Source of the DNA: a bacterium
GTDB lineage: Bacteria; Patescibacteriota; Minisyncoccia; Phycocordibacterales; UBA12445
Direction: 5' to 3'
NCBI GenBank assembly: GCA_030648005.1
Contig: JAUSIP010000016.1
Span: 1,110 to 65,109 of the forward strand
Length of the DNA stretch: 64,000 nucleotides
Part shown: positions 1 to 64,000 of the stretch, piece after piece
Layout of the letters: the number at the start of each line of letters is the position of its first letter
How positions within the stretch are numbered: the first letter of the stretch is position 1
Program-made: the position numbers and the translations under genes
Notes under the pieces: generated by a model
The model's input: the letters and a program-made list of their open reading frames with translations, nothing else
The model's database searches: none
Told to the model about the DNA's origin: nothing

Positions 1-1
1 A

Positions 2-3000
2 TCAAGTTCTGATTTCAGTATTTGTTGTGTAGCAACCACCTCTAGTAGTAATCCTTCTGTTGCTACTCAAAATACCGACATCAATGGTCCTGGGACAGGC
101 ACTGTCGGTATAAAAACCATTACAGCTGACACGCTAGCCAAAACTGTTACGTTAACTCTCGATACTGCGACAAGATCAGAAAATAGCGACACTCACGACT
201 TCTTACGATTTACGATCGCTGGACTCAAGAATCCTTCTATTCCAAAAGGGATAGATTCATCAGGGTACGTTCTTGATATCAAATCTAAGAATGCTTCAGG
301 AGTGTTACTTGAATCATTCAATGCTAATCCTGTTTATATTGGTGGTGGTACAGCAGGTGGAGGATCTGTGACAACAATCAGGGGTGTTGTTTCTGGGAAC
401 GGTAGTAATTTGAAAGATGTTCCTGTTCACCTCATGTCGCCTTCAACTGGCCCACAAGATGCTACGACCGATGCTAACGGCTTGTATCAGTTCACTAATA
501 TTCCTGTCGGCTCGCAGTTCTTGTCAAATAACTTTGGTGGCGGTAATGAATATATGGTGTTCATTGAGCCATTCATAACCGGTGTTAGTGATGAGAACGG
601 CGCCACAACAACCAACTTCTTCGGTAATACTATGCCGTCACCAGTTATCGCGACCTCTACCAGTCTTATAGGGAAAAACTTCTCTCTTACTCCTGCAAAC
701 ACAGCTTCAATCGCAGCTAATTTCACTGTAAGGTTAACAGCTGCAGCCAATACTTTCACCGCCGCAGAGACCCTCGATGTATTTGCTGGCGGCCCCGGCC
801 AGTTTGTCTCAAGAACTATTACTCCTGGAGCCTCTGCTTTAAGCAACTCAACTCTTACTACCGTGCCTATTCCTAAGGTGAACGGTTCATGGGGTGTTGG
901 TATTAGTCCGCCTATGCCTAAGGGCGGAGGGTTTAGTGGTCCGCCACCATCACCAAATTGGTCTATGCCTAAGCCGATAGAGGTTAAGGTTTCCGGATGT
1001 CCTTCAGCCTGCGTAACATCCGTTAGTGGCTTCGCTACGACCTCCAATATCTTCACGATTTCTACCGCCGACAAAACTATTTCTGGCGTGTTGAAAGATG
1101 GCAGTGGTAATGCTATCGCTAGTGCTATGGTGTTCGCCTTCTCTCCATCGACAGACGCCGGAGGAGGTACAGGCAACAGCACTCAAAGTTCTACAGTGGG
1201 CGCCTTCTCTATTAAGGTGGTTGCCGGAACATATGTGGTTGGTGCGTACTCTCCGGGTATTGGTGAATCGAAGAAGGTTACTGTTGTTGTTGATAGTTCA
1301 GGCAATGTTTTTGTCGACGGCAATGCGACTGCTTCTACTGGCTCGTCAGGAGCTAATCCTTTCACACTTAAAATGGTTAAGCCTGACTACTCTATTACAG
1401 GTCAGGTAACGGATGGTTCGAGCGCAGTCGGTAACGCCCCAGTCTTTGCTTACCGTACGGATGCCCCAGGTCATGCCGATGCCATGAGTGACTCTTCAAC
1501 AGGAAACTATACACTTTACGTCAGTAATGGTACGTGGAAAGTAAGCTCGTTCATTCCTGGGTTTGGTCCAATGGCTGAGCAGACGGTGACTGTTTCAGGT
1601 AGTAGTCAGTCAAATATAAATTTCGCGCCATCTTCCAGTCAGACCTTCAGTATCTTGTCCGGTAATATCTATGAAGATACAAACAGGAGTGATACCTTTA
1701 CGGCCGGAGAGGGTTTGTCCGGTGCGGTAATTCGAGTTTCTAATGGCACAAATGTAAATGAAGGTGTGTCGAGTACTGACGGCGCTTATACTGTTCGAGT
1801 GCCATCCGGTACAGGTTACAAGATCCAAGATATTTTCAGCCCGACTTATGGTAGGATTGCGCCGATTGGAGATAGTGGCGCGGCAATTGGTACGATTAAT
1901 TTAACTGCTTCAACTACTAAGAATATCCGTATTCCTATCCGAGGAACTGTCAGTATCATAATTAAGGATTCAAGTGGCAATCCGCTTACAGTACCTAAGG
2001 CGTTTATTGATCTCTTTGACAATACGACTGGTTTGGGTAATCACGTAGAGATTGATAACGGAACCACTACATCCATACTCATGGCATCAAGCACCTCAGC
2101 CTATACTGTGAAAGCTTATATACAGGGTATTCCTCCAGCTAATATTTCTGTTGCGTCTGATGATGCCGGAACAACAGTCACATCTGGTAGGATAACGATC
2201 AACCGCGCTACTGAATATATTAAGATTGTGGTTAACACCGCCTCGGCTGGTATGAGCACTATCTCCGGTACCGTATATAAAGATTCCGCTACATCCGGCA
2301 ACGAACTCGAAGGCGCATGGATTCAATTCGTCGATCAGACCAACGGTGTTCAGTTTGGTACCCAGTCTACATCTAGCGGAAGATACAGCATAAAGGCTTT
2401 AGATGGTACTTATCAGATACTTGTATCAAAGCCTCAATATGTTGCTACTCCAACAACTTTAGTTGTTTCAGGCGCAACAACACAGAACATGACCATGACG
2501 CAATCCTCCCTGACTATCTCCGGTACTGTGACATCTGGTGGTGTGGCCGCCGCTAGCTCATTCGTTCGTGGTGAGAAAGTGGGAGGAGGTCAAGCCATAA
2601 CACAAACAGATACAAATGGTACTTATACCTTGAACGTTACTCCCGGTACTTGGAGAGTCTTCGCAGCTGCTGATGGTTATGCAGAGGCCGGTTATGCTTC
2701 TAATCCGCTGACTGTTTCTAGTTCGCAATCCAGTATCAATGTCGCTCTTTCAACCGCTGCATCCGTTCAGTCAAAGTTGGCTACTTCCAACACCTTTAGT
2801 GATACTTCAGCAGGAACTTTCAGTGACACTACGGTTAACCTTAAGGTAAGTGTTGATGCAAATGCTTTTGGTTCTGCTGGGGCGAGTTCCTACTTCACCG
2901 CCAAGGAGACTACTAACTATCCAAATACAACTAGTGTTAATATTGTCGCTAATAAAGCTAAGGATATCAGTGCTTTCTCGGGAGGTAGCCAGGTTACAAA

Positions 3001-4144
3001 TCTTGCATCCGGCAAAACAGCAGATGTTGAATTGACTTATACTGTGGCAGAGTTAGCAACTTCAAATATAGACACCACAACAGAGGTCGGCAAATTAACA
3101 GTCGTATCTTATAGTTCCGATAAGGGAGATTGGGAAACATTAAGTACGGTCGCAACCTACAAAGATTCGGCTGGAGATGTCGTGGCTTCCCCGAATGCTA
3201 ATCTATCTAACGTATCATCAGTCAGCTTCATTGCCTCAGGTACTCACTTCTCAGCATACGCCCTATCTTCTTCTGAGGGTGTATCACCGCCCGATGCGCC
3301 GACAGGAGTGACTGCTACTCCGGCAACAAACGTAGCTAGGGTTACGTTAACGTGGACTGCCTCTCCTGATGCTGAAGGATATTATGTTTACAGAGACACA
3401 TCTGCTGGTGGCACCTTCCCGTTAATTGGAAATCCTGGAAACACAACAAGCTATACCGATAATGCTGTATCAATCTCAACTACCTACCTCTATAAGGTGT
3501 CGGCATTTAAATCTAGTGGCGCTTCGGAATCATCACCTTCATCTGCTGTGAGCGCCACAACTCTTTCTGGCGGAGGTGGCGGAGGCGGAGGAGGAGCTGC
3601 CGCGTCACCTTCACCTGCTCCAGCAGCATCTACACCAGTAGTTGCCACTCCGGCACCTGTTGCGAAGCCAGCTGTTAAAGAGACCATAGGTCTTGCAATC
3701 CCTGTAAGTACTAGTGGTACAAATAGGATAGTTATAGGACATAAATTCTTGAAGGTGCTTAAGATTGGCAATAAGGGCAATGAGGTCAAGGCCCTTCAGG
3801 ATATTCTTGAGGCACAGGGACATCTTAAGATGCCTAAGGGTGTAGCTAAGGGCACCTTCGGCTCATTAACCAAAGAGGCTATTAAGAAGTTCCAGAAAGC
3901 CAATAATATCGCCAAAGAGGGTCAGCCTGGCTTCGGTGATCTTGGACCTAAGACTAGAGCGAAGTTGAATGAGATGGCTGTGGTAGAAACACCAAAAACG
4001 GAGGCAGAACCGGCCAAAGCACCAGAAGCATCTAAGTCAGCATCTGTTATGACTTCGGAGGCTAAAACAGCATTGATCAGCACTCTCTTACAGCAAATTC
4101 AGGCTCTGCAAGAAGTGCTTAAGGGTCTGAAGGCCGGACAATAG
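2..4144 (+). CDS. Giant cell-surface protein, 5'-partial (frame open to window edge): tandem carboxypeptidase-regulatory-like/Ig-like beta-sandwich repeats, fibronectin type III domain, Gly9 linker, putative peptidoglycan-binding (PG_binding_1-like) domain, Ala/Pro/Lys-rich tail
   Basis: Frame 2 has no stop from base 2; the ORF track only starts at the first GTG (302). Repeats such as ISGTVYKDSATSG...GRYSIKALDGTYQILVSKPQY and ITGQVTDGSS...GNYTLYVSNGTWKVS. FN3-like PDAPTGVTATPATNVARVTLTWTASPDAEGYYVYRD. GGGGGGGGG run. C-terminal LKIGNKGNEVKALQDILEAQGHL...GTFGSLTKEAIKKFQKANNI matches the peptidoglycan-binding domain pattern. Confidence 0.6.
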   Translation, partial: SSSDFSICCVATTSSSNPSVATQNTDINGPGTGTVGIKTITADTLAKTVTLTLDTATRSENSDTHDFLRFTIAGLKNPSIPKGIDSSGYVLDIKSKNASGVLLESFNANPVYIGGGTAGGGSVTTIRGVVSGNGSNLKDVPVHLMSPSTGPQDATTDANGLYQFTNIPVGSQFLSNNFGGGNEYMVFIEPFITGVSDENGATTTNFFGNTMPSPVIATSTSLIGKNFSLTPANTASIAANFTVRLTAAANTFTAAETLDVFAGGPGQFVSRTITPGASALSNSTLTTVPIPKVNGSWGVGISPPMPKGGGFSGPPPSPNWSMPKPIEVKVSGCPSACVTSVSGFATTSNIFTISTADKTISGVLKDGSGNAIASAMVFAFSPSTDAGGGTGNSTQSSTVGAFSIKVVAGTYVVGAYSPGIGESKKVTVVVDSSGNVFVDGNATASTGSSGANPFTLKMVKPDYSITGQVTDGSSAVGNAPVFAYRTDAPGHADAMSDSSTGNYTLYVSNGTWKVSSFIPGFGPMAEQTVTVSGSSQSNINFAPSSSQTFSILSGNIYEDTNRSDTFTAGEGLSGAVIRVSNGTNVNEGVSSTDGAYTVRVPSGTGYKIQDIFSPTYGRIAPIGDSGAAIGTINLTASTTKNIRIPIRGTVSIIIKDSSGNPLTVPKAFIDLFDNTTGLGNHVEIDNGTTTSILMASSTSAYTVKAYIQGIPPANISVASDDAGTTVTSGRITINRATEYIKIVVNTASAGMSTISGTVYKDSATSGNELEGAWIQFVDQTNGVQFGTQSTSSGRYSIKALDGTYQILVSKPQYVATPTTLVVSGATTQNMTMTQSSLTISGTVTSGGVAAASSFVRGEKVGGGQAITQTDTNGTYTLNVTPGTWRVFAAADGYAEAGYASNPLTVSSSQSSINVALSTAASVQSKLATSNTFSDTSAGTFSDTTVNLKVSVDANAFGSAGASSYFTAKETTNYPNTTSVNIVANKAKDISAFSGGSQVTNLASGKTADVELTYTVAELATSNIDTTTEVGKLTVVSYSSDKGDWETLSTVATYKDSAGDVVASPNANLSNVSSVSFIASGTHFSAYALSSSEGVSPPDAPTGVTATPATNVARVTLTWTASPDAEGYYVYRDTSAGGTFPLIGNPGNTTSYTDNAVSISTTYLYKVSAFKSSGASESSPSSAVSATTLSGGGGGGGGGAAASPSPAPAASTPVVATPAPVAKPAVKETIGLAIPVSTSGTNRIVIGHKFLKVLKIGNKGNEVKALQDILEAQGHLKMPKGVAKGTFGSLTKEAIKKFQKANNIAKEGQPGFGDLGPKTRAKLNEMAVVETPKTEAEPAKAPEASKSASVMTSEAKTALISTLLQQIQALQEVLKGLKAGQ

Positions 4145-4164
4145 ATTTCCCTGTTGCAATAGAA

Positions 4165-4200
4165 AAAAAACACTCCGCTTCTCAGCGGAGTGTTTTTGTT
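4165..4200 (+). terminator. Rho-independent terminator of surface-protein gene
   Basis: Hairpin cactccgct-tctc-agcggagtg followed by tttttgtt. Confidence 0.7.
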
Positions 4201-4247
4201 AGACAAAAGTTCAAATTTAGTTTAAATTTAAGTGTGTCGAGTTGAAG

Positions 4248-4331
4248 GCCTGGGTGGCGGAATTGGTATACGCTACAGACTTAAAATCTGTCGCCCGTAA
4301 GGGATTGAGGGTTCGATTCCCTCCCCAGGCA
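4248..4331 (+). tRNA. tRNA-Leu (anticodon TAA), type II with long variable arm
   Basis: Acceptor gcctggg/cccaggc, anticodon stem-loop acaga-cttaaaa-tctgt, T arm gaggg-ttcgatt-ccctc, long variable arm; folded by eye. Confidence 0.8.
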
Positions 4332-4347
4332 CCGCCGTATAAATTAT

Positions 4348-4422
4348 GGCCCGATAGCCAAGTGGTAAGGCAAAGATCTGCAAAATCTTTATGCGGGAGT
4401 TCAATTCTCCCTCGGGCCTCCA
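4348..4422 (+). tRNA. tRNA-Cys (anticodon GCA), CCA encoded
   Basis: Acceptor ggcccga/tcgggcc, anticodon stem-loop aagat-ctgcaaa-atctt, T arm gggag-ttcaatt-ctccc, 3' tcca. Confidence 0.8.
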
Positions 4423-4423
4423 A

Positions 4424-4762
4424 TTATTTTGTTTTCTGGATGAGGGAATCTATATGCTGTCTATTTTTCTCCCCCATATCTATAGCAAAATCGAAGATAG
4501 GGTAGCGTCCAAGTCCTACAGCTTTCACCTTAACATATTCGCGGAAGTCACTCCTCTGTCTTTTGGCGAAACTCAACGCCTGTTCTTCGTACTTGTCCGG
4601 AAAGACAGTGATGAGGACGGTGACATTTTTATTGTCCCTACTTGCGCTGATACCAGTAACTGTAAGCAGCGCGTGTCCTGCTGATTCACGAGCTAGAAAT
4701 TCAGCCGCTAGCGTCATAAATCGCGCCGATATTCTATTTTCTCTTTTTCCATCTGACTCCAT
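4424..4762 (-). CDS. rbfA: Ribosome-binding factor A
   Basis: 112-aa protein immediately downstream of infB on the same strand, overlapping its stop; sequence resembles RbfA. Confidence 0.75.
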   Translation of the reverse strand: MESDGKRENRISARFMTLAAEFLARESAGHALLTVTGISASRDNKNVTVLITVFPDKYEEQALSFAKRQRSDFREYVKVKAVGLGRYPIFDFAIDMGEKNRQHIDSLIQKTK

Positions 4763-4767
4763 AGTAA

Positions 4768-6270
4768 TTATTTTTGTACTACGTCGAACACTTCTATTGT
4801 ATCATCTATTGCGATTGTAATCTTACTTTCTATTAGAGCGCCGAATTGGTTACCCTTAACAACCTCATCCGCTTTTTGTTTCTGCTGTTGCAGATCAACG
4901 ATAGTGCCCCGGCCGATCTCGTTCAACTGCCTTAATACCTTACACTTCCGGCCGAGCATTAACGAGCCCTCTAATACTGCACCGCCGACAATCTGTCTAT
5001 CTTTGGTCTTGCTGAATATCTTCAAGATCTTCGCTTTGCCGACAGTCTCTTCAACTTCAATCTTCGGAGTCCTCTCCTTCATCTCTTTGACTATAATTGG
5101 GCTGATATCGTAAATTATGTTGAAGATTCTAGGGGTTAGGTTTAAATTCTCAGCCATATCTTTGGCGGTATTATCGATTTTTACATTGAAGCCGATTATA
5201 AGTGGGCGCAAGCTTCCCGAAGCCGTCTTTATATCGTTCTCGCTTATGTTGCCGACGCCTTTGATGATGAATTTGATCTTTGCCTCGGTTGTCTCAAGCT
5301 TAAGAAGCTCTTTCTCAATAGCTTCCAGAGATCCGGAAACATCAGCTTTTAAGACTACTGGCACCACCACCCGGGCATTCTCAAATCTTGACTCATCCTT
5401 TTTTGATAACTCTTTTTGTTCGGCTTCTTTCGCCAACTTTTCCGCCTCTTTCTTGCTACCTACTGATCTAAACTTCGCTCCGGCTGGTACAACTTCACCA
5501 AAGCCAATAACTTTAATAGGGGAGGGTGCTTGTGCCTCGTCTACCGACTGACCCATAGAATTCTCCATATATCTCACTGGAGTTATGTTTTTGCCGATCA
5601 CCAAGAATGTGCCTTTTTTAAGAACACCATCTCGGAGGATGATCGTTGCCGACCCGCCCTTCTTTGGATCGAGGTTTGATTCGATTACGAAACCCTCAGC
5701 ATCTTTGGTTGTGTCTATCTTTAGTTCCCCCATTTCTGCGATAAGAAGCATTACATCGAGTAGCTCAGACACTCCGGCGCCTGTCTTGGCGGAGATTGGA
5801 GCGAACGGCACATTTCCACCAAAACCTTCGAGATAAACGCCGGCGGCAGCCAGATCAACCTTAACCTTCTCCACGTTTGCATTCGGTTTATCTATCTTAT
5901 TGATTGCCACAATGTAAGGCACTTTGGCTTGCTCGATAGTTTTTAAGGCCTCGAGAGTCTGTACTTTAACACCGTCATCTGCCGCAACAACCAAAATAAC
6001 AATATCGGCCACTTCAGCTCCACGCGAACGCATCTTTGAGAAGGCCTCATGCCCTGGAGTGTCCAAGAAGGTGATATTCTTCTCGGCTCCAGCTTCGGTC
6101 TTGTGTACTACTTCATAAGCGCCAAGATGCTGAGTGATACCTCCGGCTTCTTTGTCTACGGTACTTGATTTTCTAATGTAATCTAAAAGAGTTGATTTAC
6201 CATGATCAATATGCCCCATCACTGCGACAATAGGCGAACGCTCTTGATTGTTTGTCTCTTTTTTTGTCAT
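4768..6270 (-). CDS. infB: Translation initiation factor IF-2 (short form lacking the long N-terminal region)
   Basis: G-domain motifs [28 protein letters not shown]; 500 aa. Confidence 0.92.
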
Positions 6271-6278
6271 GATATCTT

Positions 6279-6743
6279 CTAACCATTGTGGTTCTGAGAT
6301 TCCAAAATGGCCATCTTCTCTTCGTTGCTAAGTTCGTAGTCGGATTTGTGGCTCTGGAGTGGCTTAGCATAGATGCCAACTCGGTCTCTGCTGTATAGGC
6401 TTGATATCACCACTCCATCACCGTTGTCGTTAACGAAAGCGGTAGCGAAGCTTTGATTGCTTCCGGAATCTTTGAATGGGTTGAACCTTACCGTCTTAAC
6501 ACCTCTTATGTGGTGCCGCATCTTCTGTCTGATCGCCTCTATGTCTTGACGGAGTTCTGCTCTGGCTTTGGTTAGGTTATCTAGATCATTGCCGATCTTC
6601 TTAATAAGATCCTCTAGATCTCCACCACTTTTGCCCCGCATTAGTCTTCTTAATCGCAATTCCAGAATAATTACCCATATTAAGAGTAAAACTGAGACTG
6701 AAGCTATTATATATAGAACATTTCCCATATTTCGTATCGCCAA
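6279..6743 (-). CDS. DUF4446-like membrane-anchored protein
   Basis: N-terminal TM helix, coiled-coil segment, then C-terminal RFNPFKDSGSNQSFATAFVNDNGDGVVISSLYSRDRVGIYAKP resembling DUF4446 family members; cotranscribed upstream of infB. Confidence 0.5.
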   Translation of the reverse strand: MAIRNMGNVLYIIASVSVLLLIWVIILELRLRRLMRGKSGGDLEDLIKKIGNDLDNLTKARAELRQDIEAIRQKMRHHIRGVKTVRFNPFKDSGSNQSFATAFVNDNGDGVVISSLYSRDRVGIYAKPLQSHKSDYELSNEEKMAILESQNHNG

Positions 6744-6810
6744 ATTGTACTACATTCTTAGGGGAATTACAAATTATTAATATTTATGCTAGCTTATAAT
6801 ACACAATATT

Positions 6811-8076
6811 ATGAAGAGCAAGACAAGACAGATATATATGGACTATGCTTCTGCGACGCCTATTGATCCACGGGTGGCTAAGGTGATGCAGAAGTATGTG
6901 AGTGTAGAGTGTGGCAACCCGAGCTCGATACATTCTTTGGGTGTATCTGCCAAGCGGGCAGTGGAAGATTCAAGGAAGAAGATTGCAAATGTTTTGAATT
7001 GCCAGGCGAAAGAGATAATTTTTACTAGTGGAGGTACAGAGGGTGATAATTTGGCAGTGTTAGGCACAGTCAGGAGTATAAGGGAAAAGTATAAGTATAA
7101 GGGAGGACACATAATAACGACCGCGATAGAACATCAGGCGGTGTTGGCACCGTGCCGACAGCTTGAGAAAGAGGGTTTTGAAGTGACATATCTGCCGGTT
7201 TCTAAAGAGGGGATAGTTGATCCGGAGGATGTGAAGAAGGCTCTTCGGCCTGACACCTTTCTTGTTTCTGTGATGTATGCGAATAATGAGGTGGGGACTG
7301 TCCAGCCTATTTCTGAAGTCGCTAAGGTTATACGCCGCTTCAAGTCCGGAAGTAAGGAATTTAAATTCCCTGCTCTTCTGCCTGCCCATGCTAGGGCAGG
7401 CGAGCATAATAGTGAAAGCGCGATGAATTTTGAAACCCATTCTCCGCTTTTTCACGTTGATGCGTGTCAGGCGCCGGGAGCTTTATTACTTAATGTGGCC
7501 AAGTTAGGCGTTGACATGATGACTCTAAGCGGAGCTAAGATTTATGGTCCGAAAGGTGTTGGATGTTTGTATTTAAAAAGTGGAGTTGAAATTTCTCCTA
7601 TAATCTACGGCGGAGGACAGGAGAAGGGTTTAAGGTCTGGTACGGAAAATGTCGCCGGTATTGTCGGTATGGCCGAAGTCTTAGTGACAGCTGATTTTGA
7701 TAGAGAGAAAGAGGGGATTAGATTAAGTAAATTAAGAGACTATTTTGCTGAGAAAATTTTAGAAGTTGTTTCTGATTCCGAGATAAATGGAAGTATGGAC
7801 AAGAGACTACCAAATAATTTAAACGTTTATATTCCGGATATTGGTAATGAACAGCTAGTGATAGAGCTTGATGCTATAGGTGTGGCCGTCTCATCCGGAA
7901 GCGCTTGTAATACGAACGAAGAGGGAAGTTCGCATGTTATAGATGCACTCGGTTATGGCCATGAAAGAAGCAGGGGATCTATACGATTCAGTCTGGGTAA
8001 GAGCACAACAAAGAAAGATATTGATTTCGTTATAAAAAATCTACCGGGGATTTTGGGTCGCATCAGGTTTAACTAA
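6811..8076 (+). CDS. Cysteine desulfurase (class V aminotransferase, IscS/NifS-like)
   Basis: MDYASATPIDPRV...NPSSIHSLG...FTSGGTEGDN, PLP-lysine region SGAKIYGPKGVG, C-terminal SSGSAC active-site Cys. About 35-aa insertion (RRFKSGSKEFKFPALLPAHARAGEHNSESAMNFETHSPLF) before HVDACQAPG. True start may be the internal MDYAS Met. Confidence 0.8.
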   Translation: MKSKTRQIYMDYASATPIDPRVAKVMQKYVSVECGNPSSIHSLGVSAKRAVEDSRKKIANVLNCQAKEIIFTSGGTEGDNLAVLGTVRSIREKYKYKGGHIITTAIEHQAVLAPCRQLEKEGFEVTYLPVSKEGIVDPEDVKKALRPDTFLVSVMYANNEVGTVQPISEVAKVIRRFKSGSKEFKFPALLPAHARAGEHNSESAMNFETHSPLFHVDACQAPGALLLNVAKLGVDMMTLSGAKIYGPKGVGCLYLKSGVEISPIIYGGGQEKGLRSGTENVAGIVGMAEVLVTADFDREKEGIRLSKLRDYFAEKILEVVSDSEINGSMDKRLPNNLNVYIPDIGNEQLVIELDAIGVAVSSGSACNTNEEGSSHVIDALGYGHERSRGSIRFSLGKSTTKKDIDFVIKNLPGILGRIRFN

Positions 8077-8099
8077 GAATTAAGAATCAAATAAAGATT

Positions 8100-8148
8100 A
8101 AGCTGTTTTATTCTGACGGCCGTCAGAATAAAACAGCTTTCGGATTTT
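8100..8148 (+). terminator. Rho-independent terminator (perfect 20-bp stem)
   Basis: aagctgttttattctgacgg / ccgtcagaataaaacagctt then tcggatttttg. Confidence 0.75.
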
Positions 8149-8153
8149 TGACA

Positions 8154-8183
8154 ATAAAAAAAGGTCAGGGGGATTCCCTGACC
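8154..8183 (-). terminator. Rho-independent terminator for the GC-rich minus-strand gene
   Basis: ggtcaggg-ggattc-cctgacc hairpin; on the minus strand it is followed by a T7 run. Confidence 0.6.
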
Positions 8184-8202
8184 TTAGCACTCGAACCGAG
8201 TA

Positions 8203-8756
8203 CTACTTCTTCTGCTTGGACTTCTGTGCCGCCTTCTTCTTGGCTGCCTCCTGTGAGGACGACTGGATGGAGAGTCTCGAGGCCTTCGAATCGGCGTCGC
8301 GTTCCCGCTTGGCATCGGCTTCGCGCAGAGCGCGTGCTCGGCGTTCGGCCCGATTCCTTTCCTGCCGACCCGTCGTCACCTCCGGCTGGGCTTCGGTCTC
8401 GGACTTCAGCCCGGTGTAGGTCACGTGTCCCTTGAGAGACCGCAGGTCCCGCCAGAGGATGTTGAGACCACCACCGAAGCTGACCTTCGCGAGGTGACCC
8501 TGGATCTCCAGGACTCGGCCCTTGCCGTAGCTCGGGCGACCGACCGCGATGTCCTCCACCATGGGGTGGAAGACCGTGTCCGGCACCACCTCCAGGTTGG
8601 AGATGTGACACTTGACCACGCTCTTGCCGATACTGACCTCCGCGATGACCTTCTCGATGGACTCTCTAAGATCGACGGAATGGTGTTCACACGGCCCAGT
8701 ATGTTGCCGGGCATGCAGATGACGAGGTTGCCGGCACAGATGATGAGATTCTTCAT
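8203..8756 (-). pseudogene. GC-rich (over 60% GC, strong GC3 bias) foreign-composition gene with internal frameshift; product unrecognised (basic Lys/Ala/Arg-rich C-terminal tail)
   Basis: ATG at 8756 preceded by GGAGGA with 6-nt spacing. Frame A gives MKNLIICAGNLVICMPGNILGRVNTIPS, then frame B continues ...DLRESIEKVIAEVSIGKSVVKCHISNLEVVPDTVFHPMVEDIAVGRPSYGKGRVLEIQGHLAKVSFGGG... to the stop at 8203. Codon third positions are almost all G/C, unlike all neighbours. Confidence 0.5.
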
Positions 8757-8845
8757 GGGATGTCCTCCGTTGTACGATTCACGCCTGTTTGAGCAGTGTT
8801 AGCTCGCTCAGGTTTACTATTTCAATAGTTCAGAGTCTACTTTAT

Positions 8846-8874
8846 ATCATACACCAATGGGTCTATTTTGTCAA
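8846..8874 (-). promoter_or_regulatory. Sigma70-type promoter (TTGACA-17-TATGAT) for the GC-rich gene
   Basis: Minus-strand TTGACA at 8874-8869, 17-nt spacer, TATGAT at 8851-8846. Confidence 0.5.
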
Positions 8875-8913
8875 GTTTGGCCTTTTTAGTGGACTATTAT
8901 ATAATAATAAGCA

Positions 8914-9738
8914 ATGGAGGAGCTTAATAAAACCCAGATCGTCTTACTAACATTGTTCATAACATTTGTTACGTCTGTAACAACAGGTATTGTCACTGTG
9001 ACCCTTCTTCAGCAGGCTCCGCAAGGTGTTACTCAGACTATTAATAGGGTCGTTGAGCATACCATTGAGAAGATTACTCCTGTCACAACCAGAACGGAGA
9101 CAAGAGTTGTTGGACAGGAAGATGAGATCATAAAAACCGCATCATTAATTAAGCCTGCTATTGTGAGAATTACCTCTTCAGTTTCGACTGCTGTGGCATC
9201 TACTTCTGACGAGCAGCTTGCGGGGATTTTAGTAGCAACAAATTTAAGCGACAACGAGGTGGGTACCGGCTTCCTGGTCTCAAGCGATGGATTAGTCGCT
9301 ACGGCCTATTCAGTGATCCCTGACCACAATATAAGCTATGGAGTTTTTGTTGGAGACAAGAAGTATCAGGCCAATGTTATCATACACAATAAGAATGAAG
9401 GATTAGCTATACTTAAGATTGAACATGATAAAGCTACTAAGTTTGTCGCTCCGCAGTTTGCATCTAAACCTGTAACGTTGGGTCAGACCATCATAGTATT
9501 AGGTCGCGATCTTGATAGGTACACTGTGTCTGTCGGCCTGGTTGCTTCACTCAAGGAGGCAACTTTGTCGTCTTTGCCTATATTTAAAACCACTGTGAGG
9601 TCTGACAATACCAACATCGGCGGACCGCTACTTTCAAGTACAGGACAGGTTGTGGGTCTTAATCTTGAGAATGGTAATGCTTTGCCTATTGAATTAATCA
9701 AATCTGGTATGGCATCTACAACAAGGGCGACGAATTAA
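8914..9738 (+). CDS. Membrane-anchored trypsin-fold (HtrA/S1-like) protein with a degenerate catalytic triad (pseudoprotease)
   Basis: N-terminal TM helix. Aligns by eye to Do/HtrA protease blocks: TNNHVV is replaced by ATAYSVI, DIALI by GLAIL, GNSGGAL by TNIGGPL. The H/D/S positions are all substituted. Confidence 0.55.
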   Translation: MEELNKTQIVLLTLFITFVTSVTTGIVTVTLLQQAPQGVTQTINRVVEHTIEKITPVTTRTETRVVGQEDEIIKTASLIKPAIVRITSSVSTAVASTSDEQLAGILVATNLSDNEVGTGFLVSSDGLVATAYSVIPDHNISYGVFVGDKKYQANVIIHNKNEGLAILKIEHDKATKFVAPQFASKPVTLGQTIIVLGRDLDRYTVSVGLVASLKEATLSSLPIFKTTVRSDNTNIGGPLLSSTGQVVGLNLENGNALPIELIKSGMASTTRATN

Positions 9739-9740
9739 GT

Positions 9741-9768
9741 TTGACAAAATATCTAATTATCTTACAAT
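9741..9768 (+). promoter_or_regulatory. Sigma70-type promoter upstream of clpB
   Basis: TTGACA (9741-9746), 16-nt spacer, TACAAT (9763-9768). Confidence 0.5.
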
Positions 9769-9780
9769 CTTCATATTGCT

Positions 9781-12450
9781 ATGTTGCCATTCAATAACTT
9801 CACAACCAAAGCCAAAGAGGCCGTAAGGAAGGCTCATGAACTGGTTATAGAAAGAGGACAGAACCAGGTTGCGCCTATACATCTTCTTATTGCCTTGCTT
9901 ATCCAGGAAGATAGCCTCGTTCTGTCTATCCTTGATCGTTTGGAAGTAGATACTATTCTTCTGACTGATCACCTGATAGAGACTGTTGAGGGTGAAGCCG
10001 GTGGCAGTGTCTCAGCTCCAGCCTATCAGATATATCTGACGGCTGAGCTTGTTAAGGTGTTAGATATGGCGGCTAAGGCGGCGGCTTACTTGAAGGATGA
10101 ATTCATCTCTACTGAACATTTACTTGTGGCACTTCTTGATGTTCAGAGCCAGGCGCGCGATATACTCAATAAATTTAAAATTTCTAAAGATGAACTGCTT
10201 AAGATTTTGCAGGAGATCAAGAATGGCAAGATCACAGATGTAGTGCCAAAGAAGAAGGCGCATGCTCTGGAGCGGTACACTAGAAATCTTACAAGGCTTG
10301 CTCGTGAGGACAAGCTCGATCCTGTTATTGGACGAGATGAAGAGATCAGACGCGTGATGCAGATACTCTCAAGAAGGACCAAAAATAATCCTGTACTTAT
10401 AGGTGAGCCGGGTACTGGCAAGACCGCCGTGGCAGAAGGTTTGGCTAATAGAATTGCCAAAGGTGACGTACCGGATATTTTAAAGAATAAGGAGATAGTG
10501 TCTCTCGACATGGGGTCGCTGGTAGCTGGTACAAAGTACCGCGGAGAATTCGAAGAGAGGCTTAAGGGAATTTTAAAAGATGTAGAGAAGGCGAATGGCA
10601 ATATAATTCTATTCATAGATGAAATACACACCATCGTTGGAGCCGGTGCGGCTGAGGGCTCTATAGATGCGTCTAATATGTTGAAGCCTGCCCTTGCGCG
10701 CGGAGAGCTTCGTGCTATCGGAGCTACAACACTCAAGGAGTATCAGAAATATATTGAGAGAGACATGGCACTAGCCAGAAGATTCCAGCCGGTCTATGTA
10801 GGTGAGCCGAGTATTGAAGATGCAGTGGCGATACTTAGAGGTCTTCGGGATAGGTATGAGTTGCATCACGGTATTAAAATAAATGATGATGCGATCGTTG
10901 CGGCGGTCAACTTGAGCGCTAGATATATTGGAGACAGATTTTTGCCCGACAAAGCTATTGATCTTATAGATGAAGCTTCGGCTTCACTCCGGCTTTCGCT
11001 GGAAGACAAGCCAATGCTTCTTTTAGAGACCGACAAGAAGATTATGAGGCTTGAAGTTGAGAAGGAGGCGCTGAAGAAGGATGAGAGTGTAGATCAGAAG
11101 GCTGTTAAGACGCGCATAAAACAGATAGACAAAGAGGTCGGCGATCTACGAGAGACAACTTCCGAACTGGATAATCGCTGGAAAAATGAGAAGAAAAATA
11201 TTGTTGATACAAGGGCGATCAAGAAAGAACTTGAAGCTCTTCGGCTTGAGGCCGAAGCAGCGGAGATGCGCGCTGATTTAGGATTGGTGGCGGAGATCAG
11301 ATACGGCCGTATTCCACAGAAAGAGAGGGAGCTTAAGGAAACAGAGACAAAATTAAAGAAGCTTCAGAATAATAAGAGGATTTTGAAAGAAGAGGTAAAC
11401 GCAGAAGATATCGCCGGTGTAGTGTCTAAGTGGACAGGTATCCCAGTATTCCGAATGCTTGAGGAGGAAGTAGAGAAGTTGAAGAGAATGGAGGAAGAGC
11501 TTGCTAAGAGGGTTATCGGTCAGGCGGATGCAGTCAAGAAGGTTTCTGGTGCCATCAGACGCTCTCGTGCTGGTATTTCTGATCCAGACAGGCCAATAGG
11601 TTCATTCATGTTCTTGGGGCCCTCAGGTGTTGGCAAGACAGAACTTGCCAAGTCGCTGTCAGAGTTTATGTTTAACGATGAGAAGGCGATCATCCGCATA
11701 GATATGTCGGAATTCATGGAGAAGCACTCCGTGTCAAAGTTGATCGGCTCTCCGCCAGGCTATGTCGGTTATGAAGAGAGCGGTAAGCTGACAGAGATGG
11801 TTCGACATAGGCCGTACTCTATAATCCTCTTCGATGAGATCGAGAAGGCACATCCAGAGGTGTTTAACATACTCCTTCAGGTTCTTGATAATGGAAGGCT
11901 GACGGATTCTAAGGGACGAATCGTTAACTTCAAGAATACTGTTATAATTCTGACATCCAATATTGGATCCGAATATATCAGCAAGATGTCATCTATTGGC
12001 TTTGGTAACAATGCCATTAGCGACGGTTACGCTGAGACTAAAGATAAGATCCGAGATACTTTGAAAGACCACTTTAGGCCGGAGTTCTTGAATCGTCTGG
12101 ATGAGATCATAATCTTCGATACATTGAAGGACGAGACATTAAAGATGATTGTTGGTAACCAACTAAATATTGTAAGGAAGAGGCTGACAGACAAGGGGAT
12201 AGGTTTGGAGGTGAGTGATGAAGTTCTGATAAGCTTGGCGAAGGAGGGTTACAATCCAAATTACGGAGCGAGACCACTGAAGCGTTTGATTCAAACTAAA
12301 ATATTGAATCCAATATCAGAATTCTTGATCTCAAGCTCTGTAATATCCGGCTCTAGGATCTCCGTATATATGAAGAACGGCATTGTTGAAGTCGGTATTG
12401 TTTCCGGTGTGGCGAAAGCTAGACAGGCTAGGGTATCTAAGTTATCCTAG
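9781..12450 (+). CDS. clpB: ATP-dependent chaperone ClpB
   Basis: Clp N domain, two AAA+ modules ([15 protein letters not shown]; [14 protein letters not shown]), long middle coiled-coil typical of ClpB; 889 aa. Confidence 0.92.
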
Positions 12451-12479
12451 CTTAGAGTTTAGATTTGTTCGTTGATAAA

Positions 12480-12497
12480 TCCGCCGGCTGGCGGAGG
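12480..12497. repeat. GC palindrome tccgccGgctggcggagg (copy 1 of 2; the second copy is inside infA)
   Basis: 17 of 18 nt identical to 45400-45417; forms the hairpin ccgcc-ggct-ggcgg; its GGAGG part doubles as the SD for the GTG at 12508. Confidence 0.7.
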
Positions 12498-12507
12498 AGG
12501 TGCGTTT

Positions 12508-13380
12508 GTGAAAAAAGAAAAACCGAAGCCGTACTACGGGATCTCATGTCTCCATGACAGAAAGCAGATGCAGGATATCCTGACTTATGTTAAGGCCAAG
12601 AAGATTACCGGTAGGCGGATCATGGCCGGGACACATATGTCGTCTGCATCCTTCCGTGGGTTCGAAGTAGAGCATCCAAAAAGAACATTGAGGCTTGACG
12701 AAGTACGGAGCATCTACTCTTCGATTGAACGACCGAAGCAGCGGGGCCCAGATAGAGATTGGTTCGATGCGAATGTTTTCCGGGTCGTCCAATTCAACAG
12801 TGAAGGTCCGGCTGTGATAGACGCTGAGCTACTTCTTGTTAATCAGATGATACATATTCCAGATGGCGGACGGGAAGTCAACGTTATCGATCAGTTTGTT
12901 GAAGGTTTCCAGATCAACCACGCTCTGCCTAATCCGGATAAACTACGGTGGTTTAGAGACAAACAGATGTGGAGAAATATGCAGATCATCCTTCAGCTTG
13001 GTGAGTTGGCGATGGAAGAAACCGGTAATGATCCGGAGGGTCTGGCTGTGCTAGTGGAGAGCTATGGGGATGCCATCGACTATGTTCTTTGGGATGGGTC
13101 GGAAGATCATCAAGCAGTCTTCGATGCTGAATTTGCCAGGCCGTATCTTCGCGCGATTCGCGAGCATTGCCCAGATCTGGGCATTGCCGTATCAGGCAAT
13201 CTAGGACCAAACAGTATGCGTCTTGTAGATCCTCTTCGTGCAGAATTTCCAGATCTTTCCGTCGATGCAGAGAGTGAACTCCGGGATGAGAACGACTCAT
13301 TACTTATGGCTAAGGCCTTGAGCTATCTTGATGAATGCGCCAAGAGGTGGGAAAAGAAAATAAATATAGAGGATTGTTAA
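12508..13380 (+). CDS. Divergent TrpF-like (phosphoribosylanthranilate isomerase family) TIM-barrel protein, orphan
   Basis: C-terminal GIAVSGNLGPNSM...DLSVDAESELRDEN...LMAKALSYL parallels the TrpF block ILAGGLNPENV...GVDVSSGVE..G.KD..KI..F. GTG start at 12508 with GGAGGAGG 7 nt upstream is preferred over the TTG at 12472. GC about 52%. Confidence 0.35.
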   Translation: MKKEKPKPYYGISCLHDRKQMQDILTYVKAKKITGRRIMAGTHMSSASFRGFEVEHPKRTLRLDEVRSIYSSIERPKQRGPDRDWFDANVFRVVQFNSEGPAVIDAELLLVNQMIHIPDGGREVNVIDQFVEGFQINHALPNPDKLRWFRDKQMWRNMQIILQLGELAMEETGNDPEGLAVLVESYGDAIDYVLWDGSEDHQAVFDAEFARPYLRAIREHCPDLGIAVSGNLGPNSMRLVDPLRAEFPDLSVDAESELRDENDSLLMAKALSYLDECAKRWEKKINIEDC

Positions 13381-13387
13381 GTTGTGT

Positions 13388-13415
13388 CACCCCCTCCGTT
13401 CGCGGGGGTTTTTAA
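13388..13415 (+). terminator. Terminator-like hairpin
   Basis: ccccc-tccgttcgc-ggggg followed by ttttt. Confidence 0.5.
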
Positions 13416-13450
13416 TTTGACTTTCCGGAGTTTTAAGGCTTAATGTAGGT

Positions 13451-14674
13451 ATGGAGAGGCTTAAACAAAAATTACCCGATTCGCCCGGAGTTTATTTCTT
13501 TAAGAAAGGAAAGGGTATTTTGTATATCGGCCGGGCTACGTCACTTCAAAGCCGTGTTAGAAGTTACTTTAATAAAGAGACGATAAATTCCCGTGGGGCT
13601 TTTATTGCGGGAATGGTTGCAGAAGCTACTTCGCTAGTTTGCAGACAGACTGATTCTGTTCTAGAGGCGATAATTCTGGAGGCGGAACTCATTAAAAAAT
13701 ACCAACCAAGATTTAATTCTAAAGAGAAAGATAATAAGAGTTTTTATTATATTGTCGTCACGGCTGAAAATTTTCCTAGAGTACTCATGGTTCGGGGTAG
13801 GAATTTAGAGATGAAAGATAATGATTTCAAAATTAAGAAACTTTTTGGCCCTTTCCCATCCGGCACAGAATTGAAGGAGGCACTCCGAGTCATCAGGAAA
13901 CTTTTCCCATTCAGAGATAAATGTTTGCCAAATTCAGGGAGATCTTGTTTTAACCGCCAAATAGATCTATGCCCGGGTGTTTGTATTGGAGAGGTATCTC
14001 GTGTTGAGTATAAAAAGCAGACTAAAAAAATAGAACTATTTTTGTCGGGCAAGAAGAAGACTGTGATCAGCTTACTTAAGAAGGAGATGAATATTTTTGC
14101 GAATAAAAGAGAATTTGAAAGAGCCGAAATTACAAAAAGAAAGATCTTTGCACTCGAACATATACAGGATGTAAGCTTGATAAAGAGAGAGTCGGCAATA
14201 TTACCGGATTTTGGCGAAAAAAATAAAATATTCAGAATAGAAGCATATGATATCGCACATCAGAGCGGGACGAATAATGTCGGGGTGATGGTTGTCTTAG
14301 AGAACAATGAACCCAATAAGGAAGAGTATAGGAAGTTTAAAATAAGAGGGGATTATCCATCTGATGATTTGCGATCATTGCGCGAGGTGTTGGAGAGACG
14401 GCTGAATCATCCCGAGTGGCGCTTTCCTGACTTGATAGTCGTCGACGGAGGCAAACTTCAGGTGGCTGTGGCGGAAGATATAATGAAGCGCGATGGTCTG
14501 CTTATTCCAATTGTTGGTGTAGTCAAAGATGAACATCATAGGCCTAAGAATATTTTGGGAGATGTTGAGATAATTAAAAAATATGAAAGAAAAATACTGC
14601 TGGCCAATAATGAGGCGCATAGCTACGCTATCAATTATTTTAGGAAACTAAGTATTAAGAGTATGAAGGGATAG
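13451..14674 (+). CDS. uvrC: Excinuclease ABC subunit C, short form lacking the C-terminal HhH domain
   Basis: GIY-YIG N-terminus (PGVYFFKKGKGILYIGRATSLQSRVRSYF), Cys-rich and UVR segments, RNase-H-like endonuclease domain (FRIEAYDIAHQSGTNNVGVMVV...DDLRSLREVLERR); 407 aa. Confidence 0.85.
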   Translation: MERLKQKLPDSPGVYFFKKGKGILYIGRATSLQSRVRSYFNKETINSRGAFIAGMVAEATSLVCRQTDSVLEAIILEAELIKKYQPRFNSKEKDNKSFYYIVVTAENFPRVLMVRGRNLEMKDNDFKIKKLFGPFPSGTELKEALRVIRKLFPFRDKCLPNSGRSCFNRQIDLCPGVCIGEVSRVEYKKQTKKIELFLSGKKKTVISLLKKEMNIFANKREFERAEITKRKIFALEHIQDVSLIKRESAILPDFGEKNKIFRIEAYDIAHQSGTNNVGVMVVLENNEPNKEEYRKFKIRGDYPSDDLRSLREVLERRLNHPEWRFPDLIVVDGGKLQVAVAEDIMKRDGLLIPIVGVVKDEHHRPKNILGDVEIIKKYERKILLANNEAHSYAINYFRKLSIKSMKG

Positions 14675-14817
14675 ACTTGAAACTTACAGTTTCAGTACCC
14701 GCGATTGGGTTTTTTAATTCGCTCCGCTCTTAAAAAAGCCTCAATCGGGCTTCAAGTCTCTCACAGAAGACACTTAGGTGTCTTCTTCCGCGTCAAAATT
14801 TCACTTCGTTCAATTTG

Positions 14818-14900
14818 TGCCGCGGGAGAGACTTGAACTCTCACGAGGTTGCCCCCGATAGATTTTGAGTCTATTGCGTCTACCATTCCGCCACCGCGGC
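14818..14900 (-). tRNA. tRNA-Leu (anticodon CAA), type II
   Basis: Minus-strand sense gccgcgg...ataga-ctcaaaa-tctat...gagag-ttcaagt-ctctc-ccgcggc-a. Confidence 0.8.
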
Positions 14901-14946
14901 AGCACCAGATAAAATTATCAAACATTTGACAAAAACGCAAATAAGT

Positions 14947-14975
14947 TTGACAGACTTATCTGAGTCTGCTACAAT
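14947..14975 (+). promoter_or_regulatory. Consensus sigma70 promoter (TTGACA-17-TACAAT)
   Basis: TTGACA 14947-14952, 17-nt spacer, TACAAT 14970-14975; a second TTGACA lies about 20 nt upstream. Confidence 0.6.
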
Positions 14976-15016
14976 ATGTAAGTAATATTGAACCTTGACT
15001 AAGGAGGGATTTAAAC

Positions 15017-15100
15017 ATGAAGCAAACGAACGTTGCAGCCCTCATTCTTATCCTGATCACCATTGTGGTTATTGCACTTTCTACCATCGTTCGTCGTTAG
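15017..15100 (+). CDS. 27-aa hydrophobic single-TM peptide (MKQTNVAALILILITIVVIALSTIVRR)
   Basis: ATG 8 nt after AAGGAGGG; stop TAG overlaps the SD of the next ORF. Confidence 0.5.
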   Translation: MKQTNVAALILILITIVVIALSTIVRR

Positions 15101-15108
15101 GAGGATAT

Positions 15109-15294
15109 ATGCTTACAGTCTACTGTACTCTAAAATGTCGATTCCTGGACATCAACCACATGCACTGTGTTAAGTGCGGTGAGGTGTGCAGTACGATGTG
15201 CCATCCGGAGTCATGTCCTGCGCCGGTTAAATTGCACTCTGAACCGGAAACGACCAAGGACATAACGAGACTAGCTTTTCTCGAAGGGCTTTAA
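15109..15294 (+). CDS. 61-aa Cys/His-rich small protein (7 Cys, 4 His in the first 40 aa)
   Basis: ATG after TAGGAGGA; MLTVYCTLKCRFLDINHMHCVKCGEVCSTMCHPESCPAP...; the frame is also open upstream to TTG 14995 (alternative 99-aa reading, also Cys/His-rich). Confidence 0.45.
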   Translation: MLTVYCTLKCRFLDINHMHCVKCGEVCSTMCHPESCPAPVKLHSEPETTKDITRLAFLEGL

Positions 15295-15307
15295 TAAGAC
15301 AAGGTGT

Positions 15308-15341
15308 CTGACCCGCGGTATAACTGCGGGTCTTTTTTTTT
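15308..15341 (+). terminator. Rho-independent terminator
   Basis: gacccgcgg-tataa-ctgcgggtc followed by a T9 run. Confidence 0.8.
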
Positions 15342-15365
15342 GTATCCAAAAAAGTTTGTGCTAAA

Positions 15366-16379
15366 ATGCAGGGTATGAATCCTGAAGAGAACAGAGAAAG
15401 TAAGAATGGCCTGAGCCATTCGATATTTTGGATCGAGCTGGAGAAGATCAAACCGAATCCTTACCAGCCGAGGCACGAATTCGATCAGGCACAGTTGAAT
15501 GACTTGGCGGAGTCTATTCGTCAGTACGGGGTTCTTCAGCCCCTTGTTGCCACTAGGAAGGAGTTCAAGACAGAAGATGGCGGACTCGGTGTTGAATATG
15601 AGCTAATCGCTGGAGAGAGGCGTCTCCGTGCTTCGAAGATAGCAGGTATATCACAGGTGCCGGTGGTTATCAGGACAGGTGAGCAATCTGATCTTGTTAA
15701 ACTTGAGCTGGCGATAATTGAGAACATTCAAAGAGAGGATTTAAATTCAGTAGATCGAGCGCGCGCCTTCAAACAACTTGTAGATAAATTTAATTTCAAA
15801 CACGCAGAGATAGCCGTTAAGGTTGGTAAGAGCCGAGAATATGTCTCCAACACCATGAGGATTTTAGATTTGCCGGAGGAGATACTTGAGGCGGTGTCGG
15901 CCAAGAAGATTACCGAAGGACACACAAGGCCACTCTTGATGCTTATTGATCGCAAGGAAGAGCAGATGACGCTCTTCAAGGAGATCATGTACAAAAAGCT
16001 TTCAGTTAGGGAGGCAGAAAGCATCGCCAGGAAGATTGCGGTGGAGAAGGTTAGGAAGAAGGATTATGGCGTTGATCCGGAGATCATAGACTTGGAGTCG
16101 AAGCTGACGGAGAAGCTTGGTACTAGAGTTGCGATAGAGAAGAGGGAATTCGGCGGGCGAGTGACTATCGACTTCTTCTCCAAAGAGGACGTTCACAACC
16201 TCCTTAGTCTTATAACTTCAGGCAAGATTGCTGCTCCGGCGGATCTGGCGAAGTTTGCAAATGGAATAGCCTCCAATGCTCCGACCTCAGAGAACGGCGC
16301 GCCGATAGACGATGTGCCAAAAGCGGAGAAAGATATGGACGATCCTGATCTGTATTCTCTAAAAAATTTTAGCGTTTAA
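15366..16379 (+). CDS. parB: ParB/Spo0J-like partition protein with extended acidic C-terminal tail; no adjacent parA
   Basis: IELEKIKPNPYQPR...YELIAGERRLRASKIAG...VPVVIR ParB box; HTH region. Confidence 0.8.
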   Translation: MQGMNPEENRESKNGLSHSIFWIELEKIKPNPYQPRHEFDQAQLNDLAESIRQYGVLQPLVATRKEFKTEDGGLGVEYELIAGERRLRASKIAGISQVPVVIRTGEQSDLVKLELAIIENIQREDLNSVDRARAFKQLVDKFNFKHAEIAVKVGKSREYVSNTMRILDLPEEILEAVSAKKITEGHTRPLLMLIDRKEEQMTLFKEIMYKKLSVREAESIARKIAVEKVRKKDYGVDPEIIDLESKLTEKLGTRVAIEKREFGGRVTIDFFSKEDVHNLLSLITSGKIAAPADLAKFANGIASNAPTSENGAPIDDVPKAEKDMDDPDLYSLKNFSV

Positions 16380-16410
16380 AACCTCATTACTATCAACATA
16401 TTAAGGGAAA

Positions 16411-16523
16411 CAATTTTTAATTTTTAATTTTGCAATTTTCAATGAATGTCGCAATGAATAAATGTTTAAAATATTGGAGCATTAAAAATTCATTGAAAAT
16501 TGTAAAATTAAAAATTTAAAATT
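16411..16523. repeat. AT-rich imperfect inverted repeat (about 35-nt arms, about 37-nt spacer) between the convergent parB and rel genes
   Basis: Left arm ...aattttgcaattttcaatgaatg; right arm cattgaaaattgtaaaattaaaaatttaaaa (about 21/22 matches in the core). Confidence 0.5.
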
Positions 16524-16537
16524 CTCTTCTGATTACG

Positions 16538-18046
16538 CTATCCTCGTTGGCTCTTTTTCTTTGACTCTTCTTGTTCGCCCAGAGCTGCTTTTATTTTTCT
16601 TCTTGCGAAACTCGTTTTGGCATATTCAAGCCACTTGTAAGTTGGCTTACTGTTCTCTCTGGATTGGATTTCTACGATATCTCTATTTTTAAGTACCGTA
16701 TCTAGTGACATAAACTTGCTGTTTATTTTTGCACCGGCCACATGATCGCCAAGATCTGAATGTATTGCATATGCGAAGTCGATAGCCGTTGAAGCTTGAG
16801 GTAGCTCTATGACGTCTCCCTTGGGAGTGAAGACGAAGATCTGATCCTGGAAGAAGTCCAGCTGGATGTTCTCCAAGAACTCCTTCGAGCCCTTCACTGT
16901 CTTCTGCCACTCGATCAGCTGATTTAGCCATCGTAGCTTCTTGCCCATTAATCCTCCTGAATCCGGCTTGCCTGATTCATCGTATGCCAAGTGTGAGGCG
17001 ATACCGTACTCGGCTTCGTTGTGCATCTTCTCTGTTCTGATCTGTACCTCCACCACTCCGCCGTCGCCGGTAAAAATAACAGTATGGATACTCTGGTAAC
17101 CGTTTATTTTGGGTACAGCAATGTAGTCTCTGAGTCTGTCAGGTAGAGGCCGCCAGGTATTGTGTATGATCCCGAGTACACGATAGCAATCTTCCACAGT
17201 TGGCACTATTATTCGCAGGGCCGCGATGTCATATATTTTAGTGAGGTCCATATTGTTCCTCTGGAGTTTCTTATACAAACTGTAATCGTGCTTGATACGA
17301 AAGTCGGTCGTCACTTTGGTCAGGTTCTCCTTTGCGAATCTTTTTCTAAGCTGCTTCTGTATATTTTCTAATTGCTCCAGAGCCTCCTGGTTTTTAATCT
17401 GTCTGATTTTTTTCGTCTCTTCATACTCTTTGGGATATGCATAAGGAAAGGCAGCATCTTCAAGTGCCCCCTTAATCTGTCCCATCCCTAGGCGATTGGC
17501 AATCGGAGCGTAGATTTCGATCGTCTCTGCGGCGATGCGTTTCTTTTTCTCCGGTTTGATGTGCTCGAGGGTCATTACGTTGTGAAGTCGATCCGCAAGC
17601 TTAATCAGTATCACTCGTACATCTTTGGCGGTGGCGATGAAGAGCTTTCGTAAGCTCTCAGCATGACGTTCTATTCCCTGGTACTTTATCTTAGCGAGTT
17701 TTGTCACACCTTGTACTAGAAAAAGTATGTCGGCGCCAAATTCTTTCTGTAGAATTTCCGGAGTTACTAATGTGTCCTCAATCGTGTCATGTAGAAGCCC
17801 GGCTGCTATTGTCTGGGCATCAGCCTGCATCATCTTGGCGAGATTCTTGGCTGTGCCGGTTAGATGTACAAAATACGGTTCGCCTGACAGCCGCATCTGC
17901 CCTTCGTGAGCCTTTTTTGCAAATTCGTACGCTGTAGATACAAGTTTAACATCCTCCGGCGCACCGGAGATCATGAGACTCAAAATTTCTTTAAGTGTAA
18001 CATTGGTTTCTCCATCCGGATTTTTATTTTTTAGTTCCTTTTCCAT
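16538..18046 (-). CDS. rel: Bifunctional (p)ppGpp synthetase/hydrolase Rel (HD + synthetase + TGS; lacks the C-terminal ACT/RRM region)
   Basis: HD motif LLHDTIEDT, synthetase block RIIVPTVEDCYRVLGIIHNTW, TGS block IFVFTPKGDVIELP. Start placed at the internal Met (MEKELK); the ORF is open to 18112 and would then overlap topA by 89 nt. Confidence 0.8.
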   Translation of the reverse strand: MEKELKNKNPDGETNVTLKEILSLMISGAPEDVKLVSTAYEFAKKAHEGQMRLSGEPYFVHLTGTAKNLAKMMQADAQTIAAGLLHDTIEDTLVTPEILQKEFGADILFLVQGVTKLAKIKYQGIERHAESLRKLFIATAKDVRVILIKLADRLHNVMTLEHIKPEKKKRIAAETIEIYAPIANRLGMGQIKGALEDAAFPYAYPKEYEETKKIRQIKNQEALEQLENIQKQLRKRFAKENLTKVTTDFRIKHDYSLYKKLQRNNMDLTKIYDIAALRIIVPTVEDCYRVLGIIHNTWRPLPDRLRDYIAVPKINGYQSIHTVIFTGDGGVVEVQIRTEKMHNEAEYGIASHLAYDESGKPDSGGLMGKKLRWLNQLIEWQKTVKGSKEFLENIQLDFFQDQIFVFTPKGDVIELPQASTAIDFAYAIHSDLGDHVAGAKINSKFMSLDTVLKNRDIVEIQSRENSKPTYKWLEYAKTSFARRKIKAALGEQEESKKKSQRG

Positions 18047-20240
18047 CTTCTTTTTTCTCTTCGAGTTTGTGCGGGTTGTGGTTTGGGCAAGTCTTATCGC
18101 TACACCTCTCACTGATAGTCTTCGTACCCGCCATCATTAAATGTGTACAAAGACCGTTCTCTCTTGGATAACCGCAGATCTTGCCAGTTGGTTTCGCTTT
18201 TATAATATGTTTGCAATCCGGATAGTTTGAACATCCGTAGAAAATACCGAACCGGCCTTTCTTCTCCACCATCTGTCCTTTCTTGCAAATCGGACAGATA
18301 ACCCCCGTGCCATGTTGTGCTAACATCGCTGCCTCATCCTTCTTAATGAATTTACATTTCGGATAGTTATTGCAAGAGATGAACTTACCGAATCTGCCTT
18401 CTCTTTCTACCAACATTCCGTCTTTACACTTCTCGCACTTCTCTCCTGTCTCTTTTGGCCCGGCCAGTTCGTTGCCTTCCATCGTACGAGCGCCGGTACA
18501 CTCAGGGAATTTAATACAAGAGTAGAACTTACCTGTACGTCCGAGCTTGATGATCATCAAACCTGCGCAAGTCGGACAGTTCATCCCTTCCGGCGCGTCG
18601 CCCATATTTGTGACTTTTAGAGAATCGTCTTTAGACTTAACCTCCTTCTGGAATGGTCCGTAGAAATCTTTCAAAGTTTTTGTATAATCCTTCTTGCCCT
18701 CAGCGATCTCATCCAGGTTCTCTTCCATCTCTGCGGTGAAGGTGTCGCTGATGATGTTACCGAAGTTGTTTTCTAAGAAGGTGCTGACGACATCTCCGGT
18801 GTCTGTTGGTTTTAAAGTTTTATTCTCTTTATCGACATAACCTCTGGCCTGGATAGTTGCAAGAATAGAAGCGAATGTACTCGGCCTTCCGATGCCTCTC
18901 TTCTCCAACTCTTTAATTAAGCCCGCTTCGCTATATCTGTTTGGTGGTTCAGTCTGTTTCTCTTGTGATGTCGTCTGAATTAGATCGAGTTTCTCGCCGA
19001 CAGCAACCTTCGGCAGTTCTACCTCTTCGCCTCGTGCGCCCGGATCAGCCAAGAGCCAGCCAGGGAAGAGGGTTCGTGAGCCGTTGACGTGGAAGTCGGG
19101 GATGGATTTGCTCTCAATATTTGAGATAATCTTGGTCTTCAATATCTCAGCGTCCTTCATCTGGCTTGCAACTGTCCTCTGCCAGATAAGTTTATATAAT
19201 TTATTTTCTTCTTCATTCTTGCCGGCATTGTCTCTTAAACTATTAGTTGGCCTGATCGCTTCATGCGCTTCTTGCGCGTTCTTGACTCGGCTCTTATATT
19301 GGCGAGATACATATAGTTCTGCGCCATAGATCTTCGTGATAGCACTTTTAATATTCTCCACTGCTTCAGCACCAAGGTTGGTACTATCAGTTCTCATATA
19401 AGATATGTGGCCCTCTTCATAAAGCTTCTGTGCGATTTTCATAGTTCGACTAGGGGAGAAACCGAAGCGAGAGCTGGCGCTCTGTTGAAGGGTTGATGTG
19501 GTGAAGGGCGCTCTCGGGTGCCGCATCCCTTTCTCCTCTTTTATTTCTGTAACTATCCACTGCTCCTTGTTGCCCTTAGTAAGAATTTTGTCCGCCTCTT
19601 CTTTAGTCTCCGGTTCCACCTCACAGGTTGAAGTTATTAGATCTTTACTTTTAGTTTTTGTATCGGCAGTTATTACAAAAAATGTCTTTGGTATAAAAGC
19701 CCGAATCTCACGTTCGCGTTCCATTATTATACGAAGGGCTGGGGACTGTACTCGGCCAGCAGAAAGACCATAACGCACCTTCTTCCAGATCAGTCCTGAT
19801 AAATCATAACCGACAAGTCTGTCTAATATTCTCCTGGCTTCTTGTGCTTTTCTTAGATCTTGGTCAATCTCGCGCGGATGCTGTATCGCCTCCTTCACCG
19901 CCTTCTCGGTGATCTCGTGGAAGACGACGCGCTTCGGATGCTTAAGGTCGCAGGCCTGCTCAATGTGCCAGGCTATAGCCTCACCCTCTCGATCAGGGTC
20001 TGTGGCAAGCAGAACTTCTTCCGCTTTCTTGGCTAACTGCTTGATTTCTGCCACAACATGTTCTTTACCTTTGGAAATTTCGTAATGGGGAATAAAGCCG
20101 CCGGGAATGTCGACTGCTTTCTTGTTGCTCTTCGGGAGATCTCGTATATGCCCGATACTTGCAACCACCTTGTATTTACCATCCAAGTACTTCGAAATAG
20201 TTTTTGCTTTGGCTGGTGACTCAACAATTAATAATTTCAT
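18024..20240 (-). CDS. topA: DNA topoisomerase I with C-terminal zinc-ribbon repeats
   Basis: MKLLIVESPAKAKTI...GHIRDL Toprim; catalytic-Tyr region; several C4 ribbons at the C-terminus. Confidence 0.9.
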   Translation of the reverse strand: MKLLIVESPAKAKTISKYLDGKYKVVASIGHIRDLPKSNKKAVDIPGGFIPHYEISKGKEHVVAEIKQLAKKAEEVLLATDPDREGEAIAWHIEQACDLKHPKRVVFHEITEKAVKEAIQHPREIDQDLRKAQEARRILDRLVGYDLSGLIWKKVRYGLSAGRVQSPALRIIMEREREIRAFIPKTFFVITADTKTKSKDLITSTCEVEPETKEEADKILTKGNKEQWIVTEIKEEKGMRHPRAPFTTSTLQQSASSRFGFSPSRTMKIAQKLYEEGHISYMRTDSTNLGAEAVENIKSAITKIYGAELYVSRQYKSRVKNAQEAHEAIRPTNSLRDNAGKNEEENKLYKLIWQRTVASQMKDAEILKTKIISNIESKSIPDFHVNGSRTLFPGWLLADPGARGEEVELPKVAVGEKLDLIQTTSQEKQTEPPNRYSEAGLIKELEKRGIGRPSTFASILATIQARGYVDKENKTLKPTDTGDVVSTFLENNFGNIISDTFTAEMEENLDEIAEGKKDYTKTLKDFYGPFQKEVKSKDDSLKVTNMGDAPEGMNCPTCAGLMIIKLGRTGKFYSCIKFPECTGARTMEGNELAGPKETGEKCEKCKDGMLVEREGRFGKFISCNNYPKCKFIKKDEAAMLAQHGTGVICPICKKGQMVEKKGRFGIFYGCSNYPDCKHIIKAKPTGKICGYPRENGLCTHLMMAGTKTISERCSDKTCPNHNPHKLEEKKEDGKGTKK

Positions 20241-20297
20241 TATCTATCCATAGTAGCCACCTTTCGCAATCCGTGTCAAATAATAGCGGAGAGGATA

Positions 20298-21164
20298 TTA
20301 TAATTCCCTCTGAATTTTTCCTCCAAGTTCTTTAATCAGCCCCTTGATCTCCATCATTGAAAGCACGACATTTATCTCACTTGTTTTAATTTCAGATTCT
20401 CTAATCAAGTCATCACGTGTCATGGCTTCTACAGAGAGTAGTTTCATTACTTTAATTTCATTTTCGGAAAGAGTTGTTAAGTCTAATTCTTGTTGGCCAT
20501 CTTTCCTTGCAAGCGAGAGCGCTTCAAGTAGATCATCGCTGGAGCTGATCGGCGTGGCACCCTGTTTGATCAGTCTGTTTGTACCGTTCGAGTTTAAAGA
20601 GAAGATAGAGCCGGGAACTGCAAACAAGTCTTTATTGTATTCAGTTGCGAGTCTGGCAGTGATAAGCGTACCGGATTTATTTTGAGCTTCTATGACCAAG
20701 ATGGCCCGTGACATACCCGCCATGATCCTATTGCGAGCTGGAAAGGTGTGCGTGCCGGCAGGCATTAGTGGAGGCAGCTCAGAGAGCAGTGCACCGCCGG
20801 AGCGGACTATCTCGTCGGCCAAGTCTTTATTGGAGTGTGGATGCAGAACTTTCCTGTCCAAACCAGAACCGGGCACGCCTATCGTTGTGATGCCAGCCTG
20901 GAGTGCTGCTTTGTGAGCTATTGAGTCTATGCCGAGCGCCAAGCCGGATACAATCACAACTTTCTCGCCCCGCAAGCCTGCGATAATCTTCTCGCACGCC
21001 TCCTTGCCGTAGGTTGAAAACTTTCTTGAGCCAACTACTGTCAAAAAGATAAACTCCTCATCCGGCAGTACTCCTTCTAAATATAACTCTTTCGGCGGTT
21101 GAGGAATCTCAAAGAGTGATGCCGGAAATTCTTCTTTATTTAGTTTTCTAATCTGACCCTGCAT
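20298..21164 (-). CDS. dprA: DNA processing protein DprA/Smf
   Basis: VVGSRKFSTYG...VSGLALGIDSIAHKAAL...TIGVPGSGLD Rossmann-like DprA core. Confidence 0.8.
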   Translation of the reverse strand: MQGQIRKLNKEEFPASLFEIPQPPKELYLEGVLPDEEFIFLTVVGSRKFSTYGKEACEKIIAGLRGEKVVIVSGLALGIDSIAHKAALQAGITTIGVPGSGLDRKVLHPHSNKDLADEIVRSGGALLSELPPLMPAGTHTFPARNRIMAGMSRAILVIEAQNKSGTLITARLATEYNKDLFAVPGSIFSLNSNGTNRLIKQGATPISSSDDLLEALSLARKDGQQELDLTTLSENEIKVMKLLSVEAMTRDDLIRESEIKTSEINVVLSMMEIKGLIKELGGKIQREL

Positions 21165-21242
21165 TCCCGCTATCCTAGCATACCAAGATCAAATGAGTAA
21201 TTTTAATGTTTTATACGATAGTCACGGTCGTACTGATGATAT

Positions 21243-21288
21243 AACCTTGCTTAATCACGACGGCCGTATGAATTAAGCAAGGTTTTGC
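21243..21288 (+). promoter_or_regulatory. 13-bp stem hairpin plus U-tract in the serS 5' region (candidate attenuator/terminator)
   Basis: aaccttgcttaat-cacgacggccgtatga-attaagcaaggtt-ttgc; an upstream segment tcacggtcgtac could pair alternatively with the loop. Confidence 0.35.
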
Positions 21289-21319
21289 ATAGAAAAGATT
21301 TGTCTGCTAAGATTATTTT

Positions 21320-22585
21320 ATGTTAGATATCAAATTCATCCGGGAGAATTCAGACCTGATCAAGGAGGCAGCGAGGAAGAAGCATGTTGATTTCGACGTG
21401 GCTAAACTGCTGGAGGTGGATAAGGAGAGGCTGGCTTTGATGACCGAGATAGAAGGGATGCGCGCTAAGCAGAACCATGCCAGTCAGGAGATCATGAAGG
21501 CATCGGCTGACGCCAAAATATCGATATTGCATGATATGAAGACGCTGAAGGAGGAGATGCAGGTCAAGGAAGATGCGTTAGTGGCAGTGATGAAGAGTTG
21601 GCGCGAGATGATGCTTGCCGTGCCGAATATTCCGGACATGTCTGTACCAGAAGGAGCTTCAGATGCCGAGAATCAGGAGGTCAGGGTTTGGGGCGATATC
21701 CCCAAGTTTGATTTTAAGCCTAAGGATCATATTGAGTTAATGCAGAATCTTGGGATGCTTGATCTTGAAAGGGGCACTAAAGTCTCCGGTTTTCGCGGAT
21801 ATTTTTTAAAGGGCGATGGCGCTAAACTCCAGTTTGCTCTCTGGCGTTTTACTCAAGATTTTTTTGCACAAAAAGATGGGTTTGTGCCAATGATTGTACC
21901 TGCACTTTTAAAACCGGAAATATTTTTAGGAACAGGTTATCTTCCGCAGGGTGAAGAAGATTTATATAAAACACAAGACGGCGACTACCTTGCTGGAACT
22001 GCGGAGGTGGCTACGATGGGATACTATATGAACGATATTATAGAGAAGAAAGATTTGCCTCTAAAAATGCTCTCTTTTTCTTCTGCATTTCGAAGAGAGG
22101 CTGGGAGTCACGGCAAGGATACTCGGGGCATCTTGCGTGTACACGAATTTTATAAGTTTGAACAGGTGGTGCTCTGCGAGGCATCGCATGCGGAGTCAAT
22201 GAAGCACCACGAAGAGATAGAGAGGAATACTGAAGAGCTGACCGAAGCACTGGGTTTGCCTTATCATGTAGTGGCTAATTGTGGAGGTGATCTTGGTCTC
22301 GGACAGGTCAAGAAGTATGATATCGAAGTTTGGCTTCCATCTGAAGGTCGGTATCGAGAGACAGGCTCTGCATCTTATTTTCACGACTTTCAGACACGAA
22401 GGCTGAATATTCGTTATAAAGATGATGATGGCAAGCTTAAGTTCGTACATTCACTCAACAACACTGCCCTTTCTGGACGTCCCCTTATTGCGATAGTCGA
22501 GAACTATCAGAACGTCGATGGTTCCATAACTGTGCCGGAAGTTTTGAGGAAATATATGGGGAAGGATCTTATTTCAAAAATTTAG
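21320..22585 (+). CDS. serS: Seryl-tRNA synthetase
   Basis: N-terminal coiled-coil arm and class II core (FRREAGSHGKDTRGILRVHEF; GSASYFHDFQ). Confidence 0.9.
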   Translation: MLDIKFIRENSDLIKEAARKKHVDFDVAKLLEVDKERLALMTEIEGMRAKQNHASQEIMKASADAKISILHDMKTLKEEMQVKEDALVAVMKSWREMMLAVPNIPDMSVPEGASDAENQEVRVWGDIPKFDFKPKDHIELMQNLGMLDLERGTKVSGFRGYFLKGDGAKLQFALWRFTQDFFAQKDGFVPMIVPALLKPEIFLGTGYLPQGEEDLYKTQDGDYLAGTAEVATMGYYMNDIIEKKDLPLKMLSFSSAFRREAGSHGKDTRGILRVHEFYKFEQVVLCEASHAESMKHHEEIERNTEELTEALGLPYHVVANCGGDLGLGQVKKYDIEVWLPSEGRYRETGSASYFHDFQTRRLNIRYKDDDGKLKFVHSLNNTALSGRPLIAIVENYQNVDGSITVPEVLRKYMGKDLISKI

Positions 22586-22600
22586 TTTAAAATATAAAAA

Positions 22601-23461
22601 GTGGAGGTTAATCGTGAGGTTTTAAAATCTTCAGGGAGGATTAAGAGGAAGAAGGCGCTACAGGTTCTTTTTTGCGTTGCCTTTTTTCTGGCTGTAGCAT
22701 TTGTTGTATCTAATGGTGTTTTTCATCTGGATAAATTATATATAAAGAAAGTTTATATTGATGGTAACAAACAGGTGGAAGATAGCCGGATATTTGCCGT
22801 TGCCAAAGATATTTTATCTGGCAGATATTACGGAGTCTATCCGAAGAGTAATATCCTGATATATCCCAAAGAGCAGATAGCAGAGGTCTTACTCCGCAAT
22901 ATTCCCTGGCTGGCGAGTGTTGTGGTGTCCGGCAGTGCAAATGTAATCTCTATCGAGGTTATGGAGAGAGAGCCGAAATATTTATGGTGCGATGATCTTG
23001 CCAAGTCGGCCGTAGATCGCATTTGTTATTATCTGGATAAAGATGGGTTTGTTTTTGATAAGGCGCCCAACTTCACCGGGCATATCTACCCTGAATTTTA
23101 TGGAGGGAATAAAAGGGGTGGATACGTAGGCAGGTCTATTCTGCCAATCGAGACTTTACGTGAGATTTTGTCAATAAAAGATTCTATCGATAAGACATTG
23201 CAAGACAAGGGAGGTATTCTAGGTTATGTATATGGAGTTTACATTTATGAGAACGGCGATTATGATCTGTTACTTTCTGGTGGTAGAAAAGATTGGAAAA
23301 TTAATTTTGATCTTAATACCGATCCAGTAAAGAAGTTCCAGGTGGTTGTGGAGTCTAAGTTTTTCAAAAAAGAGCTTGATAATTCCACTAACCAGCTTGA
23401 TTATATCGATCTTAGATTTGGCAAAAAAGTTTTTTATAAATTCAACAAAGCGGGGGAATGA
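22601..23461 (+). CDS. FtsQ/DivIB-like cell-division protein (TM + POTRA)
   Basis: TM helix then IKKVYIDGNKQVEDSRIFAVAKD...IEVMEREPKYLW resembling the FtsQ POTRA region. Confidence 0.45.
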   Translation: MEVNREVLKSSGRIKRKKALQVLFCVAFFLAVAFVVSNGVFHLDKLYIKKVYIDGNKQVEDSRIFAVAKDILSGRYYGVYPKSNILIYPKEQIAEVLLRNIPWLASVVVSGSANVISIEVMEREPKYLWCDDLAKSAVDRICYYLDKDGFVFDKAPNFTGHIYPEFYGGNKRGGYVGRSILPIETLREILSIKDSIDKTLQDKGGILGYVYGVYIYENGDYDLLLSGGRKDWKINFDLNTDPVKKFQVVVESKFFKKELDNSTNQLDYIDLRFGKKVFYKFNKAGE

Positions 23462-25251
23462 GGCGCTATAAAATGTCAGATTATCTTCTTAGTTTAGCGG
23501 CTGTTCTTACTGTCGGAGCGTTCTTTGGCTTCATCTTGTTTAAAACTGGCTCGTTCACGATAGATATTGTTAGCTCAAAATTAAATCCGCTTCCAGCTTT
23601 AATTCCAACAGAAGAATCTGTTGTTGCAGAACATAAGAAATTTCCTGTTTTATCCCGCAAGGTCATCGTAGATAAGGATCTTCTAAACTACAAGTTGACG
23701 CTGAAGGCCAAAGCTTTCGTTGTTAAAGATCTTGATACTGGTGAAGGCGTACTACAACAGAATGGCGATACTAAATTTCCGATTGCCTCTGTTACCAAGC
23801 TAGTTACGGCTATGGTCGCCCTGGATAATATTCCACCAGAGGAGATCGTTAAGGTCTCGAAGTCGGCAATTAACACCTACGGTCGCCAGGGTGGTTTGTC
23901 TACAGGGGAGAAGTTTAGGGTGGTAGACCTCATCAACTGCCTTCTGCTTGAATCGAGCAACGATGCTGCCGAAGCGCTAGCGGAACATTTTGGCCGAGCC
24001 GAATTTCTCGCCCTTATGAACAAGAAAGTTGCTTCTTTGGGGATGAAAGATACAAGTTACAAGGATCCGAGTGGACTCTCGAGTTCTAATGTCTCAACAT
24101 CGGAGGATCTCTCTAGGCTTATTACTCACATAGAGCATAACCGATCTGATATTCTGGCAATAACCAAGAAGAAGTCGTATGAGGTTCCGGCAAGTAAGCT
24201 GTCTAAGAAACATGTCTGGTACAACATCAATCGATTGGTTAGAAACAATGATTCATATTATTTGGGAGGTAAGGATGGTTTTACTGGAGAGGCGTTAATG
24301 ACTTTCACCGGCGCCTTCTCTATACCCATAAACGAGTTTGATCATAAAAGATTTTCCATAGCAATCCTCCGAAGTAGCGACCGCAACAGTGACGTCGCTA
24401 AGATCATAGACCGTGTTAGCAAATCGCTTAAGTACGAAAATGGGTTGTCCGCTGTTGCTGCTGTTAATAAAAATAATAAAACCAAGATCGAACCTGATAA
24501 GAATTTGGCGCTCTTGTTTGCTGGCGATATCCGAATAGGCCAACTAGATCCGCCGCCTTTCGAATCAGTTCCATTCCTGAAAGATGCGGACATAACGTTC
24601 GGAAGCATAAAAGGCCCGATATCAGACTTGGGTTATGATATTGGCAACAAAGATTCTGTTCGTATGGCACCGGAAGTCATTCCAGCATTAGTTGAAGCAG
24701 GCTTCGATGCACTGTCAGTGGCGGGCGGACATATTGGCGATTGGGGAATCACTGCACTAGAAGACACACTAAAAAGACTGCGGACGCATGGGATCGTCTA
24801 TGTGGGTGGAGGTTTTAATGTAAATGACGCAAGGACGGTTAAAATAATAGAGAAGAATGGTATTAAGATTGGGTTTCTTGGGTTCTCCGATATGGGCCCG
24901 GAGTGGCTTGAAGATAAGAAAGATCTACCAACGATACTTTCGGCTAGCGATGCCGAGATTAAAGAGGTCATCAGTGATGCAGCACAGCAAGTCGACCATT
25001 TAATCGTATCGTTTGATTTTGGAAAGCAGGACAAGAGTGAGTCGTCTGAACGTCAACGTTTTCTGGCTCATAGGGCGGTAGATTTGGGAGCTCGCATTGT
25101 AATCGGCCACGATACACACCTCGTGCAAGATGTTGAGAGGTATAATGATGGCATGATTGCGTATGGACTTGGGGATCTGACATCAGGAAATTTCTTAGGA
25201 GTGATCTTAGATAAGAAGATGATTTTGGAAGTTAGGGAAGATGGGGTATAA
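23458..25251 (+). CDS. Fusion: D-alanyl-D-alanine carboxypeptidase (S11/PBP5-like) plus CapA/PGA-type metallophosphatase domain
   Basis: N-half: ASVTK (SxxK), SSND (SxN), KDGFTG (KTG variant). C-half: LLFAGDIRIGQLD, GHIGDWG, GARIVIGHDTHLVQ...YGLGDL typical of CapA. Confidence 0.65.
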   Translation: MRRYKMSDYLLSLAAVLTVGAFFGFILFKTGSFTIDIVSSKLNPLPALIPTEESVVAEHKKFPVLSRKVIVDKDLLNYKLTLKAKAFVVKDLDTGEGVLQQNGDTKFPIASVTKLVTAMVALDNIPPEEIVKVSKSAINTYGRQGGLSTGEKFRVVDLINCLLLESSNDAAEALAEHFGRAEFLALMNKKVASLGMKDTSYKDPSGLSSSNVSTSEDLSRLITHIEHNRSDILAITKKKSYEVPASKLSKKHVWYNINRLVRNNDSYYLGGKDGFTGEALMTFTGAFSIPINEFDHKRFSIAILRSSDRNSDVAKIIDRVSKSLKYENGLSAVAAVNKNNKTKIEPDKNLALLFAGDIRIGQLDPPPFESVPFLKDADITFGSIKGPISDLGYDIGNKDSVRMAPEVIPALVEAGFDALSVAGGHIGDWGITALEDTLKRLRTHGIVYVGGGFNVNDARTVKIIEKNGIKIGFLGFSDMGPEWLEDKKDLPTILSASDAEIKEVISDAAQQVDHLIVSFDFGKQDKSESSERQRFLAHRAVDLGARIVIGHDTHLVQDVERYNDGMIAYGLGDLTSGNFLGVILDKKMILEVREDGV

Positions 25252-25256
25252 TTATA

Positions 25257-25664
25257 TTGATGTTTTTACTTCAACTATTTTTTGATTATTGGCGGTGGCA
25301 TTACGGGACAGCCATAGCGAATATATTATCTATATGGAGTGATTTCTTCTGGTTTCTTAGAAGTTACTTCTCGACCGGAAGGTTCGCTGGAACTTTCTTC
25401 GTGCCGTGGAGGAATATTCATGAAGACTCCGCCGGCATCTCTGAATTTTTTAAATTGATCTCATCTGTCGTCACAGCTTTTTCTATGCGTATTATAGGAA
25501 CGACCATCAGGCTGATCATAATGGTTCTCGGCCTCGTCTCAAAAATCCTTCTGGCTACCTTAGGGGTCTTGTTTCTGATCCTCTGGATCGTTATGCCTGT
25601 GGCTCTGGCTATAACCTTTGCCGTCGGAGTAAATCTTTTAATTAAAGATCTACCAATCTTATGA
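25257..25664 (+). CDS. Hypothetical integral membrane protein
   Basis: Hydrophobic 135-aa ORF; the stop overlaps the next start (ATGA). Confidence 0.4.
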   Translation: MMFLLQLFFDYWRWHYGTAIANILSIWSDFFWFLRSYFSTGRFAGTFFVPWRNIHEDSAGISEFFKLISSVVTAFSMRIIGTTIRLIIMVLGLVSKILLATLGVLFLILWIVMPVALAITFAVGVNLLIKDLPIL

Positions 25665-26326
25665 AACTATCAGAATTTAAAAAGCGAGACATAACCTTCT
25701 ACCCCGTACTTTTCCTTGAGCGCTTTTACCCCGAACAAGCTCGTCACTCGGTACTGTCGTTGTCTCAATATCTCTTCTATCTTTTTCTTATCGGTCTGTA
25801 CATGCTCCAGTACGGCAACAACTTCCCGTATCTTATAAATCTTTTAGGCCTGGCTATCATCTTCCTAACTTTCGGAGTGGCGACGCTCATGCTTGAAGCC
25901 TTCTTTCTTTCCTACTACTATTCCGGTCTAACTGCCGAAGAGCTAGATGCCGGCAGAATAATCTATCAGGTTAAGAATGGAGATCTTGTAAGTGCTATGC
26001 TTTCCTTGCCAATCGGGCAGAAATTGCAAAAGAAGCTCGGCCTCCGCTCCTTAGTAACCGACAACCTCCTGACTCACCGACAGATGGCAGTAGAGTATGA
26101 GAAATTTGAATTACCCAATCTAGGTACCGATAGATTCTTCACTACCACGGAACTGGTCTTGGGTATGTATCGCCAAGATCAGGGATTCGCAAGACTCCTG
26201 TCTGATAACGGCATCGGCGAACACGATCTGATGACTGCGATCAACTCAATAATAAAAGAGAGCGAAGAATTAGCCGCCAAAGAGCGCTGGTGGTCGCGGG
26301 AAAATCTGCAGGGCTATGTCCATTGA
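25661..26326 (+). CDS. Hypothetical membrane protein (N-terminal TM helices plus soluble C-domain)
   Basis: 221-aa ORF, translationally coupled to the previous one. Confidence 0.4.
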   Translation: MKLSEFKKRDITFYPVLFLERFYPEQARHSVLSLSQYLFYLFLIGLYMLQYGNNFPYLINLLGLAIIFLTFGVATLMLEAFFLSYYYSGLTAEELDAGRIIYQVKNGDLVSAMLSLPIGQKLQKKLGLRSLVTDNLLTHRQMAVEYEKFELPNLGTDRFFTTTELVLGMYRQDQGFARLLSDNGIGEHDLMTAINSIIKESEELAAKERWWSRENLQGYVH

Positions 26327-27296
26327 CAAATACCTCATGATGGGTAATGGATTTTGGGATAGTTTAAAGAGGCCTATAATGGCTTTGGCGCCGATGGCGG
26401 ATGTTACTGATGCGGCCTTCAGGCGTGTGATCGCGAAGTACGGCAAGCCGGACTTAATGTACACAGAGTTTGTAGCCATAGATGGTCTTCTTTCTGACGG
26501 ATACGATAAACTATCCAAAGATCTTATTTATACAGATATAGAGCGGCCTATTGTGGCGCAGATCTTCGGCACCAAGCCGGAGAACTTTGAGAAGGTAGCA
26601 CGAATGGTGGCGGACATGGGCTTCGATGGAGTGGATATTAATATGGGTTGTCCTCATCATGCACTTGTGAAGAGCGGTACCTGTGGAGGGCTGATCGGAG
26701 ATATCCCGCACGCGAAGGAGATAGTTGAAGCTACAAAGCAAGGCGCGCAGTCTGGTCCGAATAAAATTCCGGTATCACTCAAAACTCGCATCGGCAGAAA
26801 TAAGATAATTACAGAAGAGTGGATCGGCGGACTGCTTGAAGCTCATCCGGCAGCGATCGCTATCCACGGCCGGACAGTTAAGGAGATGTCGAAGGTGCCG
26901 GCACATTGGGATGAGATAGCGAAAGCGGCGAAGCTTTGCCGTGATGCTGGTGTAGTCTCACTTGGCAACGGCGACATTAAAGATTTGCGTGACGCCCGTG
27001 AGAAGGTCAGTGAAAGCGGAACGGATGGCGCTATGCTTGGACGTGCCATCTTTGGCAACCCATGGCTTTTTTCTGAATATATACCGACGCTACAAGAAAG
27101 ACTTAGTGTGATGCTTCTGCATGCGCAAATATATGACGAACTATTTACCGGCATCAAACCATTTGCTTTAATGCGTAAGCACTTCGGTTCTTATGTCGGC
27201 GGATTTAATGGAGCCAAAGAACTTCGGACAAAACTGATGGAGGCGGAGAATTCGAAAGAGGTGGAAGAGATGATCAAACCGTATTTGGAGAATTGA
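26316..27296 (+). CDS. dus: tRNA-dihydrouridine synthase
   Basis: MALAPMADVTDAAFRRV...NMGCP...catalytic region; TIM-barrel Dus family. Confidence 0.85.
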   Translation: MSIDKYLMMGNGFWDSLKRPIMALAPMADVTDAAFRRVIAKYGKPDLMYTEFVAIDGLLSDGYDKLSKDLIYTDIERPIVAQIFGTKPENFEKVARMVADMGFDGVDINMGCPHHALVKSGTCGGLIGDIPHAKEIVEATKQGAQSGPNKIPVSLKTRIGRNKIITEEWIGGLLEAHPAAIAIHGRTVKEMSKVPAHWDEIAKAAKLCRDAGVVSLGNGDIKDLRDAREKVSESGTDGAMLGRAIFGNPWLFSEYIPTLQERLSVMLLHAQIYDELFTGIKPFALMRKHFGSYVGGFNGAKELRTKLMEAENSKEVEEMIKPYLEN

Positions 27297-27357
27297 TAAC
27301 TTTGACCGGAGTAAATTTTTTTGTAATACTATACAGTAACCTTTGGGTTATTAAAAT

Positions 27358-28710
27358 ATGTTAAGAAATTCAAAAAAGCACTTAATTCTAATATTTAAAA
27401 TAGTTACGCCGATACTACTTTTTGGTGCTGGATTTTATGTTGGAGATAGGTATAGCGATAATTTCGGCATACAAAAACTTTCATCTATAAGCAATAAGGA
27501 GCCAGCTTTGCCGGTGACCGCTGACTTCGCGCCATTCTGGAAGACATGGAATTTGATTAATGAGAAGTTTGTTGATGGTCATGCCTCATCGACCGGCACC
27601 ACAACTGCGGCGTATAAAGCTGCTTACAAGCCAGTATCGGATCAGGAGAAGATCTACGGCGCTATCTCCGGGTTAGTTAAATCTCTTGGAGATCCATACA
27701 CCACCTTTCTGCCACCAAACGAAGCGGAGATGTTCCAGAACGATATCAATGGCAGTTTCCAGGGCGTTGGTATGGAGGTTGGATTAAAGAGTGATCTATT
27801 GACCGTCATTGCGCCACTTGAAGGCACTCCAGCCAAGAAAGCAGGAATAAGGTCGGGCGATAAGATTGTGAAGATAGATGACAAATCGACCGTCGGCATG
27901 TCAGTCGAGGAAGCAGTGAAGATGATCCGTGGGCCTAGAGGCACTTCCGTTACGCTATCAATCCTACGAGAGGGAGAGAAGGATATTTTAACTATTAAGG
28001 TTACCAGAGACACCATAACTATCCCGGTGATGGATATCGGCGAATCGAAGTCGGTCGGTAAGGATGGATCCTTAAGAAACGGTAAGGGTGGCACAGTGTC
28101 AGATGAGAATAATAATGGATTACGTAAAGACGGGATATTTGTAATGAGATTGTACAACTTTTCTGCACCGTCACCGGATTTCTTCCGTGAAGCACTGAAA
28201 AAATTTGAAGTTTCCGGTTCTAATAAATTAATTTTAGATCTAAGAGGCAACCCGGGTGGGTTCTTGGAAGCGGCAGTAGAGATCTCTAGCTGGTTCTTGC
28301 CGTCGGATAAGGTTGTTGTAAGAGAGGTCATAAACAAAGAGGGTGATGAGAAGATCCACAGAAGCAAGGGGTACGATATATTTAACGAGAATCTGAAGAT
28401 GGCAATTTTGATTGATAAAGGTAGTGCCTCAGCATCTGAGATCTTAGCCGGAGCACTTTCAGAACACGGAGTGGCTAAGCTTATCGGTGAACAAAGTTTC
28501 GGTAAGGGTTCTGTTCAGGAATTAATATCGGTGACATCAGACACTTATGTTAAGATGACCATCGCCAAGTGGCTGACTCCAGGTGGCAAGTCTATCTCAC
28601 TTTCAGGCTTGACTCCGGACATCATTGTGCCTATAACTAAGGAGGATGTTCTGAAGGGCAATGATCCACAGATGGATCGAGCAGCCAAACTTTTACTAGA
28701 AGGGAAATAA
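27358..28710 (+). CDS. ctp: Carboxyl-terminal processing protease (S41) with PDZ domain
   Basis: PDZ (GIRSGDKIVKIDD), S41 core GNPGGFLEAAVEIS...GSASASEILAGAL. Confidence 0.85.
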   Translation: MLRNSKKHLILIFKIVTPILLFGAGFYVGDRYSDNFGIQKLSSISNKEPALPVTADFAPFWKTWNLINEKFVDGHASSTGTTTAAYKAAYKPVSDQEKIYGAISGLVKSLGDPYTTFLPPNEAEMFQNDINGSFQGVGMEVGLKSDLLTVIAPLEGTPAKKAGIRSGDKIVKIDDKSTVGMSVEEAVKMIRGPRGTSVTLSILREGEKDILTIKVTRDTITIPVMDIGESKSVGKDGSLRNGKGGTVSDENNNGLRKDGIFVMRLYNFSAPSPDFFREALKKFEVSGSNKLILDLRGNPGGFLEAAVEISSWFLPSDKVVVREVINKEGDEKIHRSKGYDIFNENLKMAILIDKGSASASEILAGALSEHGVAKLIGEQSFGKGSVQELISVTSDTYVKMTIAKWLTPGGKSISLSGLTPDIIVPITKEDVLKGNDPQMDRAAKLLLEGK

Positions 28711-28726
28711 TATAAAGAACAAAGAT

Positions 28727-29170
28727 ATGAAAGTAGTATTATTAAAAGATATACCGAAGGTGGGTAAGAAGTATGACATTAAAGATGTTTCAGATGGACA
28801 CGGAAGGAATTTTCTTATTCGTAACAAGCTGGCTGAATTAGCCACACCACACTCCTTAAGGATGGTGGAAGATATGAAAGGTAAGATCACAGCACAAAAA
28901 AATATAGAGGAAGCACAAGTGGAGGCTGGGTTAGCTAAGCTGTCTAAGGCTAAGATCACACTGAAGGGAAAAGCCAATGAAGAGGGCCACCTCTTCGCTG
29001 GCATTAAGGCAGAGGAACTATCGGATGCGATTAAGGATCAGACCGGATTGACCGTATCTTTTGAACATATAAATTTGGATAAACCGGTCAAGATGGTTGG
29101 AGAACACGAGGTGGAGGTGTCTATGGGTAGTAAAAAGGCAAAATTCAAACTGACGGTGGAGAAAGAATAA
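28727..29170 (+). CDS. rplI: 50S ribosomal protein L9
   Basis: MKVVLLKDIPKVGKKYDIKDVSDGHGRNFLI. Confidence 0.9.
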   Translation: MKVVLLKDIPKVGKKYDIKDVSDGHGRNFLIRNKLAELATPHSLRMVEDMKGKITAQKNIEEAQVEAGLAKLSKAKITLKGKANEEGHLFAGIKAEELSDAIKDQTGLTVSFEHINLDKPVKMVGEHEVEVSMGSKKAKFKLTVEKE

Positions 29171-29177
29171 CCAAATA

Positions 29178-29210
29178 AAAAAATCCCCCGTTTAGTGGGG
29201 ATTTTTTTTG
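29178..29210. terminator. Bidirectional terminator between rplI and rpmA
   Basis: aaatcccc-cgtttagt-ggggattt flanked by an A-run and a T-run. Confidence 0.75.
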
Positions 29211-29216
29211 ATTATT

Positions 29217-29489
29217 TTAGAGAACGCTAACTGTAACCTTCTTAATAGCCTTGCCGTTGAATCTCGTCTTTCTTTTTTCTCCGAACTTAACAATTCCGGC
29301 CTTTGTTGCAAACAGTGAGTGATCCTTTCCAACTCCGACATTAGCACCGGCCATTATAACTGTACCGCGCTGACGTACAATAATAGAACCTGCCAGGGCT
29401 TTGTCCCCGTCATAGAGCTTTGTACCAAGATACTGTGGTCCCGAATCTTTTAAGTTTTTGGCTGAACCGCCTGCCTTTTTATGTGCCAT
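29217..29489 (-). CDS. rpmA: 50S ribosomal protein L27
   Basis: [22 protein letters not shown]... Confidence 0.92.
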
Positions 29490-29507
29490 ATGTTATATTA
29501 GTCTGTA

Positions 29508-29861
29508 ATGAAAAACAGTTTAAACTACTTTATGGAAAAAATCAAGGGGCTAGAGAAAGAGATCTGCTTGGTTGTGCTGGTCACACTTGTTGGCCTTCTT
29601 GGTTTTGGACTTGGGAGATTGTCTAGACTAGAAGAAAGAAGGGTGCCTATAGTCATAAAGAACGAGGCTATTTCGATGCAGGAAGGAAGTACTCCTATTG
29701 AAGCAGGTAAGTATGTCGCCTCAAAAAGTGGCAACTCTTATTACTTGCCCTGGTGTACAGGAGTTAAAAGAATTAAAGAGAATAATAAAGTTTGGTTTGA
29801 TAGCGAAGATGAAGCAAAAACAGCAGGCTATGCACCGGCAAGTAATTGCAAGGGGTTGTAG
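29508..29861 (+). CDS. Small membrane-anchored protein with Ada N-terminal-like motif
   Basis: TM helix then YYLPWCTGVKRIKENNKVWFDSEDEAKTAGYAPASNC, which parallels Ada FCRPSCRARHALRENVSFYANASEALAAGFRPCKRC; only 2 of the 4 Cys are present. Confidence 0.3.
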   Translation: MKNSLNYFMEKIKGLEKEICLVVLVTLVGLLGFGLGRLSRLEERRVPIVIKNEAISMQEGSTPIEAGKYVASKSGNSYYLPWCTGVKRIKENNKVWFDSEDEAKTAGYAPASNCKGL

Positions 29862-29944
29862 GTTTATGTACAATGTTATATATATATGGTTAATGGTTAG
29901 TCGACCCTTAACTCTATTAATATTTAGTCATAGGATTGAATAAT

Positions 29945-30112
29945 ATGGGTAATAAACTAGTTTGGATTGTCGTAGTAGTTTTGGCGCTCCTTGGTTTGTA
30001 CTACTACTCAATGCCTGCATCTGAGGCTCCTGTGGAGTCAGCTCCAGCAGCTGTAGCCGAGGTGGTTCCAGAGGCTCCTGCTGATGCAGTAGCTCCGGCT
30101 CCGGTTCAGTAA
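29945..30112 (+). CDS. Possible 55-aa membrane peptide with Ala/Pro-rich tail (not in ORF track)
   Basis: MGNKLVWIVVVVLALLGLYYYSMPASEAPVESAPAAVAEVVPEAPADAVAPAPVQ; weak SD. Confidence 0.25.
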   Translation: MGNKLVWIVVVVLALLGLYYYSMPASEAPVESAPAAVAEVVPEAPADAVAPAPVQ

Positions 30113-30326
30113 TCTTTCTCTAAAGAGACAAGGAAGGCTTTGCTTGATAGCTGTCAGGCAAGGTCTTTCTTTTTTAAAACATGCATATTTGGCGCGGAAC
30201 TTTGTCAGAAGCTCCGTCTACTCCTCGAAGTACGATTTGTACATCCTCGTCGTATACTCGCTTCTTCCTCGTTCCGCATCCAAATCTGCGAGTTTTAACT
30301 AGCAGATTGACGGGAGGTTTTAATTA

Positions 30327-32396
30327 GTGTTTAATGTTTCAATGACAGAGCACTTCAAATTAAAGTCTGATTGGAAACCTGCCGGCGATCAACCGGAGGC
30401 TATTGCAAAACTTTCAGAGGGACTCAAAGATGGCCTTCGTCACCAGACTCTTTTTGGCGTGACTGGATCAGGTAAGACCTTCACCGCAGCCAATGTTATT
30501 GCCAAGTTCAATAAGCCGACTCTTGTCATTGCCCACAACAAGACGCTCGCCGCCCAGCTCGCACAAGAGTACCGCGAATTTTTCCCAAACAACGCCGTTC
30601 ACTACTTCGTCTCATACTACGATTACTATCAGCCGGAGGCATACATGCCGATCACTGATACGTATATAGAAAAAGATGCAAAAATTAATGAAGAGATAGA
30701 TAGATTAAGACACGCATCGACACAAGCTCTTCTAACTAGACGTGACGTTATTATTGTCGCTTCAGTATCTTGCATATACGGCTTAGGCAGTCCAGAGGAT
30801 TATGAGAATGAGAATTTGAAGATCAAGGATGGCGACGAAATTTCACGTCAGGACTTTTTTAAAAAACTTGTGTCGATACATTTCAATAGAACGAACTCCG
30901 ACCTGACTCCAGGCACTTTCCGTTCACTTGGTAATAACATCGAGATAATGCCAACAGGGGAGAAGGTTATCTTCAATGTAAATATCGCTCTGCGCGGTGG
31001 TAGGAGCTTTATAGATGGTATTTTAAAATTAGATCCAGTCTCAATGCAGATGTTGGAGAAGCTTGATTTCTTCTATCTTTTCCCAGCCAAGCACTTCTTA
31101 ACAAACAAGGATAAGAAGAAGGCTGCGTTGAAGTCTATCCGTGCCGAACTAGCACAGAGACTTAAAGAGCTGAAGAAGGCTGGAAAGATCCTTGAAGCAG
31201 AGAGGATCAAGCGTCGTACAACTTATGATTTAGCTATGATTGATGAAGTCGGCTACTGTAGCGGTATTGAGAACTATTCAAGACATCTGTCTGGCCGAGC
31301 GACAGGTTCACCTCCTGATACTCTGCTTTCATACTTCCCGCACAAAGCTGACGGCTCGGCGGACTTCTTAACCATCATCGACGAGTCGCATGTCACAGTA
31401 CCGCAGATCGGTGGAATGTATGGTGGAGATCAGTCACGTAAGAAGACCTTGATAGAGCACGGCTTCCGTCTGCCTTCTGCTTTAGATAATAGGCCATTCA
31501 CCTTTGAAGAGTTTAGTAAAGCTGTGGGGCAAGTTATATATACTTCTGCAACACCAGCTGAACATGAAAGTAATCTAAGTAAGCCTCCTACTGGTCAGAC
31601 CGTTGAACAGATCATTAGGCCGACTGGACTGATAGATCCTGAAATTATTGTCCGGCCAATAGTACCTTCCGGCAAATACGAAGGCCAGATCCAGGACTTC
31701 ATGAGAGAAGTGAATGATACTATCCAGAAAGGCTTCCGAGTCATCGCTACAACACTAACCAAGAAGATGGCCGAGGAACTCTCAATATATCTAAAAGAGA
31801 AGGGGATTAAAGCGGAGTATTTACATAGTGATATCAAAACAATCGAGAGAATCCAGATCCTGACCGATTTCCGAAGGGGTAAGTTTGACTGCATCGTCGG
31901 TGTTAACCTGTTGCGAGAAGGTCTCGACTTACCGGAAGTTGCACTGATCGGTATCCTGGATGCCGACAAAGAAGGCTTCTTGCGATCTGAATCTGCCCTC
32001 ATACAAACCATTGGCCGTGCTGCTAGAAATGTTTTCGGCAGAGTTATCCTTTATGCGGAAAAAATGACCGGCTCAATGAAGGCCGCGATAGATGAGACAA
32101 CAAGAAGAAGAAAGATTCAGGTTGCTTATAATGAGAAGCATGGCATCACTCCAAAAACTATTATTAAATCTATAAAAGATATTACAGAGAGTATGGAGTC
32201 CAAACACAGCAAGACGGTCAACGCCCTGCTTGAGATCGATAAAAGGGTTTTTGCCAAAAATCCGAAAGCATTACTTAGAGAAAAAGAGCGTCAGATGAAC
32301 GAGGCTGTGAAGCTTCTCGACTTTGAGACAGCGGCAATTCTCCGCGATGAGATCAAGGTGCTATCAGACCTTCATTTGCGTATACATCAGATGTGA
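30327..32396 (+). CDS. uvrB: Excinuclease ABC subunit B
   Basis: FKLKSDWKPAGDQPEAIAKL...GVTGSGKTFT; helicase motifs; C-terminal UVR domain. GTG 30327 has GGGAGG 9 nt upstream; the homology start is ATG 30342. Confidence 0.92.
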   Translation: MFNVSMTEHFKLKSDWKPAGDQPEAIAKLSEGLKDGLRHQTLFGVTGSGKTFTAANVIAKFNKPTLVIAHNKTLAAQLAQEYREFFPNNAVHYFVSYYDYYQPEAYMPITDTYIEKDAKINEEIDRLRHASTQALLTRRDVIIVASVSCIYGLGSPEDYENENLKIKDGDEISRQDFFKKLVSIHFNRTNSDLTPGTFRSLGNNIEIMPTGEKVIFNVNIALRGGRSFIDGILKLDPVSMQMLEKLDFFYLFPAKHFLTNKDKKKAALKSIRAELAQRLKELKKAGKILEAERIKRRTTYDLAMIDEVGYCSGIENYSRHLSGRATGSPPDTLLSYFPHKADGSADFLTIIDESHVTVPQIGGMYGGDQSRKKTLIEHGFRLPSALDNRPFTFEEFSKAVGQVIYTSATPAEHESNLSKPPTGQTVEQIIRPTGLIDPEIIVRPIVPSGKYEGQIQDFMREVNDTIQKGFRVIATTLTKKMAEELSIYLKEKGIKAEYLHSDIKTIERIQILTDFRRGKFDCIVGVNLLREGLDLPEVALIGILDADKEGFLRSESALIQTIGRAARNVFGRVILYAEKMTGSMKAAIDETTRRRKIQVAYNEKHGITPKTIIKSIKDITESMESKHSKTVNALLEIDKRVFAKNPKALLREKERQMNEAVKLLDFETAAILRDEIKVLSDLHLRIHQM

Positions 32397-35074
32397 TGTA
32401 TGGTGTAGGGATGTCTAAAATCGAAAAACCATCCTCCGCACAAGGCTACGGCATGGCGAAGTACGAAAAAAGCGACAAGATAATCGTGAAGGGGGCCCGG
32501 ACTCACAACCTCAAGAATATTACAGTTGAGATGCCTCGCGACAAGATGATTGCCTTCACCGGCCTTTCCGGCTCGGGCAAGTCTTCGCTTGCCTTCGATA
32601 CTATCTTCGCTGAAGGTCAGCGTCGATATATTGAATCTCTTTCCTCTTACGCTCGACAATTCTTGCGTCAATTTCAGAAGCCAGATGTTGATGAGATCAT
32701 CGGCCTTTCGCCTGCTATCTCTATCGACCAGAAGAGCCACTCTTCTAACCCACGTTCGACCGTCGCTACTATCACCGAGATCTACGACTACCTGCGAGTA
32801 TTCTTCGCCCGTGTCGGACGACCGCACTGTTTGGTCTGCGGGACAGAAATCAGGAGACTCTCAAACGATGAGATTGTGGATTTCGTAGTTGAGAAGATAA
32901 AGAAGCATGATGCTGAGGATAAAAATAAAACATCTCAGATCTCTAGAGTTATGGTTTTCGCCCCTGTAGTCCGCGGAAGGAAGGGTGAATATTATCAACT
33001 ACTCTATGACTTACTTAACAAGGGTTACACTCAGGTAAAGATAGATGGAACTATCTATAAACTTCGCGAGCAGATCATTTTAGATAAAAACATTAGACAT
33101 GATATTGATGTCTTGATAGACGAAGTATCGCTATTGGAAGGTATTAAAGCCGAGAATTCTATTAATACAAAAGAGAAGATTATAAAAGATAGGTTGGCGG
33201 AAGCTGTCGGCATAGCACTTGGGCATGCTGACGATACGGTTAAGATAATTTTCAATATGGATCAGGGCAGAGTTGTACTCTCCGGACTTGGACCGAAGTG
33301 GGAAGAGATCGGCATGTCAGCTAAGTACACCTGCCCTAAGGATGGCTTCTCTTTCATGGAAGTCGAGCCGAGACTTTTCTCCTTCAACTCACCTTTTGGT
33401 GCCTGCGAAGTTTGTCACGGATTGGGAACCAAAGAACTCTTTGGCGAAGAGCCTTGTGATGCATGTCACGGCAAACGTCTTCGTCCCGAAGCTTTGAATG
33501 TGCTGATTGAAAATAAAAATATTGTCGATGTAAGCTCCATGTCTATAAAAGAAGCATCAGACTTTTTCAAAGAGCTTAAACTTACAGAACGAGAAGTAAG
33601 TATTTCAACATCGGTGATAAGAGAGGTTGTGAACCGCATTAAATTCATGCTTGATGTTGGTTTAGATTATCTTTCTTTGGATAGACGAGCCGGTACTTTG
33701 TCCGGTGGTGAGGCGCAGAGGATTCGTCTAGCCTCTCAGCTTGGCTCAAGATTAGTTGGCGCATTGTATGTGCTGGATGAACCGACGATAGGCCTGCACT
33801 CCAGAGACAACGACAGGCTGATTAAGACATTAAAAGACCTGCGGGATCTCGGTAATACTATAATCGTTGTTGAGCATGACGAGGACACTATCTTCGCATC
33901 TGATTATCTGGTGGATATAGGCCCGGGTGCCGGTGTGCATGGGGGCGAGATTGTCGTTTCCGGTCCAACTGATGAACTCATCACAGATAAAAAGAAGAAA
34001 TCTTTGACGCTAGATTATCTGCGTGGCGACGCTAAGGTTGAGATACCAGAAAAGAGGCGAGATAAGGAGATGGGGTCGCTTAAGATCGTAGGCGGGAAAG
34101 TATTCAGTATAAATAATTTAAATATCGAAGTACCTCTAGGGAGGCTGGTCTGTCTGACTGGCGTCTCTGGTTCCGGTAAGTCATCTCTGATGGATGAGAT
34201 CATCTACAAGAATCTTCATCAGAAGTTTGAGAGGCGCAACAAGGCTGAACCGGTGAATTGCAAAAGTTTCCTAGGTACAGAATATGTCTCCCGTGTTGTA
34301 TCAATAGATCAATCGCCAATCGGCAGAACACCAAGATCCAACCCGGCTACTTACACCGGTGCCTTCACTCACATTCGTGATATGTTCGCTGAGACGGTAG
34401 ATGCTAAGGTTAAGGGCTTCCGTGCTAACCGCTTTTCCTTCAACGTTAAGGGTGGGCGATGTGAGACATGTGAAGGCAACGGCCAGATCGCCGTCGAGAT
34501 GCACTTCCTACCGACTGTCTATGTGCCGTGCGATGTCTGTGGAGGTAAGAGATTTAATAGGGAGACGCTGGAGGTGAAGTATAAGAAGAAGTCTATACAT
34601 GATGTGCTTAAGATGACAGTGGAAGAAGCGACGAGATTCTTTATAGATATTCCCGCAATATATGACAGGTTAAAAATTCTTGGCGAAGTGGGGCTTGGCT
34701 ATTTAGAGCTTGGCCAATCCGCCACTACACTTTCCGGTGGAGAATCACAGAGAGTCAAGATTGCCTCCGAGCTCTATCGGCCCGGCCTGCACAAGACTGT
34801 CTACCTTCTTGATGAGCCAACTATCGGACTTCACTATGAAGATGTTAAGAATTTAATAGAGATCATCCAGCGACTCGTTAAGCACGGTAATACTGTGATC
34901 GTCATTGAGCACAATATGGATGTCATAAAGTCGGCTGACTACTTGATCGACATGGGGCCCGAAGGCGGGGATCAGGGTGGTAAGGTTGTGGCGGAGGGCA
35001 CACCGGAGGATGTAGCCAAGAATCCAAGATCTCACACTGGACATTACTTGAAGAAAGTGCTAAAAAGAAAGTAG
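32393..35074 (+). CDS. uvrA: Excinuclease ABC subunit A
   Basis: Two ABC modules ([14 protein letters not shown]; [10 protein letters not shown]), zinc fingers; overlaps the uvrB stop. True start possibly an internal Met (MSKIEK or MAKYEK). Confidence 0.92.
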
Positions 35075-35098
35075 ATCGGAACAAAAAGGAGGCAAGAT

Positions 35099-35482
35099 AT
35101 GACAAGGTCAGAAGGGATCGTGGTTCAGAAACCGGCGAAGACTTTTGTTGATAGGATCAAGGAGGAGTTGGAGACAAACGATAAGACTGAGGAACAGGAG
35201 GTACGATTGTTAATACAGAAGGCGAAGGATGCTCTTAATTCATTGATCGAAGGTCTAATTGTAGAAATTCGGAATACCGGCATTACTTCCAAGGAACTTA
35301 ACAGGGTTGTCAATTTTACTTACTGCGCTCCAAGCCACCAGATCCTGGGTAAGGTAGATAGCTTTTTGGTGGCCTACCTCGCAAATCAAGGATTTACAGA
35401 CATTAAGGCTGAAGCTAGGTCCTCCGGTACCAAGGACGGAAATTTTGTTGGGACGACTATACAGTTCACAATCCCAAAGTAA
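35099..35482 (+). CDS. Hypothetical protein (127 aa)
   Basis: Strong SD (AAGGAGG) before ATG; own terminator; no recognisable motif. Confidence 0.4.
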   Translation: MTRSEGIVVQKPAKTFVDRIKEELETNDKTEEQEVRLLIQKAKDALNSLIEGLIVEIRNTGITSKELNRVVNFTYCAPSHQILGKVDSFLVAYLANQGFTDIKAEARSSGTKDGNFVGTTIQFTIPK

Positions 35483-35496
35483 TCTATGGTTAACCA

Positions 35497-35523
35497 ACCG
35501 GCCCGCATGGGCCGTTTTTTTTA
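35497..35523 (+). terminator. Rho-independent terminator
   Basis: cggccc-gcat-gggccg followed by a T9 run. Confidence 0.8.
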
Positions 35524-35582
35524 TATTCTATATTGATATTATTAAATGTTACAGATGTGACGGCCGTCTGATGTGTAACATA

Positions 35583-36323
35583 TTATTGTAAGTGCCATTC
35601 GCCGATTCGGGTTCTTTTGATTGTCAGCGCAATCGCTTTAGTGCCGAGCATTTTGCCAAGCTCGTGGGCGATCGAACGCATGTAGGCTCCACTTTGGCAG
35701 GAGATTTTAATTTTGGCGATATCAAATTTCTTTATTTCCGGATTTATTTCAAAATATTTTTTCCACGAATCTGTTATTTTATCCTGTCGGAAGTCGCCGG
35801 TGACTTTTTGAGTAGAATCTAATACATATTTTTCTAAGCTATCTCTATCTATGGCGTTAAATCTAATAAGTTCCACGGAATTTATGAACGAATCTTGCTT
35901 CGGTACTTTTATTTTTTTTATTATTCCTTGTCGTGCCCATTCAAAAAGTGGTATCCCCCCTACCGGCTTGGAGGAGTATGGTGGATATGGAAGTTCTACC
36001 TTGCCGATGAATTTATTTAAGGAAGAAATTAACTCATTTTTGTTTATTATTTTTTTCTTCCCACCTTTCACTAGACCTAATATGTCATAGCTGTCAGTTT
36101 CTATGCCGAAGACTATTTCGACCTCATACTCTTTGTCCAGATTCAGATATTTTTCCCTATTTTTATTCTCCTCTCCGACCATAACCAGAAGAAGCCCTTC
36201 AGCCATTGGATCTAAGCGCCCAGCGTATGAAAGTTTTACGGACTTAAATTCCGGCCTCTCTGTCCTAAGTTTATCTAATGCCTGAAGCGGAGTTTGTCCG
36301 ACGGGCTTATTCAGTAGTATCAT
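35583..36323 (-). CDS. truB: tRNA pseudouridine(55) synthase
   Basis: YAGRLDPMAEGLLLVMVGEENK catalytic Asp motif. Confidence 0.85.
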   Translation of the reverse strand: MILLNKPVGQTPLQALDKLRTERPEFKSVKLSYAGRLDPMAEGLLLVMVGEENKNREKYLNLDKEYEVEIVFGIETDSYDILGLVKGGKKKIINKNELISSLNKFIGKVELPYPPYSSKPVGGIPLFEWARQGIIKKIKVPKQDSFINSVELIRFNAIDRDSLEKYVLDSTQKVTGDFRQDKITDSWKKYFEINPEIKKFDIAKIKISCQSGAYMRSIAHELGKMLGTKAIALTIKRTRIGEWHLQ

Positions 36324-36379
36324 CTGTGTATTCTTATTTATTCTGTAACGTTTGGCAATATGATACTATTATACTCATA

Positions 36380-37339
36380 ATGATGACTAGAGTGGCGGTA
36401 TTAAGAGGTGGGCCAAGCTCGGAGTATGACGTCTCGCTTAAAACGGGGGCTAATGTGTTGGCCGCCTTGGCACCGAAATATAAGACCAAAGATATTTTAA
36501 TATCTAAAGATGGTACATGGCACATGGATGGCATACCGGCTACTCCGGAGAAGATTGCTAGGGGTGTAGATGTAGTCTTTATTGCCCTGCACGGCGAATA
36601 TGGCGAAGATGGACAGGTTCAGCGGATCCTCCATCAGCTCAAGGTGCCGTATACGGGTTCGGAAGCATGGCCGTCATCAGTGGCTCTGAATAAGGCTCTC
36701 ACTAAAGATCATTTCAGAAAGCACAACATCAGAACTCCGCACGGGATGCTGGTTTGTAATGATGAAGACGTAGAAACTCTGGCGGCAAGAATATTCAACA
36801 AGCTTTCTCCGCCCTGGTTCGTAAAGCCGAACACCGGAGGTTCTTCTATTGGTGCCGGACTAGCCAAAGATATTCAGAGTCTTATAAATCGTTTGCAAGA
36901 ATCTTTTAAATATAGCGACACGGTTATTGTGGAGGAGGCGATCATGGGACGAGAGGCGACCTGCGGAGTTATAGATAATTTCCGCAATAAAAAGCATTAC
37001 GCTCTCTTTCCAATAGAGATTATTAAGCCGAAAGCTAGAGACTTCTTCGACTACGAATGCAAGTATGACGGTTCGACTCAAGAGATCTGCCCGGGTAATT
37101 TCACAGCTAAAGAAAAACAGGAGATGCAGAATGCTGCACTAAAGGTGCACAAAGCATTAGGATTAAGACATTACTCACGTACTGATTTCATTGTCTCACC
37201 ACGGGGCATATACACGCTTGAGGTGAACACTCTGCCTGGCCTTACTTCAGAATCTCTCTTTCCGAAGGCTATGGCTGCTGTGGGCACCAATTATCTCGGC
37301 TTTCTAGAGCATCTCATTAATCTGGCACTTAAAAAATAA
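36380..37339 (+). CDS. ddl: D-alanine--D-alanine ligase
   Basis: VAVLRGGPSSEYDVSLKTG...ALHGEYGEDGQVQ...ATP-grasp...EVNTLPGLT. Start chosen at MMTRV; the ORF is open further upstream and overlaps truB. Confidence 0.85.
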   Translation: MMTRVAVLRGGPSSEYDVSLKTGANVLAALAPKYKTKDILISKDGTWHMDGIPATPEKIARGVDVVFIALHGEYGEDGQVQRILHQLKVPYTGSEAWPSSVALNKALTKDHFRKHNIRTPHGMLVCNDEDVETLAARIFNKLSPPWFVKPNTGGSSIGAGLAKDIQSLINRLQESFKYSDTVIVEEAIMGREATCGVIDNFRNKKHYALFPIEIIKPKARDFFDYECKYDGSTQEICPGNFTAKEKQEMQNAALKVHKALGLRHYSRTDFIVSPRGIYTLEVNTLPGLTSESLFPKAMAAVGTNYLGFLEHLINLALKK

Positions 37340-37362
37340 AAAAACCTCCGATGAACGGAGGA
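37331..37362 (-). terminator. Terminator of ridA
   Basis: cctccg-atgaa-cggagg; on the minus strand it is followed by a T-run. Confidence 0.6.
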
Positions 37363-37377
37363 GTGTAACACTCTGTA

Positions 37378-37740
37378 TTATTGGTTGAAGTTAAGCGAAG
37401 CCAGAGCCTTAATTGCCACACGAGCCCCAGACCAAAGTCCCTTAACAACTACACACTCTCTCGTTGGATACTCGTTTGGAGGATGCCAAAAACTACCGTA
37501 TGTCTGGTTCATCTCTTCATAATCAGCCTGATCGATCAGAGATATTCTCACATCCATTACATAACTCAGGTCAAGGTCAAAATGCTTAGAGAGTATTTCT
37601 TCGATATTTTTTAATATCTGTCTCGTCTCGACCCCAACTCCGCCCCCAACTAGAACTCCATTTTTATCTAATCCAATCATACAAGAAAAAAATATATAGT
37701 GGCCATTTCTGCGATAGAGGCTGTACGGATGCCTGTCCAT
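37378..37740 (-). CDS. ridA: RidA/YjgF-family reactive-intermediate deaminase
   Basis: 120 aa with RidA-like segments ...GGGVGVETRQILKNIEEIL...ECVVVKGL... Confidence 0.75.
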   Translation of the reverse strand: MDRHPYSLYRRNGHYIFFSCMIGLDKNGVLVGGGVGVETRQILKNIEEILSKHFDLDLSYVMDVRISLIDQADYEEMNQTYGSFWHPPNEYPTRECVVVKGLWSGARVAIKALASLNFNQ

Positions 37741-37795
37741 ATTACTGTCTCCTTGATTGTATAAAGGATTCTTGTCCTATCTATGAGCAATTTTA

Positions 37796-39742
37796 CTAGA
37801 GGATATTTTCCGGGTCAACTCTAACAATGAACCTACTTGGCAGAGATCTTAATATTTCCAGCAAATTAGAATATGGCGTCTCTGCAATATCTGGAGACAA
37901 CTCACCTTGAGCTTGTTGAGGGGGCCACCCTTCCGGATCCACCTTTAGTAGGATATTTACTCTGTCCTTATTTCCCACCCTTTCAATGAAGGCATTGAAT
38001 TTGCTTGGCTCATAATTTTGCAGAAATTTCTCCAGTTGATCCATCTCTGTATTTGTAATATTTTTAGGCCCTTCCGATGTGATCTTTATAAGAATTTTGA
38101 AGGGGGGATAGTTGAACCTTTTTCTTTCTTTAATCTCACCACGGAAGAATTCTAGCAAGTCTCCTGAGAGTACGTTCTCAAAGATCTTCTCGTCGGGCTT
38201 TCTGGTCTGTATCAGAAATCTTTTTAATGTCTTAAGTCGCAGCCGCGTCAGAAGATCAAAAATATTTTCATCCATTTTATAATCAGGAAGAGAAAAGAGG
38301 GTATCGATGGAGATGATCGCTACTGTCTCAATGTTCTGATTCAGATAACTTAGAACCATGTCAGTACCGATAAGTATAGCGCCGGGTGTTTGCAGAAACT
38401 CTGTGATAATCTCTCTAGCCTGTTTGTACTTTTTAACAGCATTGCCGTCTATTCTGAATATCCTTGCGTCCGGGAATTCTGCTCTTACTTCATCCTCAAC
38501 TCTTTCTGTGGCCACCCCCAAGACTTTTAGCTTCCAACTTCCGCAATTCGTGCATTTAACGTCTGTTGCAGACTTTCTACCACATCTGTTACAAAGGAAG
38601 ATATTCTCGCTAACTGTTCTATGAAGAACCATCGGTAGACTGCATTCGGTACAGAGGATTATCTCACCGCAGTCTGCGCACAGAGTCGATGTACCGAGAC
38701 CTTTTCTGGCGCATATAAGTAGAGCATGCTCTTTTTTTGCAATAGACTCCTTTATAGCCAGCTTAACTTTGGGGCTTAATATCGAATCGCCCGCCTTCCG
38801 CATATCTATAACCTCCTGATATATATTCATAGGAAACCGGTATTTTAGAGGTGATTCTTGTATGAAGTTACCAGCTTGCGCGTTATAGATATCTTCAATT
38901 CTAGGTATTGAATCTCCAAGCACTAGCCTTGCAGGTTTCGCTCTCGCTAGTTTTTCTGCGAATGTTCTGATGTCCATGAATGGTCGTGACATTGTTTTGT
39001 AGAAGTGGGAATTCTCTTTATCGATGATGATCGTCGCAATATCTTCGCGAGGTAATGACAGGAATACCGGAGTGGCCACGATCAATATCGGGTGCTGTTC
39101 TTCGAGGGCACCTCGCCACCGTTCATAGATCGTTTTTACTGTAAGACGGTTATGCATAATAACCGTATACTCTTCTATGCCTTTTTTCAGTATCTCGCCA
39201 CATTCTTCGGCATCATGAATCGTCGGCAAGATGAAGAAGACGGAGTGTTTCTTTGCGAACTCTTCGCGTATTAAACTTTTATAGTAAGAGTATCTTTCGT
39301 CATCAGGAAGACCCAGAACAGATATTTCAAATCTTCTATTCTTAACATTGGAGAGGATTTTCGGAGGGAACAAGTCCTTTGCTGTTTTATTTTTCTCCCA
39401 GGCATTTAGGATCGCCTTGGGGGTCAGAAAGCGGATTATCTGCCCTGGAGATGAGACGGCATATTCAGCTGTTTCTTTTGAGGCAGTTATAAAGTCGGGT
39501 AAATAGGCACCTTCCGCCACTATCTTTTTAATTTTTTTAAAACCGAATTCAGAAGTTTTTAATTCTGACTTCATCTCTTTTGCTCCGCTTATAGAAGTGG
39601 CGATTCCCAAGACCTCTTTATTGCGCAGAGGAATCACAACCAACGCGCCGTTAGTTATTTCTTTGGTAGTAAAGTAGGTCAGATCCTCATTTAGAATATT
39701 CTTGGCTATGGGGGCGACCGTGACGATCTTAAGATTCTCCAT
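37796..39742 (-). CDS. priA: Primosomal protein N' (PriA) homolog with degenerate ATPase motifs
   Basis: PriA-type Cys-rich zinc cluster (CADCGEI..CTEC...CNRCG...CTNCGS) and overall collinearity. The Walker A position (E. coli LLAGVTGSGKTEVY) reads YKSLIREEFAKKH here, and DEEH reads DKEN. Confidence 0.7.
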   Translation of the reverse strand: MENLKIVTVAPIAKNILNEDLTYFTTKEITNGALVVIPLRNKEVLGIATSISGAKEMKSELKTSEFGFKKIKKIVAEGAYLPDFITASKETAEYAVSSPGQIIRFLTPKAILNAWEKNKTAKDLFPPKILSNVKNRRFEISVLGLPDDERYSYYKSLIREEFAKKHSVFFILPTIHDAEECGEILKKGIEEYTVIMHNRLTVKTIYERWRGALEEQHPILIVATPVFLSLPREDIATIIIDKENSHFYKTMSRPFMDIRTFAEKLARAKPARLVLGDSIPRIEDIYNAQAGNFIQESPLKYRFPMNIYQEVIDMRKAGDSILSPKVKLAIKESIAKKEHALLICARKGLGTSTLCADCGEIILCTECSLPMVLHRTVSENIFLCNRCGRKSATDVKCTNCGSWKLKVLGVATERVEDEVRAEFPDARIFRIDGNAVKKYKQAREIITEFLQTPGAILIGTDMVLSYLNQNIETVAIISIDTLFSLPDYKMDENIFDLLTRLRLKTLKRFLIQTRKPDEKIFENVLSGDLLEFFRGEIKERKRFNYPPFKILIKITSEGPKNITNTEMDQLEKFLQNYEPSKFNAFIERVGNKDRVNILLKVDPEGWPPQQAQGELSPDIAETPYSNLLEILRSLPSRFIVRVDPENIL

Positions 39743-39903
39743 ATATTAAGTCTACCCTTTAGCTGTTCTCAGTGTAGTCTTGGCACGGTCTAGATTTAAT
39801 GGTACTCTTTGGCGACGTGTCCCGTTAGAATTCTTTGATTAAAGGATATCTAGTGGAAGAATATTGTGCTGTATGGCCGTAATTAAACGAAAAAAAGGGG
39901 AAA

Positions 39904-41055
39904 ATGAAGAATTCTAGTGGGATGAAAAAGGGGCCTAAGGTCTTCGTGGGTATGTCCGGCGGAGTAGATTCGTCTGTTTCTGCTGCCCTTTTAAAACAAG
40001 CCGAATATGATGTAACTGGTGTTTTTATTAAGACCTGGTCGCCCGACTGGCTCCCTTGCACCTGGCGTGAAGAGAGGCGTGATGCCATGCGAGTAGCAGC
40101 TAAACTTAAGATCCCACTGTTAACCCTGGACTTGGAGAAAGAGTATAAAGAAGGGGTCGCAGAATATATGATAGAAGGCTATAGACGAGGTGAGGTGCCC
40201 AATCCAGATGTGATGTGCAACAAGATTATTAAGTTCGGTGGGTTCTTTGATTTCGCGATGAGGCAAGGTGCCGATTACGTTGCCACTGGACATTACGCGC
40301 AGATACGACAGGAAGCAGACCCAGCACGCAAAAAGCCAGCCCTGCTTGCTCCCAACCATCAAGGGGCAGTCGCAATCAGGACTGCTTTTCTTCTCGCTGG
40401 GTCTCGTGACAGCGAGAAGGACCAAACCTATTTCCTCTGGATGCTCGGACAAAAACAACTTTCCCACACACTATTCCCAATAGGAGATTTTAAAAAGTCA
40501 GAAGTTAGAAGGCTGGCCAAGAAGTTTGATCTTCCGGTGGCAGACAAGAAAGACAGCCAAGGACTCTGCTTCATGGGCGACATAGATGTTAAGGATTTTC
40601 TGAAGCATTATATAAAGGAGAAGAAGGGAGATGTTTTAAGTGAGGAGGGCGAGGTGATAGGCGAGCATGAAGGTTCAACCTTCTATACTATTGGCGAGCG
40701 TCATGGATTCAAGATAAATAAAAAGACACCGGATGATACGCCATACTATGTAGTTAAGAAAGATACCGCCAAAAATATTTTAGTAGTTTCTAATAAAAAA
40801 AGTTCCGGCGAGATCATGAAGAAGGAGATCTTAATAAAAGACGTTAACTGGAATCAGGGACGAGCTCCGGACTTGTCTAAAAAGTTAGAAGCTAGGATAC
40901 GCTATCGTCAGGAGCTTCAAGTTTGTCGGTTAGAAGAACCGGAAAAAGGTGTCTATAAAGTCATCTTCGACGCCGACCAACCCGCACCTTCTTCCGGCCA
41001 ATCCGTCGTCTTCTACTCCAAAAATATTTGCCTCGGCGGGGGAGTAATACTATAA
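39904..41055 (+). CDS. mnmA: tRNA-specific 2-thiouridylase
   Basis: PP-loop VFVGMSGGVDSSVSA, catalytic Cys residues, MnmA C-terminal beta-barrel. Confidence 0.85.
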   Translation: MKNSSGMKKGPKVFVGMSGGVDSSVSAALLKQAEYDVTGVFIKTWSPDWLPCTWREERRDAMRVAAKLKIPLLTLDLEKEYKEGVAEYMIEGYRRGEVPNPDVMCNKIIKFGGFFDFAMRQGADYVATGHYAQIRQEADPARKKPALLAPNHQGAVAIRTAFLLAGSRDSEKDQTYFLWMLGQKQLSHTLFPIGDFKKSEVRRLAKKFDLPVADKKDSQGLCFMGDIDVKDFLKHYIKEKKGDVLSEEGEVIGEHEGSTFYTIGERHGFKINKKTPDDTPYYVVKKDTAKNILVVSNKKSSGEIMKKEILIKDVNWNQGRAPDLSKKLEARIRYRQELQVCRLEEPEKGVYKVIFDADQPAPSSGQSVVFYSKNICLGGGVIL

Positions 41056-42912
41056 TTGGAAAATATGAAAACAGCTGAAGTTCGAGAGAAATATTTAAAG
41101 TTTTTTGAGGAAAGGGGGCACAAGATTATGGCCTCGGCCTCTTTGGTGCCGCAAAATGACCCCACAACACTATTCACCGGCTCCGGTATGCAACCGATGA
41201 TTCCATATCTGCTTGGAGAGAAACACCCACTAGGAACTAGAATTACAGACTCGCAGAAGTCCTTCCGTAGCGGAGACATAGACGACATTGGCGATAACCG
41301 CCACACCACTTTCTTCGAGATGCTTGGTAACTGGTCACTGGGTGACTACTTCAAGAAAGAACAGGTGCCTTGGATGTTTGAATTTCTAACCAAAGAGATT
41401 GGTATTGATCCAAATAAGCTTTATGTGAGTGTCCTGATCGGCGATGAGAAAAATAATATACCAAAAGATACTGAGACAGCAGAGATCTGGAAAGGACTTT
41501 TTGCAGACAAAGGGATCGAAGCTAAGGAGGTGGAGATAGGCAGTGAGAAGAACGGCTATGACGTCGGCATGCAGGGCGGGCGGATATTCTACTACGACGT
41601 CGGCAAGAACTGGTGGTCAAGAGTTGGTGTACCAGACAAGATGCCTGCAGGTGAACCAGGTGGTCCCGATACAGAAATGTTTTATGAGTTTTCCGACATA
41701 CCTCATGATCCAAAATATGGCGAAAATTGTCATCCCAACTGCGACTGTGGGCGATTCATGGAGATAGGCAACAACGTCTTCATGGAGTACAAGAAGAATG
41801 ATGATGGCACTTTCTCTAAACTACCTCAGAGTAATGTTGATTTTGGTGGTGGGCTTGAACGTATTACAGCAGCAAGCCTAAATACTGCTGATGTCTTTCA
41901 GATCGATATCTTCAGGGGAATTATCGAGACGCTTGAAGGGCTTTCTGGGAAATCATATTCGGATACTAACTATACGGCAGCATTTAGGATTATCGCAGAT
42001 CATACTCGGTCGGCTATTTTCCTTATTGGTGATGGAGTTTACCCTTCCAATGCAGACCAGGGCTACTTCGTCCGACGTCTGCTTCGTCGTGCGATACGAT
42101 ACTGGGACAAGTTGGGTATTAAGAAAGAGGGTATAGCAGAGCTTGTAGACCCTATTTTGGACTACTATGAGGATGCTTATGTTGATACTTATAATAAGAA
42201 GGAGGAGATCAAGTCAGAGATTAAAAAAGAAGAACAAAAATTCAGAGAGACATTAGAAAGGGGGATGAAGGAGTTTGAAAAAGGCATAGATTCTTTTACT
42301 CTCTTTACTACTTACGGCTTTCCGGTTGAATTAACTGAGGAATTAGCTAAGGAGAAAGGTGTCATTATAGGTAGAAGCGAATTTGACCTCAAGATGAAAG
42401 GACATCAAAACCTCTCCAGGTCTGGCTCTGAGCAGAAGTTTAAGGGGGGTTTGGCAGATCATAGCCAAGAGACAGTGCGACTTCATACTGCACATCACTT
42501 ACTTCTTGCTGCACTTCAGAATGTTTTAGGTTCGAATGTTAAGCAGAGGGGTTCAAATATTACCTCAGAGAGATTGCGAATAGACTTCTCTTTTGAACGC
42601 AAGATGACAGATGAGGATAAGAAGAAGGTGGAAGATCTGGTCAACATCTGGATATCGGAAAAGATACCGATGATACGCCGAGATATGCCTAAGGCAGAGG
42701 CTGAAGCGCTTGGTGCCGAGCATGAGTTCGGAGCAACTTACGGCGACGTCGTGTCTGTTTACTTCGCAGAAAGATCAGACGGTACACGAGTATCAAAAGA
42801 ATTCTGTGGCGGACCGCATGTGCAAAATACCAGTGAACTTTCGCATTTTAAAATCTTAAAGGAAGAGGCTGTGGCATCGGGTATTAGGCGCGTCAAGGCC
42901 GTACTAGAATAA
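41056..42912 (+). CDS. alaS: Alanine--tRNA ligase, short form (catalytic + tRNA-recognition + editing; no C-Ala domain)
   Basis: FEMLGNWSLGDYFK, MPAGEPGGPDTEMFYEF, DFGGGLERI, editing HxxxH (TAHHLLLAAL); 618 aa. Confidence 0.85.
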   Translation: MENMKTAEVREKYLKFFEERGHKIMASASLVPQNDPTTLFTGSGMQPMIPYLLGEKHPLGTRITDSQKSFRSGDIDDIGDNRHTTFFEMLGNWSLGDYFKKEQVPWMFEFLTKEIGIDPNKLYVSVLIGDEKNNIPKDTETAEIWKGLFADKGIEAKEVEIGSEKNGYDVGMQGGRIFYYDVGKNWWSRVGVPDKMPAGEPGGPDTEMFYEFSDIPHDPKYGENCHPNCDCGRFMEIGNNVFMEYKKNDDGTFSKLPQSNVDFGGGLERITAASLNTADVFQIDIFRGIIETLEGLSGKSYSDTNYTAAFRIIADHTRSAIFLIGDGVYPSNADQGYFVRRLLRRAIRYWDKLGIKKEGIAELVDPILDYYEDAYVDTYNKKEEIKSEIKKEEQKFRETLERGMKEFEKGIDSFTLFTTYGFPVELTEELAKEKGVIIGRSEFDLKMKGHQNLSRSGSEQKFKGGLADHSQETVRLHTAHHLLLAALQNVLGSNVKQRGSNITSERLRIDFSFERKMTDEDKKKVEDLVNIWISEKIPMIRRDMPKAEAEALGAEHEFGATYGDVVSVYFAERSDGTRVSKEFCGGPHVQNTSELSHFKILKEEAVASGIRRVKAVLE

Positions 42913-42960
42913 ATTCTTTTCCACACACACTTATACTGAATTTGGGGTATAATTCTGTAC

Positions 42961-44007
42961 ATGAACGTGGCTATTATTGATATTGGTAGCGGGAGTGTTG
43001 GGCTTGCCGGAGTTCTTCTGGAGAAGGATAAGGTACCGATTCTAAAATTCTCAAAGAGAATCGAGCTCACACTTCAGGAGAAGCTGGATCCAGAAAGACT
43101 ACTTCAAGAAAGCTTCACTGCTATAGAGCGAGTTATTGCTGATATGCAAAAAGGTATGGCCCTAGCGCCGTCGTCAGTCTTCTGCTTCTTGTCTCCGCAT
43201 CTCATTGTATCTCAGGCGAGAAATATTATCCTTAACTTTGATAAATCCTCTACAGTAAATTCTCTTGTCATAAACGATGCCGTCAACAGGGAGCTTAAAA
43301 GATTTAGTGCAGGTAATAACAGTGGTGAAGTTGTCATTGAGCACAAGATCATGGGCGTTAAGTTGAATGGCTACGAAACAACCAACCTTAAAGATCGGAT
43401 TGCGAATAGATTAGAGATTTCGATCTTTTTTACACTGGCTCCGGCAGATATATTAAATAAGATCAAGAAGCAGATCTCAAGCTCTTTTCATAACGAACAG
43501 GTGGAATTCCACTCCTTTTCCATTGCCCATTTTGCCATTCTACGAGATATATTTAGGGCTGAACAAAACTTCGCCTTCATTGATATTGGATCTGAGATTA
43601 CTGATGTTTCTCTTGTCAGAGAGGGGGTCATTGAGAAAACTACGTCCTTTCCACTGGGCAAGAACACATTCATTAGATCTATAATGAACAAGATGCAAGT
43701 CAGTGCGCCTGTTGCGTTATCTATAATAAAGAAGGGGGGTGATCTAGTTTCTGTGAGCGAAGAATGGATTACAGCGATAAGGGGTGCGATTGATAGCAAT
43801 AATTTTGAGGGTAAAGTACGGGAGAAGATTTTTATATTAACCGACAAGGACTTTTCTGGAGCTACCTCCGCAATTCTCAATCAACAACTGGAGATCAAAG
43901 AACTAACTTCTACTGATCTAAATAAATTCTGTCAGAATTATAGTGGCGCCGTAGATGACCCATTCCTTATGGTGGCTTCAATATTTGTTAATAAATTGTT
44001 AAACTAA
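42961..44007 (+). CDS. Actin-like ATPase of the FtsA/PilM family
   Basis: AIIDIGSGSVGLA phosphate-1 and FIDIGSEITDVSL phosphate-2 motifs. Confidence 0.5.
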   Translation: MNVAIIDIGSGSVGLAGVLLEKDKVPILKFSKRIELTLQEKLDPERLLQESFTAIERVIADMQKGMALAPSSVFCFLSPHLIVSQARNIILNFDKSSTVNSLVINDAVNRELKRFSAGNNSGEVVIEHKIMGVKLNGYETTNLKDRIANRLEISIFFTLAPADILNKIKKQISSSFHNEQVEFHSFSIAHFAILRDIFRAEQNFAFIDIGSEITDVSLVREGVIEKTTSFPLGKNTFIRSIMNKMQVSAPVALSIIKKGGDLVSVSEEWITAIRGAIDSNNFEGKVREKIFILTDKDFSGATSAILNQQLEIKELTSTDLNKFCQNYSGAVDDPFLMVASIFVNKLLN

Positions 44008-44011
44008 GATT

Positions 44012-45271
44012 ATGAAAAGAAAAGTTGTTGAAGATCTAATATTTAAAAAGGCGCCCGTCTATCAAATGGACGAAGTCAATGACAACAGGGTGGTGAGTAA
44101 TGGGAACCGAGGCTCCGGAAGAAAGTTTTATGTGTATGCACTTATTGTTATAGCCGGCTCGGTCCTGGTACTTGGCTTGTTTGTACTTTTGTCCTCAACC
44201 TTCTCAAGGGTTTCTGTGATGGTTTTAACGACAAATCGAGAGATTATATTGGATGACCTTGTTCCACTCAACAAAGATGGCGCAGGGGGCGGGATAAAGT
44301 ACGAGATGATGAGTTTGAAGGAAATGGAGTCTGGATATGTTCCTACTAGCGGTAATAAACTCGTGTCTAAGTACGCTACTGGTATTGTGACTATTTACAA
44401 TTCATTTAGCCCCGCGTCCCAAATTTTGGTTGCCGGCACAAGGCTTGAGACCACAGATGGTAAGATCTACAAAATAGACAAAACAGTATCGATCCCAGGC
44501 ATGTCGTCAGTTGCTGTATCTGTTAAGGCCGGAGAAGCGGGCGTAAAATACAATATACCCCCGACGAACTTTACTATTCCAGGCCTTAAAGACAGCCCGA
44601 AGTTTTCGAAGATATATGCTAAATCTGTTAAAGATATTTCCGGAGGCTGGTCCGGGGAATTGAAGGTGGCTTCCTCGGCGGATATCACAAAGACGCGGCT
44701 GAATTTACAGGACAGTCTAAAAAAGAAACTGATCAAGAAGGCTCTAGCGGAAACCCCGAAAGGTTTCTTACTTTGGGAAGATGGGATGCTTATCAGTTTC
44801 AGCGACAACACAATAGACAACTCTTCTTTAATTGGGGCTGATGGAGATAAGATGAATCTCCAGGTGAATGGTGTACTCCGCGCAATAATGATATTAGAAG
44901 ATGATCTTAAAAATTTTATAGTAGCCAAAAAGAAAGCTGAGCTGGTCGGTGGGACTAAGTTTGTTATCGACAATCCAGGCAAACTTAGTTTTAAGATATT
45001 AAATAAGGATAAAATAAACACAGACGGAACAAGCAGCGTTCTTGCAAGGATAACGGGCAAACAATATATAATGTGGGATTTTGATGAAAGTTCTCTTAAG
45101 AATAAACTGAGTGGTGTAAAACGATCTAAATATCAGGATGTTTTCAAGGAGTTCCCGGCGATAGAAGAGGCTGCCGCAGTGTTCTACCCATCATGGGCTT
45201 TCTATTTTCCAATCGACACAAATAGGATAGAAATAGCCTTAGCACCTAAGGAGGGGGTTGACTTAAAATAG
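44012..45271 (+). CDS. Bitopic membrane protein (about 40-aa cytoplasmic N-tail, one TM, large extracytoplasmic domain); putative partner of the upstream actin-like ATPase
   Basis: RKFYVYALIVIAGSVLVLGLFVLL TM helix; tightly linked (4-nt gap) to the previous gene. Confidence 0.4.
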   Translation: MKRKVVEDLIFKKAPVYQMDEVNDNRVVSNGNRGSGRKFYVYALIVIAGSVLVLGLFVLLSSTFSRVSVMVLTTNREIILDDLVPLNKDGAGGGIKYEMMSLKEMESGYVPTSGNKLVSKYATGIVTIYNSFSPASQILVAGTRLETTDGKIYKIDKTVSIPGMSSVAVSVKAGEAGVKYNIPPTNFTIPGLKDSPKFSKIYAKSVKDISGGWSGELKVASSADITKTRLNLQDSLKKKLIKKALAETPKGFLLWEDGMLISFSDNTIDNSSLIGADGDKMNLQVNGVLRAIMILEDDLKNFIVAKKKAELVGGTKFVIDNPGKLSFKILNKDKINTDGTSSVLARITGKQYIMWDFDESSLKNKLSGVKRSKYQDVFKEFPAIEEAAAVFYPSWAFYFPIDTNRIEIALAPKEGVDLK

Positions 45272-45298
45272 GTTAATCTGCTATGATAGCCGAGCAAT

Positions 45299-45544
45299 TT
45301 GAATATGGAAAATAGTAAAGATATAGTCCACCTGGATCAAGAAGTAGACGGTACTGTTGTTGAAACATTACCCAATATGATGTTCCGGGTAGACCTTAGT
45401 CCGCCAGCTGGCGGAGGCAAAATCATTTTGGCCTATCTTGCGGGCAAAATGAGGATGAATCGAATCAAGGTTCTAATTGGCGATAAGGTAAGAGTCAAGC
45501 TTGATATCTATGGAGTTAAGGGCAGAGTAATTAGAAGATATTAA
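45299..45544 (+). CDS. infA: Translation initiation factor IF-1, with 4-aa insertion (SPPAGGGK) in the OB-fold
   Basis: GTVVETLPNMMFRVDL...GKMRMNRIKVLIGDKVRVKLDIYGVKGRVIRR aligned to E. coli IF-1; the insertion is encoded by the palindrome ccgccagctggcgg. Confidence 0.9.
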   Translation: MNMENSKDIVHLDQEVDGTVVETLPNMMFRVDLSPPAGGGKIILAYLAGKMRMNRIKVLIGDKVRVKLDIYGVKGRVIRRY

Positions 45545-45547
45545 TAC

Positions 45548-45661
45548 ATGAAAGTAAGATCATCATTAAAAAAGTTGTGTGCGAAGTGTAAGATGGTCCG
45601 TCGCAAGGGCTGTCTTTATGTCGTATGCGATCAGCCTAAACACAAGCAAAGGCAAGGATAA
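45548..45661 (+). CDS. rpmJ: 50S ribosomal protein L36 (not in ORF track, 37 aa)
   Basis: [37 protein letters not shown]. Confidence 0.9.
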
Positions 45662-45665
45662 ATAT

Positions 45666-46046
45666 ATGAGAATCTCAGGTATAACAATTCCGGATAATAA
45701 AAGACTAGAAATAGCACTAACTGCTGTTTATGGGATTGGCAGAAGTTTAGCTCAGAAGATGCTGGATGAGCAGTCTATTCCACACAGCACAAAGGCAACC
45801 GAGCTGACGCCAGACCAGGAGAATATCCTACGAAAGCGTGTTGAGTCAGAGAAGGTAGAAGGTGAGCTAAAGAGAATAATTGCCGGCAACATAAAGCGCC
45901 TAAAAGACATCAAGGCATACAGGGGCACAAGACACCAGAAGAGCCTTCCTTCCCGTGGACAAAGGACGAAGACGAACTCCCGAACACGAAGAGGTAACGT
46001 AAGAAAGACCATGGGTTCCGGAAGGAAGAAGGTTGAGAAGAAGTAA
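45666..46046 (+). CDS. rpsM: 30S ribosomal protein S13
   Basis: MRISGITIPDNKRLEIALTAVYGIGRS; the ORF track's upstream extension is spurious. Confidence 0.9.
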   Translation: MRISGITIPDNKRLEIALTAVYGIGRSLAQKMLDEQSIPHSTKATELTPDQENILRKRVESEKVEGELKRIIAGNIKRLKDIKAYRGTRHQKSLPSRGQRTKTNSRTRRGNVRKTMGSGRKKVEKK

Positions 46047-46055
46047 AAAAACAAA

Positions 46056-46499
46056 ATGGGAAAGACAAAAATTATAAATAAACCGGACGCAGAGCAGAAG
46101 TCCGAAAGCAAGGTGGGCGAAGTTAAGCCTGTGGTTAAGAATGCCAAGCAAAGACTTTCTTCTGGTACTCTATACGTTCAGGCAACCTACAATAACACTA
46201 AGTTACTCTTCACCGACAACGACGGTAACTCTATCGCAGCATCTTCATCTGGAGCTCTCGGTTTTAGTGGCGCTAAGAAGGGTACCCCTTTCGCAGCCGC
46301 CAAGGTGGGCGAGCTTATCGGCGACAAGGCGGCCGCTCTGGGTGTTAAGGATGCTAATGTCGTGGTTAAGGGTGTGGGGGCAGGTCGAGAGTCGGCCATT
46401 AGAGCCTTCTCTTCTAAGGGGATCAACATCTCAGCTATCCGAGATGAGACCCCAATTCCTCACAACGGTCCAAAGCCTAAAAAGCCGAGAAGAGTATAA
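46056..46499 (+). CDS. rpsK: 30S ribosomal protein S11
   Basis: LYVQATYNNTKLLFTDNDGNSIA...GFSGAKKGTPFAA. Confidence 0.9.
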   Translation: MGKTKIINKPDAEQKSESKVGEVKPVVKNAKQRLSSGTLYVQATYNNTKLLFTDNDGNSIAASSSGALGFSGAKKGTPFAAAKVGELIGDKAAALGVKDANVVVKGVGAGRESAIRAFSSKGINISAIRDETPIPHNGPKPKKPRRV

Positions 46500-46513
46500 A
46501 AAATAAATAAATC

Positions 46514-47131
46514 ATGTTAGTAAAACGAAAATATAAAATTTGCAAAAGACTGGGAGATGGAATCTTTAACAAGTGTCAGACACCAGGTTTTTCCCGTGCA
46601 ATGGCTCCAAAAAAGGGCGCGATAAAGAAGAGACCACCACGAGCAAGGTCAGAATACGGCAACCAGCTTATAGAAAAGCAAAAGGTGCGATATACATATC
46701 TAATAAGAGAGAAACAGTTTTCTAACTACGTAGAGAAGGCTCAGAGTACTAAGGGTGTTAAGGCTATAGACCATCTATACACATTACTTGAGAGGAGACT
46801 CGACAACGTAGTCTACCGAGCTGGATTCTCGCCTTCAAGAGCCGGGTCAAGACAGCTCGTTTCTCACGGACATATTACAGTCAACGGCACACGTGTCACT
46901 ATTCCTTCTTATCAGCTCAAGATTGGAGATGAAGTTAGAATCAGAGATGGCAGTAAAGATAAGACTGTTTTTAAGGGATTAACAGACAAGCTGAAGAACT
47001 ATAAGATGCCAAAATGGCTTAAGTTTGAAGCCGATAAGATGGAGATTGGAGTTCTTTCTGACCCTACTCCACTCGAGGCTGGCTCCACCTTGAATTTGAA
47101 TTCGGTGATGGAGTTTTATAGTAGAACGTAG
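46514..47131 (+). CDS. rpsD: 30S ribosomal protein S4
   Basis: RYKICKRLGDGIFNKCQ... S4 RNA-binding domain GHITVNGTRVTIPSYQLKIGDEV. Confidence 0.9.
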   Translation: MLVKRKYKICKRLGDGIFNKCQTPGFSRAMAPKKGAIKKRPPRARSEYGNQLIEKQKVRYTYLIREKQFSNYVEKAQSTKGVKAIDHLYTLLERRLDNVVYRAGFSPSRAGSRQLVSHGHITVNGTRVTIPSYQLKIGDEVRIRDGSKDKTVFKGLTDKLKNYKMPKWLKFEADKMEIGVLSDPTPLEAGSTLNLNSVMEFYSRT

Positions 47132-47222
47132 TATTTTGCGAGGTTTCCACCCGAGGACTTGCAAAAAGTCTGGGAATAGTTTATAATAATCAACTAAATA
47201 TTTAATATTTTTTTATAAAAAT

Positions 47223-48206
47223 ATGCCAAATTATAACATCGTTCTTCCATCGAAACCCCGAGTCGTCTCTGAAGCGGATTTTAAGGGTGTTTACGAGATA
47301 GATGGGCTTTATCCGGGCTATGGCCACACACTAGGAAACTCACTAAGAAGGATTATTTTATCCTCTTTGCCGGGTGCTGCTATCACATCCCTAAAGATTG
47401 TCGGTGTTGACCATGAGTTTTCTACTATCGAGGGCGTTAAGGAGGATGTTATTACTATACTTTTAAGCCTTAAGAAGGTCAGATTCAGACTGATTGATGA
47501 TAATCCTCAGAAGGTATTCCTTTCTGTGTCTGGAGCTAAGAAAGTAACCGCAGGGGACATAGAGGCACCGGCGGGAGTAGAAGTTTTAACTCCAGACTTC
47601 CACATAGCTACTCTAACCGACAAGAGCTCCAAGCTTGAGATTGAATTTGTGGTTGAGAAAGGACTTGGATTTGTGCCTAAGGAGGTTATCCACAAGGAGA
47701 AGGTTGATATCGGCACTATCTCCGTCGACGCCATCTTCACTCCTATTAGAAGGGTCAACTATGAGGTTGAGAACATGCGAGTTGGAGACAGGACAGACTA
47801 CAACAGACTACGCCTTTTCATCGAAACAGACGGCACTCTTACTGCCAGAGAAGCCCTTGAAACATCCATCTACACTATGATCTCACAGCTTAAGGCGATA
47901 GTTGGCTTCATAGAAGAAGTTCCTGAGGTTGCTGAGGAGGATAAGATCAGCGACGAGGAGTCTAAGGGTGGTGAGCAAGGTGGAGACAATGAGTCTGCTA
48001 GACAAGAAGATGTTATGAAGATCCGGATCGAAGATGTAAGCTTCTCTACAAGGACACAGAAGGCCTTATCTGAAGCAAGCATCAGGACAGTTGGCGGATT
48101 AGCCAGGAAGCGAGAGGAGGATCTCCGCAATATCGACGGTTTAGGCGAGAAGGGTATCTCTGAGATCAAGAGAGCCCTGGGTAATTATGGGATCAACCTT
48201 AAATAA
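47223..48206 (+). CDS. rpoA: DNA-directed RNA polymerase subunit alpha
   Basis: N-terminal dimerisation domain ([22 protein letters not shown]) and C-terminal domain (ALGNYGINL). Confidence 0.9.
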   Translation: [327 protein letters not shown]

Positions 48207-48227
48207 ATAAGAAACTAAAGAAATTCC

Positions 48228-48578
48228 ATGAGACACCACAATAGTGTAAGAAAATTAAGCAGAGAGACTGGGCAGAGGAAGGCACTGTTGCGTTCACTTG
48301 CGGAGAGTCTTGTTATCCACGGCAAGATCAAGACTACCGAGGCCAAGGCTAAGGAGTTGCGTCCGTTCATCGAGAAGCTAGTCACAAAAGGCAAGGACGG
48401 CACATTGGCTTCAAGAAGAATTTTAATCTCTAGACTTGGAAGCCCTGAGGTGGTTAAGAAGATGGTAGATGAGATAGCCAAGAAGTACACAGAGAGAAAA
48501 GGGGGCTATACCAGGATACTTAAGCTGGGCACAAGAGGAGGAGATGCCAGCCCGATGGCTTTAATCGAATTTGTATAA
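48228..48578 (+). CDS. rplQ: 50S ribosomal protein L17
   Basis: MRHHNSVRKLSRETGQRKALLRSL. Confidence 0.9.
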   Translation: MRHHNSVRKLSRETGQRKALLRSLAESLVIHGKIKTTEAKAKELRPFIEKLVTKGKDGTLASRRILISRLGSPEVVKKMVDEIAKKYTERKGGYTRILKLGTRGGDASPMALIEFV

Positions 48579-48933
48579 TCATATGACTACCAAATACACA
48601 ATAGACGCCAGCGGAAGGACGATAGGCAGGATAGCATCCGAAGCCGCTTTTATCATCATGGGCAAGAATACAGCGCAGTTTGCCAAGAATATCGCCCCTA
48701 AGGTATCCGTAAGCATCGTCAATGCTGCCAAGACTAAGATTACAGACAAGAAGAAGGAGGAGAAGGAGTATTACCACTTCACCGGCCACCCGAGTGGAAG
48801 AAAGAGCAATACACTAGGAATGGTGCTTGATAAGAAGGGACATGAAGAGGTCTTCCGCAATGCTGTATACGGCATGCTTCCGAAGAATAAGTTAAGGAAG
48901 GAGATGCTGAAGAATTTGATAGTTACAGAATAA
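48571..48933 (+). CDS. rplM: 50S ribosomal protein L13
   Basis: KYTIDASGRTIGRIASEAA...; start may be the internal Met at 48586. Confidence 0.85.
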   Translation: MYNHMTTKYTIDASGRTIGRIASEAAFIIMGKNTAQFAKNIAPKVSVSIVNAAKTKITDKKKEEKEYYHFTGHPSGRKSNTLGMVLDKKGHEEVFRNAVYGMLPKNKLRKEMLKNLIVTE

Positions 48934-48940
48934 TATTTAA

Positions 48941-49357
48941 ATGATGAAAACAGAGACTAAAGGAAAATATTTCGAGGCTGTAGGCAGAAGAAAGACTTCA
49001 ACTGCCAGAGTAAGACTTTACCCTCACGAGTCTACAAAGAACGTTTTTGTAATAAACGGCAAGGATATCAAAGAGTACTTTCCAACAGCTGAGATGAAGT
49101 ACATTGTAGCTTCTCCATTTGAGACATCAGCTACAGTTGCCAAGTATGAGGTTACAGTAGTGGCTACAGGTGGCGGGATACACTCTCAGGCTGAGGCGGT
49201 AAGGCACGGCATCTCAAGAGCCTTGCTTCTGACTGACGGTGAGCTAAGAAAGCTCCTCAAAAAGGCTAAGATGCTCAAGAGAGACCCACGAGCTAAGGAG
49301 CGAAGGAAATTCGGCCTCAAGAAGGCAAGAAAGGCTCCACAGTGGAGCAAGCGATAG
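48941..49357 (+). CDS. rpsI: 30S ribosomal protein S9
   Basis: ...GGGIHSQAEAVRHGISRALL...KARKAPQWSKR. Confidence 0.9.
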   Translation: MMKTETKGKYFEAVGRRKTSTARVRLYPHESTKNVFVINGKDIKEYFPTAEMKYIVASPFETSATVAKYEVTVVATGGGIHSQAEAVRHGISRALLLTDGELRKLLKKAKMLKRDPRAKERRKFGLKKARKAPQWSKR

Positions 49358-49369
49358 TTCAAAAATTAA

Positions 49370-49400
49370 AAAGATCCCGGAAACGGGGTCTTTTTGTTTG
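49370..49400 (+). terminator. Rho-independent terminator of the ribosomal-protein operon
   Basis: agatcccg-gaaa-cggggtct followed by tttttgtttg. Confidence 0.8.
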
Positions 49401-49408
49401 GCATGAGA

Positions 49409-49435
49409 AAACCGCCAGAGGTCTGGCGGTTTGGC
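49409..49435 (-). terminator. Terminator for minus-strand gene 49479..49736
   Basis: accgccaga-ggtc-tggcggt; on the minus strand it is followed by tttt; a second hairpin taagcag-taggt-ctgctta lies at 49441-49462. Confidence 0.6.
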
Positions 49436-49478
49436 GGCGGTAAGCAGTAGGTCTGCTTAGTACTTAAAAGAGGAGTGA

Positions 49479-49736
49479 TTAGACGTGCATCCAACCGTTG
49501 TCATCTTCATGGTAAATCCAGCCGAACTTGCCCATCTCACGGACCTCTTCTTCGGACATGTAGAGAACAAACATGTCGAAGTCTCCAACAAAGATACCAG
49601 CCTCGCTGAGGTCTATTTTCTCATCGAGATCAGCGTAGTAATTCTTCAGGATCTGAAGACCACCCAGAACACCATTCTTTTTGCTGGGATCCGATGAGTC
49701 TTCATCAAGAATCTCTACTGCTCGCTTGACGTTCAT
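49479..49736 (-). CDS. Hypothetical small acidic protein (85 aa)
   Basis: ORF bracketed by terminators; no recognisable motif. Confidence 0.4.
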   Translation of the reverse strand: MNVKRAVEILDEDSSDPSKKNGVLGGLQILKNYYADLDEKIDLSEAGIFVGDFDMFVLYMSEEEVREMGKFGWIYHEDDNGWMHV

Positions 49737-49969
49737 TTTGCTTCTACTCCCGTCTGTTGATTTAGTTGTCGAATAACTCGGCTAATTTCTATCTTCAAGT
49801 ATAGCATACTAAATATCAAACTGTCAATAGCAAATACAAAATACCATTATTTTATAAGGGGGATATTTTAATTTTGATTTCAGCAGATTCTATGTGATCA
49901 CAAGTTACTAAGTCTACTCATCCGCCCAGGGCGGATTGCGTGGACTAAGTACTTGCCGACCCCGACTCA

Positions 49970-50050
49970 CGGTTTTTGTTTTTTAGGAGAGAAAACAAAA
50001 ACATCGTTCCGCCTTCATAAAACTAAAAAAGTGGAGAAGTCCACTTTTTC
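49970..50050 (-). terminator. Two tandem hairpins with T-tracts downstream of the minus-strand tRNA cluster
   Basis: ggtttttgtttt-ttaggagag-aaaacaaaaac and aaaaagtgga-gaag-tccacttttt. Confidence 0.6.
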
Positions 50051-50061
50051 TTAACGTTTGA

Positions 50062-50133
50062 TGACCCTACAGAGAATCGAACTCTGATTTAAGCCTTGAG
50101 AAGGCTCCGTCCTAACCGTTAGACGATAGGGCC
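50062..50133 (-). tRNA. tRNA-Glu (anticodon CTC)
   Basis: Minus-strand sense ggcccta-tc-gtc-taacggttag-gac-g-gagcc-ttctcaa-ggctt-aaat-cagag-ttcgatt-ctctg-tagggtc-a; 3-bp D stem typical of tRNA-Glu. Confidence 0.75.
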
Positions 50134-50385
50134 AAATTGTAAACTAACTGCGACCAAACTCTGATTTCCTCCTTACAGGAGCGGTACACCTTTCGCACCC
50201 TACGGGGATGCTCAAGGTCTTGCAGTTGGGTCCCCAAGCCCAACCTCACCTCTCGAAGGCCGTGTCCTAACCGATAGTCCCGACCCCACAGGGTCGAGGA
50301 TCCTCGATTTTATGGAGATTTCGCTGTAACGAAATCGTAATAAAATCGGGAACGATAGGGCCGTTACTGTGAAACTATTCTAATA
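50134..50385 (-). other. About 250-nt GC-rich, highly structured region with degenerate tRNA-Glu-like segments (pseudo-tRNA, interrupted tRNA, or unknown ncRNA)
   Basis: Minus-strand sense begins ggccctatcg (identical to the tRNA-Glu 5' end), contains ctatcggttaggac (D-arm copy) and aaatcagagtt (variable/T copy) separated by nested hairpins (cgattttat...ataaaatcg; atttcg-ttacag-cgaaat; cgaccc-tgtg-gggtcg). No intact cloverleaf could be drawn. Confidence 0.4.
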
Positions 50386-50446
50386 TAACTTGCCAAGAAT
50401 GTAAAATATGATAGTATGAGAAAGGAGGTTTGTAAAGGAGGTCGTT

Positions 50447-50863
50447 TTGCCCCGCAAGAACAATGAGGAGCTCCGAAGGAAGGATCTCCCTAGTGGTAAA
50501 AAAAAGACCCGTTCACGCGGATGCCGAAGCAGAAAACCCAACAATAAGGTTAACCGCGGGAGATATTGGGAGGAGCGAATGGCTAAGCTCCTGGACGATA
50601 ATAACATCAAGTACACAGCCAATAGATCATTTAAAACGGTTAATAAGAAAGGATATAGAAACCATAGGGAAGTTGATTTCTGCCTCCATGAAGATCTAAG
50701 TGTCTTGCGACGAGAACATCCGATCCGGTACATTGAAGTTAAGAGTGGAAAACTAGATAGAGACCAGCAGGAGGATCTTCGTAATGCTGGAATTTATACC
50801 GACATTATCATCCCCCTAGACATAATCTATTGGGAAATACATGGTCTTTCTTTGCAGAAATAA
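50447..50863 (+). CDS. PD-(D/E)xK nuclease-fold protein resembling Holliday-junction resolvase Hjc / YraN, with basic N-terminal extension
   Basis: TTG start 8 nt after AAGGAGG; ...GRYWEERMAKLL...VDFCLHEDLSVLRREHPIRYIEVKSGK (D...E-V-K signature as in Hjc DLVA...CIEVK). Confidence 0.45.
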   Translation: MPRKNNEELRRKDLPSGKKKTRSRGCRSRKPNNKVNRGRYWEERMAKLLDDNNIKYTANRSFKTVNKKGYRNHREVDFCLHEDLSVLRREHPIRYIEVKSGKLDRDQQEDLRNAGIYTDIIIPLDIIYWEIHGLSLQK

Positions 50864-50938
50864 ATCTAGAACTACCCCGGCTACTTAGCCGGATTTTTTC
50901 TTGCCACGCCGATAAGGCGGGTATGCTATAATTATCCA

Positions 50939-51574
50939 ATGAACTTTATAGACACGTTTCTTCATATCGATACATACTTGGCCGGGTTGACATCTGACTA
51001 CGGCGTATATATCTATGCACTACTCTTCCTGGTTATCTTCTTAGAGACTGGGATTGTAGCTACACCCTTCCTACCCGGAGATTCCCTACTCTTTGCTGCC
51101 GGAGCGATAGCAGCTTCGGCTGGCGGATTGAATATCTGGATCTTATTAGCTGTTATAGCTTCCGCATCCATAATTGGAGATTCCGTCAACTACACGATTG
51201 GTAGTTATCTGGGAGCAAGGGCATTTGGAGATCCTAATTCACAGATATTCAAGAAGGAGTATTTAGATCGCGCACAAGAATTTTACAGTAAATATGGCGA
51301 CAGGGCGGTGGTATTGGGGCGCTTCTTCCCAATCATTAGGACATTTGTTCCATTTGTTGCTGGTGTCAGTAATATGAAATATGATAAGTTTGTCTTTTTT
51401 AATATAACAGGCGGAATACTCTGGACACTAGTTTTCTGCTTCGGCGGATACCTCTTCGGCAATATCCAGATAGTGAAAGACAATTTCACTGCCGTTATCT
51501 TTGGTATTATTATTATTTCTCTCCTACCAGGGATTTACCATCTGTTTGCAAATAGATTAAGAATACGTGAGTAA
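50939..51574 (+). CDS. DedA-family membrane protein
   Basis: LPGDSLLFAAGAIAAS...GRFFPIIRTFVPFVAGVSNMKY. Confidence 0.8.
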   Translation: MNFIDTFLHIDTYLAGLTSDYGVYIYALLFLVIFLETGIVATPFLPGDSLLFAAGAIAASAGGLNIWILLAVIASASIIGDSVNYTIGSYLGARAFGDPNSQIFKKEYLDRAQEFYSKYGDRAVVLGRFFPIIRTFVPFVAGVSNMKYDKFVFFNITGGILWTLVFCFGGYLFGNIQIVKDNFTAVIFGIIIISLLPGIYHLFANRLRIRE

Positions 51575-51647
51575 GCATACATTGACTATTTAAGCCAAAA
51601 GACTTAACTTGAATACGGATGTTTTTAGTCTTTGACTCAAGGGAGTT

Positions 51648-52139
51648 TTGCAGATGCTTATCGTCGTACCTGAATTCAAAGAAGTGAAGGGTCAACTGGT
51701 CTTCCTTGCTGGCCCCATACAAGGCGCGGAAGACTGGCAGAGTTTTGCTATTAATTTTTTCTCAAAGAGATGTCCGTCGTTGGATATAGCTACCCCGAGG
51801 GGTAATTATAAAGATCTTAACTTCGATTACGATAAGCAAGTAGACTGGGAATCCTTTTACCTCGCGATGGCATCTAAGAGTGCTGGAATTCTCTTCTGGC
51901 TAGCAAAAGAGAAGACGCATTACTGCGACAGGTCTTATGCACAAACAACAAGATTTGAACTGGCTGAATGGGTGATAAAAAACACCATCAATCCGTTTGT
52001 AAATCTTTTCATTGGCATCGAGCCAGGATTTACCGGCGCGAAATATATTAGAAGGCGACTTAGCCGGGAGTGTCCGGAAATTGTAATACACGAGACCCTC
52101 GAGGCGCTCTGCGAAGAGGTGATCTTGAATGTCCGTTAA
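51648..52139 (+). CDS. Nucleoside 2-deoxyribosyltransferase-like (NDT/YtoQ-fold) protein
   Basis: LVFLAGPIQGAEDWQ flavodoxin-like N-terminus typical of the NDT-like superfamily; otherwise unrecognised. Confidence 0.3.
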   Translation: MQMLIVVPEFKEVKGQLVFLAGPIQGAEDWQSFAINFFSKRCPSLDIATPRGNYKDLNFDYDKQVDWESFYLAMASKSAGILFWLAKEKTHYCDRSYAQTTRFELAEWVIKNTINPFVNLFIGIEPGFTGAKYIRRRLSRECPEIVIHETLEALCEEVILNVR

Positions 52140-52494
52140 ACCCGAGCTTGATTTCGATAGACCGCGACAAGTTACAAAAATCCCAGTATTTCCTGAGAAT
52201 TCAGCAGGACTCAATCGAGGTAGTGTACTCGAGATTACATCGCTCATGCCGGAAGCCGCTCAGTTGGGAGGGCTAAAAGTCGGAAAGAAGATTATGCTGG
52301 GCTATGATGGCACACATATCCGCTCGGGGCCACTTATCTGGCTGGTAGAAAAGATCATTGAAGAGATAGCCTACGGCTGGTGGAAAGTTATCGAGGTGCC
52401 ATTGCCCGACTTCTCAAATGCGGAATTCAACAAGGAATTCGCCTTGATTATCGAACATCTAGAACTTGTACCAGTCATCAAGCTGGATTCCTAA
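52129..52494 (+). CDS. Hypothetical protein (121 aa)
   Basis: Overlaps the previous gene by 11 nt (coupled); no recognisable motif. Confidence 0.4.
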   Translation: MSVKPELDFDRPRQVTKIPVFPENSAGLNRGSVLEITSLMPEAAQLGGLKVGKKIMLGYDGTHIRSGPLIWLVEKIIEEIAYGWWKVIEVPLPDFSNAEFNKEFALIIEHLELVPVIKLDS

Positions 52495-52509
52495 TCAGAT
52501 CACACTCTT

Positions 52510-52538
52510 TACCCCCGCTTAGCGGGGGATTTTTTTTA
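52510..52538 (+). terminator. Rho-independent terminator
   Basis: cccccgc-ttag-gcggggg followed by a T8 run. Confidence 0.8.
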
Positions 52539-52557
52539 TGAAATTTGATAGACTCCA

Positions 52558-53097
52558 GTGGTGACCATACAAATGATCCACCATACAATAAAGCATGTTG
52601 ATGTCTTCCCGGAGGAGGCTTGTGTTGAGCCTGCATTTTATAGCACTAGGCGCACTGCGAAGGGAATCGTCCTTGATTCGCATAGAAAAGTTGCCTTAGT
52701 GTCTAAAAAAGGGAGTGGTTTCTACTTCCTGCCTGGCGGTGGAATTGAGGAGGGGGAGTCGACAGAGGAAGCGCTTAAAAGGGAGTGTGCTGAAGAGATG
52801 GGGCAAAGTATAAAGATCGAAAGAAAGTTCGCGACAACTTCTGAATACCGCGCCAAGTCTGCAGAATTATATGAGACATCATGCTTTATAGCCCGCTTAT
52901 CAGAAGACGGACAAGATTTGGAGGTCATACCCGACGATAGCTTGCTTGGTATGGAGGTACTCTGGATAGGTAAGCCGGAAGCGATAGAACTATTAAAAAA
53001 ACAGGCTAAAAAAATAACTGATAAAACAGATAACTATTACAGCCGTAAATTTAATACTCTCCGCGATCTATACTTCATAGATAAAAGTTTGATATAA
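52558..53097 (+). CDS. NUDIX hydrolase
   Basis: Nudix box GGGIEEGESTEEALKRECAEEMG. Confidence 0.8.
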   Translation: MVTIQMIHHTIKHVDVFPEEACVEPAFYSTRRTAKGIVLDSHRKVALVSKKGSGFYFLPGGGIEEGESTEEALKRECAEEMGQSIKIERKFATTSEYRAKSAELYETSCFIARLSEDGQDLEVIPDDSLLGMEVLWIGKPEAIELLKKQAKKITDKTDNYYSRKFNTLRDLYFIDKSLI

Positions 53098-53103
53098 ATA
53101 AAA

Positions 53104-53124
53104 GGCCTCCAGTTTGCGGAGGCC
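53104..53124. terminator. Hairpin shared by the convergent NUDIX gene and the 53144-53503 gene
   Basis: ggcctcc-agtttgc-ggaggcc. Confidence 0.5.
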
Positions 53125-53143
53125 AGCCAGATTTTCTACTCAC

Positions 53144-53503
53144 TTAATTTTCTTTACGTGGCTTCTTTGGTTTATTTAGGAAGAGCGACCAACATTGAAC
53201 CGGCGTGATCCCTAGCGTCTCTGCTAACTTTATGATACCCATCGTAAACGCGGTATTAATATATCTATCGTACAAGAACCGGCGACCAAAAACATTGATG
53301 TACTCTTGCATATTTATACCATACTGCTTGCTTAATATTAGAGTGAGATCCTCTTCATTTTTCGGCAAGGTAGCCGTGAACTTAGTGTTGAAGTCCGCTA
53401 GTCTCTCTTTGACTTCATTAGTATCGAGTTCAATATATTTGAGCTCCTCGAAGGCTTCATCCAGCTCCTTCTTTGTGTAGGGCGAATTTATTATACCCAC
53501 CAC
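53144..53503 (-). CDS. Hypothetical protein (119 aa)
   Basis: ORF with SD-like ggggatgagtgg upstream; no recognisable motif. Confidence 0.4.
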   Translation of the reverse strand: MVGIINSPYTKKELDEAFEELKYIELDTNEVKERLADFNTKFTATLPKNEEDLTLILSKQYGINMQEYINVFGRRFLYDRYINTAFTMGIIKLAETLGITPVQCWSLFLNKPKKPRKEN

Positions 53504-53596
53504 TCATCCCCCTTTTTTTTATAAACGTCCAATTATCTGACATAATCATAGCCTTTTTTCTTAAAATAATGTAGTCTCTAACACGGAGGTGTTGAC

Positions 53597-54631
53597 ATGA
53601 AAATCGAAGAAGTGGCGAAGATTGACATGGCTAAACTGATCAACGCCACAGGGCTCACAGAAGAAGAGGTACTCACAGCACTTAGAGTGTCTAATCCAAA
53701 ACGATGGCTTAGGGATATGAAGGCAGCGAAGACTATTGGGGAATCCCGACGAGTCTATGATGCGGCGAGCGATGATCTGGAGAACAAAGATCCGGTCAGA
53801 AAGAAGATACTCTACATGCACGAAGCAAGGTGCCAGGCTGTCGTTGATCAAAAAAAGATTGACTCTGTCGAAGACTTGTATGAAATAGTTAATCGTGGAA
53901 TTGTAGATGGCCCAGCATTCACTAAGGCTGCATGGCTTCTCGTCGCATGCATAAAACAACTAGGCCAGTTCGCAAGACTCTATCGTCAACTCATCGAAAA
54001 GAAAAGCACCAATGATGCCTTGATCACAACTGTGGCCGGTGAATTCATCGCTTCATGCATGCTTGAACTGGAGAAGCCGACGCTTACAATGGAAGAGCTC
54101 TATGGTATCCGTGCATACTCATCTTATCTTCCACCTACCCATCCTGTCCGGCATTATGCAAACAAAAAATTCAAGATTGCCCTCGGGAAATTCCTGTCAG
54201 AACCGCGTGTGCTTACTGAACTCACAACTGCTCGGGGCTGGGCTAGAGAAAAACGGGAATTTTCCCGTATAGACTCCCTGATATTCAAGATCGTGGTGAA
54301 GGAGTGTGAAAACAACCCCGTCTTCGCTAATGCTTGTGAAGTTCTAGTCAGATATTTTAATCTGATCGGCCCGAATTCAGCTCAGCGTAAATGCCTGACT
54401 ATACTTGCTGGAAGAGCCCAAACTTTCGATGAGCTTCGGCATGTCTTCGATCGCTACTCCCATGGAAGCTACTTGGATAATCTCCGCCGAAAGATGATTG
54501 ATAAGCTAGTGGCCCTGGCTTCTACGGTTGAACGGCTCATGTTTATTTATGAGAGAGGAGGATCTGGGCTGGTGACGTCTGCTAACAAGAGAAAGATCAT
54601 CCAAAAGTTGGCAAAGATGTACACCAAATAA
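53597..54631 (+). CDS. Hypothetical all-alpha protein (344 aa)
   Basis: SD GGAGG 7 nt before the start; GC about 48%; no recognisable motif. Confidence 0.45.
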   Translation: MKIEEVAKIDMAKLINATGLTEEEVLTALRVSNPKRWLRDMKAAKTIGESRRVYDAASDDLENKDPVRKKILYMHEARCQAVVDQKKIDSVEDLYEIVNRGIVDGPAFTKAAWLLVACIKQLGQFARLYRQLIEKKSTNDALITTVAGEFIASCMLELEKPTLTMEELYGIRAYSSYLPPTHPVRHYANKKFKIALGKFLSEPRVLTELTTARGWAREKREFSRIDSLIFKIVVKECENNPVFANACEVLVRYFNLIGPNSAQRKCLTILAGRAQTFDELRHVFDRYSHGSYLDNLRRKMIDKLVALASTVERLMFIYERGGSGLVTSANKRKIIQKLAKMYTK

Positions 54632-54640
54632 GTAAGAAGA

Positions 54641-54678
54641 AACCCCCTGCGGAAATCGCGGGGGGTTATTAATTTTTT
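54641..54678. terminator. Bidirectional terminator
   Basis: aaccccctgcg-gaaat-cgcggggggtt followed by an AT/T run. Confidence 0.75.
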
Positions 54679-55246
54679 AACGATAGGATGTTGACAACAG
54701 GCTCATTCCCCAGTAGTCGTGGAAACCGAGAGGCTCGCCATCTTCATATCTGTAGATTTCTTCGCGGCCATTGAAATTAGTGAAGTCGAAGAGACGCCCC
54801 TGGTTGAAGTAGATGAACGAATCTCCCTTATAGTACGCCGGGCCACGACCACCGATGAACTGCCCGGTTTCGTATGTCTTTCGCAACACAGCCCTTAGAA
54901 AAGGGATCGCCTCTTTTGAGTAAGCCCCACCATAGTTCATTATCCAAATCGGCCGATCCTTGAACCAGATTGTTGTCGTGCCGGCCGACCTCTCTTCTCC
55001 TGGAATTGCGCAATACTGATCCTGAAGACGGAAGTCGCCGTCTCGATAATGAATGGCCAGGAAGTCTGGCATATCGTGAACCTGTATCTCTTCCGAAAGA
55101 CCACTAGCCAAACATGACGCCATCGCTCTGAAGAAGAATTCGCGAATCTTACTGATGTCCACAGGACACCTCCTATTGCTCCATTTTTTTAAAATCAAAT
55201 CTATCGGCGATATTAACATAGAGTCAACCACCACGCAATATGACAA
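54677..55246 (-). CDS. Hypothetical protein (189 aa; real start may be an internal Met)
   Basis: Aromatic-rich C-terminal region (IWIMNYGGAY...GRGPAYYKGDSFIYFNQGRLFDFTNFNG); unrecognised. Confidence 0.4.
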   Translation of the reverse strand: MSYCVVVDSMLISPIDLILKKWSNRRCPVDISKIREFFFRAMASCLASGLSEEIQVHDMPDFLAIHYRDGDFRLQDQYCAIPGEERSAGTTTIWFKDRPIWIMNYGGAYSKEAIPFLRAVLRKTYETGQFIGGRGPAYYKGDSFIYFNQGRLFDFTNFNGREEIYRYEDGEPLGFHDYWGMSLLSTSYR

Positions 55247-55296
55247 TAAACCGGGAATTTCTACTATTCAACAATGAGTGGTAAAATAATAAGACA

Positions 55297-56262
55297 ATGT
55301 TGTTCTACTTTTATATTTTTATTTTTCTAGTCGCGATAGTATCGCTCGGGGTGTCGAGTGGGATGGTGGCACGTGCCTTGCTGAAACTCGGTAGGATTGT
55401 AGGGCTCAACGAATGCGTGCTTTCTTTTATGCTACTTGGGATCATAACCTCCTTGCCCGAAATATTTATCGCAACAGCATCCGTTATCACAAACAATCCA
55501 CTCTTATCGATTGGAAATATTATAGGTGCCAACTTCACCAATATCACTTTGGCTATCGGACTAGTGGCATATTTGTCTGGCGGAATAGATCTCTCTGGGC
55601 AAGTATCCAAGAGGGTTTTCTGGATATCATTCATGCTAGTTCTAATGCCTTCTTTTTTGGTTCTTGGAGGAGGGTTGTCTCGCTTCGACGGATTACTTCT
55701 ATGTTTAATGTTCCTAGCCTACATAATCGTCTTTTCTTATGATGGACAGTTTCTAGAAAAGTCAGCACCACATGTACCCTACGGTGTACACTACTTCTCT
55801 GAGGTTTATCCAAGCTTGATTAATCTTACCCTAGGACTACTAATACTTGTACTATCCTCAATTTTTATCATACTATTCACTGCTGGACTTACTAGCTATT
55901 GGCCCATCGACTTAATACTCTTTAGCACAGTTGTCCTCGGACTTGCCACCACGCTCCCTGAGCTCTTCTTTGGTATGAGAGGTGCAATAATGCAACACTC
56001 TTCGCTGGCAATGGGTAATATACTCGCATCAACCGTCTTTAATAGCACAGTCATCATCGGTCTACTCGCAATAGTATCGCCGACGGCCACGAATTCTTTA
56101 ACTGCCGGCCCAGTCATCCTAACTTCATCCTTCACCTTTTTAGCATTTATCTTACTATCGGTATTCTCTTACACCGGCTCTAGAATAAACCGCACGGAGG
56201 GGGTATTATTAATGTCGTTGTACTTTTTATTCATCACATCTGCTTCCGCACTTTATTTATAA
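55297..56262 (+). CDS. Ca2+/cation antiporter (CaCA, YrbG-like)
   Basis: Two alpha-repeats GNIIGANFTNITLAIG and GNILASTVFNSTVIIG. Confidence 0.8.
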   Translation: MLFYFYIFIFLVAIVSLGVSSGMVARALLKLGRIVGLNECVLSFMLLGIITSLPEIFIATASVITNNPLLSIGNIIGANFTNITLAIGLVAYLSGGIDLSGQVSKRVFWISFMLVLMPSFLVLGGGLSRFDGLLLCLMFLAYIIVFSYDGQFLEKSAPHVPYGVHYFSEVYPSLINLTLGLLILVLSSIFIILFTAGLTSYWPIDLILFSTVVLGLATTLPELFFGMRGAIMQHSSLAMGNILASTVFNSTVIIGLLAIVSPTATNSLTAGPVILTSSFTFLAFILLSVFSYTGSRINRTEGVLLMSLYFLFITSASALYL

Positions 56263-57353
56263 TGACTGCTATCTATATAATTTTAGGAATAGTTTTTGGC
56301 GCCATCGTCGCTCTTTTTATATTTTATTCACTGAATAAGAAGGTTGAACCTTCTTCCGATAATAATCCTCTGCTCTTGATCCAGAACCAGCTCAATAATC
56401 TTTCTAAAACATTAGACCAGCGCTTGGCAGACTCTGAAAGACACCTCAACGAATCCGTGACCGGCGCGCACCGTGCCATGCAGAACCAGATAGGGGAGTC
56501 GTACAAGATCGTCACTGATCTGACTGAGAAGTTGACGCGCCTCGATGAGACCAACAAACAGGTTGTTGGCTTCGCTGACCAGCTACAGTCACTTCAAGAC
56601 ATTTTGAAGAATCCAAAACAGCGTGGGATACTTGGCGAGTATTACCTAGAGACAGTGCTTAAGAACGTCATGCCACCAGGTAGCTATGAGATGCAGTACA
56701 AGCTTGGACAAGACGAAGATGGTGCCGACTTAATACCCGATGCGGTTGTCTTTGTGAAAGATAAAATCATACCAATAGACTCCAAATTCTCACTCGAAAA
56801 CTACAACAGGATAGTCGCCGAGCGTGACCCGGTAGAGCGCGAGAAGTTGGAAAAACTTTTTGTGAATGACTTAAAAAATCGTATTTCAGAAACAGCTAAG
56901 TATATTAAACCTAGTGCCGGTACTATGGACTTCGCTTTCATGTTCATACCGCATGAGGCCATTTACTATGATCTACTAATCAACAAGATCGGCGCCTTAA
57001 AAGAAGATACGGAGTCGCTGATCCAGCGCGCCGCTTCGAAGTATAAGGTTATCATCGTTTCGCCGACATCTTTCCTAGCCTACCTACAAACCGTCCTCCA
57101 GGGCTTGAAGGCGATGCAGATTGAGGAACAGGCCAAAGATATTGTGAAGCGAGTAGGGGAGCTGACCACACACCTCAAGACTTATATGGAGAAACATGAG
57201 AAGCTCGGCAAGTCGCTCGCCACTGTCGTCAACCAGTACACCGATTCCTCCAAGGAGTTCAAGAAAATAGATAAGGATTTGATGCGTATCACCGAAGCAG
57301 ACGTCGCCCTCGACTACGAACCGCTCTCACTCGACAAGCCAGAGATGGAATAG
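56262..57353 (+). CDS. rmuC: DNA recombination protein RmuC
   Basis: N-terminal TM, long coiled-coil, C-terminal DFAFMFIPHEAIYYDLL nuclease-like region. Confidence 0.75.
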   Translation: MTAIYIILGIVFGAIVALFIFYSLNKKVEPSSDNNPLLLIQNQLNNLSKTLDQRLADSERHLNESVTGAHRAMQNQIGESYKIVTDLTEKLTRLDETNKQVVGFADQLQSLQDILKNPKQRGILGEYYLETVLKNVMPPGSYEMQYKLGQDEDGADLIPDAVVFVKDKIIPIDSKFSLENYNRIVAERDPVEREKLEKLFVNDLKNRISETAKYIKPSAGTMDFAFMFIPHEAIYYDLLINKIGALKEDTESLIQRAASKYKVIIVSPTSFLAYLQTVLQGLKAMQIEEQAKDIVKRVGELTTHLKTYMEKHEKLGKSLATVVNQYTDSSKEFKKIDKDLMRITEADVALDYEPLSLDKPEME

Positions 57354-57404
57354 GCTTAAATTCCAAAAGGCTTCAAAAATCAAATTTGTAAAATTGCTTA
57401 ACCC

Positions 57405-57465
57405 CACTCTCACACCTAGGCCAGAATGATTGTCCCACTAAGACGGGACAGAAGAGGATCATTCT
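57405..57465 (+). promoter_or_regulatory. Long nested hairpin (12-bp outer + 6-bp inner stems) downstream of rmuC; possible terminator or sRNA
   Basis: ggccagaatgat-tgtccc-actaagac-gggaca-gaagagg-atcattctggcc. Confidence 0.4.
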
Positions 57466-57552
57466 GGCCTAAGGGCTCGAGCGGCCGCCCCCACCTACAA
57501 TTTTAAAAATTTATTTTTTCCGCCTTATTTTGGAATTTAAACATATTCCCCC

Positions 57553-57581
57553 TTGCATTTTAGGGCGGATTTTTGTATTAT
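57553..57581 (+). promoter_or_regulatory. Sigma70 promoter with extended -10 for rplU; the ATG lies about 10 nt downstream of the -10, suggesting a leaderless or very short 5'UTR
   Basis: TTGCAT-17 (ending TG)-TATTAT; rplU ATG at 57592. Confidence 0.45.
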
Positions 57582-57591
57582 ACTTGGACTT

Positions 57592-57921
57592 ATGGAATTT
57601 GCAGTAATACAGACGGGTGGCAAGCAGTATATCGTCAAGCCAGGCGACGTTATTCATATTGAGAAGTTGTCCGGATACGACGATAAAAGGCCTGAAAAAG
57701 GGGCAAAAATCACCTTTAACGAGGTTTTACTAGTGGATGACGGGGATAGTACCACTGTAGGCGCACCGTTCATTTCAGGGGCTAAAGTTGAGGGTACGCT
57801 GGTAGAAGAGGGCAGGGATAGAAAAGTCATAATTCAGAAATACAAAAATAAGGTGAGATACAAGAAGCGAATCGGCCACCGCCAGCACTACTCAGAAGTT
57901 AAGATAGACACTATAAAATAA
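57592..57921 (+). CDS. rplU: 50S ribosomal protein L21
   Basis: MEFAVIQTGGKQYIVKPGDVI. Confidence 0.9.
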   Translation: MEFAVIQTGGKQYIVKPGDVIHIEKLSGYDDKRPEKGAKITFNEVLLVDDGDSTTVGAPFISGAKVEGTLVEEGRDRKVIIQKYKNKVRYKKRIGHRQHYSEVKIDTIK

Positions 57922-57925
57922 ACTT

Positions 57926-57952
57926 AAAAATCCACCGAACGGGTGGATTTTT
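57926..57952. terminator. Bidirectional terminator between rplU and recR
   Basis: aaaaatccacc-gaacg-ggtggatttttt. Confidence 0.8.
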
Positions 57953-57955
57953 TCA

Positions 57956-58585
57956 TTACTGTCGATTCTTTAGTGCATTCTTGATTGTGTCACTATCGGA
58001 ATACTCCAGCTCCGTACCGGTAGACATACCGCGGCCAAGGACAGAGATTTTTATAATATTGGAAGACTCACTTCGAGTTTTTTGGCAGATTGGTGTTAAG
58101 GTGTTTCGGACATAATCTGCGGTATTGTCGCCCTCGGGATTGGCGTTCAGGGCGATTATTATTTCTTTAAGGCCGACTTGCGACATATTGTTAATCAGGT
58201 TAGTAAGTTCGCGGATCCGTATCTTCTGTTCCGGATTTTTCTCCAATATCTGAAGCAGGCCACCTAAGATGAAGTACCTGCCGTTAAACTCGCCGGAACG
58301 GGAGATATTCTCTAGATCTATATCTTTAGCTACAACCATAAGCACAGAGCTGTCCCGACTCTGATCACTACATAGTGCACACTGCTGACTGACTGGAGTT
58401 AAAGAAAGTCGGAAGCAAGTGGGACAGTGGCTGACCTCCTTCTTGAGTCTTACAATATAATCAATTAATTCTCTGGTGTAGGCAGTGTTCTCAGCCAGCA
58501 AGAAATAGACGAACCTCTTCGCCTGTCTTGGTCCAATCCCCGGGAATCGGCCGAACATCTGAGTTAACTTGCTTATTGGATCCAT
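57956..58585 (-). CDS. recR: Recombination protein RecR
   Basis: HhH N-terminus (FGRFPGIGPRQAKRF), C4 zinc finger (CPTC...CALC), Toprim. Confidence 0.9.
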   Translation of the reverse strand: MDPISKLTQMFGRFPGIGPRQAKRFVYFLLAENTAYTRELIDYIVRLKKEVSHCPTCFRLSLTPVSQQCALCSDQSRDSSVLMVVAKDIDLENISRSGEFNGRYFILGGLLQILEKNPEQKIRIRELTNLINNMSQVGLKEIIIALNANPEGDNTADYVRNTLTPICQKTRSESSNIIKISVLGRGMSTGTELEYSDSDTIKNALKNRQ

Positions 58586-58594
58586 GTTAAGAAG

Positions 58595-59974
58595 TTAGAA
58601 GTCACCGAAGCCGGAGGCACCATGGTCAGACTTATCAATATTCATGAAGCTGACGCGCTTCTGGTCGAAGAAGAGTTCTGCCTCACCGGTCGGGCCATTT
58701 CTATGCTTAGCGATGATGATCTTAGAGATACCCGCAGGAGCACTCTTGTCCTGCTTATCTTCGCGGTGGATGAAGAGTACAACATCGGCATCCTGCTCAA
58801 TAGAACCGGAATCTCGGAGATCTGACAATCTTGGCTCGCCACCTCTCTGTTCCACAGCTCGGGATAGCTGTGAGAGTGCGAGCACAGGCACATCAAGATC
58901 GCGCGCAAGCCCTTTCAATGCCCTTGATATCTCCGTAACTTGATGGACCATGGAGTCATAATTTTTGCTTGGATGCATAAGTTGAAGGTAGTCGACGACG
59001 ATCAGACCTAGTCCATGCTCACTCTTCAAACGCCTAGCAACCGACTTCATCCTGATTATATTATTACTTGATTCATCATCAATATAGAGCGGTGCTTTCG
59101 ACAGCTTCTCCAGAGTGTCCCGTATCAGCGAAAACTCATCATCACTCTCGATCTGCCCCGTACGTAGTTTCCATGCATCGACATTTGATTCAGCAGCCAG
59201 CATTCTGTCTACAAGCTGTTGAGAGCTCATTTCTAGAGAGAAGATGCCGACAGGAATATTATTGAGCAGAGCTGCATTACGGGCGATATCCATCGCCAAA
59301 GTCGTCTTTCCCATCGAGGGCCGAGCTGCCAAGATAATTAGGTCTGATTTCTGTAAACCAGCCAGCTTATTGTCGAGTTGGTGAAACCCGGTCTTAACCC
59401 CACGAACCTCGTTCTTAGAGTGATGTAGACGGTCAAGTCTTGTCCAAGCCTCTTCGAGTGTAGAGCCTATATCGACAAATTTACTGCGTATAGAAGCATT
59501 TCCTATATTAAAGATCTTTTTCTCGGCTGCATCAATCACCTGATCAACTTCATCAGCCTCACCATAACCAAGATTAGATATGTGGTCGGCAGCTTCGATC
59601 AAATTCCTGAGCGTTGAAGACTTCTGGATAAGCCGAGCGTAATGTTCGACATTATTAGTCGAAGGGACAGTGGTCACAAGCTGGGTCAAATAGCTCGCTC
59701 CACCGATATTATCAAGTAGCTTCTTCTCTTTCAGCTTAGCCGAAAGTACAACCATGTCGATGGGCTCGTTCTTAGCCAAGAGCTCGAGCATGGTCGCATA
59801 GATTATTTTATGCTTCTCGGAATAGAAAGCGTCTTTCTGCAGGATATCAGAGATGTCGTGTATAGACTGAGGTCGCATCATGATAGCCCCAAGAAGCGCC
59901 TTCTCGGCGTCGAGGTTCTGCGGTGGTACACGCATAGCAGAAGATTTGAATTCAGTTGCAGTGGTCACTACCAA
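58595..59974 (-). CDS. dnaB: Replicative DNA helicase DnaB
   Basis: N-terminal domain plus RecA-like core (ILAARPSMGKTTLAMDIA, H2 and H4 motifs). Confidence 0.9.
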   Translation of the reverse strand: MVVTTATEFKSSAMRVPPQNLDAEKALLGAIMMRPQSIHDISDILQKDAFYSEKHKIIYATMLELLAKNEPIDMVVLSAKLKEKKLLDNIGGASYLTQLVTTVPSTNNVEHYARLIQKSSTLRNLIEAADHISNLGYGEADEVDQVIDAAEKKIFNIGNASIRSKFVDIGSTLEEAWTRLDRLHHSKNEVRGVKTGFHQLDNKLAGLQKSDLIILAARPSMGKTTLAMDIARNAALLNNIPVGIFSLEMSSQQLVDRMLAAESNVDAWKLRTGQIESDDEFSLIRDTLEKLSKAPLYIDDESSNNIIRMKSVARRLKSEHGLGLIVVDYLQLMHPSKNYDSMVHQVTEISRALKGLARDLDVPVLALSQLSRAVEQRGGEPRLSDLRDSGSIEQDADVVLFIHREDKQDKSAPAGISKIIIAKHRNGPTGEAELFFDQKRVSFMNIDKSDHGASGFGDF

Positions 59975-60027
59975 AGAATATTGGAAAAAACTTAAATTCC
60001 AAAGCTACTATAGGGGATAAACTGTGA

Positions 60028-61773
60028 CTATCTTCTCCCTGCTACCTCCTCCTTAATCATCACCACAAAATCCTCAATTTTCAAGTCTTTAATCTGCCCC
60101 TTATCTCGACTTTCTGCGGTTATTGTCCCGGCTTCCACCTCTTTAGCTCCAATAACTATTAAGTACGGCGTCTTCATCATCTTGTTATTTCGAATCTTCT
60201 TGCCCAGAGTCTCATTACTGCTATCAAGTTCTACGCGAACATCCTCTGCCTTCAGCTTGTTATATATCTCGCTCGCATAGTCCATAAACTTCTCGCTCAC
60301 AGGCACTATCGCCACCTGAGTAGGTGCTAGCCATGTCGGGAAGGCTCCGGCACAGTGCTCGATTAGGAAGGCGAAGACTCGCTCGAGAGAGCCGATCGTA
60401 GAACGATGAATCATAACCGGTCTTTTCTTTTGACCGTCTGCGTCGACGTATTCTATCTCAAACTTCTGCGGAAGCAGGAAATCCATCTGCGCTGTAAATA
60501 AAGTGTCCTCCTTGCCATGAACATTCTTCGCCTGCACATCGAGCTTAGGTCCATAGAAGGCAGCTTCGTCGAGGGCTGTGATATAAGGAAGGCCGAGTTC
60601 ATCCAACGCTTCTTTCATTAAACCTTCGGCGTGATTCCAGAGATCATCATCCGGAAAATATTTCTCCTTGTTTTCCGGATCCCGCTTAGAGAAACGATAA
60701 GAGACGATATCAAGAAGTCCAAGCCCCTTCATACCCTCAACTATCATGTTACAAACCCGCTTAAACTCCTCCTTCAATCCTTCCGGAGTTACAAAAATAT
60801 GACCATCAGTAAGCTGAAATTTACGCACGCGTATCATCCCCATCAATTCTCCGGACTTTTCATAACGATTATAATCAGCGATTTCCGCATATCGAACCGG
60901 TAGATCCTTATAGCTCCATGGCTTTCGTTGGTACAGGCGAATATGATGCGGACAAGCCATTGGTCTCAAGTAGAATTTGTCGCCATCCATATCTATTGGA
61001 GCATACATACTGTGAGTGTAGTGGTCTAAGTGACCGGAGGTTCTATACAACTCCTCGCCACCCAGATATGGTGTTGAAACGTGCTCATAGTCATACTTCC
61101 TCTCAAGTTCACGAGCGAATTTCTCCAGTTCAAATTTAACTGCCGTACCCTTAGGAGTCCATAATGGCAACCCCTTACCAACTTTCTCATCAATTATAAA
61201 AAGATCTAGTTCTCTACCGAGTTTCTTGTGGTCTCTCTTCTCGGCTTCTTCTCGCATGGCAACATATTCATCAAGCTTCTCCTTAGACTCAAAAGCTAAG
61301 CCGTAGATGCGCGTCAACATCTGATTCTTCTCATCACCTCGCCAATAAGCACCGGCTGTCCTTTCTATCCTGAAGGCGTCGACAGGGATCTCGCTTGTAT
61401 TCTTCACATGTCCTCCGCGGCAAAGATCTGTGAAGTCGCCTGTTGTATAAGTTGTAAGTTTGGAGCCCTCTTTGGATAAATCTTCTATCAGCTCGCACTT
61501 GAATGGCTGATCTTCAAACATCTTCAATACTTCCGCTTTGGGTCTTTCGGCACCAATGAAATCGAGTTTGGCTTCAATCAACTTCCTCATCTCTTTCTCA
61601 AGCTCCGGCAAATCAGTCTCTGAAATAGGTTTTGATAACAAAAAATCGTAGTAGAAGCCGTTATCAATGACCGGGCCGATCGCGAGCTTAGCCCTTGGAT
61701 CATGTTTCAAGACGGCGATGGCTAGCAAGTGAGCCAGCGAATGTCTGATGTCGTGTAATTTATTGTTTTCCAT
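60028..61773 (-). CDS. thrS: Threonine--tRNA ligase (short N-terminus)
   Basis: Zn-binding class II core (CPHHIRLY...HRSTIGSLERV) and C-terminal anticodon-binding domain. Confidence 0.9.
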   Translation of the reverse strand: MENNKLHDIRHSLAHLLAIAVLKHDPRAKLAIGPVIDNGFYYDFLLSKPISETDLPELEKEMRKLIEAKLDFIGAERPKAEVLKMFEDQPFKCELIEDLSKEGSKLTTYTTGDFTDLCRGGHVKNTSEIPVDAFRIERTAGAYWRGDEKNQMLTRIYGLAFESKEKLDEYVAMREEAEKRDHKKLGRELDLFIIDEKVGKGLPLWTPKGTAVKFELEKFARELERKYDYEHVSTPYLGGEELYRTSGHLDHYTHSMYAPIDMDGDKFYLRPMACPHHIRLYQRKPWSYKDLPVRYAEIADYNRYEKSGELMGMIRVRKFQLTDGHIFVTPEGLKEEFKRVCNMIVEGMKGLGLLDIVSYRFSKRDPENKEKYFPDDDLWNHAEGLMKEALDELGLPYITALDEAAFYGPKLDVQAKNVHGKEDTLFTAQMDFLLPQKFEIEYVDADGQKKRPVMIHRSTIGSLERVFAFLIEHCAGAFPTWLAPTQVAIVPVSEKFMDYASEIYNKLKAEDVRVELDSSNETLGKKIRNNKMMKTPYLIVIGAKEVEAGTITAESRDKGQIKDLKIEDFVVMIKEEVAGRR

Positions 61774-61829
61774 AATTATCCAGTTTACATATTATTGCAA
61801 AAAAAGTCGATATGTAAGATAATTATAAT

Positions 61830-62138
61830 ATGAAAAAAGAAAAAAATATTTTAATGGCGGTGCTTGCATATTGCGGGCCTCTGATCATCATCTCATATCT
61901 CGCTGCTAAAGATGACTCTTTTACAAAATTTCACATCAAGCAGGCTTTAACTATTATTATCGTCGGATTCGTTTTGTCTTTCTTGAGTATGTTTATGTTT
62001 TTCTCGGTTGGCATATTCTTTGGGATGGCTAAAATGGCACTCGGCATATTCATGATCATCGGCATTTTGAACGCCGCTCAGGGCAAGGAGACGGAACTGC
62101 CTTTCATCGGCCAGCTCGCAAAATCCTTAAATTTCTAG
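61830..62138 (+). CDS. DUF4870-family small membrane protein
   Basis: MKKEKNILMAVLAYCGPLIIISYLAAKDDSFTKFHIKQAL...ELPFIGQLA pattern. Confidence 0.55.
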   Translation: MKKEKNILMAVLAYCGPLIIISYLAAKDDSFTKFHIKQALTIIIVGFVLSFLSMFMFFSVGIFFGMAKMALGIFMIIGILNAAQGKETELPFIGQLAKSLNF

Positions 62139-62195
62139 TAGTATAACAAGAGATCAAAAGATATAGTACTGACCTTTAACAAGGAGGTGTGCTCA

Positions 62196-62734
62196 TGAGT
62201 AGTGGTGAGATCAAGGTAGTGAAATATAGGGGTGAGAAGCTCTTCAAATCCCAGGATAATATCATGCTTGATATATTGTACGGCTTCGATTTCTACACCG
62301 GAAAAATTTCGATAATCAGGAGAGGTGTCGAAGTAGATCATTGTACGATTGAGGCCGACGGAAAAAGAGATCCTTCTCCATGCTTCGAGGGGCTGGAAAA
62401 GCTTTTAAAAAATTTCCAAGTCTCAGGCGATCGACAAGAACTGTATCCAGCGTATTTTGAAGAAGGGGACAAGATCCGATTTGAAAATGCACGCTGGGAT
62501 CTCGACTTCAAGGAAGAATTCATAGAGGATGATGTAGCTAACAAACTCTCGCACATTCTTCAAGAATCACTCAAGATTCTAACGACTGTAACACAAGAAC
62601 GAGTGTTAAACAGGTACGACAGATTACTTAAGAAAGAAAGGGAGAAGTTGCTAGCAAATTTCCCGAATTTCCCAATTCATCGGCGGATACTCAAAAAGAA
62701 CGAGTCCATTGATCTAGGATTCAGCAATAAATGA
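62196..62734 (+). CDS. Hypothetical protein (about 179 aa)
   Basis: ATG after AAGGAGG; no recognisable motif; own terminator. Confidence 0.45.
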
Positions 62735-62765
62735 AAGATGGCTGATTCCTTGAGTCTTCTGGTAT

Positions 62766-62792
62766 AGTCCCCGCTCCGCGGGGATTTTTCTT
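62766..62792 (+). terminator. Rho-independent terminator
   Basis: tccccgc-tcc-gcgggga followed by a T-run. Confidence 0.8.
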
Positions 62793-62862
62793 TTCTTTAC
62801 AGACCAGAACAAATATGGTAGTTTCTAACTGGATCTTTTGATAACTAACAAGGAGGCACGAA

Positions 62863-63897
62863 ATGGCCGAACCACTCTTTAGTGCGGAAGAATCCTCTCT
62901 GCACAAGTCTGAGATCGATAAACTAAGGGAGGAGCGTAAATATGACGAGATAGAAAATGTTCGCCAAGCATTTATGCTGGAGGGCGTACGCAGAGCTCAA
63001 TCTCGGCCGGAAGAACTATTGAACGGCATGATCATATGTGTAGGTAGCCGGGGACATAAATACGTTCTACTGGATGAAGCCTTCACTCATTCGGATTCCA
63101 AAAAAAATAAGGACGCCCTAAATAGCTTCGACACACCGGAAGCCAGGCGAAATCTCTACACGATCCTACGGGCTCTGGTAGAGGTGCCGAGATCCTGGGC
63201 TTGGTCCGCATTCACTAGATTCCTCCGGGGTATCGGTAAGCAGAACGGGGCGAAGTATCATGGGGCCGGAATGTTCAGTGTAAGATACGGCTGGAAAGAA
63301 AGAGAAGTTAGCGCGATCGCATATGTAATGACGTGCGATAGTTATCGCGGTTACACTACATACTCTAGCGTACTTATGTCTTATGCTGACACCATGAAAG
63401 AGATCGAGGAAGAGGATAGGTATAATAGAGCGAAGTTCTACGCAGTCCGCGCGGAACGGGATATTCCATTCCTGAACAAACTTTGTGAGATGCTCGAAGC
63501 ACGCGGACTAGGACCCATTCCGGCTCTACCCGATGAAAAACCCAAGAAAGAGCGGGAGATAAAAATTTTCAAGGCAGGAGATATTGTACGACAGAAAGAT
63601 CTACGAGATCTGCCCCTGCCGGCTCTGGTCAGAATATCGGTAACAAAGATATTCAAGGGGAAAGAAGGAGAAAAGGATCAGCGCGTTGCGGGCCAGATGG
63701 ACGAAGTTATCACAAGAATTCATGAGAAACATTACTACGACTATTATGTCGTCGCCAAAGACGGTAAGGCCTATAAATACTTTATGGGATACAGCTTCAA
63801 GACAAATCTCGATGGCGCCACCTTCCTCGGCGAATGGAAGGGCGAGATAGTCAAGAATAAAGAGATAAAATTAGATTTCCACTACTACAAAAACTAA
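62863..63897 (+). CDS. Hypothetical protein (344 aa)
   Basis: ATG after AAGGAGG; GC about 50%; no recognisable motif. Confidence 0.45.
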   Translation: MAEPLFSAEESSLHKSEIDKLREERKYDEIENVRQAFMLEGVRRAQSRPEELLNGMIICVGSRGHKYVLLDEAFTHSDSKKNKDALNSFDTPEARRNLYTILRALVEVPRSWAWSAFTRFLRGIGKQNGAKYHGAGMFSVRYGWKEREVSAIAYVMTCDSYRGYTTYSSVLMSYADTMKEIEEEDRYNRAKFYAVRAERDIPFLNKLCEMLEARGLGPIPALPDEKPKKEREIKIFKAGDIVRQKDLRDLPLPALVRISVTKIFKGKEGEKDQRVAGQMDEVITRIHEKHYYDYYVVAKDGKAYKYFMGYSFKTNLDGATFLGEWKGEIVKNKEIKLDFHYYKN

Positions 63898-63904
63898 AAA
63901 TAAA

Positions 63905-63944
63905 AAGCCGGCCGTCCCGCTTAGCGGGACGGCTTTTTCTTTTG
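63905..63944 (+). terminator. Rho-independent terminator
   Basis: gccggccgtcccgc-ttag-cgggacggc followed by ttttt. Confidence 0.8.
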
Positions 63945-64000
63945 CCATAAGCTATTATTTAGTGTATAGTTTTGCGAATGATAGATTTTAAGATACTCAA

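Follow-up and report, generated by a model that had tools for sequence, protein, structure and literature searches.

The locus described here raises the question of how a single short gene can carry the codon usage of a much more GC-rich genome within patescibacterial DNA, and whether such a composition is the mark of a recent transfer or a property of the gene itself. The window, i.e., the whole 64-kb stretch of DNA that was analysed, has a GC content of 0.44, whereas the island at 8203-8756 on the minus strand reaches 0.61. When calculated over 300 nt at a time, GC peaked at 0.66 in the island, against a highest value of 0.57 elsewhere in the 64 kb. GC at the first, second and third codon positions (GC1/GC2/GC3) was 0.63/0.43/0.82 for 8676-8203 on the minus strand and 0.43/0.39/0.82 for the opening 28 codons, counted from the ATG at 8756. 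Host-gene GC3 was 0.46±0.044 with a maximum of 0.57, as determined on a machine-made list of 38 ORFs, each no shorter than 200 aa, most of them genuine host genes and a few of them spurious. The GC3 of the island lies more than 8 SD from this host ORF distribution, and its codon usage is close to that of a genome of 62-65% GC, favoring CTC/CTG, GTC/GTG, GCC/GCG, CGC/CGG, AAG and CAG. These sliding-window GC and GC3 profiles reproduced the contrast put forward by an earlier sequence-only reading, which had described a GC-rich island in a lower-GC context with G/C third positions on the minus strand; GC3 was the same on both sides of the frame switch discussed below. The peptides given in that reading also proved correct to the letter. 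No paper on GC3 or codon usage in Patescibacteria was retrieved by a literature search.

The neighbors of the island are nifS, a protease and clpB. As laid out in Table 1, the locus would form a self-contained single-gene unit comprising a promoter, a leader of ~83 nt with a stem-loop, a strong Shine-Dalgarno (SD) sequence, the CDS and an intrinsic terminator. The first inspection had suggested a single minus-strand gene equipped with a promoter, SD and terminator of its own and of host type, and all of these signals were located. Several of them recur in the two relatives found on contigs L081 and L082: the site equivalent to the promoter in L082 reads TTGACA-17-TATAAT, the SD is kept as GGGAGGA in L081 and AAGGAGGG in L082, and the terminators of both end in the same T-run but differ in their stems. 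The palindrome found beyond the island terminator would probably serve as a bidirectional terminator for the island gene and for the nifS-like gene that converges on it (6811-8076, plus strand), and a comparable palindrome in L082 has the same center, GACGGCCGTC, as that of the window. In GenBank, the gene is modeled as 8619-8203 only, with a GTG start and a product of 138 aa (MDO8493486.1), for which an exact-protein look-up gave no record. The GTG at 8619 lacks a properly spaced SD as judged from the sequence, and the 138-aa model probably covers only part of a gene of ~183 aa that is broken by the frameshift. Eight ORFs of at least 30 aa crowd into 8148-8802 on both strands, the antisense ones being expected from the high GC3.

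Table 1. Features of the island locus, with positions in the window.
Feature	Positions	Strand	Remarks
Sigma-70-type promoter, TTGACA (8874-8869), 17-nt spacer, TATGAT (8851-8846)	8846..8874	-	11/12 consensus matches
5' leader, ~83 nt	8757..8839	-	Measured from a putative transcription start
Conserved leader stretch	8757..8819	-	~91% identical between the window and L081
Leader stem-loop, CCUG-AGC-GAGC-(UAACACU)-GCUC-AAA-CAGG	8784..8812	-	Present in both MFE and centroid predictions for the window and for L082
Leader core, 33 nt, GCGAGCTAACACTGCTCAAACAGGCGTGAATCG	8775..8807	-	100% identical between the window and L081
Shine-Dalgarno, GGAGGA	8763..8768	-	6 nt before ATG 8756, read from the sequence
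CDS part 1, frame of ATG 8756, MKNLIICAGNLVICMPGNILGRVNTIPSIL...	8668..8756	-	GC3 0.82; aligns to P0002 residues 14-41
(AG)3 dinucleotide run, proposed +2 frameshift site	8662..8667	-	AG deletion gives a single 183-aa ORF ...NTIPSILESIEKVIAEVS...
CDS part 2, -1 frame, ...SIEKVIAEVSIGKSVVKCH...KKKAAQKSKQKK	8203..8661	-	Stop TAG 8205-8203
Intrinsic terminator of the island gene, AAGGTCAGGG-aatcc-CCCTGACCTT then T-run	8154..8185	-	10-bp hairpin, 8185-8161 with T-run
Perfect 20+20-nt palindrome	8100..8139	.	Beyond the island terminator, toward the nifS-like gene

Between ~8696 and 8666, the high-GC codon phase leaves the frame of ATG 8756 and continues in the -1 frame, so that the two-frame reading is backed by composition as well as by translation. 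The alignment of the homologous protein P0002 with the query (E=3e-30) covers query residues 2-185 in one piece across the frameshift, and P0003 has its architecture in common with P0002. The internal frameshift noted at the outset thus finds support in these two intact single-ORF proteins, the first of which aligns across both halves of the gene. It is private to this assembly, both relatives being single intact ORFs that span its position. The alignment to P0002 confines the indel to ~8662-8690, its exact placement being putative, and a change from (AG)2 to (AG)3 at 8667-8662 would be the simplest source of the +2 frameshift in this metagenome-assembled genome (MAG). The assembled allele would then yield ~30 native residues followed by ~81 out-of-frame residues.

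It had been argued beforehand that, if relatives had this gene with an intact single frame and an unchanged composition, the frameshift would be a sequencing error. Such relatives exist, but the error is not thereby proved. A gene intact in the organism and broken by an assembly or consensus error is a rather unlikely, although by no means negligible, explanation. It fits the uninterrupted frame of both relatives, the restoration of the ORF by removal of 2 nt and the GC3, which is equally high on either side of the shift, so that any real frameshift mutation must be very recent. However, the site has no homopolymer, only the (AG)3 run, and the other genes examined in the 64 kb have their full length and cover their Pfam domains completely, which indicates that the assembly is not indel-prone. 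The allele carried by this MAG is read as probably a fresh pseudogene, an assembly indel appearing less likely.

The broken frame could also be explained by programmed -1 ribosomal frameshifting, or by a locus that encodes a structured non-coding RNA and no protein, but both are very improbable. The frame change is formally -1; nevertheless, the region 8660-8700 contains no slippery heptamer of the form X XXY YYZ, and the homologues P0002 and P0003 are encoded in a single frame, for which no frameshift is needed. The GC-rich RNA folds strongly (z = -1.8, -1.6 and -3.4 after dinucleotide shuffling), but a codon-shuffle control takes away most of this signal, GC1/GC2/GC3 are strongly three-periodic, the ORFs are conserved with a dN/dS of ~0.5, and Rfam yields no match. 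Indeed, a search of the window with Rfam 15 returned nothing in 7000-10000 at E<=1 and one chance miRNA match elsewhere, and its only matches at gathering score were four tRNAs, none of them near the island.

Homologues were searched exhaustively over 1.84 billion representative proteins and 5.8 billion clusters, then with profiles. The family amounts to three copies, i.e., that of the window and one relative on each of the Logan contigs L081 and L082, with proteins of 164-193 aa; it is a new family, with three members among ~15 billion proteins. In both contigs, the island gene is convergent with the same nifS-like gene as in the window, and the succession of low-GC flank, GC-rich CDS and low-GC flank is repeated, with a GC3 of 0.88/0.82 in the island against 0.44/0.51 in nifS. 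Antisense ORFs exist at all three loci, to an extent that differs among them. The three copies appear to belong to closely related, Paceibacteria-like Patescibacteria, the host identity and upstream context of L081 and L082 (~1.1 kb each) resting on ~90 nifS codons. Elsewhere in Paceibacteria, the gene next to nifS is a trypsin-like protease or clpB, and no gene separates nifS from the protease in L017, L028 and L053. The island gene therefore seems to be an insertion at this point, and the question whether the gap is otherwise a short intergenic one, which had been raised with the first inspection, is answered by this uninterrupted nifS-protease junction.

The same contigs bear on the suggestion that the window is a chimeric contig or holds a contaminating GC-rich fragment. 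Such an artefact would explain why the compositional borders are sharp. However, the composition changes at the start codon and at the stop codon of the GC-rich island CDS, which is joined directly to a promoter, leader, SD and terminator of low GC, and the arrangement was recovered next to the same host gene in two independent assemblies obtained from different runs, SRR22388166 and SRR22387919. A chimera is hence barely credible, and this part of the sequence-only reading was abandoned.

The recent horizontal acquisition favored by that reading, i.e., an un-ameliorated and now decaying gene from a high-GC donor, was not supported either and is considered improbable. Three observations speak for it: a codon usage like that of a genome of ~62-65% GC, the lack of the gene between nifS and the protease in less closely related Paceibacteria, and the frameshift in this MAG. 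Against it, the gene is found with the same elevated GC3 (0.82-0.88 in all three copies) at the same nifS-convergent site in three lineages, L081 and L082 being the closest available relatives, while the synonymous sites of nifS are near saturation, with a third-position identity of 48/41/33% for the three pairs. For these same pairs, amino-acid identity was 87/74/69% in the C-terminal part of nifS and 51/40/40% in the island protein. Since identity is lower for the island protein than for nifS (51% vs 87%), the copies were not recently exchanged, and the agreement of the identity ranks fits vertical co-divergence. Besides, half of the same-amino-acid codon differences in the island are C<->G (16/32, against 3/37 in nifS), i.e., the sites turn over and yet stay G/C.

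Composition and context were also compared with what is expected of a transferred islet. The composition is atypical of the host, but presence is not patchy, the family lies within one clade instead of including a donor-lineage homologue of matching composition, and amelioration is not apparent in this small sample. No donor family was found among ~15 billion public proteins and no homologue in any high-GC genome, phage or plasmid of the collections searched. Peptide patterns detected no relatives in GTDB genomes, JGI metagenome contigs or IMG/VR, nor did tblastn against GenBank phages and PLSDB plasmids, and PADLOC, NCBIfam and PHROGs gave nothing significant for anti-phage defence, phage or NCBI-named families. 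The surroundings of the island include no integrase or transposase, no tRNA target (the four tRNAs of the window are not close), and no direct or otherwise meaningful flanking repeats. An ancient transfer into the common ancestor would leave the retained composition unexplained.

A neutral-decay calculation places the GC3 of the island at no more than 0.57-0.66 even from an ancestor with a GC3 of 1.0, against the observed 0.82-0.88; the model is a simple two-state one based on the same ~90 nifS codons, and its upper bootstrap limits of 0.75-0.80 come near the observed values. Because the observed GC3 exceeds this bound, the GC richness looks maintained and not left over from a recent transfer. 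The extreme GC3 would accordingly be a heritable, stationary trait of the gene family.

Alternatively, the locus could work by cassette exchange, the leader and the 3' tail with its terminator serving as recombination arms through which GC-rich alleles are imported from an unsampled reservoir such as a phage or the host of an episymbiont. This scheme would match the conserved flanks and variable center, with 91-100% identity in the leader and ~94% in the last ~60 nt of the CDS against 55-60% in between, as well as the persistently foreign composition. However, the public protein and contig collections searched contain no reservoir sequence, and the ranking of island identities mirrors that of nifS. 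The identity of the tail is largely a matter of composition, as it is rich in K, Q and E, each with essentially one permitted, G-ending codon. Cassette exchange is thus given a slim chance. A diversity-generating retroelement target was rejected as well, since the 64-kb window, out of a contig of 108 kb, contains neither a repeat nor a template of the island, no part of which has a second copy there.

If the composition is inherited, as preferred here, a locus-specific force would hold GC3 up, e.g., selection for G+C in the DNA or mRNA, or GC-biased gene conversion. Translational selection for host-optimal codons was rejected, the GC3 of host rpsD (S4) and rpoA being ordinary (0.41 and 0.48). 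So was a conserved mRNA fold as the cause of the high G+C: when synonymous codons were shuffled in the three copies, no consistent specific fold emerged (z = -0.55, -0.63 and -2.27).

The leader is more conserved than the gene it precedes. Its identity between the window and L081 (Table 1) compares with ~80% in the 3' end of nifS and ~60% in the island CDS. The hairpin of the L082 leader is GCCCG-C-GAGC-(AACC)-GCUC-CAA-CGGGC, while in L081 the inner GAGC/GCUC stem alone is predicted, the outer CCU/AGG pairing being our own reading of the sequence. One compensatory change (U:A to C:G) was found in the outer stem of L082, as the sole covarying pair among the three sequences, for which the folding z-scores of the leader were not significant. 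Rfam 15 gave no match at gathering score on L081 and L082, and the leader core is absent from IMG/VR. The hairpin may be regarded as a candidate operator for autoregulation. It is tentatively proposed, at somewhat short of even odds, that synonymous sites are actively held at ~85% G+C in genomes of ~44% GC, past the saturation of nifS, and that this maintenance is coupled to the ultra-conserved leader hairpin.

The protein is predicted to consist of an all-beta N-terminal region and a long R/K-rich C-terminal helix ending in KKKAAQK(S/A)KQKK, the tail conserved in P0002 and P0003 being ERNRA..R...SKASRL..SQEAAKKKA.QK.KQKK. Its N-terminal half probably folds into two SH3/KOW-like barrels. Matches below significance were obtained with the Pfam MSSS SH3 domain in two members (E=0.037 and 0.1) and with Tudor_1_RapA (E=0.06), and a PDB profile search pointed to the KOW region of eS4 only, also below significance (E=0.27). 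This is in line with the initial view of an unrecognised product with, at most, the flavor of a small beta-barrel, and the protein profiles of Pfam, PHROGs, NCBIfam and PADLOC returned nothing significant. AlphaFold models from the single sequence and from the three-sequence alignment had a pLDDT of 47 and 54, respectively; the C-terminal helix alone was confident, and the beta region stayed below 55 with AF2. An internal duplication of the N-terminal half was judged unconvincing, as hhalign of the two halves gave P=0.033. Binding of a nucleic acid (RNA, ribosome or DNA) would be the most likely biochemical role.

Taken together, the preferred reading, with a probability of roughly 0.55, is that of a rare clade-restricted gene unit, frameshifted in this MAG, with a stationary, inherited high GC3 and a product that probably binds nucleic acids. 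Should it hold with more genomes, it would be a clean natural example of a single bacterial gene far from the compositional equilibrium of its genome. The locus, of ~550 bp and with a conserved leader, would be tractable for studying the maintenance of synonymous G+C by selection, biased gene conversion or RNA function. Candidate forces would be G+C selection on mRNA or DNA, a local gene-conversion hotspot, and a partner organism of high GC in which the gene is expressed or with which it is exchanged.

Known systems resemble the locus in part. The protein shares with SH3/KOW/Tudor barrels (eS4 KOW, MutS2/Smr SH3 PF20297, RapA Tudor-like PF18339) the hairpin motifs G-x-V-L-E-[IV]-x-G-x-x-x-K-V and a basic extension, but its matches (E=0.04-0.27) fall below significance and short of every family threshold, and confidence in its models is low. 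Similarly to the leaders of autoregulated ribosomal proteins, a hairpin more conserved than the CDSs lies upstream of the SD of a small basic protein; it differs from them in having no Rfam match and only one covarying pair.

Compositionally atypical ORFan genes or islets are usually read as ameliorating horizontal transfers, following the concept of Lawrence and Ochman, and atypical GC and codon usage are routinely taken as a sign of recent transfer that is dated by the extent of amelioration. The island gene looks like such an islet in being a short, lineage-restricted gene of host-foreign composition and codon usage between conserved housekeeping genes. It departs from one in that no donor family was found, mobility genes, a tRNA and flanking repeats are missing, three synonymous-saturated lineages show no drift of composition toward the host, and the native expression signals are more conserved than the CDS. 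In the present case, three diverged lineages seem to have inherited the atypical composition and kept it stationary, no donor being detectable, and compositional foreignness may thus, if this is true, be a stable selected trait and not a transfer clock. Codon-usage amelioration has been discussed previously (PMC8461475), and GC-biased gene conversion, or selection for synonymous G+C, has been considered in bacteria (Lassalle et al., 2015; PMC4450053), where the reported effects consist of a modest, genome-wide correlation of recombination with GC3 (PMC4450053). In line with such processes, GC3 lies above the mutational equilibrium, the excess is confined to the gene, and sites turn over while staying G/C. 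Unlike them, a single gene of ~550 bp stands ~0.4 GC3 units above its genome, which, if confirmed, would point to a strong gene-local force not earlier described at such magnitude in bacteria.

The minus-strand island gene (8203-8756) has a GC content of 61%, as against 44% for the window, and contains the richest 300-nt stretch (0.66), the rest of the 64 kb staying at or below 0.57. The enrichment is three-base periodic, with GC1/GC2/GC3 of 0.63/0.43/0.82 over 8676-8203 (-) and 0.43/0.39/0.82 over the initial 28 codons of the ATG 8756 frame, compared with a host GC3 of 0.46 ± 0.044 (maximum 0.57; 38 ORFs of 200 aa or more in a mechanical listing, the majority real host genes and a few spurious). 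Hence, the GC-rich island in low-GC surroundings described in the sequence-only reading is real and not an artefact, and the ORFs piled up on both strands are, as it had supposed, an expected by-product of scarce stop codons. The second-highest GC peak (20600-21000, 0.57 per 300 nt) was rejected as another island, as it belongs to an ordinary dprA gene (GC3 0.47).

Features of the island gene and its surroundings
Feature	Position	Strand	Remark
rbfA, infB, DUF4446 gene			nifS side of the island; ordinary flanking genes
nifS-like cysteine desulfurase (nifS)	6811-8076	+	flanks the island
Perfect palindrome, 40 nt	8100-8139		20+20, loopless; between nifS and island gene
10-bp hairpin and T-run	8185-8161	-	terminator
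(AG)3 run	8667-8662	-	within the frameshift interval
Shine-Dalgarno GGAGGA	8768-8763	-	6 nt upstream of ATG 8756
Nested stem-loop	8812-8784	-	CCUG-AGC-GAGC-(loop)-GCUC-AAA-CAGG; within leader core
Promoter TTGACA-17-TATGAT	8874..8846	-	
Trypsin-like protease	8914-9738	+	other flank, with clpB
topA, relA/spoT, dprA, parB, rpsD, rpoA, serS			farther along the window; all full-length

The top matches of nifS among 185,579 GTDB species representatives (Paceibacteria/Patescibacteria) reach only 49% identity, and clpB matches Paceibacterota at 66-68%; the host is thus a poorly sampled Patescibacteria lineage. The GenBank record reads "MAG: bacterium", and its only annotation on the island is a 138-aa ORF from GTG 8619 (MDO8493486.1). 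In three Paceibacteria loci (L017, L028, L053), nifS, the trypsin-like gene and clpB follow one another with no gene between, the smallest gap being an overlap of the matches by 2 nt and the largest an estimated 120-140 bp, and in three other such loci (L043, L018, L029) clpB comes next after nifS. Therefore, compared with the wider clade, the 838-bp interval between nifS and the protease is an insertion. Elsewhere in the window, a 36-nt AT-rich inverted repeat (16412-16523, 94% complementary, 40-nt spacer) sits between parB (15366-16379) and a relA/spoT-like gene. The mechanically listed ORFs of the latter and of topA, 16538-18112 and 18024-20240 (-), overlap by 89 nt; because both domain sets are complete these are two genes and not one frameshifted gene, and the GTG listed as the start of the relA/spoT-like ORF probably lies too far upstream.

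The island gene is a compositionally atypical ORFan. A word-indexed search returned only the query itself, phmmer, run exhaustively against 1.84 billion representative proteins, gave one further protein, P0002 (193 aa, E=3e-30), aligned in a single stretch with residues 2-185 of the frameshift-corrected query, and P0003 (164 aa) emerged from a search with a profile, a third profile search bringing no additional members. Both are encoded on short Logan contigs from different runs (L081, SRR22388166, and L082, SRR22387919, respectively), where the gene converges on the 3' end of a nifS whose C-terminus is 87% (L081) and 74% (L082) identical to that of the window, far above any GTDB representative. 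Their coding sequences have a GC3 of 0.88 and 0.82, versus 0.44 and 0.51 in their own nifS fragments, and are flanked by low-GC promoter, leader and terminator regions. A chimeric contig, which the sequence-only reading had offered as an alternative, is excluded by this shared arrangement.

Between about 8696 and 8666 the high-GC phase leaves the ATG 8756 frame for the -1 frame, so that composition by itself supports a reading in two frames, and alignment to P0002 across both halves confirms the suspected internal frameshift, limiting its position to about 8662-8690. The N-terminal 28 residues of the ATG frame, aligned to P0002 residues 14-41, are thereby a genuine part of the protein. The change can be described as a gain of two bases or a loss of one; removal of one AG gives a single 183-aa ORF (...GRVNTIPSILESIEKVIAEVS...) in which the GRVNTIPSILESIEKVIAEVS stretch aligns well with ...GYVMETLDGASGDKALVRVS... 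of P0002. Programmed frameshifting is unlikely, because no slippery heptamer is present at the site and the relatives are unshifted. As assembled, the predicted product from the strong ATG would comprise ~30 native and ~81 out-of-frame residues, ending at a stop at 8421, and the annotated GTG 8619 start is without a suitably spaced Shine-Dalgarno sequence. Since both relatives have a single intact frame, the shift is private to this assembly, where it could be an assembly indel; a real and very recent mutation is favoured by roughly two to one because the window's remaining genes are intact.

The host-type promoter, Shine-Dalgarno sequence and terminator hairpin claimed for the gene are all in place. 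The palindrome downstream of it is probably a bidirectional terminator; a different palindrome occupies the equivalent place in L082 (~725-770) with the same centre, GACGGCCGTC, which could be a protein site. Back-to-back with the island promoter lies that of the protease (TTGGCC-17-TATAAT, in 8877-8914), whose -10 element stops 8 nt short of ATG 8914, so that the mRNA would be leaderless or near-leaderless. From ~8819 to the ATG, the island leader differs between the window and L081 by 5 substitutions and 1 indel in ~65 nt, and its core (8807-8775, 33 nt) is identical, compared with identities of ~80% for the neighbouring nifS coding sequence and ~60% for the island coding sequence. The L082 leader has diverged, yet GAGC/GCUC and the outer stem GCCCG/CGGGC are kept, the latter with one compensatory change relative to the window (U:A to C:G). 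The predicted L081 fold retains the inner stem only, and folding z-scores are non-significant in the three sequences. The leader has no match in Rfam or IMG/VR, and no second copy was found within the window. Being non-coding yet more conserved than the adjoining housekeeping gene, this segment would most simply, on thin evidence, be a functional RNA or a DNA operator.

At the protein level, dN/dS is ~0.5 overall (dN 0.48, dS 0.89; N-domain dS 1.14), and the C-terminal tail is better conserved (70% amino-acid identity). In all three members the N-terminal half is all-β and carries a pair of G-x-V-L-E-[IV]-x-G-x-x-x-K/V hairpin motifs; it is followed by a linker that varies and by a conserved T/Q-E-R-N-R-x-x-R-R...AKR.RD...SKASRL...QEAAKKKAxQKxKQKK segment, which AlphaFold models as one long helix, the sole confident part of the models. 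Matches to MSSS SH3 (E=0.037 and 0.1, two members), RapA Tudor (0.06) and the eS4 KOW region (PDB, E=0.27), the sole hints of a fold, are all sub-threshold, in line with the earlier description of an unrecognised product with a small β-barrel or KOW flavour at most. Defence, phage and NCBI families gave no match to the island protein, and no signal peptide was found in P0002 or P0003. Tentatively, and with low confidence, the product is taken to be a small protein of the cytoplasm that binds nucleic acid and may regulate itself via the leader.

Recent horizontal acquisition, the other proposal of the sequence-only reading, is disfavoured by the divergence of the three copies. Pairwise identities rank alike for nifS (87/74/69%) and for the island protein (51/40/40%), which is the more diverged, arguing that the copies diverged alongside their hosts, with no recent exchange among them. 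Third positions of nifS are near saturation (identities of only 48%, 41% and 33%), and GC3 stays at 0.82-0.88 in all three island copies. Where the window and L081 share the encoded amino acid, 32 of 90 island codons differ, half of them (16/32) by C↔G swaps, versus 3/37 in nifS; third positions have turned over while remaining G or C. According to a two-state decay model calibrated on nifS third positions (~85 codons), neutral drift toward the host equilibrium would, even from an ancestral GC3 of 1.0, give 0.57-0.66 now, with upper bootstrap limits of 0.75-0.80, and all three observed values lie above, which, given so small a calibration set, is suggestive, not conclusive, against neutral decay. 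No donor family was found in any protein, contig, phage or plasmid collection searched. Given the model and this last result, recent, un-ameliorated transfer is the weaker reading. In its place stands a tiny clade-specific family, documented by only three sequences (a pair of these from contigs of 1 kb), in which conservation between lineages extends to the GC-rich synonymous sites and to the leader RNA; the MAG allele is read as a freshly frameshifted copy. The probability assigned to active maintenance of GC3 in this family is about 0.4.

Translational selection for host-preferred codons is an unlikely cause, because GC3 is ordinary in the host rpsD (0.41) and rpoA (0.48); island codon usage resembles that of a genome of ~62-65% GC, including an unremarkable use of GAA and GGT/GGA. 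A specific mRNA fold is unsupported: folding z-scores of the three sequences were -1.8, -1.6 and -3.4 against dinucleotide shuffles and only -0.55, -0.63 and -2.27 against synonymous-codon shuffles. The remaining candidates are general selection for G+C at the DNA or mRNA level, recurrent import from an unsampled reservoir, and GC-biased gene conversion acting locally, which in bacteria is documented at the scale of whole genomes (PMC4450053). Two other Patescibacteria loci retrieved via nifS also carry GC-rich Pfam-less ORFs, with no relation to the island protein and no Rfam hit. One, in Magasanikbacteria (L010:1660-2346 (-)), has a GC3 of 0.67 versus 0.26-0.28 in its neighbours, with a promoter-like site of its own and, read by eye, a hairpin with T-run, where a terminator scan found none; the other (L002:9327-11822 (+), 831 aa) has a GC3 of 0.82 versus 0.37 in its neighbour. 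Orphan genes that combine GC richness with native signals may be recurrent in CPR genomes.

Follow-up and report, generated by a model that had tools for sequence, protein, structure and literature searches.

The closest described relatives of the protein considered here are the HtrA/DegP/DegS proteases (MEROPS family S1C), in particular the single-pass HtrAs of Gram-positive bacteria (HtrA and HtrB of Bacillus subtilis, streptococcal HtrA), which share its protease-domain fold and N-terminal anchor. HtrAs of this family typically form trimer-based oligomers outside the cytoplasm and have one or more C-terminal PDZ domains. DegS, an anchored stress sensor, adds to such an anchor a peptide-sensing PDZ domain, an L3 sensor loop and an active triad; chaperone activity of the DegP type involves PDZ-dependent cages. 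A membrane-tethered trypsin-like domain without PDZ is also known: MarP (Rv3671c) has four transmembrane (TM) helices and an active triad.

For HtrA-like domains incapable of catalysis, and for repurposing of the HtrA scaffold in general, the bacterial precedent is MamO, in which a trypsin fold with a non-functional active site has been kept for non-catalytic roles; it originated by duplication or acquisition beside MamE, its active partner, is fused to a TauE-like transporter domain, and uses a di-histidine on its surface to bind metal (PMC4794232). Engineered inactive forms (DegP S210A; B. subtilis HtrA S260A, PMC10715036; Helicobacter pylori HtrA, PMC6892219) are dead yet beneficial, and have been read as chaperone-like at the membrane-wall interface: in B. 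subtilis, the proteolytically inactive S260A protein improved both fitness and secretion, which its authors ascribe to a chaperone-like activity (PMC10715036). All of these carry point mutations, with His, Asp, the PDZ domains and every loop still in place.

The gene described here lies in a stretch of 64,000 nucleotides (hereafter the window) and encodes a natural, ancient and far more degraded counterpart of such mutants. Its product is an HtrA-type pseudoprotease, a known kind of protein for which MamO is the natural comparison. Judging from sequence and gene order, it is very probably orthologous, by position, to an HtrA with TM anchor, PDZ domain and intact triad that is encoded directly upstream of clpB in a sister clade. 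The broader reading toward which we lean is that this Parcubacteria/Paceibacteria ortholog of a membrane-anchored HtrA envelope quality-control protease has turned into a pseudoenzyme with a non-catalytic, membrane-docked role. The literature on HtrA/DegP, serine proteases or pseudoenzymes in Patescibacteria, CPR and Parcubacteria yielded no description of a PDZ-less dead HtrA family. Below, orthologs with the full His/Asp/Ser triad are called live and those without it dead.

Results

Fold and Active Site

The open reading frame occupies exactly the coordinates first assigned to it (8914-9738, forward strand, ATG start, 274 aa), and the choice of start codon is backed by an M1-E2-x-L4 sequence kept throughout the family. 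An identical protein, labelled "serine protease," is present in an NCBI MAG (P0001), and an independent Logan contig reproduces positions 8656-11403 identically. Features of the gene and its surroundings are collected in Table 1.

Table 1. Features of the pseudo-HtrA gene, its product and its downstream neighbor (positions in the window; AF2, AlphaFold2 model; H, helix; E, strand).
Feature	Position	Strand	Residues	Details
Promoter-like site TTGGCC-17-TATAAT	8877..8905	+		Consensus scan, pattern match only; ends 8 nt before ATG
Pseudo-HtrA CDS, complete	8914..9738	+		274 aa plus stop
Single TM helix	8938..9006	+	9-31	KD19 2.24; AF2 helix 6-34
Q34-A35-P36 motif and juxtamembrane helix "VTQTINRVVEhTIEKitP"	9007..9081	+	32-56	AF2 helix 37-54
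Flexible linker	9082..9114	+	57-67	pLDDT <65, residues 58-62 <50
N-terminal helix and first strand of HtrA protease domain	9115..9177	+	68-88	"EDEII...kPaIVRI"; AF2 H68-82, E83-88
LA loop remnant	9178..9252	+	89-113	Disordered, variable; pLDDT 51-56
Two beta-barrels, dead trypsin/HtrA fold	9253..9687	+	114-258	Pfam; pLDDT 86-97; Foldseek
Ser133 at catalytic His position	9310..9312	+	133	Codon TCA
Gly163 at catalytic Asp position	9400..9402	+	163	Codon GGA
Thr227 in place of Asp of HtrA "QTD" motif	9592..9594	+	227	Alignment to live orthologs
Ile235 at nucleophile Ser position	9616..9618	+	235	Codon ATC; within otherwise kept "N-x-GGPL" L1/oxyanion loop
C-terminal helix	9688..9735	+	259-274	AF2 H259-273; protein end, no PDZ after it
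Promoter-like site TTGACA-16-TACAAT, near-consensus	9741..9768	+		Between pseudo-HtrA gene and clpB; pattern match only
clpB, conserved downstream neighbor	9781..12450	+		889 aa; Pfam AAA_2, ClpB_D2-small, Clp_N

The initial annotation had proposed a membrane-anchored trypsin/HtrA fold from alignment blocks shared with HtrA/DegP (GTGFLVSSDGLVATA, NEGLAILKIE, NTNIGGPLLSSTGQVVGLN). All three blocks are found in the protein, and anchor and fold are borne out by profile, structural and comparative evidence. The Pfam Trypsin_2 model (PF13365) matches over its full length (residues 117-249, model 1-144 of 144, E=4.5e-17, 63.6 bits against a cutoff of 27.6) and is the only Pfam domain found in the 274 residues. 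The AF2 model has a pLDDT of 86 and, searched with Foldseek, finds the protease domains of HtrA1, DegS, MucD and H. pylori HtrA (E ~1e-14, TM scores 0.75-0.82, about 0.8 for HtrA1 and DegS). Among PDB sequences (phmmer) the best match is Thermotoga maritima HtrA (1l1j, E=6e-9), followed by DegP-like proteins, MarP (whose chains are among the best matches, E ~2-4e-8), HtrA1, HtrA2 and DegS. The motif order of the HtrA/DegP/DegS family (GxGF, the TN.HV strand, the D-I-A-hhK strand, GIVS, QTD, GNSGGPL) can be followed through the protein, and the segment comprising residues 68-88 is conserved in live and dead orthologs alike.

Curated HtrA models score well below their thresholds (TIGR02037, 46.6 of 416 bits; NF047968, 39.1 of 470; NF041521, 36 of 450; TIGR02038, 30.9 of 423), as do the NCBIfam models for MarP (NF033740, 26.3 bits against a cutoff of 250) and MamO (40.6 against 800). 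In sequence the protein resembles MamO less closely than it does ordinary HtrAs (26.8 vs. 39 bits, phmmer against the PDB). It also differs from MamO in having a single TM helix in place of a TauE-like multi-pass domain, and from MarP in having one TM helix rather than four and a dead triad. A MamO-like di-histidine metal site was considered and rejected, as H138, H158 and H171 are unconserved even in the closest orthologs.

The loss of all three catalytic residues, the central claim of the initial annotation, holds: in alignments by HMMER to PDB HtrAs and by MAFFT to live orthologs, T130-A-Y-S133-V-I stands opposite "TNYHVV / TNKHVV," E162-G163-LAILK opposite "LDIAVIK / QDIAILK," and T233-N-I235-GGPLL opposite "GNSGGPLL," with S133, G163 and I235 in the triad columns. 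The substitutions are shared with the closest orthologs, 15 of which read S-G-I while the others are minor variants. A fourth column has changed with them, residue 227 being Thr in 74% of dead orthologs and Asp in all live ones.

Regulatory elements of HtrA have been lost as well as the triad. The protein ends 16 residues past the protease domain, and a Pfam search found no match to a PDZ domain at E<=10; 26 residues follow G248 here and about 25 in dead orthologs, as against 127-142 in live ones. The LA loop has a median length of 16 residues in dead orthologs vs. 49-54 in live ones, and L3 has 15 residues here vs. 19-24 in live orthologs; L1 is unchanged at 8. Compared with HtrA/DegP/DegS in general, then, the protein has an S/G/I triad, no PDZ domain and shorter LA and L3 loops, and compared with DegS in particular it shares the anchor and lacks the sensing apparatus (PDZ, long L3) as well as the active site. 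No gain-of-function motif was found: the dead set has no conserved column that the live set does not conserve too.

Orthologs and Gene Neighborhood

A gene order consisting of IF2(-), DUF4446(-), nifS(+), the pseudo-HtrA gene(+) and clpB(+) recurs across 80 genome loci. Of the 76 informative Parcubacteria/Paceibacteria loci, 74 have clpB as the next gene downstream (median gap about 72 nt, three overlaps). In the window the gap is 42 nt, with no terminator in it. This near-constant position directly upstream of clpB goes beyond the initial annotation, which had considered the gene by itself. Four loci (L010, L035, L050, L052) have, in the same slot before clpB and with the same N-terminal module, PDZ-bearing proteins of 390-422 aa with H/D/S intact. 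In a midpoint-rooted neighbor-joining tree of ClpB these live forms make up one clade, and its sister, likewise a single clade, holds all of the dead forms.

The promoter-like site ahead of the gene would imply, as a pattern match only, an mRNA that is leaderless or has a very short leader; about 30 of 79 orthologous loci have a TAnAAT box 6-14 nt ahead of the start codon. The heat-shock operators CIRCE, CtsR box and HAIR were not found near the gene or ahead of clpB in the window, and none of them recurs upstream of the gene (79 loci) or of clpB (74 loci), where k-mer enrichment brought out -10-like boxes only. Given the lack of a shared operator and the promoter-like site that clpB has of its own, the link between the two genes is therefore one of synteny only, and gene order in CPR may simply be slow to change.

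Neither the 64-kb window nor the flanks of dead-lineage loci (about 0.9 Mb) yielded a second S1C gene. The 0.92 Mb of ortholog flanks contain one extra S1 protease (L052, 6867-7937), which is separate, live, and in a live lineage. In contrast to MamO, it is the ortholog itself that is dead here.

The N-terminal Module

The most conserved part of the protein is the 56-residue N-terminal TM and juxtamembrane module, which it has in common with live orthologs. This was not foreseen in the initial annotation: the strongest constraint is on this module and not on the protease fold. Mean pairwise identity is about 70% in the module vs. about 30% in the protease domain, the former figure being inflated by the retrieval, or partial ranking, of all family sets through the module itself. 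P36 is invariant and T40, T42, N44, V47, E48, T50 and E52 are at least 93% conserved, and in the TM helix T/S/G-rich positions at least 90% conserved are found on every helical face. In an exhaustive search of representatives the module was recovered from 1094 clusters, without exception at the N-terminus; a word-indexed protein search with the N-terminal 59 aa gave three short fragments only. No Pfam family matches it, and we know of no report of a hyper-conserved TM/juxtamembrane module in other HtrAs. Conservation at codon positions 1, 2 and 3 is 0.80, 0.91 and 0.44, which indicates selection on the protein; constraint at the RNA or DNA level was rejected, third positions being as variable as elsewhere (0.44).

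There is one hydrophobic segment only (residues 9-27, KD19 2.24), with no other above 1.6. Since the charges flanking it are balanced (about 1.2 K+R on each side), the positive-inside rule is uninformative, and the orientation is taken from homology rather than predicted: live orthologs have the same N-terminal module, and the domain is thus probably on the outer side of the membrane. The helix is followed by an invariant Ala35-Pro36, which looks like a signal-peptidase site that cannot be cleaved.

One alternative to a repurposed HtrA is that function resides in the module, which might serve a membrane complex as a subunit or regulator, and that the dead fold is an ectodomain, spacer or oligomerization plug without a client. 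This we consider somewhat unlikely, and still the best of the alternatives. It would account for the location of the strongest constraint (about 70 vs. 30% identity, dN/dS of 0-0.08, all helix faces), for its equal strength in dead and live orthologs, and for the limitation of protease-domain conservation to fold-determining Gly, Pro and core residues; a mere spacer, however, would have no obvious need for the L1 "NxGGPL" loop, which is kept together with its length, and a 200-residue domain has stayed intact, at a dN/dS of 0.04-0.25, in more than 1000 cluster representatives from small, deletion-prone genomes.

Decay and Constraint of the Protease Domain

The dead state is clade-wide and not the property of a single odd gene, and loss of PDZ and the regulatory loops goes with it; both observations extend the initial annotation. 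None of about 290 PDZ-less family members has the full triad, yet 9 keep H, 35 keep D and 67 keep S. The same is true of 105 independent cluster representatives (0 with H/D/S), 99 of which still match Trypsin_2. The 80 loci and the window gene have between them 65 different combinations at the triad positions.

Selection on the dead domain is purifying but relaxed. Where dS is unsaturated, dN/dS is 0.04-0.25 for the domain, 0-0.08 for the N-terminal module and 0.01-0.06 for ClpB; neutral decay can be rejected on the first of these values. Among pairs with 65-70% ClpB identity, protease-domain identity is 0.26 for dead-dead comparisons (n=661) and 0.61 for live-live comparisons (n=4; the live-live sets consist of 4-6 pairs only), while identity of the N-terminal module is 0.68 and 0.59, respectively.

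A domain that diverges two to three times as far as its live orthologs at the same ClpB distance, with hypervariability of the former cleft positions and of the LA loop, and which is presumably exposed at the surface, might be a fast-evolving surface-recognition domain under diversifying selection, used in episymbiotic host attachment or serving as a phage target or decoy. This seems improbable to us: the domain-wide dN/dS is well below 1, the lineage-specific insertions or repeats typical of adhesins were not seen, and the gene sits in strict housekeeping synteny rather than in a variable region.

That the protein is still a hydrolase, using non-canonical catalytic residues, is very improbable. 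The backbone of the oxyanion loop ("NxGGPL") is kept, and E115, K149, K176, K225, D231 and S212 are conserved in the close clade; against this, the nucleophile position has an Ile side chain and the Asp position a Gly, and 65 triad-position combinations are incompatible with a conserved alternative mechanism. No histidine is conserved, H49, H138, H158 and H171 varying even among the 22 closest orthologs, and an alternative His/Asp/Ser triad in register, which the initial annotation had considered as a challenge to its claim, is therefore absent. A Ser-Lys dyad was rejected as well, S212 being the structural serine of "GIVS," present in live HtrAs too.

Least probable of all, and strongly disfavored, is a functionless relic, a pseudogene in progress: constraint is relaxed and catalytic and regulatory elements are gone, but 78 of 80 loci have a full-length ORF (in the remaining two a contig end interrupts it), dN/dS falls far short of 1, AF2 predicts the fold with confidence, and retention of the gene spans a deep clade.

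Discussion

We return to the reading of the protein as a former HtrA protease with a non-catalytic, membrane-docked role. Retention of the dead form under selection, beside clpB, across a large clade argues for some role other than cutting proteins. In the history that we would propose, the PDZ domain was lost first, in the ancestor of the clade, and the triad then decayed independently in sublineages, since each of its residues survives somewhere and never all three together. Proteolysis would thereby have gone and the protease-independent half of HtrA function would have been kept. The protein may now be a folded, membrane-docked platform that holds or scaffolds exported polypeptides, with the TM/juxtamembrane module securing it within a homo-oligomer, to a conserved membrane partner (the secretion machinery, for example), or both; the adjacency of clpB suggests membership of the same proteostasis gene set. 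The initial annotation had suggested that the protein may act in binding or regulation at the cell surface, with which these data are compatible.

As a specific mechanism, the holdase or scaffold function is put forward tentatively, the precedents being the inactive B. subtilis HtrA S260A and MamO. Two observations run against it. The former substrate cleft and the surface are hypervariable, dead orthologs being about 26% identical, unlike a conserved peptide-binding site; and the PDZ domain, which cages of the DegP type need, is absent.

A more specific and rather doubtful extension is that the only HtrA ortholog of this clade may be an obligate non-catalytic protein, whose N-terminal module would attach the dead ectodomain to central machinery of envelope biogenesis, for instance signal peptidase or the Sec/YidC translocon, making the protein a structural or holdase subunit of a minimal CPR secretion apparatus tied to the ClpB proteostasis module. 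If so, the 56-residue module would be a previously unrecognized interaction module.

There are consequences for annotation. CPR proteins in their hundreds to thousands now bear the label "serine protease," "S1C family serine protease" or "trypsin-like peptidase" and yet lack a Ser-His-Asp mechanism. Any reconstruction of Parcubacteria metabolism or envelopes in which they stand for HtrA activity is therefore in error. Protease-independent HtrA function has long been debated, and the family offers a clean natural experiment on it: the ortholog itself has been inactivated, apparently without a nearby active paralog, and about 200 residues of fold have long been under purifying selection. The hyper-conserved TM/juxtamembrane module, for its part, provides a concrete starting point for identifying membrane partners in organisms about whose envelopes very little has been learned.

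Fold, membrane anchor and active site

The pseudo-HtrA gene lies exactly where the initial annotation had placed it, and its reading as a membrane-anchored protein of trypsin/HtrA fold is borne out by domain, structure and hydropathy searches. Pfam Trypsin_2 matches the 274-aa product end to end over residues 117-249 (E=4.5e-17; 63.6 bits, gathering score 27.6), and T. maritima HtrA (1l1j, E=6e-9) is its top phmmer match in the PDB, followed by DegP-like proteins, MarP, HtrA1, HtrA2, Deg1 and DegS. The AlphaFold2 model, from a 117-sequence alignment, has a mean pLDDT of 86 and a pTM of 0.70; Foldseek against the PDB pairs it with the protease domains of HtrA1, MucD, DegS, H. pylori HtrA and Deg5 (E about 1e-14, target-normalised TM 0.75-0.82). 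The one hydrophobic segment, residues 9-27 (19-residue Kyte-Doolittle mean 2.24), falls within the first helix of the model.

In the phmmer/PDB alignments the catalytic His, Asp and nucleophile Ser positions are occupied by Ser133, Gly163 and Ile235 ("T-N-I-GGPLL" where PDB HtrAs read "G-N-S-GGPLL"), as the initial annotation had proposed for all three; the codons are confirmed in the window DNA, and 15 close orthologs likewise read S-G-I. The Asp of the "QTD" motif is Thr227. An alternative His/Asp/Ser triad in register was looked for and is not there, since none of the protein's four histidines is kept among its 22 closest orthologs. A Ser-His-Asp mechanism is thus impossible for this protein.

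By descent and fold the window protein belongs to the HtrA/S1C lineage. It lacks the triad and the PDZ domain of the peptidase family, and all of its NCBIfam HtrA-type matches are sub-threshold (degP_htrA_DO, 46.6 of 416 bits; far under cutoff for the MamE, MamO, HtrA, DegS and MarP models), so it ought to be classed among the non-peptidase homologues rather than the serine proteases.

Orthology to live HtrAs

An identical protein, from an NCBI MAG, is named "serine protease" in the database, where it has 660 relatives; those with a named source belong to Candidatus Vogelbacteria, Nomurabacteria, Lloydbacteria, Paceibacterota, Parcubacteria and Patescibacteria. When the best 120 hits are aligned with MAFFT, H/D/S is found in only seven, all of 411-435 aa with PDZ domains, and in none of the PDZ-less proteins of 250-330 aa, whose residues at the three columns are very diverse. 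A scan of species-representative genomes gave at least 560 relatives; five of the 80 loci analysed encode H/D/S proteins, again the long, PDZ-bearing ones. At the four of these that extend far enough (L010, L035, L050, L052), the live protein is directly upstream of clpB and begins with the same N-terminal sequence as the dead orthologs, the PDZ-less members without a full triad; this makes the dead proteins orthologs by position of a membrane-anchored HtrA rather than a paralog family of their own.

A midpoint-rooted neighbour-joining tree of ClpB groups the four live-HtrA genomes in a clade of their own, whose sister clade contains every one of the 56 dead members (55 loci and the window). 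A complete triad occurs in none of about 290 PDZ-less members pooled from three partly overlapping sets, though individual residues survive in various sublineages (His in 9 members, Asp in 35 members and Ser in 67); 9 of 10 long members in the pooled sets are H/D/S. On the simplest reading, the PDZ domain would have disappeared in a single event at the base of the clade, and the triad would have decayed later, repeatedly and independently. Some PDZ-less members keep one or two triad residues: the database proteins P0028, P0051, P0116, P0136 and P0203 (HD-x), P0129 (H-N-S) and P0175 and P0234 (x-D-S), and loci L020 and L033. They resemble steps on the way to a fully decayed site and would be the best candidates for residual activity.

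Constraint on the dead domain and on the N-terminal module

The dN/dS ratio of residues 114-258 of the dead domain is 0.04-0.25 (Nei-Gojobori, pairs with unsaturated dS), and in the same pairs 0-0.08 for the N-terminal module and 0.01-0.06 for ClpB; judged by codon substitution, the dead domain is under purifying selection and not in neutral drift. Its constraint is nevertheless clearly relaxed, protease-domain identity at 65-70% ClpB identity being 26% between dead proteins (n=661) versus 61% between live ones (n=4). Every column with 60% or more conservation among the dead proteins is conserved among the live ones too (G119, F120, G126, Y142, G190, Q191, G197, G208, S211, N234, G236, G237, P238, G244, G248), and these columns are fold determinants; no new motif appeared among the conserved columns of the dead set. 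The regulatory apparatus of the dead orthologs has been dismantled: both the PDZ domain and the allosteric loops are lost.

No part of the protein is more conserved than its first 56 residues, a transmembrane and a juxtamembrane helix (consensus MEELNKTQIVLLTLLVSFVTSIATGIVTVTLxDQAPPxVTQTINRVVERTIEKVVP). L4, Q8, G25 and P36 are invariant, and conservation reaches 90% or more at about 25 other positions. Across the 80 positional orthologs, pairwise identity averages 70% in this module versus 30% in the protease domain, the former somewhat inflated because every set was retrieved or ranked at least partly via the module. Codon positions 1/2/3 are conserved at 0.80/0.91/0.44, so the constraint is on protein, not on DNA or RNA. 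Both helices are conserved on every face, which is unusual for a lipid-facing anchor. Exhaustive phmmer with the 59-residue N-terminus against 1.84 billion representatives returned 1094 proteins at E<=1e-3, of which 777 reach E<=1e-10; the 150 best hits listed are fragments or proteins of about 250-350 aa, and in them the matching segment sits at the N-terminus or no more than about 65 residues away from it. Full-length representatives with the module carry Trypsin_2 in 99 of 105 cases and H/D/S in none of the 105. Live orthologs also have it, at 55-68% identity to the dead ones.

Possible function

The window protein is a well-folded HtrA-type domain on a single-pass anchor, kept by purifying selection and orthologous to live HtrA. 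The ectodomain would face outward, because HtrAs are extracytoplasmic and the topology-determining module is common to live orthologs; charge balance around the helix is uninformative. We suggest that a protease-independent function of the ancestral HtrA has been kept, which would be that of a membrane-proximal holdase or scaffold for exported polypeptides, the module positioning the protein by homo-oligomerisation and/or docking to a conserved membrane partner. There is precedent for such a role: in B. subtilis, S260A HtrA gives better fitness and secretion yield, whereas constitutive wild-type HtrA is counter-selected (PMC10715036); MamO is kept for non-catalytic roles (PMC4794232).

Against a holdase stand the hypervariable cleft of the former protease and the absence of the PDZ domain. 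The main rival, to which we give perhaps one chance in four, is that the module is the functional unit and the dead domain a mere folded ectodomain; the conservation of the module on every face sits well with this, the selection on the dead domain less so. A fast-evolving recognition domain is an unlikely reading: the divergence of the domain would suit it, its dN/dS well below 1 would not. Non-canonical catalysis, in a protein with no conserved histidine, is very improbable, and neutral decay of the gene, given the dN/dS values, more improbable still.

MamO resembles the window protein solely in being an HtrA-like pseudoprotease: it has a TauE domain and a di-His site, both absent here, and an active paralog, of which none was found in the window or in the flanks of the dead-lineage loci, and its sequence similarity to the window protein does not exceed that of ordinary HtrAs. 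No account of the family was found in the literature searched. This is a natural, ancient, ortholog-level HtrA pseudoprotease, clade-wide in Parcubacteria/Paceibacteria, with a hyper-conserved membrane module. The family is well defined, its members carry wrong annotations in large numbers, and it provides a natural experiment on what HtrA does without proteolysis, in bacteria that are little understood.

Genomic neighborhood

The order IF2(-), DUF4446(-), nifS(+), pseudo-HtrA(+), clpB(+) recurs throughout the 80 loci, and in 74 of the 76 that extend far enough clpB follows immediately on the same strand (median gap about 72 nt, three overlaps). Window neighbours are IF-2, a DUF4446 protein, a class-V aminotransferase (cysteine desulfurase type), clpB, a lineage-specific 302-aa ORF, uvrC, parB and relA/spoT. 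Promoter-like sites precede both pseudo-HtrA (TTGGCC-17-TATAAT) and, within a 42-nt gap, clpB (near-consensus TTGACA-16-TACAAT); no terminator was found between the two genes in the window. CIRCE, CtsR and HAIR operators are absent near the gene in the window and not recurrent in orthologous loci, so the clpB connection is one of synteny alone. Only 8 nt (pseudo-HtrA) and 12 nt (clpB) separate the ends of the -10-like boxes from the start codons, and neither stretch contains a Shine-Dalgarno sequence; about 30 of 79 upstream regions among L001-L080 have a TAnAAT box 6-14 nt before the ortholog start. This points to leaderless or very short-leader mRNAs as a common feature of the clade.

Neither the 64-kb window nor the locus flanks, about 0.9 Mb in all, contain a second S1C protease, L052 excepted, where an unrelated live S1 protease (356 aa, triad intact) directly precedes the live HtrA. 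Upstream neighbours in live-HtrA lineages are unlike those of the dead clade; an ORF resembling Fe/Mn superoxide dismutase, judged by eye from translation, lies upstream in L052 and L035. A 450-aa S41 C-terminal-processing peptidase in the window, with a PDZ domain and a CtpB-N-like region, is a candidate for the remaining envelope proteolysis where the HtrA ortholog is dead.

Features of the window, of the pseudo-HtrA protein and of two live-HtrA loci (window positions unless stated; loop columns in residues)
Feature	Location	Strand	Dead orthologs (median)	Live orthologs
Pseudo-HtrA ORF	8914-9738	+		
Long helix (AlphaFold2)	residues 6-34			
Second helix (AlphaFold2)	residues 37-54			
Low-confidence linker (AlphaFold2)	residues 55-67			
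HtrA N-terminal helix and strand (AlphaFold2)	residues 68-88			
LA-loop remnant, disordered (AlphaFold2)	residues 89-113			
Two beta-barrels (AlphaFold2)	residues 114-258			
C-terminal helix (AlphaFold2)	residues 259-273			
LA loop			16	49-54
L3 sensor loop			15	19-24
LD loop			10	12
L1 loop			8	8
After G248 (PDZ included)			about 25	127-142
-10-like box and stretch to the start codon, pseudo-HtrA	8900-8913			
-10-like box and stretch to the start codon, clpB	9763-9780			
GC-rich island	8190-8760			
Island flanks	8100-8185; 8846-8874			
Island ORF, 111 aa	8756->8421	-		
Island ORF, 138 aa (open back to about 8700)	8619->8203	-		
Island promoter-like site	8874->8846	-		
Island terminator	8185->8161	-		
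Perfect 18-bp bidirectional hairpin, island	8100-8139			
Cell-surface protein, 1280 aa	302-4144	+		
Cysteine-desulfurase-like gene	6811-8076	+		
302-aa ORF	12472-13380	+		
S11/PGA_cap fusion, 597 aa	23458-25251	+		
S41 peptidase	27358-28710	+		
S1 protease and superoxide dismutase-like ORF	L052 6057-7937			
Superoxide dismutase-like ORF	L035 6072-6698			

Other features of the window

Between nifS and pseudo-HtrA is an island of 61-66% GC (genome about 44%), whose two minus-strand ORFs look like one frameshift-split gene. No Pfam family matches it, and no counterpart turned up in the 80 orthologous loci, phages or plasmids. An independent Logan contig (SRR13727527), identical to window 8656-11403, has its end inside the island; the island may be foreign DNA inserted recently, a segment that varies between strains, or the product of an assembly join.

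The 302-aa ORF directly 3' of clpB, with no Pfam match and no tblastn counterpart in the 80 syntenic loci, is either lineage-specific or very fast-evolving. The Aminotran_5 match of the cysteine-desulfurase-like protein comes in two separate stretches, which implies a putative insertion of ~40 residues mid-fold, around residues 177-215 ("...FKFPALLPAHARAGEHNSESAMNFETHSP..."). An S11 D-Ala-D-Ala carboxypeptidase is fused to PGA_cap (capsule synthesis, CapA-like), an unusual combination. The 1280-aa protein combines four CarboxypepD_reg repeats and fn3/SpaA-like Ig folds with PG_binding_1 at the C-terminus, and is probably a large protein of the cell surface; in L008 the same relative position is taken by a homolog of 60% identity.

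Follow-up and report, generated by a model that had tools for sequence, protein, structure and literature searches.

Phage 'morons' are autonomous promoter-gene-terminator units inserted between genes. Two-gene modules of another kind are exemplified by mqsR-mqsA, a toxin-first operon whose antitoxin joins an N-terminal zinc domain to a C-terminal helical one, and type I and other small membrane toxins (Hok, Fst, TisB, GhoT and TimP) have fewer than 50 amino acids, one hydrophobic helix and charged termini. Paceibacteria encode many lineage-specific small proteins without an assigned role. Of the small membrane toxins, TimP is described in PMC7667032. Here, we analyzed a 64-kb window (the whole stretch of DNA under study) from the genome of an uncultured member of the Paceibacteria (candidate phyla radiation, CPR), in which a two-gene unit extends from its own promoter to its own terminator. 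This unit is a real, separately transcribed small-protein operon, and each element of the two-gene small-protein operon that the original prediction had placed beside tRNA-Leu(CAA) was found at its position. The features of the unit and its flanks are as follows.

14670 to 14681, minus strand: second T-arm-like fragment (11/12), at the uvrC stop codon
14751 to 14762, plus strand: inverted T-arm copy of tRNA-Leu, TTCAAGTCTCTC, a perfect 12-nt inverted repeat with 14826-14837
14817 to 14900, minus strand: tRNA-Leu(CAA), divergent from the cassette, with its promoter region (14901 to ~14946) as the left flank of the cassette
14938 to 14949, plus strand: left copy of a 12-nt direct repeat, CAAATAAGTTTG, its position matching the empty-site boundary of the relative L003
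14947 to 14975, plus strand: sigma-70-type promoter, TTGACA-17-TACAAT with a TG extended -10, 11/12 consensus
15001 to 15008, plus strand: ribosome-binding site of ORF1, AAGGAGGG, its GGAGG core 9 nt before ATG 15017
15017 to 15100, plus strand: ORF1, a 27-aa single-pass membrane peptide predicted from hydropathy, MKQTNVAALILILITIVVIALSTIVRR
15098 to 15105, plus strand: ribosome-binding site of ORF2, TAGGAGGA, with the ORF1 stop (TAG, 15098-15100) inside it
15109 to 15294, plus strand: ORF2, a predicted 61-aa Cys/His protein, short form of an orphan family (candidate ligands given below)
15310 to 15341, plus strand: intrinsic terminator with a 10-bp stem (15310-15332, 7 G-C pairs), a 3-nt loop and T9
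15347 to 15358, plus strand: right copy of the direct repeat, CAAAAAAGTTTG, directly upstream of the parB extended -10

The gene order at this slot is uvrC, tRNA-Leu(CAA), cassette, parB, relA. The cassette of ~395 bp (promoter, two coupled cistrons and terminator) sits in a core-genome region between the divergent tRNA-Leu(CAA) and parB promoters, and the neighboring genes, uvrC, parB and relA among them, are housekeeping genes. Since the relative L003 has an empty site, the unit can be delimited as a promoter-to-terminator cassette; cassette content varies among genomes whose ParB proteins are 81-86% identical. The unit is therefore accessory, as proposed, with an empty site in one close relative and other contents in further relatives, and the tRNA-Leu(CAA)-parB locus is a well-supported accessory locus. 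These data show an autonomous accessory transcription unit with a moron-like layout, an exact promoter-to-terminator unit between otherwise adjacent genes that is absent in a close relative. Unlike phage morons, however, it does not lie in a prophage, has no phage or plasmid homologs and has core genes as neighbors. A phage or plasmid origin was rejected, as a pattern scan of IMG/VR, tblastn of INPHARED and PLSDB, and BFVD gave no match, the sole plasmid match being insignificant (E = 0.8).

The locus also resembles tRNA-linked hot spots and islets in its variable content beside a tRNA and in the T-arm fragments and inversion nearby. It differs from tRNA integration hot spots in that no integrase was found among the ten neighboring genes (within ~8 kb), in that the unit spans only ~0.4 kb, and in its placement. 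The proposed insertion at a tRNA proved to be accessory, but in the window the cassette adjoins tRNA-Leu on its 5' (promoter) side and not at the 3' side, the usual target of integrases. The tRNA fragment assigned to 14735-14760 is real but shorter than claimed, being the 12-nt T-arm copy at 14751-14762. Apart from this copy and the fragment at 14670-14681, which forms the left edge of a segment inverted in the relatives L149 and L150, no further T-arm copies occur in the 64 kb. The T-arm fragments bracket the tRNA segment and not the cassette, and in L150 the tRNA 3' end recurs in direct orientation, with 21/24 positions identical, 133 nt downstream of the gene. A tRNA-targeted integrative element is not supported, given the missing integrase and the lack of tRNA 3'-end direct repeats bracketing the cassette. 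The 12-nt direct repeats that do bracket it, the right copy adjoining the parB extended -10 (TGcTAAAAT, 15359-15367), are suggestive only, since by our estimate chance alone would give ~0.8 repeats of this kind in the region. No convincing parS site was found in the window. Within one Paceibacteria clade, the tRNA-Leu(CAA)-parB gap is a hot spot for small genes.

The expression signals of the unit are present and non-random. The -35 (TTGACA, 14947-14952) and -10 hexamers (TACAAT, 14970-14975, with TG just before) are separated by a 17-nt spacer, and the predicted transcription start is at ~14982. The 'perfect' sigma-70 promoter of the original prediction is present, but its score of 11/12 makes it near-consensus. 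Counting both strands, the 64-kb window contains TTGACA-N16-18-TAnAAT only twice, the second copy being the clpB promoter (9741). A block conserved with the relative L048 has the -35 hexamer at its edge, and the spacer holds a palindrome, CAGACT-N6-AGTCTG (14951-14968). A strong terminator indeed follows the second ORF, with seven G-C pairs in its 10-bp stem before the T9 tract; it insulates parB from the cassette, and the cassettes of L048, L149 and L150 end in equivalent terminators. On the minus strand of 14976-15345, a consensus scan, which a weak promoter could escape, revealed no promoter-like site.

The first ORF bears out its description as a single-transmembrane (TM) peptide of 27 residues behind a Shine-Dalgarno sequence, with AAGGAGGG followed by ATG 15017 and one strongly hydrophobic segment of TM length (Kyte-Doolittle 17-residue maximum of 3.2). 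In codon and amino-acid usage, ORF1 looks like other genes of the host genome, and public records hold no gene call for it. A TM ORF with its own ribosome-binding site directly precedes the zinc-protein gene in 4/4 genomes (lengths of 27, 34, 43 and 90 aa), although the peptides are not convincingly alignable (22-26% identity with three peptides and 15% with the N-terminus of the 90-aa protein). From its signals, typical composition and positional conservation, we infer that the 27-aa ORF is translated. A strong ribosome-binding site together with a near-consensus promoter is unusual for a toxic peptide.

At the junction, the TAG of ORF1 (15098-15100) is embedded in the second Shine-Dalgarno sequence TAGGAGGA, as had been noted, and ATG 15109 of ORF2 starts 4 nt past the GGAGG core. 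A stop in or beside the next ribosome-binding site was also seen in L149 (TAAGGAGA) and L048, and across all four genomes (4/4) the stop of the TM ORF lies in or adjoins the next binding site. This arrangement favors translational coupling.

To place the second product, we used an exhaustive profile HMMER search of 1.84 billion representatives of ~15 billion predicted proteins, which matched only P0001 (the window protein; E = 2.3e-13 against the family profile), P0002, P0003 and P0004. All four are encoded between uvrC/tRNA-Leu and parB in sister Paceibacteria. A second family-profile search added nothing to these four members, and when the 61-aa and 124-aa proteins served as queries in word-indexed searches, neither retrieved anything but itself. 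Pfam, NCBIfam, PADLOC and PHROGs gave no above-threshold match (best PHROG match phrog_6821, E = 1.6e-4 over 23 residues of P0003, function unassigned), a metagenome scan with ParB returned no relatives closer than those in the genome collection, and a full-text literature search found no described counterpart of the pair. The earlier view that neither product belongs to a recognized family consequently stands for known families, but the 61-aa protein is no orphan: sequence comparison identifies it as the short form in a family of four members and one additional uncalled paralog. The pair is likewise conserved in related genomes, with the zinc-protein gene and an upstream TM ORF in 4/4. Among 1.84 billion representatives, the Cys/His mini-protein family so defined has only four members, and the locus is a clean case of a putatively translated small-protein operon only half seen by gene callers.

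Eight Cys/His positions are invariant in the four called proteins (C-x3-C-x6-H-x-H-C-x2-C-G-x8-H-x3-C), corresponding to C6, C10, H17, H19, C20, C23, G24, H32 and C36 of the window protein when the invariant Gly is included. A slightly wider motif, C-x3-C-x5/6-H-x-H-C-x2-C-G-x7/8-H-x2/3-C, defines P0001-P0004 plus a 53-aa ORF of L150, and C.{2,4}C.{4,12}H.HC..C has no other occurrence when 148 loci and the window are translated in six frames. The 53-aa ORF is a paralog beside a long form, absent from public gene calls, that keeps every invariant position except the last Cys; its N-terminus (MLSIHCTIKCRFLGEHRHCDKCGEE) matches that of the window protein (MLTVYCTLKCRFLDINHMHCVKCGEV). P0002, P0003 and P0004 are long forms of 104-124 aa with a C-terminal three-helix domain, which is absent from both the 53-aa ORF and the window protein, the latter ending 25 residues beyond its last ligand.

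Seven inspected invariant Cys/His codons and the codon of the invariant Gly vary synonymously (TGT/TGC, CAC/CAT and GGT/GGA/GGC), and pN (0.37-0.57) is lower than pS (0.75-0.97) in every pair; as synonymous sites are saturated, pN < pS can be stated but not dN/dS. DNA similarity with the relatives is undetectable past the tRNA-promoter flank and the -35 hexamer, where the protein motif is nonetheless retained. Amino-acid conservation combined with synonymous codon changes indicates that the 61-aa frame from ATG 15109 is translated. The overall codon score of this ORF resembles non-coding sequence, yet synonymous bias hardly separates reading frames in the host genome, so coding status is not decidable by codon usage. 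The 99-aa alternative raised by the original prediction does exist as an ORF from TTG 14995, but its extension is conserved in no homolog.

The Cys/His-rich metal-ligand pattern first noticed in the second product recurs in its relatives, and from this conserved pattern the 61-aa protein is probably metal-binding, likely with zinc. Its candidate ligands (C6, C10, H17, H19, C20, C23, H32 and C36) likely form two sites, CCHH (C6, C10, H17, H19) and CCHC (C20, C23, H32, C36). Short beta-strands are predicted around the Cys/His knuckles, and AlphaFold models of the domain are of low confidence (pLDDT 42-66). Weak matches to the eL37 zinc knuckle (E = 0.011 against PDB sequences) and to the RCKP rubredoxin-like family (E = 0.008-0.03; NF045720 at 14.1 bits, range 14-16 bits, versus a 45-bit cut-off) fit a metal-knuckle fold, the likeness being a short Cys/His-rich domain with an H-C-x2-C-G knuckle. 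In contrast to zinc-ribbon and rubredoxin-like families, for which matches stay far under family thresholds, the first knuckle here is C-x3-C. Instead of the one C4 site of zinc ribbons there are three invariant His and eight ligands within ~31 residues (CCHH + CCHC), and no homology to the protein is detectable outside the four genomes. Two other candidates found no support. A J-domain would call for an HPD loop linking helices II and III together with a J-domain profile or fold match, a combination that the family does not show, and a ZAS anti-sigma factor does not agree with a motif of H-x2-C-x2-C or H-C-x2-C, as opposed to H-x3-C-x2-C, or with uvrC, parB and relA as neighbors in place of a sigma-factor gene.

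The reading to which we give about an even chance is a coupled membrane peptide and cytoplasmic zinc-protein partner forming a fast-evolving accessory module. An mRNA of ~360 nt would begin at ~14982, and ribosomes would translate the ORF1 peptide, which would insert in the membrane. They would then stop at the UAG inside the second binding site and re-initiate on cistron 2, and by termination within the next ribosome-binding site and re-initiation both products would be made together. The 61-aa protein would fold round two metal ions, probably zinc, through its CCHH and CCHC sets, and may act at the inner membrane face as a soluble partner, binder or neutralizer of the peptide; long-form relatives would add the three-helix domain that it lacks. 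The pair would not serve housekeeping but would be an accessory module of conflict or addiction type, dispensable and quick to evolve. A bolder version, which we regard as speculative and markedly unlikely, is a new protein-protein toxin-antidote or conflict module of ultra-small CPR bacteria, carried in an invertible tRNA-Leu-linked hot spot near parB, with the CCHH + CCHC mini-domain as a new metal-binding fold recognizing the cytoplasmic tail of the peptide.

A narrower toxin-antidote reading, in which the 27-aa peptide is a membrane-damaging toxin (type I/GhoT-like) and the zinc protein its antidote by coupled translation, is unlikely in our estimation. The peptide is short and single-pass with a charged end, like Hok, Fst, TisB, GhoT and TimP in having one hydrophobic helix and charged termini; the presumed toxin gene comes first, and its stop falls within the ribosome-binding site that follows; the unit shows presence/absence variation and rapid divergence among close relatives; and the promoter-spacer palindrome could serve as an operator. 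That palindrome, however, is not kept in L048, L149 or L150, no PADLOC or Pfam toxin or antitoxin model matched, the 61-aa protein has no DNA-binding domain, and the presumed toxin has constitutive, strong expression signals. Unlike type I toxins, ORF1 combines a near-consensus promoter and a strong ribosome-binding site with a protein partner; the consensus scan gave no antisense promoter or other signal of an antisense or overlapping sRNA, and the minimum-energy fold pairs only part of the first ribosome-binding site, which is not clearly sequestered. MqsR-MqsA shares the presumed effector gene in first place, the accessory, patchy distribution and, in the long forms, a zinc-type N-terminal domain followed by a helical domain. 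Here, though, the first product is a 27-aa membrane peptide and not an RNase, the window protein lacks the helical domain, and there is neither a helix-turn-helix match nor a PADLOC or Pfam match. A type II (MqsRA-like) toxin-antitoxin system is not supported, as no recognizable toxin or antitoxin domain and no DNA-binding domain were found. If the pair is a membrane peptide with its antidote, it would represent a new type of protein-neutralized small toxin together with a new zinc fold.

Without the three-helix domain of P0002, P0003 and P0004, the window protein could be a disabled remnant, that is, a functionless relic of a long-form gene whose promoter, peptide and terminator persist by chance or owing to recent loss. 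The atypical composition score of the 61-aa ORF and the dispensability of the entire cassette in L003 agree with this. Against it, nothing has been lost from the eight ligand positions, the start codon, the ribosome-binding site or the terminator, the C-terminal domain has left no frameshifted trace in any frame, and L150 has a similar short form beside its long form with an N-terminus conserved with that of the window protein. We consider decay distinctly unlikely.

Improbable, too, is a small metal-dependent regulator, with the zinc protein binding nucleic acid (its own palindrome, or the parB or tRNA-Leu promoters) and the peptide modulating or anchoring it. The zinc-knuckle-like HCxxCG motif, the 6+6 palindrome in the promoter spacer and the placement of the unit between two promoters would suit such a role. 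Yet the Cys/His domains carry net charges of 0 to -6 (neutral to strongly acidic), which sets them apart from DNA binders. The relatives do not share the palindrome, parB is cut off from the unit by a strong terminator, and no DNA-binding family matched by fold or profile.

We find very little probability in a non-coding reading, with an sRNA gene or the tRNA-Leu leader or promoter region carrying accidental ORFs. A strong promoter and terminator round ~360 nt would also suit an sRNA, and the fold z-score is -2.1, only modestly low with the terminator hairpin included. The tRNA, however, is encoded by the other strand and transcribed away from the unit. An Rfam scan of the locus with E up to 10 gave only the tRNA and spurious matches, and a gathering-threshold scan of 14 related loci gave tRNAs only. 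For the 61-aa ORF this reading is contradicted by amino-acid conservation with synonymous codon turnover in four genomes, and by a protein motif kept where DNA similarity has faded; the pair is conserved, and an untranslated tRNA-Leu leader is not supported. Scarcely credible is the suggested RiPP-like or bacteriocin precursor with a small immunity peptide: a Cys-rich small ORF does lie beside a small membrane peptide, but modifying enzyme, transporter and protease are all absent within ~8 kb, no family matched apart from thioviridamide at E = 0.087 and for another protein, the Cys/His cluster is N-terminal with no leader, and the long forms have a folded helical domain.

One hint toward the bolder version above, a new protein-protein toxin-antidote or conflict module, comes from charge in the peptide and protein pairs. 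Charges seem to co-vary between partners: in the long forms, acidic domains (-5 to -6) go with partner tails of +3 to +6, and in the window pair the peptide tail and the Cys/His domain are both near neutral.

The interval 14941-15345, between tRNA-Leu(CAA) and parB, holds an autonomous unit. A strong promoter precedes two cistrons, each of which has a strong ribosome-binding site; they meet at a junction where the stop codon lies inside the next binding site, and a terminator follows. We confirmed the two ORFs, the two GGAGG sites and the strong terminator of the original prediction, and the TAG of the 27-aa transmembrane ORF does fall within the TAGGAGGA of the 61-aa Cys/His ORF. The promoter is also present, but it is near-consensus rather than "perfect" as had been claimed.

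Features of the unit and its surroundings in the window
14670-14681, 14751-14762 and 14826-14837: copies of the tRNA T-arm 12-mer TTCAAGTCTCTC
14817-14900, minus strand: tRNA-Leu(CAA)
14938-14949 and 15347-15358: 12-nt direct repeat CAAATAAGTTTG / CAAAAAAGTTTG, flanking the unit on both sides
14947-14975: promoter TTGACA-17-TACAAT, TG before the -10, 11/12 in the consensus scan
15017: ATG of the 27-aa ORF, GGAGG core 9 nt 5'
15109: ATG of the 61-aa ORF, GGAGG core 4 nt 5'
15310-15332: terminator stem of 10 bp with 7 G-C pairs, then T9 (consensus scan)

The pattern TTGACA-N16-18-TAnAAT occurs twice in the 64 kb with both strands counted, and the second copy lies ahead of clpB (TTGACA-N17-TAnAAT, 9741-9771, 10 nt 5' of the start codon of the ORF at 9781-12450), so this genome uses near-consensus sigma-70-type promoters for one core gene or more. 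In the cassette promoter, a perfect 6+6 palindrome (CAGACT-tatctg-AGTCTG, 14951-14968) fills the spacer; it could be an operator and is not kept in the promoters of the three related cassettes (L048, L149 and L150). In addition, 14945-14969 matches the 5' flank of the tRNA (14899-14923) in inverted orientation, at 72%.

The locus stands in a housekeeping neighbourhood, with the order clpB, a gene for a hypothetical protein of 302 aa, uvrC, the locus, parB, relA/spoT, topA, dprA, serS. The ten neighbours scanned, over ~8 kb on the left side and ~7 kb on the right, include no integrase or phage gene, and ParB relatives place the genome in Paceibacteria (Parcubacteria, CPR). tRNA-Leu(CAA) lies 5' of parB in ~50 related loci, mostly in divergent orientation and with a gap of 40-100 nt; the gap in the window is 465 nt. 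At an empty site in a related genome (L003; ParB 80-82% identical), the gap of 66 nt aligns to window positions 14901-~14946 on the left and ~15340-15365 on the right, so that the extra DNA of the window is exactly the promoter-to-terminator unit. Only the position of the direct repeat bracketing the unit is suggestive, with an estimated ~0.8 such repeats expected by chance in the region.

The 61-aa protein (P0001), searched by word index against 5.8 billion proteins, matched itself alone, on an identical Logan contig (L001). In the closest relative, L048, a gap of 825 nt holds a 124-aa ORF (P0002); both proteins have CxxxC...HxHCxxCG (two-sequence BLASTP E = 9e-6). An exhaustive HMMER run over 1.84 billion representatives, using a profile built from these two sequences, returned four proteins only: P0001 (E = 2.3e-13), P0002, P0003 from L149 (104 aa, E = 6.5e-12) and P0004 from L150 (108 aa, E = 1.3e-4). 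Searching by word index again, now with the family profile, gave no further members. That the family is real is further supported by its motif, whose regular expression was absent elsewhere in six-frame translations of 148 loci and the window. The genes for P0003 and P0004 likewise lie between uvrC/tRNA-Leu and parB-relA, and L150 has an extra uncalled 53-aa ORF (GTG start, AAGGAGGA upstream) whose N-terminus MLSIHCTIKCRFLGEHRHCDKCGEE closely matches MLTVYCTLKCRFLDINHMHCVKCGEV of the window protein. Phylogeny adds to the support for the family: a ParB neighbour-joining tree, which has no support values, unites the four genomes that carry it in a single clade, with L002 and L003 just outside. 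The cassette and its products fell outside the named families for which membership was tested, less clearly so for type I toxin-antitoxin systems; the original prediction had likewise seen no recognised family. Beyond the family itself, only the HCxxCG knuckle gave similarities, all of them weak (eL37, E = 0.011; an RCKP rubredoxin-like model at 14-16 bits, cut-off 45 bits). The cassette is accessory, fast-evolving and clade-restricted. CPR genomes commonly encode small proteins specific to one lineage; this Cys/His family is cleanly defined, extremely restricted and amenable to experiment.

The alignments and codon comparison provide evidence that the 61-aa frame is translated. The invariant columns are C6, C10, H17, H19, C20, C23, G24, H32 and C36 in window numbering, and synonymous codons differ among genomes at the seven invariant Cys/His positions shown and at the invariant Gly (TGT/TGC, CAC/CAT, GGT/GGA/GGC). 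Synonymous sites were saturated (pS 0.75-0.97) versus pN of 0.37-0.57 in every pair, indicating that the second cistron is constrained at the protein level. The long forms are 38-46% identical to each other and ParB 81-86%, by which measure the Cys/His protein is much faster-evolving than ParB. The homologues begin where ATG 15109 stands, directly 3' of their own ribosome-binding sites; the longer 99-aa frame from TTG 14995 is indeed open, but its extension has no counterpart in the homologues. The codon score of the 61-aa ORF is -0.12 (real genes 0.24 +/- 0.10), which we attribute to its Cys/His-rich composition in a proteome with 0.7% Cys and 1.7% His; the 27-aa ORF scores 0.27, like a normal gene and reached by 0.3% of off-frame windows. 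Synonymous-only codon bias gave no frame discrimination in this genome.

The pairing with an upstream transmembrane ORF is conserved. Immediately 5' of the Cys/His gene, each of the four genomes has a transmembrane-protein ORF, which is served by a ribosome-binding site of its own and has its stop within or adjoining the next such site (e.g. TAAGGAGA in L149).

Cassettes of the four family-bearing genomes, with net charges counted from sequences (n = 4)
Window: partner 27 aa, tail near neutral; Cys/His protein 61 aa, short form, domain 0; other genes none
L150: partner 43 aa, tail about +6; 53 aa short form (uncalled), then 108 aa (P0004), domain -6 (long form); other genes none
L048: partner 34 aa, tail about +3; 124 aa (P0002), domain -5; other gene a 49-aa ORF upstream
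L149: partner 90 aa; 104 aa (P0003), domain -5; other genes a 48-aa transmembrane ORF 3' of the gene, tail about +4, and a 115-aa Janus/Ocnus protein

The partner peptides have general features alone in common (e.g. 'AA.. I .. L S T'), and their identity to the window peptide, 22-26% across the three peptides and 15% where the 90-aa protein is compared by its N-terminus, is too low to establish homology. There is a hint that the charges of partner tail and Cys/His domain co-vary, a lead rather than evidence at n = 4. In the long forms (104-124 aa), the Cys/His domain is followed by three helices (residues 44-66, 72-85 and 88-99 in the P0003 model, pLDDT 80-88). The window protein and the 53-aa ORF of L150 are short forms that lack this three-helix domain, of which no frame of the window holds a remnant. 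Eight conserved ligands within ~31 residues suggest two metal sites, for which CCHH and CCHC are the putative ligand sets.

We consider it highly probable that the unit is a real operon whose products are a membrane peptide and a member of a metal-binding family, and give about an even chance to the whole statement, which includes partnership of both products. The two cistrons would be translated in coupled fashion, the 27-aa peptide would insert in the membrane, the Cys/His protein would bind two metal ions, and the products may partner functionally or physically at the membrane, possibly in a conflict- or addiction-type role. Among the rival readings, a toxin-antidote module is unlikely. Slightly less likely still is a decaying remnant. 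A metal-dependent regulator is improbable. A RiPP precursor has very little probability, and the same is true of a non-coding RNA. The unit is not a known RNA or a tRNA leader: the tRNA is transcribed divergently on the opposite strand, an Rfam scan at E up to 10 gave the tRNA and spurious matches only, and the predicted transcript is only slightly better folded than shuffles (z = -2.1, a figure that takes in the terminator hairpin). The locus is best described as an accessory cassette that pairs a small, predicted metal-binding protein with a small membrane peptide. It comes closest to zinc-ribbon or rubredoxin-like knuckle mini-proteins in fold type, to MqsRA-kind toxin-first operons and small membrane toxins in logic only, to phage morons in unit architecture and to tRNA-linked islets in location.

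The tRNA-Leu-parB slot is a hot spot. It is empty in L003, and in L002 (3378-3901) it carries three different small transmembrane ORFs unrelated to the window genes, namely one 62-aa protein with a C-terminal transmembrane segment and two hydrophobic proteins of ~45 aa that contain Cys and are paralogues of each other (33% identical, E = 2e-8). In L048, the stop of the first cassette ORF (49 aa, 3291-3440) overlaps the following start codon (ATGA). With a GC3 of 0.82 and 0.59 GC overall, against a GC3 of 0.34 for parB in that genome, this ORF suggests that its part of the cassette is foreign or arose very recently. In L149 the 48-aa transmembrane peptide stands beside the Janus/Ocnus protein (3424-3771; PF05005, E = 3.7e-18), a member of the phosphohistidine phosphatase (PHPT1) family, most of which is eukaryotic.

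All three occurrences of the T-arm 12-mer in the window fall within 14670-14837, with only 0.55 matches expected by chance across the whole 64 kb. Relative to the window, L048 and L003, the segment ~14668-14922, which comprises tRNA-Leu(CAA) together with its promoter and 3' flank, has the opposite orientation in L149 (2193-2548) and L150 (1-216), as does its tRNA part in L002 (3221-3310). The edges of the inverted segment coincide with T-arm-derived fragments, which suggests repeated recombination between copies of the tRNA 3' end, though no integrase lies nearby; L150 has a 21/24 direct copy of this end. Orientation differs between sister taxa on the ParB tree, tentatively indicating repeated inversion.

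Among more distant Paceibacteria (L008, L013, L016, L018, L046, L049, L056, L070), several tRNA-Leu-parB gaps of 170-430 nt have no convincing ORFs. These gaps include blocks of sequence that are conserved from one genome to another (L016 3677-3750 and L018 1600-1677; L046 3740-3787 and L049 3778-3825), for instance at 86% across 73 nt and 89% across 47 nt. These blocks have no Rfam match and could be an undescribed small RNA or regulatory element.

The conserved extended -10 of parB itself, TGcTAAAAT (TAAAAT at 15362-15367), overlaps the first ATG of the ORF (15366). The second ATG (15375, MNPEE...) lies 7 nt past this -10, so translation of parB probably uses a leaderless or near-leaderless mRNA that begins at 15375. 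Both L048 and L149 retain the arrangement TGnTAAAAT-N7-ATGAATCC, and in L001 the gene as called by Logan starts at the second ATG. A long, near-perfect hairpin rich in AT (23% GC, 16431-16504) separates the convergent genes parB and relA/spoT; it draws spurious microRNA-precursor matches in Rfam on both strands and is probably a bidirectional terminator.
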